This document shows, piece by piece, positions 1 through 64,000 of a stretch of 64,000 nt of DNA. The stretch is from Aplysia californica (Eukaryota), in assembly GCF_000002075.1 (NCBI RefSeq), contig NW_004797747.1:359085-423084 (forward strand), given 5' to 3'. The notes beneath the pieces were generated by a model. That model saw only the letters and a program-made list of their open reading frames with translations, was not told the DNA's origin and searched no databases. A program made the translations under genes and the position numbers. How positions within the stretch are numbered: the stretch's first letter is position 1; every line of letters begins with the position of its first letter.

Positions 1-14300: not shown

Positions 14301-17300
14301 GTTCAAAATCATGAAAAGACTGTTTTGCTGGCATAGCTGCTGCTGAAAGACCCATTGTTTTTCGCTTGTGGTGAATTGAAAATGTTGTTTCTTTTATTGT
14401 CACTATTATTTGACGTTTATCTATTAAAACTGAAACCACACACTGTGGTGCGGTTGGTTACAAACTTGACTGACTAACAGAGCTTTGAAGTTCAAATCTA
14501 AGTACGGTAATATTTGTCCCTCCAGTTGCAGAATATTTCCTCTCAGTCTGGTGTCCTGTCAGGTGATAAAGTGCTTTGTGTTCCAAATAGTTTGTCAGAA
14601 TGCATGGAGCATGTACATGCCCATACAATTATAATATTAAGATTTATTATATTTTATGTTAGTATTGTTAGTTTCTTTTCGTATCAGAGAAATATACATC
14701 AAAGGAGTGCTTTCCATTCTTTCAGGAAGCCAGACGACTATTCCAGGAACCGGAAGTTGCAGATGCGGAGAAGTTAGATGTAAGTACTATAAGGGTGAAC
14801 AGCATCTGATGGTTATTTTCTTTATTTACAGGCTGAGTTGCCTTTTGCAGCTTCACGGGAAAGTGGGATTTGTGAGGACATGGTTCGCCAGGTTTCACTG
14901 CAATCTGCCTTTCAGTGGCCATGGAAACAGTCTTTCTATGTTTCATTTTAAAAACTCGACAACACTAAATGGTTAATTACTCTATTGCATCTGGTTGTTT
15001 CATTTTAAGGTTTGAACCAATAGACTTGTTGTTTGAAGACAGAGTAGGAGAATACCTGTGATCTTATCTGGACTGGGGCTTGTATTGAGAATGTTCATCA
15101 TTAGTGTTGAGTGAATTAATAACTAGGCTACCAAACTGTTGTTATTTTATATATATGCATGTTTTGTTGTTTCTCAGAATATTTTTTTTCTCCATCCAAC
15201 AGTTAAAATGGACAGACCCTGATGAGGAGGGTCTTGTTGAATTTATGGTATCACAGAAAAATTTCAGGTGAGTGTGTAGTAGCTAAATTGTTCTGTATAT
15301 CCACTGAAAGATATCAAGTCAGTTTATTTCTGATGCACATTAAACAGGATATTTATTTACTCTGTTCTATTGCTGTCTAAAGATCTTCCCAGATTAACAC
15401 ATTACTCCCTAAGAGTCTGGACAAGAAGTCCATTGGTAGATCCTAAGCCAGGGGAAGGAACCCACCTCCCGTGAATACAAGCCTTTAAAAAACACATTTT
15501 AAGAATACTAAACAAATTCCAAAAATCCTGAAAAAATAAAAGTTAAATCGCAAAATGAATGTAGTTTCAGAAAAATATAACTTTATGTCTGCGCAAACTG
15601 TTGGAAATGTTCTAACTTAAGTTCAATCAGGGTGTCCGACCCGTCACTCTCACCCTCAGCCTCGTGGTCGGGCCCTAGATCTAAATTCTAGATTTTCTAC
15701 GTCTGAACCTCCCGTGAATACAAGCCTTTAAAAAACACATTTTAAAAATACTAAACAAATTCCAAAAATCCTGAAAAAATAAAAGTTAAATCGCAAAATG
15801 AATGTAGTTTCAGAAAAATATAACTTTATGTCTGCGCAAACTGTTGGAAATGTTCTAACTTTAGTTCAATCAGGGTGTCCGACCCGTCACTCTCACTCTC
15901 AGCCTCGTGGTCGGGCCCTAGATCTAAATTCTAGATTTTCTACATCTGATCAATCCGAATTGCCCCAAGCTCTTGCTACAACGTTTTCATCAAAATCTGA
16001 GTCATATGATTTACCAAATGCTTGTTTTTGCTCAAATCCATCGTTATTTCCTTATTCGAACTCAATTGTGTCGGTTTTCAACAAGTCGAGACACTTTCGA
16101 AGTGTTGGTAACGCGATCGCACTTCGTTCGGCTCTAATACTAAAACTACTGCCCCGAAAAATTTCGTTTCGGTATCAAACGAAAGAAGAAACTTTTTGCA
16201 TTAACTATGCGAATCAAAATCTCGGCCCCAGAGTCTCGCCAAGGCGAGAAATCGTTTCTGAAAATGCTCGGTCGGCGCCGGCGGTTCCGGGCGAGTCAGG
16301 GTGGAGTACGTAAGGGAATTCCCTGGCGATCCCAGGCGAGTTGGGTGTAATGTGTTAAGACAAAAACAACACACCTAAAAACTTCAAAAGTCACAATGGA
16401 AGTTTGGAAAAAGCCATGCCAAAACTGACACCAGCGTCGTGGAGTAGAGCCAAGAAAGGAAATTGGAGGTGTTTTTTTAGTACAGGGTTTTACGGCGCTC
16501 GCAACTGCATAAGGTTATATGAGCGCGCGAAACACAAGTTAGTTTTGTTCACAACAGTTTACTGTACGGCTGGCTCGGGTCAGTAGTTAGATTTTAAAAT
16601 GTTAAAAAATCAGTATAAATATATGTATATTTTGAATCCTAACAATTTTCCTAGATAACATTTTTAAAAATTTAATAGTTCGATTTCACTTTATAACTTG
16701 CCATAAAGGCCGTTGGCCTTTATAAAATTCAAAATTCTGTCGGGACCAACGACGGAAAAAATGTCTTGCAATTTCTTACAGTTATAATATTTCCTTCGGA
16801 TCTCTCCAAAGTCCAGACATTCGGTTAGGATGTGTCTAATGGTAAAATCTGTGTCGCATCCGATACAGAACGGCTTCTCATCTCCCTGTAGGATTTGAGG
16901 TGTTCATTAGTGTAAGTGTAAGGGACTTTGAGAAAAGTGGGCATTTTCAGCTATAGAGCAGGTTAGTAGCAGTATCGTCCATGCTTTGATCACTGAATGT
17001 CATATTTTTTTCATTTTGTCTCACCCCTGTTTTTATTTTTCGCTCCTTTTACTTTTTGATGCTTCAGAGTATCAATTATTTTTAGCATACCCGGTATCTA
17101 TTTGAGTTATGAGGATGATCTCCACCCTAACCAGAGTGTCACTTGGTAATGTTTCTGTACCGGTTATTTGTTTGGAAATTTTTAGATAACTCTCTTTTCA
17201 GTTCTATCCAAAATGATTTTGCATTCAAATTTTGAGTGGGAAGAGGCATTCAAATTTTGAGTGGGAAGAGGCATAGATATGAATAAAGGCTCTGCGGAGA

Positions 17301-18124
17301 GGGAGTAGTTTTAAAAAATCTTTTGGATTAAGTGTCCGATAACAATCCCTTTTAAAATTTGAAGTTTCAGAAAATACTTCTCTTGTTTCTGCAGTGAAGA
17401 AAGAATACGAAATGGAGTTAAGAAGTTGCAAAAGGCTAAACAAGGAACAACTCAAGGTCGCATGGACTCTTTCTTCTCTGTTGTCTCAACGTCTAAAACA
17501 TCAAAGAGAAAGGTGAGCACACATACTGATTACTTATGATTGTAGGATTTTCCAGACAGTGCTACGGAAATTATGCAGGAACAGTTCTCTTTGTGTCTTG
17601 GTGAATGGTGAAAATNNNNNNNNNNNNNNNNNNNNNNNNNNNNNNNNNNNNNNNNNNNNNNNNNNNNNNNNNNNNNNNNNNNNNNNNNNNNNNNNNNNNN
17701 NNNNNNNNNNNNNNNNNNNNNNNNNNNNNNNNNNNNNNNNNNNNNNNNNNNNNNNNNNNNNNNNNNNNNNNNNNNNNNNNNTCACTATTTCCTGCTATGA
17801 CTATGTTTGTAGAAGTATGAGAACCTGTTTTAAAAAATAGTCAAGATACCTTATAAGGGCTCTGACTGTGAAAATGGATGAGATCTGTCAAGGTTAACCT
17901 CAGTATGATGATTCTACTTGGTTTGAGATGGAACCTCTTATTTGAAGCTCAATGGAATGAGTGAAAGTTTATAGCTGTATGTTTATGGAGGTGGGGGGTT
18001 GGGTCCAAACCTGAAACGTAACTGAATTTGAAGACTATTGATGCATTTTTTTTCTTCGCAGGCGGAGGAACCTAAAGGATCACAAAAGAAAAAGGGAAAG
18101 GGAACTTTCAAGAAAGCAAAGTGA
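2306..18124 (+). CDS. FEN1: Flap endonuclease 1 (XPG/RAD2 family), 13 coding exons, 376 aa
   Basis: join(2306..2387,4752..4854,5371..5473,6188..6251,7091..7200,7835..7971,8797..8863,10630..10761,11971..12003,14726..14779,15203..15267,17395..17512,18062..18124). All introns are GT-AG and phases are consistent. Translation starts [12 protein letters not shown] and contains [40 protein letters not shown], the H3TH motif [17 protein letters not shown], the PIP box QGRMDSFF and a basic C-tail ending FKKAK*. Confidence 0.97.
2450..2582. repeat. Tandem array of a 32-bp palindrome (about 4 copies)
   Basis: ccgtgaacgtag(c/t)ctgcag(a/g)ctacgttcacgg repeated with 2-3 nt linkers. Confidence 0.9.
3015..4483. 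mobile_element. MULE/foldback-like non-autonomous element with 10-bp target duplication
   Basis: GAAAAGTTAT at 3005..3014 and 4484..4493. The subterminal palindromic unit actatttctccgaacgttcgg(a/g)gaaata is tandemly repeated at both ends. Confidence 0.75.
3693..3792. repeat. (GT)n compound microsatellite
   Basis: Visible GT/GC/AT dinucleotide run. Confidence 0.9.
4887..5036. mobile_element. Short element with subterminal inverted repeats and a (TAACCC)-like core (possibly Helentron-associated)
   Basis: ggacttccgtaacgagcgatc versus ggtcactcgtaacgaaattcc. Homologous fragment at about 42128..42190 (gtaacgagcga..caaacacaataaagaagagac..taaccct). Confidence 0.45.
7430..7780 (+). mobile_element. 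5'-truncated RTE LINE 3' end
   Basis: [51 protein letters not shown], typical of an RTE C-terminus. Short gtaa tail. Confidence 0.85.
11063..11142. mobile_element. 80-bp TTAA-flanked mini-element
   Basis: ttaa|cactttgcc ... ggcaacggtg|ttaa. Termini resemble family 4. Confidence 0.45.
12299..13123. mobile_element. pogo/Tigger-like MITE with TA target duplication
   Basis: TA|CAGTGGAATCCACTTATAACGAG ... CTCGTTATAACAGGACTTCACTG|TA. An internal fragment of the same family lies at about 9927..9998. Confidence 0.8.
13234..14157. mobile_element. TTAA-flanked non-autonomous element (piggyBac-like family 2)
   Basis: TTAA at 13230..13233 and 14158..14161. Imperfect TIR CTCACTTGCGACTGGG versus CTCACTTCAGACGGG. 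Interior is CpG-rich, unlike the host intron. Confidence 0.65.
15398..16354. mobile_element. TTAA-flanked non-autonomous DNA transposon (piggyBac-like family 1), with an internal 243-bp tandem duplication
   Basis: TTAA at 15394..15397 and 16355..16358. TIR CACATTAC(A/T)CCC. The block starting at 15464 is repeated at 15707. A second copy lies inverted at 29665..30383. Confidence 0.88.
16470..16894 (-). mobile_element. 5'-truncated I-group (I/Nimb-like) LINE 3' end
   Basis: Open frame 16894..16691 reads [37 protein letters not shown]...[11 protein letters not shown] (CX2CX7HX4C knuckle). The 3' UTR ends gcgctcatataaccttatgcagttgcgagcgccgtaaaaccc plus an A-tail. Confidence 0.8.
17616..17781. 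other. Assembly gap (N run) in FEN1 intron 12
   Basis: Run of N. Confidence 1.
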
Positions 18125-18689
18125 ATTGTACTCTGCTGTCATTTGCATATATATATTGTTATGTACATGTAGTATTCCTTGCATATATTAATGTCACATC
18201 ATTGGTTGAGCAATTATCTCCTATTTTGGAGCTTAACAAATGGTATGATTTGTTTTTATTTCTTACACTTTTCATGATCCTTCGATATGCCTTGTGTGTT
18301 CTGTCCTTGATAGGTGGCCCCGATTTTTACCTTGATTGGAATACAAAATGAATGACACATCTCTGATTTTCAGTCTTTCTTCCTTCTTCTTTGTGTTCCC
18401 CTGTAAGATCTCAGGGGTAGTGACTTCTGGCTCTTGAACTTGCAATGCAGCTGATTTTTACATAAGTGACCAGAGGACTGTTGATTGGTGCTCTGGTATG
18501 GTGTGCTCCTTCCTTCCTTCCTATCAACCATCTATCATCTTTATCTTTCCTTCTTTTTTTGTGTTTGCTACTCTTTCGTAACACCTGTGGTTGGCGGGTG
18601 CTCTGCTCCTTCTTTCCTATTTAACATCACTTGTCCTGATTTGTCCTCCTTCAGATTTTGAAGTCACTCTGTTTTTATACTGACTAGAG

Positions 18690-18960
18690 TATTTTCAGTT
18701 TTGGTTGGAGTTAATTCTGCTTGGGTGGCGGCCGGAGCCTAATCTTATCAATTTTAGGACCACCAGGGGATATCTTTAATGTGCGCAATTTGCACACGCG
18801 ACCCTAAAGATTTTTCACCCTTATCTGAGAAGACTGGCTACTACATTTTATTTTCCTTAAGTTAAGGTGTGTGGTTTAAGATTTAAAGACAGCAGTAAGA
18901 AGGAGCCAGGCGTAGAAGTAGAAAGACTCAGGAGTATAGGAATAAGGAACCCAAAGGAGG
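18690..18960 (-). mobile_element. SINE family B copy in the probable FEN1 3' UTR
   Basis: Aligns to 55730..55950 (ggtggcggccg, ggaccaccaggg..atctttaatgtgcgcaatttgcacacg, aaagacagcagtaagaaggagcca). Confidence 0.6.
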
Positions 18961-21900
18961 CTGAAGACTGGGGGAAGAAATGAATTTCAGTGTTTCGACT
19001 TTTTTAGCTTTATAGTGTTAGGTTTATTCTGTTGATTTGAGGCAATTTGTTTCCTACACACAAGACTGTGTTGTGTGAAGCTGCATCAGGCCGAGCCCTG
19101 ACTAAATCAGTTTTATAAATGAAAAATTTATGGACATGGTGTATGGGTCATATGAGTAATGTTCATAGCTCGAAGACCATTTACCTTGCTTCAATTAGAG
19201 ATGAGTCTTTAAAATGTGGTTCATTCCCTTCTTATGATTTGATAAACCCTGTTGAAATAAGCATTGAGCCCATACTGTACTGAGGGAAGCTGATCATGCC
19301 TTTTGGCTTTTATCGTCCTTGTCTGTGAACTATGACTCGGTGGCATTCTGGTGCTGGAAGAGCTCTAGTTCTAGCCTTTTTGCAGTCGCATTCTGACTTG
19401 TTGAGTTTACGTGGCAGTGGAGTTTGCTTAAACTGGACCCAGGTAATCTGAAAATAGGTATACCAAACGATAATAAAATCACTTTTTTCTTTTTCTGTCT
19501 CTAAGCAACCTCTGTAAACTATTGAAGAAAATCCAGGATATTTAATTTTGGTTCAGAAGACTCCTCTGTGTTTGAATAAAAAGGGATTGAAAGTCTGTGT
19601 ATGTATGAAATGAATTGTTTTATTGGTGCTTCTCAAGTGAATGTCAAATTTTCTGGTACTGTGTGTATTTGATTTTGACCAATAAAGTGTCTGATGGCTA
19701 ATTTGGATTGATTCATGTTTCTTACACATGTTTAGATGTAAAAGCCCAAGTGGGTACTTTAGTGCAGTCGCTGTCACCCCACAAGACCCCTGTGTTGAAA
19801 TAATGACATACCGGGGGCAAGAGGTATGGTGCTATCTATTTATTATTGTCTCTCTAAAGATAAAAACGACTGGTGTTTGTGGTGTAGTGGATAGGCGTTT
19901 GCTTTCGCACGCAGGAGACAGGAGTTAGATTCCTGAGTGGGCAGAAAATTGATAAAAAATTTCTTTCCATTGGGATGTTGTACATGTATCCCTTTCCCTT
20001 TCAGCCCAGGTTAGCTCTGACAAGCAGGGTGGGAAACCCGCCTATAATACTAAGTCAATATTATTTTATATTAGTAGGCAACACAGTTCACAAACTGCAA
20101 GTCAGAGAGAGAGAACTGAGGGGGTTTTGGGGGGGGGAGGGGGCTCCTTTTCTTTCCCCTCTTATTCTTTTTTCTCCGAACATTTCTTTTTTTTGGGGGT
20201 TTTTTGTTCTTCCTGCTGTAGATAGCCTCTCTAGCTTCAACAGCACAAAGTCTGCTTCGACTATCAAGGCACCCTGGAAATAGCGGGTCACAAGAGTGTG
20301 ACAAACACAAAAGAAGTAGAGGAAAATTACAATAGTCTGTCCCCGCGGTTTTATGTGCCCCGCATAATTTAGCAAAATTTGATGATTTTTTTGCATAATT
20401 TCTGATTATTTTCCTTCATCATGCTTTGTTAAAATTAACAGAATCGCATAATTTCACATTTTTTGGGCTCAGTTTGCATAAATTCAGAATTTTTCTTGCA
20501 TAAAACGACAAGGACAGAATAGTAAGGATTAGGAAAGAAAAAGCAGCAGTTCCCTGTTGCAGGTCGTGTGTATGTATGTGTGTGTTTTAGTTTTAGTAGA
20601 GGTTTTTCTGTGCTCGCAACTGCATAAGGTCATATGAGCGGCAGAAAATTATGAGCATGATGCCTTGGAAATGAAAACAAAAGTGAAGAGAAAAGAGACA
20701 AAGACAGAAAACAACACTGCCACTGAAGATTTCTTTTTATTGTAATAAAAATCATGTCCAGCTCACCACAAAACCAGACTGATCCTATCAGTACAGACAG
20801 TTCCTTGAAATAATCATTTAAACGCTATAACAGAATATGCACACAAATGTGGTGTATGAAATCAAATGCCGAAACGTTGGTCTACACAAAAATGGCAAAG
20901 GAAAGCAATTCAACACATCCACATCAATAAATCTCACCTTCATTTTAGTAACATATTTATTTATAAATAAATAAAGGCAGAAAATGAAACCAGCAAGCCA
21001 TAGGTAATATCACATAAAGTTGCTTATACCTAAAGAGAGAGAAAGCTATAATATATATATATACACATTACAGAAACTTCCATTCATACGTATACATATG
21101 TACCACCTGGCTATTGAAAAGTGACAATAGAATAATATTGCAATGTAACTGCTAGAGTACTTTTCGTAAAAATGCTGCACATTAACATTAATTGACATTT
21201 AGTCAGTTGAATTTCCTCAAACTCAAAGGAAATCTACACAAAAGGCTACTTGATTTACCTGCTGTACACAGTGAATCAGCAACCTCCGGGTTTATCAGCA
21301 TGAAGATCACTATACATTTTTTTTAGCCCTCCAAAAAACCTTTAAAAATGACCCAAAAAGCACACATCAGGTACCGAGAAACCACTTCTTAGTCTTCTTA
21401 CCACAACACACTACAGTCAGGCAAAGATAACATGAAAACAGAAAACTTGAAATCACAGCTAGCTTGTACAATTTGCCATTCCCCATCTGATATCTCTTTA
21501 ATTTTTTGTTAGTTAGTGGTCAACCTGATTTATGGATCAGGTGTCAAACAAACATCAAACACATTTGTCAATCCCGGATGAGTCTGAGTTATCCGTGCCC
21601 AACTGTGTATGTTCCCCGAAGTGAAAGAAATGTTTTCTGTTGCTTATTATATAAATTAAAAGAGTTATGATTATGAAGTTATGAAAGCCTTCAATCAAAA
21701 AGGATATCAACTTACACGTACCATTTTAATTACTTTAATGATGAAAACAAAGCAGAAGCCATTTCAAGTTTAATTATTAATTAGGTTTCACATGTAGCTG
21801 ATTCAAATGCACAGATAATATTATCATTTTGAAATAACTTAATGTTCATCATCATGGGTTCTTTTTAAAGTGCGCCATTTTGATGCAGAGAAACCCCCAA

Positions 21901-23790
21901 CTTTAAAACTGCATTTTAGAGCACAACAAAGGTCCATTTTTCATTGATGCGGAGGATATGAATATGAACATCATATATTCTCTCACTCATTCTCAAACTT
22001 TGGAAAACATGTTTAATTATGCAGATTCTTTCCGCTCAACTATTCATTAATTTTAATGCAACAAATGCAAAATGTACCAGTACTTTTATTCTACCAACTT
22101 ATTGCACAAAGATAATATACAGATGGGTAACCATCAGAAAATGCCAGTGACATCCTCTTGACTTTACAGTACACAATGAGCTGGTTACTGAGACAATTAA
22201 AAACGCCATTTTCTTCCCTTGGGTGACCTCTGACGCTACAGTCCAGAAAACTATGGAAGTGTTATCAGGCAAATTCTTACTAGCTCCAGGCTCTGCCAGA
22301 GGTGTAGTGCATCACGTGACATTGGTCAAAATTCAACCCATAACATTGGACATGGCTTATGGAGTGCAGATGCTGCTCTTACACCACCACTCTGCCAACC
22401 ACATACTCTAACTGAAGCTCAACCCACACAGATTACAGATTTTGAATACATTTTCACCTGCAACAATTCAAGCGCTGCGCGGACAAGTTTTCATTTCAAG
22501 TTAGCAGTCTGGTCACACAGTACAGCGACACTTGTTTTTCTTTTTTTCTTTAAATTTGTTCAAACCCACAGCAATGCTTGAGACTTCTTTATGAGACTGG
22601 TTGATAGATAGACCTTTGGAAACATTTGTATTGAGTTGTCCTAAAGTGACTTGACATTATCAGAAACTATACATACGATGTTTGGTTATACAAATGTTTT
22701 TCTCTTCTGAAGAATTTACGTTACAGAACAAAAGCACAATTTTAACACGGCAAAATGAAAATAAACGATAAAATGTACGAGAAAGTGAATAATTTTGAGC
22801 AAACTGACACATTCTGGTCAGCTGCCCCCATACATCTGTGCTCCTCGGACCATCTCTGTGAGCTGATTGTAAAAAACAGATGCAAAAAATTATTGCTTGC
22901 AATTTGTGGCATGACAAAATATCTTAAATCATTGCAGTCAAATGATCAAAAGGACACAAAAATGTAGGTCACAAGTACATGGATGGCAAGATAGTTGATC
23001 ATATGGTTCACATTTCCAAAATAGGATTGCAAGTGTTTCCACAACTTCACCATTCTCAAAAGCACACCATGGAATACAAGACATATTATTTCTCGAGACT
23101 TACAAAAATTCCAAAAGAGGATAACTCATACAGCATTGCTTGAAAAGTTACCCTGCAACAGGTATATTCAAAATTGGAGGGCTAGGACTGTGCTGAACAT
23201 TGTCTGAATCAAACCGAATCATCTGAGAATCACAACTTGAATAGGTTCAAGGAAAAGAAGTAAAAAGAAACAAGCTTTGGAAACAGGAACTCACTGTGAG
23301 TCACAAGACTACATTTTTAAAATCTCCACACTATCTACTACTACTCCACGAACAACCCATGAGCAACTAAGAATCTATAACTTAAGATACAAAACTGATG
23401 GAATTTTCTCAACTTTCTTTGCACATTAAGCAGAAGATCCCATCCTTCAATGGCTTCATCCTTACTTAGCTATCCTTTTATTTCTTTAAAAAAAAATGTA
23501 ACTACAGTCTAGCATGCACATAGCGCACATAAACATAGCGGACTGAATTTCAGGTCCTGAATTGTTTCTTCTCTATTCTTTGTATTCAAAACACTTACAT
23601 AGCAAAGACAATGGCATCAGCAAGGGTAGATACTACCACATACCACCACAAATTTTCGTTTTAGTAAGGTTTTTACAGCACTCGCAACCACCACAAATTT
23701 AGTTTACTGAAGTAGCCTTCTGCACATGCACGCAAGTAAGGGGAGTAGTGGTGCCCACACACACACAGCATATGAATGTAGGTAGACTGA

Positions 23791-23872
23791 TGACTGGATA
23801 AACTGAGGGCAATAGACCAATGACTGGATAAACTGAGGGCAATAGACCAATGACTGGATAAACTGAGGGCAA
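23791..23872. repeat. 30-bp tandem repeat (about 2.7 copies)
   Basis: tgactggataaactgagggcaatagaccaa at 23791, 23821 and 23851. Confidence 0.9.
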
Positions 23873-24107
23873 CAGTGTAGGACAAGGATGTGTTTGTTGT
23901 ATAGCCAGCCCTGCATCACTGGCACAGAAGTGTTCATGGGTAAATTTAGCCATCACACTTCAGCATGAAGGCATATGTTGTGCATTGTCCCCATGTGTAT
24001 TGCTGCGCTTCCTCTTCAACAGAAATTAGATCTCTACACATAATTGCGACAGCTTGCCGGCATTTTGAAAAATCAAGTCCAGATGAAAATCTAGCAGTCA
24101 GAGGACC

Positions 24108-24230
24108 GTGATAAGGCAAAAGAAGCAGAAAGGCTTCTTGGTCAGGGAAAAACTGCAGATCCTAGCAAAGCTGGATAAAAAATCCATGCCCAAAACTCAA
24201 ATCTGCAAAACGTTCAATTTTAAACATCTA
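24108..24230 (+). pseudogene. Relic of a pogo/Tigger (CENP-B-like) N-terminal HTH
   Basis: RQKKQKGFLVREKLQILAKLDKKSMPKTQICKTFN resembles the CENP-B/psq HTH start of Tigger transposases. No downstream DDE domain. Confidence 0.45.
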
Positions 24231-24417
24231 CGAACCCAAACACATATGTTGGCATGGCATACAGAGCATAATTCATGTAAAATTTTGACCCCATTTCCTC
24301 TGATTTCACAATAAGTATTGGACCGTATTCAGTTACCATAGCATGGAAGGACAAAATCATCAGAGTAAACTACCGTTACCTAGCTATCCACACAGGAAAT
24401 TTTTTCATCACATTTAA

Positions 24418-24657
24418 CCCTATCTGTACGTCGGGTTTTACTATCGTATCCATACGATGTGGGGAACACTGTGCCACCACTTTCCAAAAAGGAAATTTAC
24501 TTGTTAATTTGATCCGTATGCTTTGCATAGCAGTTTGTCAAAATGATTTTTTGAGAAATACTGAAGGTTTCAAAAAGATCTTCGTACTACAAGTATTCTA
24601 AAATGTGAAGAATACAACCCTGAGGGTACAAAATGACCCCAGGGCGCACTGAAAGGG
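24418..24657. mobile_element. TTAA-flanked about 240-bp MITE (piggyBac-like family 3)
   Basis: TTAA|CCC...GGG|TTAA. Inverted homologous copy at 58470..58712. Confidence 0.85.
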
Positions 24658-26191
24658 TTAAATGTTCAACATACTCTTGTTGTGTTTTGGAGGCATTGCA
24701 TGACTATTTCTTCATGGCAAACAAGGCCCAGAACAAAAGTACAATGTATCGACGAGTTCTTTGAAAACAGAAAAATTAAATAGTGCTGTACTTTACGTAT
24801 GTTTTTTTAACGCCCTTTTCATTTCTAAGCACACACATACATTTCACACTTCTGGTTATATTTGGGGATTTCATAATTTCTAGAAAGCATCTCTTCTCAT
24901 AGACTCGTGTATTCATTATAATGAACATGAAAAGCATGCTCTTTTATAAGTTTTACGGCAATTGTAACACTGTCAGGACATATAAGTGCAGAAGATTAGA
25001 GCTTTTACTTGAATGTAACATACAAACAAAACAAAGAAGAGAAATTAGAAGGACGATAGATGACTTATAGGAAAGAAGGAGCATACCACACTAGAGTGCC
25101 CGCCAGCCACCCACATGCACGTTTTTTTTTTTTTTGTTCGGCTGAGTCCTAACTTTTGATACTTATACCAGTCACTGTAAGACACATCACCCTGAGCTGA
25201 TTTATGCTCGAGTTTACTAGTTAGCATTATTTGATCTGACTAATTTTTTTTGGGGGGGGGGGGGGGGGGGGGGGGAGAATTGATATTTCATTCTTCACAT
25301 GAACAATGACCTCTCTCCCTTCCATTCTTTTGATCACTAACTCTTATCAAAAGAGAACAAAAGTTTTAAATCATCTAAAAAATATCTCCACATTTGTTTT
25401 TGTGCTAACTCTTTCACAACCAGATGTACGCAAGTGCTCCATCATCAATATCTTAGACAAATAAACATAACATGAAAATATCCAACACTAACAGAACGCC
25501 CATGTTTGTTAACAATAATAAATGTTTTCCTTCGAATGTTTGAAGATGAAGCCATACACAGTTGAAAGGCAAGACAGTGCAATCTTAAGTTGGGTCTATG
25601 TGTATCTGATGGCAAAAGGACATGCACATTTTCAGAAAAGGTAAGGCATTTAATAAAAAGATTTACGGGGGAAAAGAAATCATATTGCCTTAGAAGTTTT
25701 CAAATCAACAAGATTCACATAATCACAAATTGGAAAAATAGTGATAAATAAAGAACCGTAAATCCCAGACGACAACTATCCCCCTTCATCATACATCAAC
25801 TGCTGACAAGTGTTCCTTCAATGCAGGTTCAGTTGTAAGTGGAATTATGGCAGAACAACAGAGTCATTCTAAAAGAGCGTAACAAAAACAAAACTGACAC
25901 TAACAATTCTGAATACAAAACAGTGCTTACATTTTGTAGACATGGTCACACAGAAGGCTGGAAGCTTAAAATTTCTTTAAAATTTCCTACATTTCACAAA
26001 GAACAAAAGGTCAAGATATCCTCAAGACTCCAACCACTTATCTCAAAATCGACGCATAAACCTCAGGACAGAAACAAACAAATCATACACAAGAGAAAGC
26101 CAAAGAAATACCATCTACCCAGATATAACATTAATTTCCTAGCATCTCAAAGCGTTCCCACTTCAGTTAAGCCACAGGTGTAATCGACATA

Positions 26192-26373
26192 CAGTCAAAC
26201 CTGCTCTAACAGCCACCTGTCCAAGTTGATCACTTGTTCAAACGGCCACTTCCCACCTAACAGGGCTTTTTTTTTTTTTTTTTACATTACAATGACAGTC
26301 CAAGATATGCACCTGTTTAAGACAACCGCCTTTTTATTCAACAATAGTTGGCCATCTTGACAATTTCGACTAC
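26192..26373. mobile_element. Degenerate Tigger-like MITE
   Basis: ta|cagtcaaacctg start and a degenerate inverted end aatttcgacta. A related start occurs at about 10796 (tacagttgaacctgtccaag). Confidence 0.45.
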
Positions 26374-26792
26374 TTTTATACATATTAACAGCTAGCATGC
26401 GGCAAATATCTTCTCAGTATTCTTCATGTCCCCTCTCTATGCATAGAAAACACTACCACTCACAAATATTCAATTTACACTTAAAACATTACTGCCAAAG
26501 AAAACAGCCTCTTACACAATCATCTCCTAGCTCTTTAATTACAATACAAATGGAAATGAGGGGTCTCAACATGACAACGATGATAAAGACCTTAGACTGG
26601 CATACATAAAGCAAGCATGTTGAGCAGAGATGGCGTCTGATACCTCTGCTGTAGCCAGTAATGGTCTACTTGTAAGACAGGCCTACAACCATATAACAAG
26701 CCGACAGTCGATACAAGCATATCTCTCAATCTTTCCACCCCATTCTGGTATTTCGTGTTTGTAAATGAGGGTAATGAACCTTCAGTAGCCTA

Positions 26793-29700
26793 TCATGAAG
26801 TGTCCACCAGGGTTATAATACTAGGAGTGGCATGCTTCTGTAGGATCATCTGGGACTGGTCGGAGCTGTAGGTGACAAACACGGAGATGTTGTTCAGGTT
26901 GTAGGTGCCGGGGCGAGTGACCCCTGCCTTGAGGGACACCGCAGAGTTTTGGCCTTTGCTTAGGGTCAGTGTTGCCTGGGTGAGGCCCACCCAACGGACA
27001 GAATGTGATGAAGAGGCAGAGGAGGGAAGCTGCTGAGGAAACGATGAAGAATCTGAAACCATTGCTCCTCCTCCTCCTCCTCCTGAGCTCAGGCTTTCCG
27101 GAGTTTTGCTGGTATCGACTACAACATGCACCTCTCGTTCTGAGTGGTTCTGCAAAACCAGCGTGACAGGGACCACGCACATACCCCTTGAGAACGCATG
27201 CTCCTTCTGGTGTACATGTGTGAAAGAGTAGGTCACCAGATGTGTGGTCACCTCGGGACTGGGTGGCTGCTGCTGCTCTTGCTCAACAACACGGGTGAAT
27301 CGCAGAGGGGGGCGGCTCGGGGCGGTCGGTGGGGTGGGATAGGATGTGGCACAAGCATTCAGTTGGTCCACATGCACATGGTGCTGGCCGACTACGATCT
27401 TCATCTGACCGCTCTCCTGAACCACATAGGCTTTCCAAAGAAAGACCAAAGTCAGGTTCAGCATGACGGCAGATTCCAGGTCGTTCACACTCTCTCGTGC
27501 CCTCGCCTTGGCCGATGAGTCCGAGTCTGCTGGGGAAGACACCGGAGGTTTATCCTGCGGGGCTTCTCCCGCAGACAGCTGCTTGTGTCGCAGAGAGCTA
27601 CGAACAAAGAAATCAGAGCAAGGGCTGCACGCACTGTTCACCTGATCCCTGTCAAAAGCAACCTCGCTAAACACAAGCTTCTCAGACTCTGAGGAGAACA
27701 AGAGAAATCAAATTGTAGACCGCAAAGCTGAACACTAAACTAATTCTCTGAAAACTGTTGTTGTAAAACTTAAAAAGGATATTTTTCAGTAGTAAGCACT
27801 TGACCACAACAAAAAATTATTGAATTCCTCTAATGGTAAACATGACTTGGTTCATGAGATCTAAACACGAGTTCATCTTTATTTTCTCTATTTACTCTTT
27901 GTAGAAGGATGTCCTGCATGATAAATATAAATCAGTTCAAATGCCTCAACTTTGAACCCTATCAATACATATCTCAGCAAATAAGAACCATTTCCTTCAA
28001 ATGATGGGAAACCAAAAACTACGATTCACCAAGTCTCTTTTTCTTGTGCTCACAACTATCTAGCATGAAGGAACATACTCTGTCACTCTGTCTCAAAGGT
28101 TTTTCTTCCTCTTTATCCTCATTAATAAACAAGAGTCTACTCTTTATCCTCATTAGTAAACAAGTCTACTCTTTATCCTCATTCATAAACAAGAGTCTAC
28201 TCTTTACACTGACTGTTACTAGCATAGACACATTTCCAGGTGCTGGCAACCAAAGCAGTTTTAAATCTCAGACTGCCCTTGAGTCGAAATACAAAAAAAA
28301 TCATGCGAAAGTAAGTCGCACACCGTTCCATGTTTGCTTAAAAGTGGTTTTCCCACAGGACAAAAACACCCACCGTTTTCCTGCTCCTGCTTCAAGCCCT
28401 TCATCACCAGCTGTAAAGTCTCTCTGCTGCCAAGACGCACACCTGTACAACCATTTAAAAAGAAAAAAAAATAGCATTCAGCACCAACTACATCGTTCTA
28501 CCTCACCATTCCCTTCTACACTCCGAAGTAGGGCAGCATTGATTTATGGGGAGGTAAATGGATTTGAGTTAAATAGGAAACAATAAAATGTGTATTATTT
28601 AGTAACTTCTACATGAAAGTTCCATTTTGTACCTTGTTGAAATTATGGCATAACAAAACTCGTCATGTGGACTCGTCATGTGCCACTGTAACTGTACAGC
28701 TTTTTATTTTAGGAAATTTAGCCAAGTACATAATTGAATCATCTAAAAAGATCAAATTCTCATTTCTTTTGTTTTTATTTGTCATTCTGCATGAGAATGT
28801 GTCAATTTAATTCCATCCCTGTGCAGTATCTCTTAAATTAATCTCAAAACATTTTTAAAAAGCCAGAGAACATTTTGTTTCAACTTGTAGTCATAAACAC
28901 CCATGATTGCATACATGAAAACACATGCTAGCAAGTACATAAATACAATCAATCAGAATAAAAGCCTTTAAAAAATCAAAAGTTATTTTCACTTCCAGTA
29001 GTCTTTTATTTTCTGTGCACACAAAACAAATCACATGAACACACAATCATCTATAGGTACCAAAACATTATATCAAAACAGAAATCCATCTTATCTATCT
29101 AAGTTAATACACATGAACTGGAAAGCACAAATGAGCAGAACAAAATTTCCCAACCCAACCTAGACCAACAAACACAAAGTCCCAAGCACACACACACACA
29201 CACACAATCAGCACAGCAATCTCTGATCGAGACTACTCAACCTTTGCAAAGAAAAACCCCCAGAAGTTCCCACTAAGGAAGCTCACCCGAATGGTGTTTG
29301 GCCCCGAGGCTGACCAGTGTCCACCAAGGACTCACACAAGACACCTGGGTCACCTGCAGTTCCTGGACATGGGGTCTCTGTATCTGGACCTGTGAAAAAA
29401 ATGAAATGATAATTACTCTTTAATAGACAGAAAGCGAATAACTTTTCGTGATATTTCATCTTCATAAAGACGAAATTACTATTAAACAGAAAATAAAAAC
29501 AAGGTTTTACACTTTTCAGATGGTGAAAATAAATGCAAAAGATTTGAAGCAAGCACAGTCTTACCGGAAAGAAAAGTAAAAACGGTGACGTAGCATGAGA
29601 AATCAAAACAATAACAAAACAAATTGTTAAAAATAAGGAATAAAAAATTATGAAACTGTCTTAACACATTACACCCTAACTCGCCCGGGATCGCCCGCGA

Positions 29701-32700
29701 ATTCCCTTACGCGCTCCACCCTGACTCGCCCGGAACCGCCCGCGCCGACCCAGCGTCTTTAGAAACGAAAGTCTCGCCTTGACGAGACTCTGGGGCCGGG
29801 ATTTTGATTTGCATAGTATAGCAAAAAGTTTCTTCTTTCGTTTGATACCGAAACGACATTTTTCAGGCCAGTAGTTTTAGTATTAGAGCTGATCGAAGTG
29901 CGAACAAACGCGTTACCGACACTTCGAAAGTGTCTCGACTTGTTGAAAAGCGACACAATTGAGTTCGAAAACGGAAATAACGATGGATTTGAGCAAAAAC
30001 AAGCATGTGACAAATCAGATGGCTCAGATTTTGATGAAAACGTTGTAGGAAGAGTTTGGGGCGATTCCGATTGATCAGACGGAGAAAATCTAGAATTTAG
30101 ATCTAGGGCCCGACCGCGAGGCTGAGAGTGAGAGTGACTGGTCGGACACCCCGATTGAAATAAAGTTAGAACATTTCCAACAGTTTGCGCATACATAAAG
30201 TTATATTTTTCTGAAACTACATTCAGTTTTCTTTTTAACTTTTATTTTTTCAGGATTTTTGGAATTTGTTTAGTATTTTTAAAATGTGTTTTTTAAAGGC
30301 TAGTATTCACAGGAGGTGGGTTCTTTCCCCTTGCTTAGGATCTACCAATGGACTTCCCGTCCAGGCCCTTAGGGTGTAATGTGTTAAACATAATGTACAG
30401 AAAGGTACGAATAAACATCTTACATGAAATGAAACATACACCCTAAAGCAATAAAACCGCTTCCCTAAAACCTTGAGGAAGACGAACTACTATGAAACGC
30501 AAAAATGAGTATTTATAAAGAGATGCTTTATATAACATTCACCTGGCTCAGATTTTCCAACTCGCACGCAAAGATACACGAGTTCAACTCCTGACCTCTG
30601 GTGGCGCCAGCTCGGGCCGAAGGTCGTGACACCGTGGTGCGCACACTCAGGGACTCCACTGTATTGAGCAGGGTGCAGTGCCGCACCACTCGATGCCTGA
30701 CGAGATTGAACCAATATAATTATTATTTTTCCTAGATTAAGAGCACATATATAATTACACCAGTAAAAAAACATCCAAATGTTTGCATTGCTCAACTGAC
30801 ATGAGAAAATGGCGAAATTGGGCACAAAGTGGGAAAACTTGTTAGTTTTGTTTGATTTGGTAAGTGTTTAACTGCGCTCGCAACTGCATAAGGGCGCAGG
30901 ACACATTAAACATTTCTAGTTTGGTAGGAATTAATTTTCAATTTCAATTGGGCGAAGACCGAAGTCTACTCTTATCGATTTTGGACCACCAAGGGATCTT
31001 TAACCTGCTCAACTTGCATACAGGAGGACTTCCAAGATTTTTCGCCCTTTTCCAAGAACGTGGATACGACAGTAGATGACAGACCATGGTTAGAGAACAT
31101 GAAAGGAGCAAATTTTCTCCTGTCAGGTTTCCAACCTGGGACCTGTTGAAAGAGGGATTAACATGCATCCTCTAGACCATGAGAACCCCTGAGGAAAGTC
31201 TGAAATTCATAAAGCATGACCCTAAAACATTACATGCTTGTCCGATCCTATAACGTCATACAGAGATGCATTTTTTCCTCCCAAAAGCTAAAGAAGCACG
31301 AAAAAGCTCTCAAACTATTAAACATCAGTAAAATGTAAAATGCTCAAACGAGATCTGCTGTCCCCCAGCCTTCACTATTGTGCGCCTGGCATAATAAATG
31401 AACGAATCATCAAAAAAAGCCACACACCTTATGTTACAGGAATGCTTCACTGGCTCGTAATAAAAGAGGAAATCCACTTCGTGAACCCCACCAATGTCAT
31501 CGCCACGAAGCCAGAGGGGGAGCGACAGGGTGTCTCCTGGCTGGAGAGCCCCTTTGGGCAGTGGAATGTCAAGGACGTCGGGCAGTGAGAGGAACGAGGA
31601 TCGATCCGGAATCGTGCTGGTGAGGGTGGAGCTAAGTGAACTGCACTGTGGGGCCCTCATCTGGTAGACGTAGGGGTACTTGGGCAGTTCCGAGTTGCGG
31701 CCAAATGTGAAGAACCGTGGGTGAGATGAGGTCACTCGTAAGTTCTGAAGGGGGCTCTTGCCAGAGTTGGTGAACTCAATCTCTATGCACTGCACCTCGC
31801 CACACAAAAGGTTCTCCGGGAAGTCGCAGAAGACAACCTGAAGAACAAACACAAAAGGAAAATATTTTTCAGCGCAAAAGATTCCCTTTCACCTATTGAA
31901 ATTCTCACTTAATTTCCTTGAGCTGCAATCTCACTTATAATAAAAGTTTTGGTGATACCATGTGCCTATTCTTTTCATTAAAGATCCACACCTAACATGT
32001 AATAAAAAGACACTGTTGAATGAACTGTATGTTAGTGGAAATGAAGACAGAAAACTTACATCTAAACTGGGCATCTCCTCATGAATTAGTAGATCAAGAC
32101 GTCGATCTGGGCCGTACAACTGCTGTGTTCGTTCTTCTTTCGAGTTGTTGAGGCGAGGCCCCTGGGGTTCGAGTCTCTGTTTGCCCCTAACGAGGACACT
32201 GGTGGTATAGCTTGGCTTGCTGGGTGCAGACATGGATGAGGACCCCACCTCCTGCTGCAGGGAAGAGTTTTGAGCCAGCGAGCTGGTGCCCAGATTGTAG
32301 GCCAGGCCCACCACTCGTAGCTGACCGGGCTGCCTCGGGGTCAAGGTCAGATGAATCTGAGCAAGAAAAGAGGATGGGCAAATCAAATTTTTTTTTAAAC
32401 CGACATTTTTTCTAAAAAATATTGAATGTTTTTGTATCCAAATGAAGTGATTAAAAAGACATTAGAAAAAAAAAGTAAAATGCATCATAGATAAGATAGA
32501 AGTCATAGACCAGTAGGCAGAATAAAGTCAGCACAGCTGACCTCAGAGATAATTCTCTTTGGTCAAAAAAAAAAGGTATACTCAATTGCTTGAAGGACAT
32601 GAAACATGTACATCGCTACGTTTACGATAAAAAGTTGCCCCAAAACAGGGAAATTTATTTTCAAGAAAAAAAAAGGCTCTGAAACAAAGTAGTCTATTTT

Positions 32701-35700
32701 AGTAATTGCCATCAATCTCCGTCCTTTTCAAAACTTCATCAATACATTACAATACGTAATCTTACATCATAACTTGCTATCCCACACAAGCAAATCCAAC
32801 CTAACTTCAGGTGCATCGAATACCAAAAAAAATAAGCCGAAAATAGTCTGTAACTTTTTTCAGAATGCAAGGGCAATCTGTTTGTGAAATCAGGACAGAA
32901 CTTACCGACTCATTTTGGATACCTTGCACAATCACTTCTTTTATCACGGACGTCTGAATGATCTCATCAGCTAGGCTATTCTGTAACATCCGATAATTGT
33001 AAAAAACCCATTTAGAATGTGGTATGCGAGGGAAAAGAGAAAACTCAAACACATTACATAAACATATACACAAATGATTTTCTGAAAGAGAAATGCTGAA
33101 TCATAAACAAAAAGGCAGCTGGTCAGATACAGCTTATCATTACAATAGGTACAGGTAATATTTCATCATGAATAAAAGGGGTGGAGGAATTATAACATTG
33201 GAAAGAGGTGGCGTCGGTGGCCTAGTGGTCAGTCTCTCGGACTCGCAACCGTAAGGTCGTGGGTTTGAATCCCGTTAGGGGCCCGACGTTGTGTCCTTGG
33301 GAAAGGCACTTTACACGAATTTTCCTCACTTCACCCAGGTGGGAATGGGTACCCGGCTATAGACAGCGAAAGATCTTGTCAATTTGTTAGTGTTTGAGCG
33401 CTTAATCAGCTGCTTGCACTGCATGCTTCCCGGGAAGCTGAGAATGTTTCGGAGTGTTCTGTGGTCTGCTGGGGTAAAAATATAGTGTAAAGCGCATAGA
33501 GCCTGCAGTTGAGTGGGGATATGCGCTATACAAATGCTATTTATTATTATTATTATTAGAAGGTGCAGATCACACTACAACGTCCATCAACTGTATACAT
33601 TCAGACGAAAACAAGAGCTTCATACCTTCACTCCAGTAGTCATTTCATTTGAGATGACCTGAGGAGGGTCGGGCCCTTGAATGGAAGGAATAAAAGTCCA
33701 AAGTAATGACACTTCAGACAGGACTAGCATCACATGGAGGGGGTTTTCCACTTGCAGTTCTATGGTGATGGGTTCTGAAACGAGTGGAAAAATTCAAAGT
33801 TTTAAAAAATCAAGTAAATCAAACACACCCACCAAAAGCAGTCGACTATTCGTTCACAGTTTGTTACATTAATTCTCAAGTGCTTCAAAATTGATGCAAT
33901 TAACATCATTTTCTGAATTTTTAAAGAGAAAAAGTGTTATGGAATTGGTTTACCACTTTGAAGGGTTGAGAGCTGAAGAATAGAAAAACACTTTACAAAG
34001 ATGTCGTTAAAAATTAAAATCGAGACAGCACTGCAGTCTACTGACAGCACAAAAAATGTTGGCATTTAAGATAGAAACAGCTCCCTAATACCCAATTCGA
34101 AATAAGTTTGTGACTTAAAAATCAATAAATACTCACCTCCAACAAAAGCAACGGGACTAGACCGGTTGTCTGTATCATTGGTGAAGAGCTGCGGGTTGGG
34201 TTTGTGGGAGCGACCAGAAATCTGTGTCATTCTCTCCTCGAGGACGTCCCACTTTGCTGAATGCTCCTCATCTGAGAACCACATTCCTGTTGCCGACGTC
34301 TTTCTTCCATTGCCCTCTGAGGAAATAAAAGAATGTGGGTTTTTTCCCCCCTCCATCAACACAATTCTGATCATGTTAGGAGCAGGCTGCATGAGCTGGT
34401 CTGCTACAGGCAACTGAGTCGTGGGACTCCTAGCACAAACGTAGACCCACTGAACAAAATAGTTTTTTCCCTGAAGTTGCATCGCCAAAAGTCCATTTCA
34501 GGACATTTAACGATCTAGGTCAGCTTTGAAAAGACTGACAAAAAATGTTCATAAAAGGAACAGAAAGATTTTACCACTCCATATCATTAACATGAGAATA
34601 AAAAGGATACTACGTTATGAAGAAATGAAAAATTGCTTTTCTGGCATAATTTTCATTCACAGATTTATAAGAATAACCTTTTTCTTGACATGACTCATGA
34701 TCCAACTCTTCAACATTCTCAACAAAGTCCCAGCTACTGAAGGAAGTGTCAACACTTCCATCAAAACAATCTCACCTTTAAAAAAAATCCCTTGACACAT
34801 CAGCAGTTTTTTTATGGGTTTATGAGATAGCCAGGATATTAGAACTTTCTCTATTTATGTGTGGTATATAATTTCAATGATCCTTATTATATATAATCAT
34901 CAACGTTTCAATTGTTTAAAGCTTTCATACAATTACAAAAACCTAGTTTCAGAAACTCAAGAAACACCCCATTTTGTATAAACTTGACAAGTCCACATCT
35001 TTGATCTAGCACGGACAAACCAAGTGAAAGTTAAGCGAATATACATATATTCTCACACAAAACAATATGTACACATGTATGGGCACAAGTGAACATTCAT
35101 TCACCTTGTTTCTCGCGTGTTCCACTCAGGAGAACCTTTGTGGCATTGCTATTGACCAGGGGCAGAGGCAGTTCCGGCAGGTGGCCATATGAGCTACTGT
35201 CTCTCTCCTCCTGGCTCAGAAGTTGCTGTTGTGGAGTAAGTGAAAGATTACACACGAACCTCTACTACACAATGTGCATTGTTGTGGAGTAAGTGAAAGA
35301 TTACACACGAACCTCCACCACACAAAGTGCATTGTTGTGGAGTAAGTGAAAGATTACACATGAACCTCCACCACACAATGTGCATTGTTGTGGAGTAAGT
35401 GAAAGATTCCACATGAACCTCCACCACACAATGTGCATTGTTGTGGAGTAAAAGAAAGATTCCACATGAACCTCCACCACACAATGTGCATTGTTGTGGA
35501 GTAAGTGAAAGATTACACATGAACCTCTACTACACAATGTGCATTGTTGTGGAGTAAGTGAAAGATTACACATGAACCTCTACAACACAATGTGCATTGT
35601 TGTGGAGTAAGTGAAAGATTACACATGAACCTCCACCACACAATGTGCATTGTCTTGACAGTCAAGACACTTATTTAGAGTTGCATTATACAGAGAAAGG

Positions 35701-38700
35701 GCATCAAGTTCGGCATTTTAAAAAGTGAAAAGAAAAAAAAAAGAACAATCCGCAAAGATGGAAGCAATTAAATTTAATCTTTTCCAAGTGAACAACTGCT
35801 GCAAATTAATTTTTTTTATTGATAAGAGAAACGAAACAAGTTTCAGTTCATAGAAGCACAAAAAACCCCCCCGTTTATTAGACACAGAGTGTAATCCACA
35901 TGGTAGTGACATAGAACTTTGTATCTCAGCAACATCCTGTAAGAACCCTTTCATTTTACAACGCTGAACTTTCTATAATGAGCTTCCCTTCTTTCAGCAA
36001 ATAGATATCTTCATAGTCACTTAACATATTACAAAAAGAGCTGAAAGTAAGTAATATTCAAGGGTCTTGGCCTTATTTACTCATTATCTATTAAAAACTT
36101 CTTAAGAATACCCCAAACTAAAACCACTCTACTTTCCCTCTGGAAACATTGATGAACTAGAATCCTTACCTTGTAGACAAAGAGGTACTCTCTGAGAAAA
36201 GCTGCTTGTTGGGAGGTGGGCTGCTTACTCTGTTCTGTTAACAGATGCTTGAAAGCTGCTGTGGCATTCTCCAGTTGCTTTAGGTTCACGGACTGACGAC
36301 CAATCGTAAAATGGATGTGATCCTGGAAAATACGAAATACCACTTTTACTTTACTTTTCCGATCCAGCGACCATTTCAGTTCTAGCCCTTCGGTCTGTTG
36401 ATAAGGCAAAGAATTTACAGGTTTTTATCAGCTGTGCTTTGTCGCTGTATAGAGTATTTCCGATGTCTGGGGAGGCAGGTAGGTAGGTGTTACGCAGGTC
36501 TCAAAGTGCAAGGCAGGTAAAGAGGTGGTGAGGTACTGTTTCATCCTGGCAGTCACATAACGAGCAGTCCGGAGGGGTATCCTTGCGGATCCTTTTTAGG
36601 TAGGAATTCAGTTGGATATATTGTGTTCAGAGGCGAAAAATCGTGACTTGTTCTCTTCTACTCAGGGAATTTGGTGCATCTTTTTAAAAAAATGAAATGA
36701 AAGCACCATTATTTCGTCTCTTTTTGCTGATGAAAAGGTATCTATTTGATAAATAGAAGAAGTATTCTACAGGTTTCTCTTCTTATGCAGAAGTGACTTA
36801 TCAGGGAAAAGTTACACAGTACAATGAAAACAAGACTTTAAAATAATCCAAGAGAAGTGGAATTTTCTATCCATTACTCTACAAATGAAAAAACATTCCT
36901 ACACAATTAAGTACAGAGACTAATTCTGTTAGTCAATACAAAAACAAAAACTTCACTTACCTCTGCAATTGACCAGTGCTTTGCCTTGTAAATTTGCAAA
37001 GCTTGGGAGTAACTTCGTAATGAATGTTTTCTCTGTAAGAATAAAAACAAAGAAAAGTACTGCTCAGCTTCCCATGACAAAAACAATTAAAGAAAACTTT
37101 GAACAGATACTAAAACACCAACAGTAAAACCTGTCGGCATGAACTATCTCATGCTTGGCTTACAAACAAAGGGGTTTACGGACTATGCAGAATGGAAACT
37201 GCTCAGTTTAATGCAAAACATTTATTCTTATACATTACAAAATAACATTTCAATGCCTCTTTTGCTCAAGCTTAACCAAATGTTGAGCTTAAACAATACA
37301 CATAACCATCTGTTCAAACATTAAACTGTTTCACAACCATTATAAAGCTATGCCGTGTGTCTGGGAAATACAGCCCATTACTCCCTAAATATGTAAATAC
37401 AAAAGGCTTTTGACAAAGAAAGCATGGTCTTTCGTATTCATTACCGGGGCCACTGAACCTCTTATGGTACCAAAAACGACACAGGTGAGAAAATGCATAA
37501 TGACTTGATAATTGTCAACACAACTGATCTATATAAGTTGTAGTGCAACGCCTATAAATGATGCATTTGTAACTTTTCCTACTTGGGTCAACACAGAAAA
37601 AGACCCCATATGCCGTCGAAGCATCTTCAGCAACAGACCACTACCTATAAAGTACTTGCGACTATTTTACTGACCCTTAAAAGGATATTAGTTTTTATAA
37701 TGTCAAGACCAACAACTTATGAAATATAAATAATATTTTCAAACAGAAGCACAGCGATATCAACTTTACCAAATATTTCGAGAACACCTGTCCAACTACG
37801 TAAGACAATGGGAAGAGTTTGAAAAGACCCCTCTAAGCGAACTTACCTGACCAGCCTTGCTGAAGCGATGCCCTGCCAGGATCATATGGAACGAATACTT
37901 GCGCACCATTGGGGTCTTCAGAGCGAGGAAACAATGAGCTGCTTGCTCAAGGAAGAGAGCACTGGTCAGATCAGAATCCTGAAGACAATTTTTTAAAACG
38001 GTCACCTTATTTCACCAATTCTTCAGATACCCCTGAACACTGAGCCACCTGGTCACTCCTGTCTTAGGCAAGGAAAGTTGACAGTTTTCAAGGACAAGAA
38101 TCCAAAGAATAGCTCTTTTAGAAATCTTATCACTGATGAACGAAATCACTTGAACGAAATTAATTTTCATATCCAACTTCACCTGCCAAACAGCAGCATA
38201 CTCACTAAAACTGTCTGTCAATTCCTTAATGGATGTTACACATCTTTTACATCACTTTATTCTCTTCCACATTGGGGGCATTTAAAATGGAGACTCAGGG
38301 CGGCTACAGCAAATAATTTTATGTAAAACATTATTTATGGCTTGCTCCCAATACAAAAACCTAAAAAGTATTTACGAGCAGAAAAAATGAAAATAAAGAA
38401 GCCTTTGAAGTTAGCATTCTCATATATCATCAGTTTTGCTGTTACTGCAGCATCTTATGTATAAACGAAGGATTTTTTAAATCAGTGAAAAGGAAATTAC
38501 CTCACTAGTCATCTTCAAAAACTGCAGGGCTGCTTCACTGTACATGCCTATCTTCTTGAGGGCCTCTGTGCTTGTTAAGGTCGCCCGTGTAGCATACTGT
38601 GTATTTCTGATAAGAAAACAATGGTGTTTTATTTTAAGATGAGTGTTCTACAAAAGATGCTGTTGCCGTGGCGCCGTATCTTGTGGAACAAAAACATTTC

Positions 38701-41700
38701 ACCAGAAACACATAAGAGTAACAGTAACGATGAAACCAATTAAAGTAAGAGTATTGGGGCACTTGCAACACAATAGAGTCATACGAGTGTCAAAGGTTAG
38801 AGAAATCAAGTTCATTCTCATAAGCAATCCTTAAATCAAGAAAACAAACACAAACAAATCCACTCACAAACTAAATAACTTCATTAGGAAATTTTTTTTT
38901 GTAAGCAAAACCCAACACCTCTGAGGCCACAGCAGAAGAAAAGAATGAATTTTTATCGACAGTGAGATTCTAAAGCTTCGACATCATTCAAAACCGAGCA
39001 AGATTAATCTATACAGCTCACGAACAGTCAATGCTGGTTTGAAAATGAGCAAAAATATTCAAAAGTAATTATTCCTTCACCTGCAAGAGGTAAGGTATGT
39101 TGATATGGCGGTCTCCATGTAGTGGCGTGGGTACTGCTTTTGATTGTGAGGACCCTGGAGGAAAACTCCCAGACTTGCCATTTCCTATCAAACAAAAGAA
39201 TGGAAAAACATTAACATAAGAACATGATCACCGATTCATAGATGCCAACATCTCTGCCACATTACTTAAATCAAGGGCTTCATGAAATTAATTCATAATA
39301 TCAACAACAAAAAATTCTACAATAGATGACCCAATCAAATTAGATCTAAAACTCTTTTGTCTAAGAGACAAATGGTCAACACCATGCAAGACAGAAGCAT
39401 TGCATGGAATAAGGATAGGTACACGAATGCTTCTTCTTAACAGCAAAAATGAAAAGATTACATTCTCAACCCTACAAACATTCTCTTTGCCAGGCATAAC
39501 AATGACACATTCTTGTCTCTGGCATATCACAAAGCTCAAGTCTAAATAACAAGAACAGAAGAAACAAACTAGTGTTCATTACCAGTGCTCCAGCAAAGTG
39601 CAGCCAGGCTTGATCATTGTTGAAATCTTTCTTAGCCGTGTGGTACGTGTTGTAGGAAAACTCATACATTTGAAACAAGAAAGCCAGGTCCGCCAATCTC
39701 CTCAACTGTAGCTCTGGAGCATCTTTAGTATACCTGTTTTCAGAACAAGAGGGATGTCTTGAATTTCTATGAAACCTTCTGTACACTCTTTCAATATGGT
39801 ATTCCCAGCACAAGTAAATATGTCCATTAAAAAAAAAAAATCCTTTTAAAAAGTTTGGAAATATGAACAAGCAGGAATACTATTCAAAATGGTAAGGTAC
39901 ATTGCGCAAGATATAAGAAATTGAAGGGGGAAAACATTGGGTTTTTTAAATTTAAAAAAACAACCAAAAAACTTTTCCCATCCAAATCAGAGATTGCTTT
40001 CTCTGTGGGAATATTTTTCTAGTCTGTTCTTTGTGTGGCAACACCAGATAGCATAAATGCAAGTTGAAAAACCCTAAAGACAATATTGAGACTGTCTCTA
40101 AGGACACCGACTGTAACTGCTCTAGGAGGGCTCTATATAAGGCTTTCCTGAGGATGCTGTCCTGGGTTCATGGGTGCTGTGTTGCATGGACATGTCTCCG
40201 ACTGGTCAATCCTTAGCTTCATAAACATATCTGCATTTAGTCCATTGCCACCAAATCTAAGCCTAAGAAGACCAATCTGTTCCCATCTTGAAGCTTGAAG
40301 TAGCTGTCAAGTTGGTATTTGTTGTGCTGGTGGTTGTTATTGCATAAAACTCAACTCAATAATTGCCTTCTCATCATAATAGGAGACAAACCTAAGATCA
40401 CCAATACACATGGATTAATAATCCACTGCCAAGTAAAAATATTTCCAGCAAACATACTGATAGAGATGAAATACAAGGAAACCTAAAAGAAATTCAACTT
40501 TAGATAATAACTTGTGCTAAATATGAACCATATAAATTGCTTACACTACTGTGGTATTCTGTGAAGCAGGAATGGCTCCAGAAGGCTTATTGCCAAACCA
40601 TTTTTTCGTAGCACTGAAGATTGATCTATGGATTCCTTTTCTGGAGGTTAGCTGCAAACAGAAGGCAAAGACAAATTTTAACAAAAAAGATAAATTTTAT
40701 TCAATCAAAAAGCTTCAGATCCAAAAAAACATAGAACAAAACATTTGAATATCAAAGGCACATATTCTGAACAGCTCTACCCAGAAAAGCCATTGAACCA
40801 TCTGTTGCACAGAAGTTCTCCCACAAATCAATAATTGTTCACAATTTTCACTGCACTCTGTTGGATATCTTTATCAAACAGCACAACAGGCTCAACAGTA
40901 ATGACAGGAAAACAAATCAATACTAGCACACTGATGCACCACACCAGCTGCAGCAGCATCACTTTGACATGCAAGAAAACACATGAAACAGACAAATACT
41001 CTGAATGTCACCTATGACAAAAAATGCTTACTATAAAAAAATCCGTGCATAATTTACTCATTCAGTCCTAAAACTAGCTTTTTTTCTCTCTCTGGCAGGT
41101 TACTATAACCCTCAAATACCTGGTACATGAAAAAATGGACAGATAACACAACCATATCAAGTGATTCCTGAAAGAATGAAGAGTTATTCAATATCAAAAG
41201 GAATATGATTTATTTAAAATACGTCAGAGGTAGTACTTATGTATAGAAGGAAAAGTTTTCAAAAGTAAGAAAGATACAGGAGAGACTGAAAGTGAGACGT
41301 CCTGAGCCCACTGAAGGTGCCAGAACAGGTGTTGTGCATACCAAGAGAAAGCGGCAATGTTCACCTGTTCACTCAGCATCTTCATCTGCCGCTCAGCCCA
41401 AGGGATGAGGGCCCGGACCACAAACTCATGCATGAAGATCCTCAGACGGTCCAAGTCACTTGGGGTCAAACACATGCCGTGTGACTTGCTCACATTTTTA
41501 TCGTGTGAGCGATGGTGGCCCACAGAAAAACTTCTGCTTTCACCTGGAAACAACATCATATTTTACTTGTTACAGCAACAAGACAAATAAGGCAAGGCAT
41601 TATCAGTTATGATTATCAGAATCTTTATAACACACTTTCTTGACACTATTTCACAGGGTGCATTTTGAGTTAACGTTAAGCTTTTTGCACTCAGCAAAAT

Positions 41701-44700
41701 GTAAAGTGACAACGGAAAACAAGTTGGGGATGAAGAACTGGAACTATGAGCAGGATAAGAGATGAGACAAAAGAAAAAAAAAGCAGAATAATTTAAAAAA
41801 TTCAAATATCACAAGGACAGACAATAAAGCAGTTTAATGTTGAACTTGTCCCTTTATAATCTTGCAAAGATATAAAACAAACTGCACATTCCATAAAAGA
41901 AACAACAAAGTTAGAAATAAGCAAATCATCTACATGAGAGAATTTCGACCTGCAAGATGTAAAAAAAAACAAACCACGAGAGAGATATCTATAATATATT
42001 TGGCAACTTGGAAACACATGTTAGACCTGCATGTGAGCCTCAACCAGATTGTCTGAAAATTTTGCGCAACCCCCCCCCCCCCCCCCCAAAAAAAAGCCTT
42101 TGTGGCTGTCATAAAGAAGAACATCCGAGTAACGAGCGACCATCCCAACAAACACAATAAAGAAGAGACCTAACCGTAACCCTACCCCCAAAAAGAACCT
42201 GCAACGGGCATCATGTAAAAAGGCCAAAACAAGTCCTAAATGAAAAAAAAAATTTTAATTAAAAAACCACACTCCAAAACAAACAAGGAGCATATAGATC
42301 TAGATTCTAGATCTATATATGGCTTACATCTACATTGCTATAGGGTTTGATACAATAACACAATAGAATTGGAATATATAATATGAATCCTTCATATATA
42401 TCTAGATCTAGATCTTGTAGAACAAGTGAATAGGAATAGGCCTTGAACTAGAAATCCACATCCGATTCCGAACAGAGGGACTCAGCTGAGTCTAGATTCT
42501 AGATCTAGATCTAGATCTAGATTCTAGATCTAGATCTAGATCTAGATTCTAGATCTTTACTAAATAAATAAAAACAATTCACGCACCTGATGAAATGCTT
42601 ATTTTCACCAATATAAAAATTACAGCACAACCTATGATAGGGTTTGACACAATAGAATTGGAATATGAATCCTCCATTGAGGTCTATAATGATCTATATA
42701 AATCTAGATCTAGATTCTATTAGAACAAGAGAGTCGGACTTGAATGAATCCACACGATCTGAACAATTGAATTAGTCAACAAACGAAATTCAAAATGGCC
42801 GCTTGAGCACGAAACTGAAAGTAGATAATTTAAGTTGTCGTCCTTTTTCGTATTCGCATTTCTACTTAGGTTCCGACAATTATGTCGGAAACGTCGGCGG
42901 TGCGCGCGTCGGCGGTCGGCACGAAAACGAAAGTGCCGACGAAGCCGACGGGAGAAAAATGGGTCATTGGCAGTCGGCCAAGCCTCGCACTACGCACATT
43001 GACTGATACAGGCGGGCCTAGCGATAGCATCGGCCGGTTCGCGATTGTCGGATTTCAGACGATTGTCGGCAAACATGCAGGTCTAACATGTGTCACTTTT
43101 CCCATAATACTACGACAGCTACAGATTTGAAAGGTGGCAAGTACCTGCAAAAAGATAGATAGGTCCCTATGATGGAGCCCAATGTTTTATTTATTCATTT
43201 CCTGAATTTAGAAAAATATATTTGATAAAAAATTCTCTTCCTTCTTTGGCCTTTATGATTATTCCACTGAGAAACGAAACAAATCTGCCTAGCTGTCCTT
43301 CACAGCAGAAGTGCCTGCAGTGATATTTCGCTAAGCACATTCAGTTTTGAGAGTATAGATCTAGACCTTCTAATTTTTTGCATCTCTGAAGATTAATTGC
43401 TCCATCCCAGTAGAGTGTAAATATAGTAAGCCAATGACTTCCAGTTGATATTAATGCACTGATCATTCCTTTCATCGAAAAGGTGCCCAGCTAGTTTAAT
43501 ACTAAATTAGCATTCAGAATCACGAAAATAGACCAAAAAATTACAGACTTCACCTTTGGATGTGACAACATTCTTTAACCCTTTGAGCCTTCCTCATGCT
43601 GAACCTTCAAAACTGAGCACCCGAGCTCCGAGCCAGACATACACCTCTGTACGCTGAGGTGTGTGCACTCAACGCACAGAAGGGAAAGGACTGTCATGTT
43701 CGGGCATGCCCTCATGTTCCAGTCTTCCTTATCCCTGCAAGCCCGACAGGCCATCAAGTATCGTCTTCCCTTTCTATATTCCTGCAACTTTTTCCTTACA
43801 ACATGACACACCTGCACCGGTTGCTGCACTTGAACATTAAAAATATGCGATGAAAAAACACACTGCTCGTTGTTCTTTTAGGCAATAAATATGTACCCAC
43901 ATTTGACTTGCAAAACCCACCTTGATAACCTCCAGCCGCAGCTGTTGGGTCACTGTCCGGGGAGGGGGTGTCCCGGCTTGGCGGCGTGGTTGGTGAAGCC
44001 AGAGGGTGGCTGAATTGATCACAGGAGGAGGAAGTAGTGATCCCTGAGGAACCTAAAGAAAGCAAACACAAAGACAGGAACACTTTTATTACAATCAATC
44101 ACGTAGGAATGCCTCAGGAACTCTCATGTCCTCCCCACCTTACAAATTTGGAGAAAAAAATTATGCCCCCCCCCCCCCCTCCAAATGAACAAAACCAACG
44201 AACAGGCAACGGCAAAAAAATTTAAAATATCCATGACAACTTATCTGACTACGTTAGCACAAGTAAATACCAAAAAAATGATCAGTTCAGCACACTGGCT
44301 CCAATGATGGATAAACTTTCTATCCGTTTCAAAGAAGAGTGAGGTGGCACCTTTTTCACGAATTGCATATTTATTTGATCAATTAAAATCTACGATAGCG
44401 AAAAGCCCATAGGCGTTTGCATGAAAGAAAAACTGTGAAACAGCATCATCCGTTAAACCTACAATCCAGCACAACCTTCAACAAACAGGTCATGGCCAGA
44501 CCCTGTCTGTAGGAAAAACAGAAAATATGGATGACTCACCGGACTCTTCAATGTTGTTCTCGTAAAACGAGTCTGTGAGAGGGTTGCTGGGAGACTGTTC
44601 ATGGTTACTCTCAGAAAGCTGTGACGGAAAGCTTGGGGAACCTTCCATGGAGACGTGGTCACTGTCAATGCTCTCCTAATGAGTACAAACAAAAATAAAA

Positions 44701-47700
44701 ATTAAGCCATACCCTACGCTAACAAAAACAATAACTTGTCTCATGGCCACAAGTAGAACACATCAAATGGAACCTCCATACACCATACAGAATACATCTT
44801 TTTTGTGAAGTATTTCATGAGAAGCTTTCTAAACATGTAAATCAAAGATAGCTAATTACACCTCAAAACATGAAGTGTTAAAAGTTGAAAATGATGAAAC
44901 AATTTCACTGTAGAACAAGAGTTTGTACCAGTCACTTACAGAGCTGACCAAGGAAGGTGATGGCTTGTTCAGAAACTGACTCCATGGGTCTGGCTGCATT
45001 GAGAGTCCAGTCTTCAGGGATTCCATTGTATTGACAGAGCGAGAGTTGATCTGCAGCAAGTGACAGATCTGCACACCAAATGTGGCCTTCATGCTCTGGT
45101 ACAATGCCTCAGCTCTGTAAATCATTTGAATCAAGATCAGGGTATGCAAGGCCCAAGTATACACAGAAAACACACCCACCTTCTTTATTGGTTTCAGTTT
45201 TTTTAAAATAAAAAAATTATTAAAAGCACGTTAAACCAACGTGAGAGATTTTAAGCAAGAGAAAAGCAGGATGACTAAAAATCTAACAGCTCTCTAATTT
45301 ATATCAACTAAGTTTTTACATACCAATCACAGAAATTGAGAATACTCTCTGGCCACATAGGAATGAACAAAAGTAAGTCTCTTAAAATGGTGTGGATCTA
45401 AACAGGACAAGAAGAGAAAATAACAGTTTAAAAAAAGGGTAAGACTAGAAAAAAAAACTGTTTACCTTCAATTCTTCACCATCAGAACTCTCATTTTCCT
45501 TGGATAAAAACAACCCTTTTAACAACAAGGACAATACCAGACATTTCCCCACAAGAGACTATCTTGTCTGTTCTTTTTAGTTTTAGTGAGAGTTTTATGG
45601 CACTTATAATAACACAATTTGGTAATTTTAGTGCTGAAGATTAGAAGTGTTACAAGAGAGTAACATACACAAAAAAGTAGGGGTTTTATGGCGCTCGCAA
45701 CTGCATAAGGTCATATGAGCGCCAGAAGATTAGAAGTGTTAAATGACAGTAACAAACATAAAAAAGAAGGAGGAGAGATACGGACGATGGATGTTTGATG
45801 GGAAAGAAGAAGCTGACCACACCAGAGCACCTGCCAACCACCCGCAAAAAAGGAGGAGAGGTAAGGACGATAGATATTTGGTAGGAAAGAAGGTGCAAAC
45901 CACACTAAAGCAGTCGTCAACCACCCACAAAAAAAGGAGGAGAGGTAAGGATGATAGATATATTTGGTAGGAAAGAAGCAAACCACACTAAAGCAGCTGT
46001 CAACCACCCACCTGGTCTGTTCCCCATCCAGCACATCATGAAGCAAGACATAGTAGTGCAGCACTCCCTGGCAGAACCAGCGGGGCAGTCGGTTCGGGAA
46101 CTGCTGCTGCTGGGTTACCTGCTGATTGGCCAGGGCTGTGAAGGTACTCAGGGGGTCACTGTTGTTGGAAGCCACCACAAAAATGCCTTCAATGCAGTTA
46201 AGGCCACACACGGGTTTTTGGACTCCAGACAATGTTTTTGGGAGTTTTAAGAAACTTCCCATGAAAATAATGTGCTAAAAGAATGGAAGTACTCCCAAAG
46301 CTCTATTTCAAAGAGATAGCTCCATAAAGTTTGTAACAATGTGTGTCAATACAATGCTATAAAGCAATTTTCAGATGTATTTGCTCCTTTCCTCAAAATG
46401 TTCATTTCTTGGCTTTAAAAGCTAAAAACTCAAAACAACATTCAAGATAAAAACATTAAATTTGGAGGGTAAGTGCACCATACAATTCCAAATAAAATGA
46501 CACTATCTTTTTTTTATTTAAAAAAATCCAATTTTTTAATGATTTTTTTTCTCTGCTATTTTGACTCATTTTGTCATTCGCTATGCAAATCTTCTAAAAG
46601 TCATAAAATGATTAATATTTACAATTTCAAGAAAAACTGGCATCATTTTCTTAACACTATGTCATCACAAGGCTCATATAGTAAAAACCCCTGCCATCAA
46701 AGGCAAAGGCAATTTGGGGGAAATCCAAAGAAACTGGTTGGTAAACATCGCCGATCGGCTAGATGTGACGGCAAAGGGTTAAGATTTGTGTGCAGATTAC
46801 AAATATGTAATTAGTTCATAGATACCAGGAATGGTTTTTTAGTTTTTAGCTTTTAAAAATGGTCCTTCAGTTGGCTCGATTTCACTCTAATTTGCAATTT
46901 CTGTGATTATGTAAATAATAATCATTTCCAAAACTGAATATTTTTAAACCTTGCATGGAATACTTTGAGAAAATAAGAAAAAAAAAAGTAAAAATCACCT
47001 AATTGTAGATTTTGGTGCTAAAAAGTAGAGAGTGTGGCCTTAAGCGGGTCTACAAAAGTGGGGAACATAGCACTCATCTTATTCACATTCCGCACAAATA
47101 AAAGAAGGTTTACAAACAAATAAACTCGCAAAAGTCCAGGCGTATCTTATGGTGAAACAGCACTATGATGTCTACACTTTCATACTAGGAACAGACGAAC
47201 TACAGAAACACCGAAAGGAAAGGTTAAAGTCTGATTTCCTACAAGAAAAATTTCAGTGATTAAATAACATTGTAACTTTTATATTTCACATTCCTTAAAA
47301 AAACAAAAACAGCACGGCCTTGGGGGCTCAGTACCATGATCCTTTATATCCCATAGCTAAAAAAAATTATAACATAAAAACATTTCGAAAAAACTTACTA
47401 AAATTTTTTTGGGATATTTCTCGTTAAGTCAAAAAGGAAAAAAGTATCAAGAAAAGAACATTTAAACTTCATTCATTTATCCAAAAAATCAGCATCAAGA
47501 AAAGAAAATTTAAACTTCATTCACTTATCTAAAAAATCAGCATCAACAAGTTAAGAGGTGGCAAGGATACAAGCCAAACAGTGGTTGAGGTACTCGTGAT
47601 CAGAAGGGGGCAAAACTTGCAAGAAAGCTTCCCGCCAGCTCTCAAACCATGGTGTGGCAGCTGAAAACATATGGAAAAATATAAAACTGGGCATCAAAAC

Positions 47701-50700
47701 AAGTGTGAGAAGAAACCTTGGAATTATGAGAGAATATCCATTCTTAGAAATACTAATTACCATATGCACATTGAAGTCATGGCCATAACTCCCCCCCCCC
47801 CAAAAAAAAAAAAGAATAACTGAAGTACTTTCAATTGTAGTAGATTTACCTCTATAAATAAAAGGACTTAAACAAGCCAAAAACTACTCACAAGACTGTT
47901 TCCTTTTCCAAGCATGCATGTGTTTGTGGATATAATAAGTTCTAAATCATACCTTAGTTTGACATATCGCGACCTCAGTGCTTTCTTGTCCTATCCCCAT
48001 TTTTTTTTTACCAGTGAAAACATTTCATACAAAAAGTGAGCTTGTAAGAAGAAGTCACATTTTCAATGTAAAAAAAAAAAAAAAGGAGATACGACAAGAA
48101 AGCACTGAGGTCATAATATGTAAAACCAGTATCCACTTTTTGTATACCATCTATCAAGCCTGATAACAAAATTTTTTGCTAAATTTATTTAGACTCTCTA
48201 CATAAATATATATATATATATATATTTGTACAAACAAAGGGAATAAATACTGCCTGTGGACACTGAGGCAGAAAAATTACAAAATGAAGTGCAACTTATG
48301 AAAATAAGCGATAACATTATTGCACTTTACAGAAAGAAACAGTAGTTCTAAAATAAACTTACGACTGAGCTGCAGGTCATAGTTTCCAATGGACATCATG
48401 TTATTGGCACCGGGCTCTTGGGACTGTCCTTGGGTAGAGGCCACAGCATCACTGAGTTGCTTCTTGATGACACCCTGCTGGGGAAGCTGAGTGCCCATAT
48501 CACACGCACTGATGCGTAGATTGTGTATTGAATGGGTAACATTGTTGGCATCCCGAATGTGCACTGAGGGAAAGACATATATATACAGTGTTAGAAAACC
48601 TGTTGACTTTAATTCTTTTGAACTTAAACCTACTTAAAACTATGACTCCAGCGCATTTGTTTCTAAAAATAACCCAAACTCAAGAGAATCAATTTTTGTC
48701 AGTTTCTGAGATGCGCTGCCCTGATTTCAATCTCAATAGCACAAGAAACGTCTTTTCTGTATTGGCAGCTTGAGAGTTCAGCTGAAAAAAAAAATAGACC
48801 AAAAGAAAGAATCTAAATCTGTATTCAGACTCCTTGTATTCAGTGGGTGGCCATGTTCTTCAGACAATAACAAATTGTTACTTAGGTCTAAAAAGCACTG
48901 GATGGTCAAATGATTCAAAGTAAAATTTCTTTAGGTAGACTTCTTCTTTTATGTTCAGTTCAGTACTACTACTGTCAGCCCCACACTCAACGTTAACTGG
49001 AAGAATGAAATGAAACACATGATGAAGCTACAGCACTACTCTGTCAGCCCCACACTCAACGTTAACTGGAAGAATGAAATGAAACACATGATGAAGCTAC
49101 AGTGAGCACCTAGCACACTTCAGTGATCGGCCCAAATACAGATGAGGTAATTCTGCCACCTATTTTTAGCATCTTCCGGGGCTTCCCTCGCCGGTTGACT
49201 AGATCTCACTGTGGCGGGCCCGCTTTGCCACTTAGCGTCACTAGGTTTCATCGCTGACAGCTTGGGTTGTGTGTGCGCGCGCGCTTGAGTGTGTGCAACT
49301 TTGAGACAACAAAAATTGAAGGCTGAAATACCCCATATTTCATTATTTGGGACAATCACAGAGATGGGCTAGATCTAGGTGCTCGCTGTAGCTTCATACT
49401 TACTACGGAGTGTCTACGTACACGGTAACCGGGCACCTAGCCTCAGTGTCTATGTGCACGGTGACCGGGCACCTAGCCTCAGTGTCTACGTACACGGTGA
49501 CCGGGCACCTAGCCTCAGTGTCTACGTACACGTACGGTAACCGGGCACCTAGCCTGAGTGTCTACGTACACGGTAACTGGCAACCGGGCACGTAGTCTCA
49601 GTATCATGTACACGGTAACCGGCACTGTAGTCTCAGTGTCACGTACACAGTAACTGCGCAGTTCAGAACTCCAAAATTCAGTTTTTGTCATCCGGAGTTT
49701 CCTTCATCCCCACCCCTCCCCCGACTGTACCTTTAAAAAAAATCAATAATCCCCCCCCCTCCATTCCGGAGCCCTACACTTCGCAGCGCACAGGCTTTGA
49801 ATGAACTTTGGTGACCCCCAACCGGTACTCACAATGTGATGCGCACGAACAGGTTCACTGACCGGTCACAATGGCGAGCTCGGCTAGACGCTTACCTTGT
49901 ATGAATTTTTTTTTTCAACAAGTGACAGTACAGGACAAAATATAATATTGATTTATTTTCATTCCGGTTTACCGTGTATGTAGAGATACTGAGACTAGGT
50001 GCCCGGTTAACGTGTATGTAGATACTGAGACTAGGTGAGACTAGCTGCCCGGTTACCGTACGTAGATATTGAGACTAGGTGCCCGTTTACCGTACGTAGA
50101 CACTCCGTACTTATTAAATGAAACAGAAAAGACCCCACATTCCAACTGCACCAACTTCTCAAAAGATTTGTCAAATTTAGTTAAAGTTAGGGTTCTAGTC
50201 TACCCCTACTGAATAGGACTACACGGTAAGATTGAAGAATACCGGACCAGCGGACTGACTTTGCCTATGTCTCAACCTTAGGAATTCATAATTTTCCCGT
50301 TTTTAATATCTCTCAATGGAGAATCTCGGACTGGTAGATCTATTAATTAAAATTTTGTCAGGGGGGAGACCCCCCTGAACCCCCCTCCTCCACCCCAACC
50401 ACCCGCTCCACCTACCCCAGTGGGGTCCCCACTTTCTTGCACAATAATGTACGAGTGGTCCGGTATTCTTCAATCTTCCCGGACTACACTAATAGCGAGA
50501 AATTGGTTGATCAGTTCTAAGAGTCCTTCTGTCTTTTTAGGCTACCTCTACTTGACTTAGACTAGAGACCCTTAGTCTAGGGCTTAGTCTTGTTTTGGGG
50601 GGAGGGGGCAAAAGAAAGATAAAGAGCTCTCTCTCTGCCCTGAATTATGGACAAGGGGTTGAACCCATGTATGACCCCAATGCCGTCCTGTGATTTCACT

Positions 50701-50922
50701 AATAGATGACAAATCAGTACCTCAGTATTATATTAGCACTTTCCTGTGACACGCAGGACAATTACCTTCTGATGAAAGTCTGCAGAACGGCTGAATCAGC
50801 TGCACAAAACTGAGGTTATTCTTCTCACATAACAATTGGGCATCATTGCTGCAGAGAACGGCAATATGCGGGCTGAAAGTGTTCTGGATGAATTCACTGG
50901 CACTCTGTTTGCACTGCGACAT
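26793..50922 (-). CDS. TRAPPC8: Trafficking protein particle complex subunit 8 (TRAPPIII, Trs85 homolog), 25 exons, about 1507 aa
   Basis: complement join(50766..50922,48363..48563,47571..47660,46012..46186,44940..45114,44540..44675,43921..44052,41365..41543,40545..40651,39583..39733,39081..39184,38501..38606,37847..37978,36961..37032,36170..36322,35105..35225,34137..34316,33626..33774,32906..32980,32060..32356,31428..31837,30543..30696,29287..29389,28374..28442,26793..27688). Total 4524 nt, in frame. Family motifs: MSQCKQSASEFIQNTFSPHIAVLCS, TPWFESWREAF, SDHEYLNHCLAC, HGMCLTPSDLDRLRIF, PELQLRRLADLAFLFQMY, SALFLEQAAHCF, RKYSFHMILAGHRFSKAGQ, QGPRLNNSKEE..YGPDRRL. An in-frame ATG at 50931 is an alternative start. 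The donor of low-complexity exon 7 (43921) is the least certain boundary. Confidence 0.93.
28110..28206. repeat. About 30-bp tandem repeat (3 copies)
   Basis: ctctttatcctcatt..taaacaag(ag)tcta units. Confidence 0.85.
29665..30383. mobile_element. TTAA-flanked non-autonomous DNA transposon (piggyBac-like family 1), second copy, inverted
   Basis: TTAA at 29661..29664 and 30384..30387. TIR cacattacaccctaa / ttagggtgtaatgtg. Reverse-complement match to 15398..16354. Confidence 0.9.
30861..31189 (-). mobile_element. tRNA-headed SINE with a Deu/Nin-like body and I-group LINE tail (family B)
   Basis: A box TGGTCTAGAGG (31179..31169) and B box GGTTGGAAACC (31136..31126). Body ...ttaaagatccc...tggtcc. 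Tail cttatgcagttgcgagcgc. Homologs at 55655..55960 and 18690..18960. Domain assignment is from memory. Confidence 0.65.
33207..33558 (+). mobile_element. tRNA-derived CORE-like SINE with an L2-like (TAT)n tail
   Basis: A box TGGCCTAGTGG at 33218 and B box GGTTTGAATCC at 33262. CORE-like tgtgtccttgggaaaggcactt...aatggg. 3' end gcgctatacaaatgc(tat)n. Confidence 0.8.
35227..35653. repeat. 53-bp minisatellite, 8 copies
   Basis: Units start at 35227, 35280, 35333, 35386, 35439, 35492, 35545 and 35598. Abuts the TRAPPC8 exon 16 acceptor. Confidence 0.97.
36342..36665 (-). mobile_element. 5'-truncated I/Ingi-group LINE 3' end
   Basis: LSRREQVTIFRL*TQ..LNSYLKRI..DCSLCDCQDETVPHHLFTC (CCHC knuckle), stop at 36353..36351, (AAGTA)n-like tail. 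Confidence 0.75.
42014..43093. mobile_element. Non-autonomous TIR element carrying (AGATCT)n tracts
   Basis: Perfect 21-bp inverted repeat acacatgttagacctgcatgt at 42014..42034 and 43073..43093. CpG-rich right arm. Confidence 0.7.
42491..42556. repeat. (AGATCT/AGATTCT)n palindromic microsatellite
   Basis: Longest of many such tracts; others at about 18, 1427, 3359, 42296, 42401 and 42703. Confidence 0.9.
45575..46011 (-). mobile_element. Family A retroposon cluster with triplicated 83-bp 5' segment, starting at the TRAPPC8 intron 4 donor
   Basis: Units start at 46011, 45928 and 45845, followed by the family tail at about 45680 and a second degenerate tail at about 45580. Confidence 0.8.
46187..47570 (-). 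other. U12-type (minor spliceosome) GT-AG intron, TRAPPC8 intron 3
   Basis: 5' splice site GTATCCTT at 47570..47563, branch site CCTTAAC at 46203..46197, AG 12 nt after the branch A, no polypyrimidine tract. Splicing restores the frame (...CLA-C-IFVVAS...). Confidence 0.9.
46655..46778. mobile_element. TTAA-flanked about 125-bp MITE (family 4), inside the U12 intron
   Basis: TTAA at both ends. Inverted homolog at 54431..54557. Confidence 0.8.
48961..49102. repeat. About 70-bp tandem duplication
   Basis: ctgtcagccccacactcaacgttaactggaagaatgaaatgaaacacatgatgaagctacag occurs twice. Confidence 0.9.
49091..49397. mobile_element. MITE with about 23-bp TIRs
   Basis: atgaagctacagtgagcacctag versus ctaggtgctcgctgtagcttcat, plus a weaker inner inverted match (gtgatcggcccaaata / tatttgggacaatcac). 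Confidence 0.65.
49406..50107. mobile_element. Foldback/MULE-like element with inverted arrays of a 33-bp repeat
   Basis: TIR cggagtgtctacgtac / gtacgtagacactccg. About 7 units of gtgtctacgtacacggt(a/g)accgggcacctagcctca at left and about 4 inverted units at right. 9-bp flanks tacttacta / tacttatta. Confidence 0.8.
50225..50480. mobile_element. MULE-type MITE with perfect 9-bp TSD
   Basis: GGACTACAC at 50216..50224 and 50481..50489. 25-bp TIR GG(T/G)AAGATTGAAGAATACCGGACCA. Confidence 0.9.
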
Positions 50923-51357
50923 GGTTATCATCTATATTTTCCTCAAGTATGAAATGATAGCGCTTTTATGTTACACATCAACATTTTTGTTGATGATCTG
51001 TAGCTTTCCTAAGAATACTGTCATGCGCCATTTTACTGACTCCGCCACTTCCGGAATATTACACGAAGGGAGATAATATAAATACAGAGGTCAGCAACTT
51101 TGACCTGTGACCTTGTAGATGCCCGTCCTGCCTTGGCAAGGCTAAACTACTAAACTTGGCCTAATAAATAGTCAGTCGAGTCAACCAGTTTTGCTTTGGC
51201 GGAGTAGAGAGCTTGATTACATCTTCTCTTACGCGAAGGCTGTGCAATAAATTGCATCGCAATTATTTATTATTGTACCCAGAAGATAAAAAGGCCAAAT
51301 ACTGATTCTTTCTGCTGTTCTTCTTTTGTGGATCAGGGGTAATACGAAAACGGCATA
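50923..51357. promoter_or_regulatory. Bidirectional promoter region between TRAPPC8 and GPT
   Basis: 435 bp between divergent ATGs. YY1 motif gcgccatttt 51025..51034, ETS/GABP cacttccgg 51046..51054, TATAAATA 51077..51084, nuclear-receptor half-sites AGGTCA 51088 and TGACCT 51101 and 51108 (DR1). Confidence 0.65.
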
Positions 51358-54300
51358 ATGTTTCGTCTCAGAGCACCAACAACGATGCTGTGTAAGAGCA
51401 AGGTTGTGGAGAAAGCTTTGAGTCGTGGCAAGGTCTTGACTATTGACAACATGAACCCTCATGTGAAAAATATTGAATACGCAGTAAGGGGACCGATTGT
51501 CATTAGAGCCGGAGAGATTGAAAAAGAACTCAATGCGGTGAGTAACGTATTTCGTAGGCCGAAGCTTTCTTGAGGGGCGTGTAATGTTTGTGTTCAGTGG
51601 GCAGAGATTATGAGGTGTGTAAACAAAAACTCCTTCCTTCTTAGTTCTGAAGTTTGACCACTTACTCGTCGTACCTATCCCTGTCGCATGTGCTAAGATG
51701 AAGTGTACCTTAATTAAACAAAGCAACTTTACCTTCTCTGAATGTAGTGTAAGGATCCGAAGTGCTTTTTACTGGACTTTTTTTTCACTATCCAGGACAA
51801 CAGAGGGTCTAGCAGAATCTGCGAGATGTGAAATCTTTTCATAATCTATCATCTTGAATTTCACCACATGTACATAGATCTATATTTCAGGCTCCAGTGT
51901 CAAGGAAAGTAAAGAAAGTTGGACAAGTTGGTCAAAATATTACTTGAATTATACGAGTACGAGTGACATACCAGCAAAAGTTTTTTTACCTGACCATGAA
52001 GGAATAAAAGGTAGAAAGCTAAAAATTGGTACTAGCCTATCTTTCTCTGTGTAGTCGCCTCCCACAGTTAGGCCTCTATACATTTTTGCCATTGTTGTGT
52101 GACCTTGTACAGACATTGAGAATAGAAGACCCTCTCTTTGTCAGAAAACCAGCCTTCTACTGCTTCTTTGACCTGACATCGTCATGTTTAAAATGACTTC
52201 CTTTTAAATCCTTTTTCAGTTTGGGGAATAAAAAAAGTCGGACGGGGTTAAATCAGGAGAATAGGGCGGATGTGTCAAAATTTCATAGCCACTTTCTCGT
52301 GCAGTTTCTGCAGCTTTTCTTGAAGTGTGTGCTGTTGCATTGTCTTGAAGCAGCAAAATGCCTTTTGTCAGATCTTTTTTCTGCGTCTTTCTTTTGTATC
52401 CTCTCGTAATTTTTTTAGCTGGTTAGAATAATGGTCTCCAGTGATCGCATATCCATTTTCAAGATAGCCTGTTATAATCACTCCTTCTTGGTCCCCAAAA
52501 GCTGATAGCATCACTTTTCCACTTAATTGATAGCTGCACCTTTGCCTTCTTTGGTGATGGAGACGAGGGCAAGCTGTTTCCACTGCATTAATGCAGAGAT
52601 TTTGACTCGTGATCGTAGTGGTGGGCCCATGTCTCATCCATAGTTACAAGTCTTTCAAAAAATTAGTTTCATCCTTATCATACAGACCAAGCAATTCTTG
52701 ACAACAATCCACCTGTTGCATTTTTTTTAGGAGGAGTCAACAAATGTGGGACCCATCACGCAGAAACCTTGGTCATATCAAATGTTCATTTAAGATTCTT
52801 TCAACTGACCCAATGCTAAGCCAAGTTTCTTTGCTCAAACGTTTAACTGTCACTGGCCTTCTATCAGACAACACTGTAAGTTTCTTGATTTTCAACCCTA
52901 TTCTGTTCTGTTGTTGGCACTGTCACAGGGAAACCATCACGGTGGTCCTCTTCAATGTCCATGAATTCGCTTAAAAACTTTTTACGCCAGGATTTTATCC
53001 CAGCATAAGATGGGCAATCTGTTCCATATATACGGCATGCATCTCTGTAATAATATCCTATAGTTGCTTCCCTTACAAGAACAAAAACTTCATTACTGCC
53101 CAGTGCTCATTTTTCTCCATTTTTATGTTGAAACTGGAGAACATTATACCCCCATTCACTTACAGTGCGCTGGTGTTGAAACCGGTCATCGGAAATTCCC
53201 CCAAATGTACATCCATTCTAGGAAGATGATTGTTGGCTTTTATTCCAAATTTCAGCTTTCTACCTTTATTCCTTCATGGTCAGGTAGAAAAACTTTTGGT
53301 ATGCCTCCTCCACGTTAACATGCCTGTTGGGTTAATCGTCACTTACATGTGGTTGATTTTACTGCTTGTTTGATTGATTCAAATATGATCATTTGATAGT
53401 TTTATAAAAGCCTTTTCCGTATTGTTCGTTATGAGATGTTCCAGCATCGCTCGCGTCCCACACCATGACTGCGTGCGGGGCGAGCCAGTCATGCGGTGCA
53501 GTCAGCATCACTCCCCAACCTCCCTTCCCAGACACCCCCCCCCCCTCTTCCAGTCTCTCATGGTGAGACAAGGACTACGTTTTGGCTGTAACAATAACAA
53601 AGAAACACCTACCTGCTGTCGGGAAGGCTGTAAATCTGGGTGTTTAGTTGAGAATGCGAAGTCGATTTGTTCGAGATTCAATTGTTGCATGTTAGGGAAC
53701 CCCATGAAGTCAATACAAAGAAAATATAGGGACTGAAACGGGACCGAGCATAATGTTCGAGATACCCAAGAATTCATGATTTTTTGTTTTCGATATTTGT
53801 GGATTTTACTATATTGTGTTTTCTGCAGCAAAAAATACAGCTCAGTTTAGCCCCCAAAAGCAGTGCATCTGCATGTGGGTGCGAAATTAGAATTTTACCG
53901 CCTTTTCCTCTGGATCAGCACTGTTCTCAATTTTTTTCCCATTTTTTAAATGACAGATGATAAAGTAGCGTTCAGAGGATTCCCCGACCAAAAAGCCTTT
54001 TCTGCTTCTTTTGCTCCGCCAATATCCATGCGATCTGAACTGGATGTTAAGTTTAAATTTGATTGTAATTCCTAGTAATAAATGATAGTCAGGGTAAATA
54101 TAATGTTCTCCTCTCAACACCCTTACGTCTTTAAAGAGTTCCTCGAGATCTTACCTACCTTGTGTGGTTGTCTGTATTAACTGGTGAAATCCTGGAATGC
54201 TATGCCTCTAATGAACTGGTTGTTAAAGGCATATAGGCCATGTGGTCAGAAGTAATTTGTTGAAATTCAAATGTTGAAAAAAGCACCAAAAGTGCATAAT

Positions 54301-57300
54301 GTAGGTACAACTGCATTTTTTTTCTTTCTCCTGTAAAATTTTGCTTTCTGGGCTTTGTACATTTTAACAGCTTCCCTACATTATAGGCATTATAGGATTG
54401 GTCCCAAACAGACACCTTTTGACACTTTAACACTTTGCTGCTCCTTTCGCCGTCGGTCGGCGATGTTTACACCTAGTTTCTTTGGATTTTCCCCAAAAAA
54501 CCTTTGCCTTTGATGGCAAGAGTTTTTACTTTATATGAGCCTTGTTATGGCAAAGTGTTAAGCTCACCAAAGTCAGCACTTTTTGTTGGTGATGTGACTC
54601 CATTTTTATGAACACGGACTAAGTTCAATGTCATATATGTGAATTGCAATATGGTAGAACCCTGATGGTTAACCTTGATTTCTTGAATAGGATTGAAATG
54701 TCTAGGTGTTGATACTGTAATTTAGTCGAGCAAGGTAAGAATAGAAACTTTTCCTTTTGCTGGTTTGGCGCAAACAACTATTTTTTTAACTCTCAAAAGT
54801 CAGAGCAGTCAATATGTTGTGGAGCTGCCTATATGTGCAGACTGAAATAAGGAAATTCCATTACTGTTTGATTTTTTAAATGAGATTTCAACTAAAAAAT
54901 AGCAACTTTTTCAGGGACTAATGATGGAAGTGAAAATCTGATAATTTTTAGCTCATCAGGCGAGAGTAACTACCTTTTCAAATTAAGCTGTTACAACTGT
55001 GTGCTAAGAACTGGAAAAGACTGTTCCTGAATTGACTGAATCATTAAGGATGTTGGTGATGATTTCAATGAAACTTTCAAGGAAGGAGACTTGCAAAGGT
55101 GTTGGGATGGGTTAATGAAACTTTCAAGGCGTTGGGATGGGTTAATAGTGGCACGACTTCGTTGCAGATGACCATTTGACATAGTTAGCTGTGACCCTTG
55201 TAGACTGTGTGAGGGCAACTGTGGTTTACTGGTGTTATATAAAAAAGGCCCTGATTTTATGGTCTAACATGTAAGTTCTTCAAATTGTCATGTTTGTATA
55301 ATTGATTATTCACTGTCTGTAAAAATTGCTGAGGTGGCAATTAAGTTGTCTTGATTATTTCATCAGGAGGTTATTCCGACACTAGTACACTCTTCAAACA
55401 AAAGCTAACAACCATCCGTATAAAATTTGACAGCCCCTAGCACTGAAAATCCTCCCCCACCCCACCACTGCACACAGACTGAGAATAGGTAAAATGTAAA
55501 ATTTCCAGATGGATTTTTTTGTGATGGTAGTTTATCAGTAGATGTAAAAACAAAGTTTTTTAGAGCCTGAATTTTAAGACCTTTTGGGGGGGGGGGGGGA
55601 TTAAGTAGCCAGGATATTGTTTTTTGGTTGTTGTTGTTGTTGTTGTTTTGTATTTTGGTAAGTGTTTTACGGTGCTTGCAATTGCCTAAGGTCATATGAG
55701 CTAGCGGGGGACACATCAAACATTTTCAGTTGGTAGGAAATTTTGAATTTTGCCCCGGTGGCGGCCGAACCCTTTTCTTATCGACTTTGGACCATCAGGG
55801 GATCTTTAACGTGCGCAACTTGCACACGTGACCTCCTGAGTTTTTTTGCCCTTGTTTGAGAAGGCTAGGTGTAGATCTTACCTACCAGAAGATCAGGGGT
55901 GTGGCTGAAAGACAGCAGTAAGAAGGAGCCAAGGAGAAGCAGTAGAAAGGCTGCAGAAAGAGATAAGAGGGTATTGTTGGAAACGAAGGAAAATGATGAT
56001 GGCAGTTTGATTGTTTGTCTTAAAAAATGTTTTTAATTCTAGCAGAGAAATAATGTTAAGGACGCTTTTTAGTAGATTCAGAAATATTGAAACACTGGAT
56101 GGTTTATTAATTCTAAGTTGTCACCGTGTAAAAGCCCCTTTGGTGATGGAATGCTGTCAAATTGTGTAGCGTCCAAATAATGCTGTTTGTTTTTTTCCCA
56201 CTTATATTATCAGGGCGAAAAGAAAAATTTTACCGATGTCATCAGAGCAAATATTGGAGACTGCCATGCCACTGGACAAGAGCCACTCACATTCTTAAGA
56301 CAGGTGAACAGATTTTTTTTCCACCTATTTACATTATAGGTCTACACCATATTTTTCTTGGCTTGTCTAAATAGTCAAACAGAAATATAAAGTCTTTCCT
56401 TCAGACTCCATTTGGCATGTTAGTTTTTTGGGTGTCAGCTATCCGTGGCGGACAGAATTATTTCTGTTTATACTGTGTGATGGTCGTCAAATCATATTTT
56501 CTAATGATGTGAATTTTGTTTCTGTAGCACTTTGCAGTGAGTTGCAACCAATTAGTGAATTGTGTTCCTAGGTAAAAATGGTTCAAATGCAATTGATTAC
56601 ACATTCAAGAGCCTTAGACCAGACAGTCACTGAACACACAAATGAACTTTGTCGAGTGTGTGGGCGTTTAAATTTAACTGTCAAACGAAAAAAAAAGGTT
56701 ACAGAAAGCTCCAATTTTGTAAGACAATGGAGATATTGTCTTGATTTATGGGACTGATGTGAGGGACGAAGATAAACAGTCGTATTCCGCTAACATTTGT
56801 GTCAAGTGTTTTACAGCGATTTCAACGATCAGAAGTAGACAGAGTGTTACGTCAATACAAGCTGAAAAAAAAAGCTGTTGAAGCTAGTAGTAATATACAT
56901 GGTGTGCCTTTAACAATAACATCAATGTGAATTCCTGCTCCGTTTGTCGGCATCACTTGAGTCTTGTTGGTGGCTGCATACAAAGAAAACCTGCACCTCC
57001 AGAGCTGAGCTGCTCACATCATACACATCACACACATTCTATAGTCCAGTTATAAAGGATGACACATCAACAAGTCTTATTGCCAGCCCGACACCAAGTA
57101 GCATTTTGAAGAAACAAGTCTTGACCTATTAGCACATCCTGTCACCTAATCAACACTTATGAAAATTTCAAGGTCGTATACACTCACACAACAGATACAT
57201 CAAAATCTCTGATGTCCAAACATGAACTTACATTCACTCGCTCACTAAACAGGCCAGAAGATCAACCTCTAACGAAAGAAGAGGCGAAACTAAACTACTC

Positions 57301-60300
57301 ACATATTGAATCAAAATAAAGTTGTAAAGCTGACAGCAAAGGGAGAGCCATTAATGGAAAATACTTGCGCCACAGATAGAGACATTATGACATCTAAAGT
57401 CAGGACACCAACAAAACGCAAACAAGTACACATTTTATAAGACACCAGAGAACACATAGTGGGCACATACAAACAATCAGATGACATACAAATGGCCTCA
57501 GAATTGAAGAGAATACCCTCTATTTGGAGACATGCAATTTTTTAGAGGCGCTGGGATTAAACAGAAATCGGTGCCGTATATTGATAGGAGAATACAGATT
57601 CAATTGGAACATACAAAAAGCCATGTTCCCTGTACCGCTGCAGACAAAATTTTGAGTGAGTCAATTTTCTAACTCATTTTCCTGTCTTATGTACCGGTTT
57701 TGTAAATATTTATCAGCAAGTTAATAAGTTATTAGCCACTGAAGTAGGTGTTTGTTGTTTCGACCTACTCTGAATAGACGTACATTTTAAGAGCATCTAT
57801 TTCCAGAACGAGAGCAGCAACGATATTGATTCTTTGTACCAACAAAAAGAAGTCTAGTTTCTTTCTGTAAAGAACAAACTTGTGTGTACATACGATATTA
57901 TTTGTTTGTGTAAACCAATAAAACATGGGTCGTAAACTCTTTATAACATTTGCCTTCGCTGGTAGCGTGAGGTGGGGTGTGTGACCCGGTCACTCCATTG
58001 CCGAGCCAACTAAAAGAATGGTGTTTGTACGCCATGTTGTGTAGCTCAGAAACGACTACCATAATTTTGGAGCAGGTGTTACATTTGTATATCTCTGTTA
58101 TCAGGTAGTTGGGATTTGTGCCTACCCCAAGCTGTTTGAGGACCCCAGTCTCCCTGAAGATGCCAAACAGAGAGCTGACAGGATTCTGAACTCTTGTGGG
58201 GGAAGGAGCCTGGGTAAACTCTGAACACAATGTTTTGCTTCAACGACATTCCTTCACTGTTCAAATAAACTCAGTTATGCCTTATGAGAAATAGTGTTGG
58301 TTATGCAGAAATAGCTTCTCTGCCACTAGAATTTGTAATGAAAAGTATATTGCAATATATGAAGTGCCTTTAATCAGACCTACCCAACTTTCATTGAATG
58401 AAAATTAATACTGCTACATTATTATCTCACTATTGACCATTAAACATGAACACCTAAAAATTTGTTTAACCCTATCCGTACGCCCTGGGGTCATTTTGTA
58501 CCCCCGGGGTTGTATTCTTCACATTTTAGAATACTTCTAGTACGAAGATCTCTTTGAAGCTTTCAGTATTTCTAAAAAATTAATCATTTTGACAGACTGC
58601 TATGCAAAGCGTACCGATCGGATTAACGAGTAAATTTCCTGTTTGGAAAGTGGTGGCACAGAATTCCCCACGTCGTATGGATACGATAATAAAACACGAT
58701 GTACGGATAGTGTTAAAGAACACCTGTTCTCATGTATCCTCTCTTGTAGGACTGATGTGCCTTATGAATAATGGATTAGATTGTTTAATGTCCATTCCTT
58801 GTGAACAATTAGCTGGTGTAGACTCTACTGTTTGTGTGCTTTTGTTTTTTTGTTGTTTTTTTTCAATTTGCAGTGTTCAGCATCTGGCGCCATAAGTATA
58901 TATCATAACATGGTGACCAAGGAAAACGTGCTTTACTCGTAAAGAAAACAAAGTTTTTCGTGATTATTGAGGAGCTGATTGTCACACCAGTGTACTAAGA
59001 TAGATTCTTTTCCTAACATTGCCAGGCTCTTACAGTGACAGTGCTGGCCTGACTGTGGTAAGAGAAGACATAGCACAGTACATCACAGAGAGAGATGGGA
59101 TCCCAGCAGACCCTGCCAACATCTTCCTGTCTACTGGAGCCAGTGAAGCTATCAGGGTAAAAGAGTAAAAAAAAAAAAAAAGAATAATAATTTTAAGCAG
59201 TAGATTTAATTCCAGTATTGGCAAACCTCTTTTCTGATCAAGGAGTTAACAAAGAAATTGCAAAGAGCCCGGGGTTTCATGGAAAAAAAACCCAAAGGCG
59301 ACCCTTTAACTCCAGGACAAAGTACTTAGTTTGGTAATAATTAGAAAAATAGATGCCACAGAATTTTAGAAAATGAATTGAAACACAGGTAGATTGAAGA
59401 GTCGTGGGCAAAAACAATTGTGCTGAATTATAAATCTGTCAATAGCATTGCTCGTGTTTGCTTTTTTTAACCCTGCAAGTATGGCTATACAAATAGCCTG
59501 TGGTTTCAGGAAAAATTTAATGATTCATTGGGAAATGCTTGAGAACAGGTAAACTTGACCATAAACCTACACATTTTAAGGAATTAAATCGTAAATAGAG
59601 AGTAGGGCTCATTTGTGAAGGAGTTGGAATTGTTTGATGTAGTAAAAAAAACCTGATTAATGAACCAAAATTGTGATGCAAATAACAGCTGATTAAATCA
59701 GCTGCGACACCTCAGAACAGTAGGAGAGGTAATGAATTACCCATTGTCAGTTTCATATGAATGCCATTCCAATGACCATCCACTATTCAGTTTTTCTGTG
59801 GATTTAATGACTTGTTGGTAAAAAATTAAAAAGGAATGTGGCCCACAAATGCTTTTGTACAAACACAGTGCCTAAAGCCACTTATTCAGCTATCTAATTT
59901 CTTTATTTTGCTCCACAATTGTTGTAACTCATTTGCTGATCAATTCTTTTTCCTTTCTGCAGAATGTCATGAAGCTTTTGATGACAACTCTTGAAGGCAA
60001 TGATAAATCAGGAGTGATGATTCCCATTCCACAATACCCTCTGTACACAGCCACCATTGCTGAATATAATGCAGAGCCTGTAAGGACTTTCTTCACTCTA
60101 TAGTTATTTATGGTATCCACTTGGTGTACATGTCCAGTGCATTTTCATGATATTGCTGTTGTCACATGGTTCCTCTAACATGTCGCAGTCTACTCCCTAA
60201 TTTTTCCTCTTTTTTTTTTTACCCATTGCTTTCATTTTGCTGCTCTCCAAGGTTTAAAATAATTATTTCCTAAAATACTTTTGTTGGATTCGTAAACAAG

Positions 60301-63300
60301 AAAAGTTTCAAGTTGCTTGAGCTGTGCTACTTGCAGAAAGATTCACAGGTTATAATTACATCTGTGTGATGAGGATATGAAGCTAATGGATATTTTCATA
60401 CTCCTTTCAAATTCTGTTCTACATATCCAATGTTTGTCGTGTCTCTTTCTTGCTTTTTGTCTTGTATCCATGCTCTATAAGAAGTGGAAGGGCTTCAATC
60501 TACTTTTTATGAAGGATTTATAAGAATTTATTTACAGGAATTTCTACAACAACTGTATTGAATCAATTGATGTTCTTCACTTTTATTTTGTTACTGAGGT
60601 TTTTCTTGCCTCATGAATTTGCAATTTCCCGACTTCATATGGCCTAGACTGATATTTTTATGACAAAATGAGGTAGGCCTACGTGTTATGTTGAAACTGT
60701 ATTTTAAGAAAGATAACACATCCTTGTACATTAGAAATTAAAAAAAAAATATATATTATTTGCAGACTATCGAATTCTTACAGATGAACTTTCCTACTTA
60801 ATTTTTGTGCAACTTGGTTTTTGGTCTGTGTTTATTTGGTGTCTTTTTTTAATCTGTTGTGTTCTACACGTACATATACTTTATACATTTTTGCGCCTCT
60901 CAGATCGGTTACCTTTTAGATGAGTCAAATAACTGGTCTCTGAGTCTGGACGAGCTGGAGCGGTCTCTGCAAGAAGCTAAACCTCATTGCAAACCCAAAG
61001 CCATTTGCATCATCAACCCAGGCAATCCTACTGGTATGTAATCTATGGGCTATAACTGTCATCTCTGATGAGCTTTTTTATGGCATTGTAAGGTACTTTT
61101 AAAAAAAATTGTTCTGGTTCTTTTACTCGTGTTTTATCCAACAACAAAAATTTGGAAGATACCAATAAACTCTATGCTCTATGCAACTCTTGCTCCTTCT
61201 TTCCTATCAAACATCTATCATCCTTATCTTCCCTCCTTCTTTTTTATGTTTGTTACTCTCTTGTAACACCTCTTATCTTCTGGCGCTCATATGACCTTAT
61301 GCAGTTGCAAGTGCCGTAAAACTCTTACTAAAACTTAAAACTGAACAACCTCTAGTCTGTTGTTGTTGTTGTTATCGATCCAGCAACAGCTGGGCTCTCG
61401 CCCTTCTGTCCAATGCCATGTAGTGATAAGTGCAGGTTTGCTGCAGTTGCTGTAATGTTCCATAGAGTGTGTTGTCAATGTTAGGTCTCGGAGGGAGAAG
61501 GGTACCTCTAGTCTAGTACATAAAGTTATCAGATCATAGCCGGCAACTGATCCATCTAAAAAAGAAGTTGAGAAAGGTTTTGGTAATCCTTTGACCTACA
61601 AAAATATGAGCCTCCGTTTGTGATGAGTGTTAAAAAAAAATTCCCATAAATTAAAGTCAGCCTGTTAGGCGTAAATATTGTATACCACTTTTAAGATAAT
61701 TTGATTACCTTTACTGTGACATGCAAGTCTTAGCGCAGGCAATCTCTTTTGTATGCTGTGACCTAATTTCAGTGTTACTATAAATAGAAATGCTCGTGAC
61801 TTATGTCACGTTCAAGAAAACCCAATGATGAAAAAAAAGTATAAGATATCTTTTTTTTCTTCTAGAAAGCCAAAGCTTATCCGACTATCAAAAGAACCCN
61901 NNNNNNNNNNNNNNNNNNNNNNNNNNNNNNNNNNNNNNNNNNNNNNNNNNNNNNNNNNNNNNNNNNNNNNNNNNNNNNNNNNNNNNNNNNNNNNNNNNNN
62001 NNNNNNNNNNNNNNNNNNNNNNNNNNNNNNNNNNNNNNNNNNNNNNNNNNNNNNNNNNNNNNNNNNNNNNNNNNNNNNNNNNNNNNNNNNNNNNNNNNNN
62101 NNNNNNNNNNNNNNNNNNNNNNNNNNNNNNNNNNNNNNNNNNNNNNNNNNNNNNNGTGTGGGTGTGCGTGGGCATGTGTGTGTGTGTGTGAGAATTGACC
62201 ATGAAATACATTAGTCTGTTCCTCTTGTTACACAGGATTTGCATTTAACAATTATGCGATGAGCAGAAGTCATAATTTAGTACAGCCTTGAACAGCTATC
62301 AGCAGTTCTTTTGACCTCTCAAGGTCATTTGAGGTCATTCTAAAATTGTTGGACAGGAAGCGATGTAGAAAATAACTCAGAGACAAAAGAAAAGTAGTAA
62401 CTGCTGTAATTTGATTAGAAATAATAAAATATCGCTAACTAACTCAAAAGTCTAGTGAGATAACACTAGTATTATATTTTAAGAATATTCACTCTAACTT
62501 AAAAGGTACTTTTAGAATGTATTATTTTCAAGCCTCTCACTCTACCGTTCCATATGGAAGGATTTTTCATTTAGAGAATGAAAGTTCAAGAGAGTTAAGA
62601 TGGATTCCTCAAAGAAAGAGAAAGAGAGGAAAGCCTCAAAGCACTTGTAGAAGGGACTTGGATTCAGACCTCAAATAGATTGGATACAGTTGGACAGAGA
62701 GGTAGAGACTTTAGCTCAAACCAGAAGTTAATGGAGAGCTCTTGTTGGTGGCATGTTATGAGAAATTCATTGATGATGATATGTCTGGATTGCTTTGCTG
62801 ACTCTTGTTACCTTATGATGAGCAAGGGCTGATTAGGGTCAGACTGAACTGTTCAGTTGTCGTCTCAAATTATTTTTAACTGATTCAAATATTTATAGTT
62901 TTCAGTTCAAATTTCTGTAAAGCTATAAAGCAAATGATGAAATTTATGCCTGTATGATTTGCAATTGTGGGTGGTTGGTGGGTGCTTTAGTGTAGTTTAC
63001 TTCATCTTCTCTATCAAACGTTTATCGTCCTTATCTCTCCTCCCTTTTTTTAATGTTTGTTACTCTCTTGTAACACCTCTAATCTTCGGTACTTATATGA
63101 CCTTATTGTGTTGCAAGTCCTGTAAAACTCATTATAAAACAATTTTTTTAAAAAGATTTACAAGTGTCATACTTTTCATTGTCATGAAGTGATGGAAGCA
63201 AACATTTACATTACCATAATATGTTCATTGTTATTCAGGACAAGTTCTGACAAGGCAGAACATTGAGGACATTATTCGGTTTGCTCATAAAGAAAACCTG

Positions 63301-63318
63301 TTCATCATGGCTGATGAG
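51358..63318 (+). CDS. GPT2: Alanine aminotransferase (GPT/GPT2-like, class I/II PLP-dependent), 5' part; gene continues beyond the window
   Basis: join(51358..51537,56214..56303,58105..58213,59026..59156,59963..60079,60904..61033,63239..63318...). Motifs: [90 protein letters not shown]. Introns are GT-AG and phases are consistent. GPT versus GPT2 cannot be resolved in an invertebrate. Confidence 0.93.
51958..53316 (-). mobile_element. Decayed mariner (Tc1/mariner DD34D type) transposon in GPT intron 1
   Basis: About 70-bp TIRs (catacc..aaaagtt..tacctgaccatgaaggaataaaaggtagaaagct versus agctttctacctttattccttcatggtcaggtagaaaaacttttggtatg). Minus-strand relic begins [15 protein letters not shown] at 53120 and contains [37 protein letters not shown] and [20 protein letters not shown], with stops and frameshifts. 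Confidence 0.92.
54431..54557. mobile_element. TTAA-flanked about 125-bp MITE (family 4), second copy
   Basis: ttaa|cactttgc ... gcaaagtg|ttaa. Reverse-complement of 46655..46778. Confidence 0.8.
55655..55960 (-). mobile_element. SINE family B copy
   Basis: Shares ggaccatcagggatctttaacgtgcgcaacttgcacac and the taaggtcatatgagc tail with the copies at 30861 and 18690. Confidence 0.65.
56578..57545 (+). pseudogene. Decayed transposase relic with RAG1 N-terminal/Chapa-like zinc-binding motifs (Chapaev or N-RAG-TP type)
   Basis: Broken frames read HSRALD...ELCRVCG (56602-56664), [20 protein letters not shown] (56753-56812), [16 protein letters not shown] (56900-56974) and [24 protein letters not shown] (57266-57512). 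Contains frameshifts and stops. Termini not identified. Confidence 0.6.
58470..58712. mobile_element. TTAA-flanked about 240-bp MITE (piggyBac-like family 3), second copy
   Basis: TTAA at 58466..58469 and 58713..58716. TIR ccctatccgtac / gtacggatagtg. Confidence 0.85.
61900..62155. other. Assembly gap (N run) in GPT intron 6
   Basis: Run of N next to a (GT)n tract. Confidence 1.
62595..62780 (+). mobile_element. Degenerate RTE-like LINE 3' end
   Basis: [26 protein letters not shown] followed by a (GAT)n tail. Confidence 0.5.
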
Positions 63319-63383
63319 GTTTGTAGATATACATTGTCTTTTAGATTTCATATTTTCATTTTTCATCCTGTGACTTTACCTCT

Positions 63384-63394
<11 letters not shown>

Positions 63395-63414
<20 letters not shown>

Positions 63415-63583
63415 AGTAGAGGTTTTACGGCGCTCGCAACTGCAAAAGGTCATATGAGCGCCAGAAGATTAGAGGTGTTACAAGAGAGTAACAAACATAA
63501 AAAAAGAAGGGGGAGATAAGGACGATAGATGTTTGATAGGAAAGAAGAAGCAGACCACACCAGAGCACCCGCCAACCACCCAC
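63395..63583 (-). mobile_element. Short retroposon family A (about 165 bp, no tRNA head, I-group LINE tail, poly-A)
   Basis: gtgggtggttggcgggtgctctggtgtgg...ggcgctcatatgacct..gcagttgcgagcgccgtaaaacctctact(a)n. Other copies: 62967..63140(+), 61190..61345(+), 45575..46011(-), 25043..25114(-), 18483..18650(+), 5996..6030(+), 20585..20650(-). Confidence 0.8.
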
Positions 63584-64000
63584 ATTTACTTCTTTCGTCA
63601 GTAATGTCTATTTAGAGTGTGATTCATCTTCACATTTGTTTGGTTGTGTACTTATCTTTTAATTTTTAACATTGTTTTGTTTAAGTCTGTACTATTATTT
63701 ACAGTTGTAAGCCATAAGTCCCACAAAGCTATTATAGTTTTACATCATGTTTATGGAAATCTTAATCAAACACTGATTTTTTTTGCCACCTTACTGACTT
63801 ACTCACTCACTCATTTATATATATATATATATATTATATATGTGAGGTGTGCTGGCAAAATGAGTTGCTTCTCGGATTTTAGCGTTATGGAAACTGATAC
63901 ACCAACTTGATAGCTGAAGTTTGTGCAATTTGTGAGCATAGTAAAAGACACGGTAGACTTGAACAAAATGGCATCAATTGAAAATCTATAAATCTGACCC

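What the first reader, a model, noticed from the sequence alone, without database searches (positions are those of the whole stretch)
56578..57545. Fossil RAG1-N-terminus-like transposase hidden in GPT intron 2
Seen: frames absent from the ORF track read H-SRALD-[QTVTEHTN]-EL-CRVCG, then [20 protein letters not shown], then W-x11-CSVC-x8-G. About 300 bp later come [27 protein letters not shown]. Knowledge: this order matches the zinc-binding region shared by the RAG1 non-core N-terminus, Chapaev transposases (Chapa motif) and the molluscan N-RAG-TP elements. From memory, RAG1 has HQANLRHLCRICG ... [20 protein letters not shown] ... W..H..SCDIC, and the middle block aligns without gaps. Inference: 'YS' (TAT TCC) is two C>T transitions from the conserved 'HP', and removing 24 nt restores H-x7-C. 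This looks like an internally deleted, decayed copy of a RAG1-related transposon family. No RAG1 core, RAG2 or RSS-like termini are visible here.
Basis: partly seen in the sequence, partly recalled or inferred. Interest (0 to 1): 0.8.

Follow-up and report, generated by a model that had tools for sequence, protein, structure and literature searches.

The report
Dead Chapaev transposon copy, RAG1-like finger
This is an old, broken, non-coding copy of a Chapaev-type (N-RAG-TP-like) DNA transposon. It sits in an intron of a sea-slug alanine aminotransferase gene, and the family's RAG1-like zinc finger was already described in what is very probably this same species, so the copy itself is ordinary.

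Summary
They belong to window 56460-58036 (+), one degraded copy of a multi-copy cut-and-paste transposon.

- **Family structure.** Full-length relatives are 3.8-4.1 kb. They have CAC...GTG ends, 4-bp target duplications and one ~940-aa transposase.
[quoted passage not shown] 27 of 100 homologues match Pfam RAG1_imp_bd.
- **Catalytic part.** Its predicted fold matches the RAG1 core first (Foldseek E 9e-13), then BbRAGL and Transib.
- **Window copy.** It lacks about 395 bp at the 5' end and about 1.74 kb holding the catalytic domain. It has many stops and frameshifts and lies about 17-20% (K2P) from every other copy.
The main reading, a decayed and internally deleted RAG1-N-like transposon, is right. 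Three details are wrong:
  - "YS" is inherited, because intact relatives have it too.
  - The "24-nt" repair is an out-of-frame coincidence. The real lesion is a 13-nt insertion, plus loss of the start codon and both N-terminal His codons.
  - A 3' end is present at 58008-58036.
- **Novelty.** The family type (Chapaev / N-RAG-TP in Aplysia) is published, so this is not new.
- **Side observation.** Three families have asymmetric ends, with a heptamer, then a spacer of about 22-23 or 13-14 nt, then TTTAGTT.

The parts
56460..58036 (+). Whole surviving copy of the Chapaev-type transposon. It is 5'-truncated and internally deleted.
   Evidence: Window 56460-57568 aligns to L031 3463-4601 at 79% identity. 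Window 57560/57647-58036 aligns to L031 6342/6464-6875 at 75%. The full element is L031:3068-6875. K2P distance is 0.165-0.21 to all other copies.
56592..57013 (+). Remains of the N-terminal two-zinc (Chapa / RAG1-NZD-like) domain, now spread over three frames with stops. CRVCG (56650-56664), CVKC, W and CSVC..G are kept. The start codon and both N-terminal His codons are lost.
   Evidence: tblastn of natural relatives gives HSPs at 56614-56697 and 56729-57013. One search gives E 2.8e-13. DNA alignment with 12 copies is.
56620..56632 (+). 13-nt insertion private to this copy, which shifts the frame.
   Evidence: All 12 other aligned copies lack it. The exact borders are ambiguous by a few bases.
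57234..57542 (+). Remains of the linker region between the zinc domain and the catalytic core.
   Evidence: tblastn to L031 ORF2 and to L036 residues 249-359.
57560..57568 (+). Junction of the internal deletion. About 1.74 kb is missing (L031 ~4602-6341), which is nearly the whole catalytic ORF.
58008..58036 (+). 3' end of the element. Read on the reverse strand it is CATGGCG + 13 nt + CTTTTAGTT. The family consensus end is ...GTACGCCGTG.
   Evidence: Sharp loss of similarity to all copies at 58036.
58108..58221 (+). Host exon (alanine aminotransferase), 71 bp downstream of the element and on the same strand.
   Evidence: phmmer against PDB sequences hits 3ihj_A, alanine aminotransferase 2, residues 89-124, E 2e-10. 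The frame is shown.

Best explanation
Window 56460-58036 is a dead, non-autonomous relic of a Chapaev-type (CMC/Transib-related) cut-and-paste DNA transposon. It inserted in sense orientation into an intron of an alanine aminotransferase gene of what is very probably Aplysia californica.

The family's intact transposase (about 940 aa) has three parts in order:
- a basic linker;
- a DDE catalytic domain with the RAG1/Transib fold.

Elements end in CAC...GTG and make 4-bp target duplications.

The window copy later lost about 395 bp at its 5' end, including that terminal repeat, and about 1.74 kb holding the catalytic domain. It also lost its start codon and acquired frameshifts and many stops. 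It can neither encode a protein nor, lacking one end, be mobilised.

Shown: copy structure, family ends and duplications, domain homology and decay. Inferred: species identity, the cut-and-paste mechanism (from family membership) and the absence of any present function.
For: - **Repeat family.** At least 40 DNA copies were scored. At least 150 N-terminal-domain matches and 87 catalytic-domain matches occur in the genome.
- **Ends and duplications.** The ends are CACGGCG...CGCCGTG. Identical 4-bp flanks were found in more than 20 elements of three families.
- **Full-length and intact copies.** L031:3068-6875 is a full-length copy with TSD CTTA. L036 and L034 carry intact 938/937-aa ORFs.
- **N-terminal domain.** Invariant residues are H3, C16, C19, C66, C69, W99, C111 and C114. 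The family profile's best PDB sequence hit is the mouse RAG1 NZD 21wb_A, at E 5.9e-6 with the domain profile and 1.6e-6 with the full-length profile. Full-length RAG1 residues 98-490 follow at E 4.5e-4, and ZAD scores only 0.025. Of 100 homologues, 27 hit Pfam RAG1_imp_bd (best 1.4e-10) and 32 hit zf-AD. The 2026 NZD preprint (10.64898/2026.01.24.700457) reports the same dual resemblance.
- **Catalytic part.** The AF2 model has pLDDT 91.4. Foldseek places the RAG1 core first (E 9.4e-13, TM 0.60), then BbRAGL (5.9e-10), HzTransib (5e-7) and Hermes (0.23). The Chapaev motifs C(2)C, LH and H(4)H and the D/D/E columns are conserved (hallmarks from PMC4079192).
- **Decay of the window copy.**
- **Host exon.**
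- **Species.** The nearest homologues come from sea slugs.
Against: - The window peptides alone give no Pfam hit.
- The closest intact N-terminal domain scores below Pfam's curated cut-offs for both RAG1_imp_bd and zf-AD.
- The structural library did not contain the RAG1 NZD structure. The fold searches therefore returned only weak ZAD matches (Foldseek E 0.47; VIA Z 4.2), so there is no direct structural confirmation for the N-terminal domain.
- I could not compare the family with the Repbase Chapaev-1/2/3_ACa or GenBank N-RAG-TP sequences, so identity with a named family is inferred.
- Sequence searches do not detect the RAG1 core. Only the predicted fold does.
- The TSD of the window copy cannot be checked because its 5' end is missing.
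Confidence: 0.93

Rival explanations
1. The zinc-binding peptides are the remains of an unrelated ZAD-type (zinc-finger-associated domain) gene or pseudogene, not of a RAG1-N-like transposase.
For: Pfam zf-AD scores about as well as RAG1_imp_bd on single sequences (32 against 27 of 100 members). The only solved folds resembling the model are ZAD domains.
Against: - The domain is the N-terminus of a ~940-aa transposase inside elements with terminal repeats and 4-bp duplications.
- No C2H2 zinc-finger arrays follow it.
- It has a second metal site (H3, H8, C111, C114) that ZAD lacks.
- The family profile ranks RAG1 NZD first at E 1.6e-6, against 0.025 for ZAD.
- The resemblance of one half of the RAG1 domain to ZAD is itself published (10.64898/2026.01.24.700457).
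Confidence: 0.03
2. It is a fossil of a true RAG-like (RAGL/ProtoRAG or TransibSU) transposon, the direct RAG1-RAG2 lineage, rather than of a Chapaev-type element.
For: The family protein has a RAG1-like domain order and its catalytic fold matches the RAG1 core best. The ends start with CAC and are asymmetric.
Against: - Elements are 3.8-4.1 kb with a single ORF, so there is no room for a RAG2-like gene.
- The target duplication is 4 bp, not 5.
- Identity to the RAG1 core is about 13% and invisible to HMMER.
- The catalytic domain carries the Chapaev C(2)C, LH and H(4)H motifs (PMC4079192).
- Pfam DUF1280 matches but the RAG1 core family does not.
Confidence: 0.03
3. The fragment has been co-opted by the host gene, for example as an alternative exon, a regulatory element or a source of small RNA, and is not merely junk.
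For: It lies in sense orientation only 71 bp upstream of a coding exon.
Against: There is no open frame, and stops occur in all frames. Its divergence from every other copy is about as high as, or higher than, that between subfamilies, as expected for neutral decay. No test of expression was made.
Confidence: 0.02

Closest known systems
Chapaev transposons of Aplysia californica (Repbase Chapaev-1/2/3_ACa) and N-RAG-TP (Panchin & Moroz 2008)
   Same: - Very probably the same host species.
- CAC...GTG ends and a 4-bp target duplication.
- A single-ORF transposase with an N-terminal RAG1-like zinc domain.
- C(2)C, LH and H(4)H motifs.
   Different: Identity with a particular named family could not be checked, because the sequences and the 2008 paper were not available here. 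The window copy is a truncated, deleted fossil, not a coding element.
[quoted passage not shown]
   Same: - The order of ligands is the same: His, then CxxC, then the block idV..D....H/Y-S/P...CxxC, then W and a final CxxC.
- It is the best sequence hit in the PDB (E 1.6e-6).
- Many homologues pass Pfam RAG1_imp_bd.
   Different: - The family lacks the vertebrate insertion between the first CxxC and the middle block.
- It is not followed by a RING finger in this family.
- In the window copy both N-terminal His codons are gone.
- In this lineage a conserved His is Tyr.
RAG1 core / BbRAGL / HzTransib catalytic domain
   Same: The predicted fold of the family's catalytic part matches these, and only these, in the PDB (E 9e-13 to 5e-7, TM about 0.6).
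   Different: - Identity is about 11-14%, with no sequence-level hit.
- The duplication is 4 bp, not 5.
- There is no RAG2-like partner.
- None of this domain survives in the window.
ZAD (zinc-finger-associated domain) of insect C2H2 proteins
   Same: The middle of the domain (model residues 14-84) resembles ZAD in sequence and fold at a weak level.
   Different: ZAD binds one zinc, dimerises and precedes C2H2 arrays. This domain has two sites and heads a transposase.

Membership tests
Chapaev (CMC) DNA transposons | Terminal inverted repeats ending 5'-CAC ... GTG-3' (PMC4079192) | tested here: met
   The family ends are CACGGCG.../...CGCCGTG and CACAGCG.../...CGCTGTG. The window keeps only the 3' end, mutated to ...GCCATG at 58036. 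Its 5' end is missing.
Chapaev (CMC) DNA transposons | 3-4 bp target site duplication | tested here: met
   Identical 4-bp flanks were found in more than 20 elements of three families. This is not testable for the window copy itself, which is 5'-truncated.
Chapaev (CMC) DNA transposons | DDE transposase with C(2)C, LH and H(4)H motifs | tested here: met
   Alignments A3 and A4 show invariant or nearly invariant D481, D552, E882/E886, C571-x2-C574, L638-H639 and H860-x4-H865 in L036 numbering. The domain is deleted from the window copy.
Chapaev (CMC) DNA transposons | N-terminal Chapa domain (RAG1-NZD-like zinc finger) | tested here: met
   The window remnant is recognised at E 2.8e-13.
Chapaev3 subgroup | 3-bp TWA target duplication, inserted between A and T (PMC4079192) | tested here: not met
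   Duplications are 4 bp and of varied sequence, for example CACA, AGCA, GACC, CTAC, CCTT and GTGG. The family fits the Chapaev group proper, not Chapaev3.
N-RAG-TP (Panchin & Moroz 2008) | Aplysia californica element encoding a protein similar to the RAG1 N-terminal region | tested here: inconclusive
   RAG1-N similarity is shown. The species is inferred from the assembly size. The published sequence and paper were not available, so identity is untested.
RAG-like (RAGL/ProtoRAG/TransibSU) transposons | Linked RAG2-like gene, 5-bp target duplication and a RAG1 core detectable by sequence | tested here: not met
   Elements have a single ORF and are 3.8-4.1 kb. The duplication is 4 bp. No HMMER hit to the RAG1 core was found. 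Only fold-level similarity exists.
ZAD-containing zinc-finger proteins | Single-zinc ZAD at the N-terminus of a C2H2 zinc-finger array | tested here: not met
   Scores are below the Pfam cut-off (21-22 bits against 28). No C2H2 domains occur in the 938-aa protein. Extra conserved ligands are present.

The most novel reading that the evidence does not exclude
The Aplysia Chapaev-type families may obey a 12/23-like rule. In three families whose zinc domains are only about 40% identical, the ORF-side end reads heptamer CAC(A/G)GCG, then about 22-23 nt, then a TTTAGTT-type 9-mer. The far end reads the same heptamer, then about 13-14 nt, then the same 9-mer.

The transposase linker carries a conserved KT.GGQP motif. 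HMMER places it opposite the GGRP motif at about residue 390 of RAG1, at the N-terminal edge of the RAG1 core, where from memory the nonamer-binding domain begins.

If this spacing is functional and not yet described, the asymmetric heptamer-spacer-nonamer logic of V(D)J signals would predate the split between the RAG/Transib and Chapaev lineages. The window copy contributes only a short-spacer end at 58008-58036.
Probability: 0.25. Interest if true: 0.7.

Novelty: already known. Interest (0 to 1): 0.25.

Why it matters
As a locus it matters little. It is one neutral relic among hundreds of copies, and the link between Aplysia transposons, the Chapa domain and the RAG1 N-terminus has been in the literature since 2007-2008. 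That link was revisited structurally in 2026.

The follow-up has some value at the family level. This genome holds apparently intact ~940-aa transposases with a RAG1-like order of modules: a zinc domain, a basic linker and a RAG1-fold core. They sit between asymmetric bipartite ends. This makes the family a convenient invertebrate system for asking how old the RAG1 N-terminal domain and the unequal-spacer signal architecture are.

Tried and rejected
- **Pfam on the seven window peptides** gave nothing useful. There was one chance Sec10_N hit at E 0.018.
- **phmmer of the intact 938-aa relative against PDB sequences** gave no RAG1 hit. Only profiles reached it.
- **Word-based protein search with the N-terminal 140 residues** found two metagenome-type entries only.
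- **The exhaustive profile search** returned 1251 hits, but only the top 150 are listed and all are close family members. It could not show whether RAG1 is among the rest.
- **Fold searches of the N-terminal model** (Foldseek PDB and VIA wide) did not include the RAG1 NZD structure and gave only weak ZAD rows.
- **A simple 16-nt inverted copy of the 3' end** searched upstream found nothing. The 5' end was instead found by comparing copies.
- **The candidate 5' end at window ~56444** (CGTGGCGGACAGAA) was rejected. It matches 10 of 14 positions only, has no matching duplication, and the homologous 395 bp are absent from the whole window.
- **The Panchin & Moroz paper** is not held.
- **The bacterial-type promoter/terminator scan** was uninformative.
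- **Read mapping and run search** were not used.
Full report
**Observation**

The quoted peptides are present on the + strand in three frames between 56578 and 57545. Taken one at a time they match nothing in Pfam.

The DNA, however, is a repeat. A search of the window's own assembly with 56400-58080 returned 71 matches, from 40 of 132 candidates scored. Most copies share window 56458-56986 (78-82% identity) and 57622-58040 (72-76%). A few also share the middle.

**Anatomy of the family**

- **3' end.** Comparing copies with their flanks shows that similarity stops sharply at window 58036, at ...GTACGCCGTG in the family and ...GCCATG in the window.
- **5' end.** In other copies it lies about 400 bp upstream of the point where the window copy begins, and reads CACGGCGTCCGAAA....
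- **Target duplication.** Each complete copy is flanked by an identical 4-bp duplication of varied sequence.
- **Full-length copy.** L031:3068-6875 on contig C19 is 3808 bp with TSD CTTA. It carries three overlapping ORFs of 145, 278 and 514 aa, which together make one transposase gene broken by two frameshifts.
- **Abundant derivative.** A 2051-bp form is an internal-deletion derivative. Its copies differ from each other by only K2P 0.033.
- **Intact relatives.** A related family has intact ORFs of 938 and 937 aa (L036, L034). In the C880 copy they lie between CACAGCG...CGCTGTG ends with TSD ATTC.

**The window copy**

- Window 56460-57568 corresponds to L031 3463-4601.
- Window 57560-58036 corresponds to L031 6342-6875.
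- The first ~395 bp, including the 5' terminal repeat, are absent from the whole window.
- About 1.74 kb (L031 ~4602-6341), nearly all of the 514-aa catalytic ORF, is deleted.
- Upstream, 55963-56457 is single-copy intron sequence. 55800-55962 is an unrelated young repeat.
- Downstream, 58037-58107 is single-copy. 58108-58221 is an exon matching human alanine aminotransferase 2 residues 89-124 at E 2e-10.

So the host-gene assignment is right and the element lies in sense orientation in an intron. I did not verify the intron number.

The copy is 0.165-0.21 (K2P) from every other copy, which indicates a long private branch and an old insertion. In the ancestral frames there are multiple stops and at least two private frameshifts.

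A DNA alignment with 12 other copies gives four results:
- The family start codon ATG is ATT in the window (56592-56594).
- His3 (CAC) is TAC.
- His8 (CAT in L056 and most copies) is CTT.
- A 13-nt insertion private to the window lies at about 56620-56632.

The "H-x7-C after removing 24 nt" is therefore a coincidence.

The "YS" is not decay of "HP" in this copy. L056 and L031 (the same lineage, with an open domain) have YS, L036 (intact 938-aa ORF) has YS, and L038 has FS. Most other families have HS, and one (L091) has HP. Ser at the second position is nearly invariant. A His-to-Tyr change did happen, but deep in the lineage and in coding elements.

**Is the N-terminal domain RAG1-like?**

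Seventeen natural N-terminal domains from this genome were aligned (A1). They share invariant H3, C16, C19, G20, C66, C69, W99, C111, C114 and G123, and nearly invariant H8 and C38.

| Test | Result |
|---|---|
| Profile of 41 full-length proteins from many animals (A4) against PDB sequences | 21wb_A E 1.6e-6; full-length RAG1 residues 98-490 E 4.5e-4; a ZAD domain E 0.025 |
| 100 homologous N-termini from the exhaustive search (1251 hits), scanned against Pfam | 27 match RAG1_imp_bd (best E 1.4e-10); 32 match zf-AD (best 4.7e-7) |
| Catalytic-domain homologues from other molluscs | Some carry precomputed PF12560, and one a RING finger |

This double resemblance is what a 2026 preprint reports. 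It solved the RAG1 NZD structure, finds Chapaev "Chapa" domains to be the only consistent relatives, and notes that one half (ZFa) resembles ZAD (10.64898/2026.01.24.700457).

My AF2 model of the closest intact domain is confident (pLDDT above 85 over residues 1-122). The fold libraries lacked 21WB and returned only weak ZAD rows. The homology therefore rests on sequence profiles, not on a structural comparison.

**The rest of the protein**

- Pfam sees only DUF1280.
- The alignments show the Chapaev hallmarks C(2)C, LH and H(4)H around conserved D, D and E columns (hallmarks quoted from PMC4079192).
- An AF2 model of L036 residues 400-938 (pLDDT 91.4) matches the RAG1 core as the best structure in the PDB (4wwx_E, E 9.4e-13, TM 0.60). 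BbRAGL (5.9e-10) and HzTransib (5e-7) follow, then there is a gap to Hermes at E 0.23.

This agrees with the published placement of Chapaev next to Transib/RAG1 (PMC4411706). None of this domain survives in the window, and the elements are too short for a RAG2-like gene.

**Identity of the genome and of the family**

The assembly has 927,310,431 bases in 4332 contigs. AplCal3.0 of Aplysia californica is listed at 927.3 Mb (PMC8861042). The nearest foreign homologues are from sea slugs.

N-RAG-TP, a transposon with a RAG1-N-like protein, was described from this species in 2008 (cited in PMC8355894 and PMC8374863). Repbase holds Chapaev1-3_ACa (PMC4079192, PMC4411706). I could not obtain those sequences, so equivalence with a named family is inferred.

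The 4-bp duplications of varied sequence place the family in Chapaev proper. They do not fit the Chapaev3 subgroup, which makes TWA duplications.

**Side observation on the ends**

This was prompted by an earlier first-reader note on another piece of this genome. I looked for elements bounded by identical 4-bp flanks and measured the distance from the terminus to a shared TTTAGTT-type motif.

| Family | Loci | ORF-side end | Far end |
|---|---|---|---|
| A | L004/L056, L010-L029 | 38 nt | 28-29 nt |
| B | L049, L053, L054 | 39 nt | 29 nt |
| C | L064, L069 | 39 nt | 30 nt |

The spacer sequences differ between families and the longer spacing is always on the ORF side. With a 7-nt terminal motif and a 9-nt inner motif, the spacers are about 22-23 nt and about 13-14 nt. 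The window keeps only the short-spacer end (58008-58036).

The family linker has a conserved KT.GGQP motif. HMMER aligns it to the GGRP motif at about residue 390 of RAG1, at the N-terminal edge of the RAG1 core. From memory this is where the nonamer-binding domain starts. The alignment has low confidence in that region.

No paper in the searchable library combines Chapaev with heptamer, nonamer and spacer. The 2007-2008 Repbase reports and the N-RAG-TP paper are not searchable here, so I make no claim of novelty.

**Verdict**

The thing is a known kind in, very probably, the species where it was first reported. As a locus it is ordinary.

Noticed in passing
L010-L029, L004/L056, L049, L053, L054, L064, L069 (element ends); window 58008-58036: Three divergent Chapaev-type families have asymmetric bipartite ends. 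The motif CAC(A/G)GCG is followed by a TTTAGTT-type motif that ends 38-39 nt from the ORF-side terminus but 28-30 nt from the far terminus. This implies spacers of about 22-23 nt and 13-14 nt, which recalls 12/23 recombination signals.
   Followed up: partly
L034/L045 (C880) and L036/L044 (C379): Two copies about 99% identical, each about 4.1 kb, carry intact 937/938-aa ORFs. The C880 copy has complete CACAGCG...CGCTGTG ends and TSD ATTC, which suggests recent activity of this family in the genome.
   Followed up: partly
window 55800-55962: A separate short repeat of about 162 bp with very many copies at 92-95% identity (2471 first-look candidates). It is probably a young SINE- or MITE-like element and is unrelated to the finding.
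   Followed up: no
L036 residues ~285-360; window 57306-57440: The conserved linker motif KT.GGQP...PRK...R is aligned by HMMER to the GGRP motif at about residue 390 of RAG1, near the start of the RAG1 core, at low confidence. It may be a nonamer-binding-domain-like module.
   Followed up: partly
L036 residues 364-524 and homologues: Pfam DUF1280, a family of uncharacterised nematode proteins by my recollection, matches the region just before and at the start of the catalytic domain (E 1e-10 to 1e-17). DUF1280 proteins are therefore probably Chapaev-transposase derivatives.
   Followed up: no
P0008, P0039, P0046, P0075, P0085, P0094: Several sea-slug homologues of this transposase are named "amine oxidase" in public records. 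This looks like annotation error or a fusion artefact.
   Followed up: no
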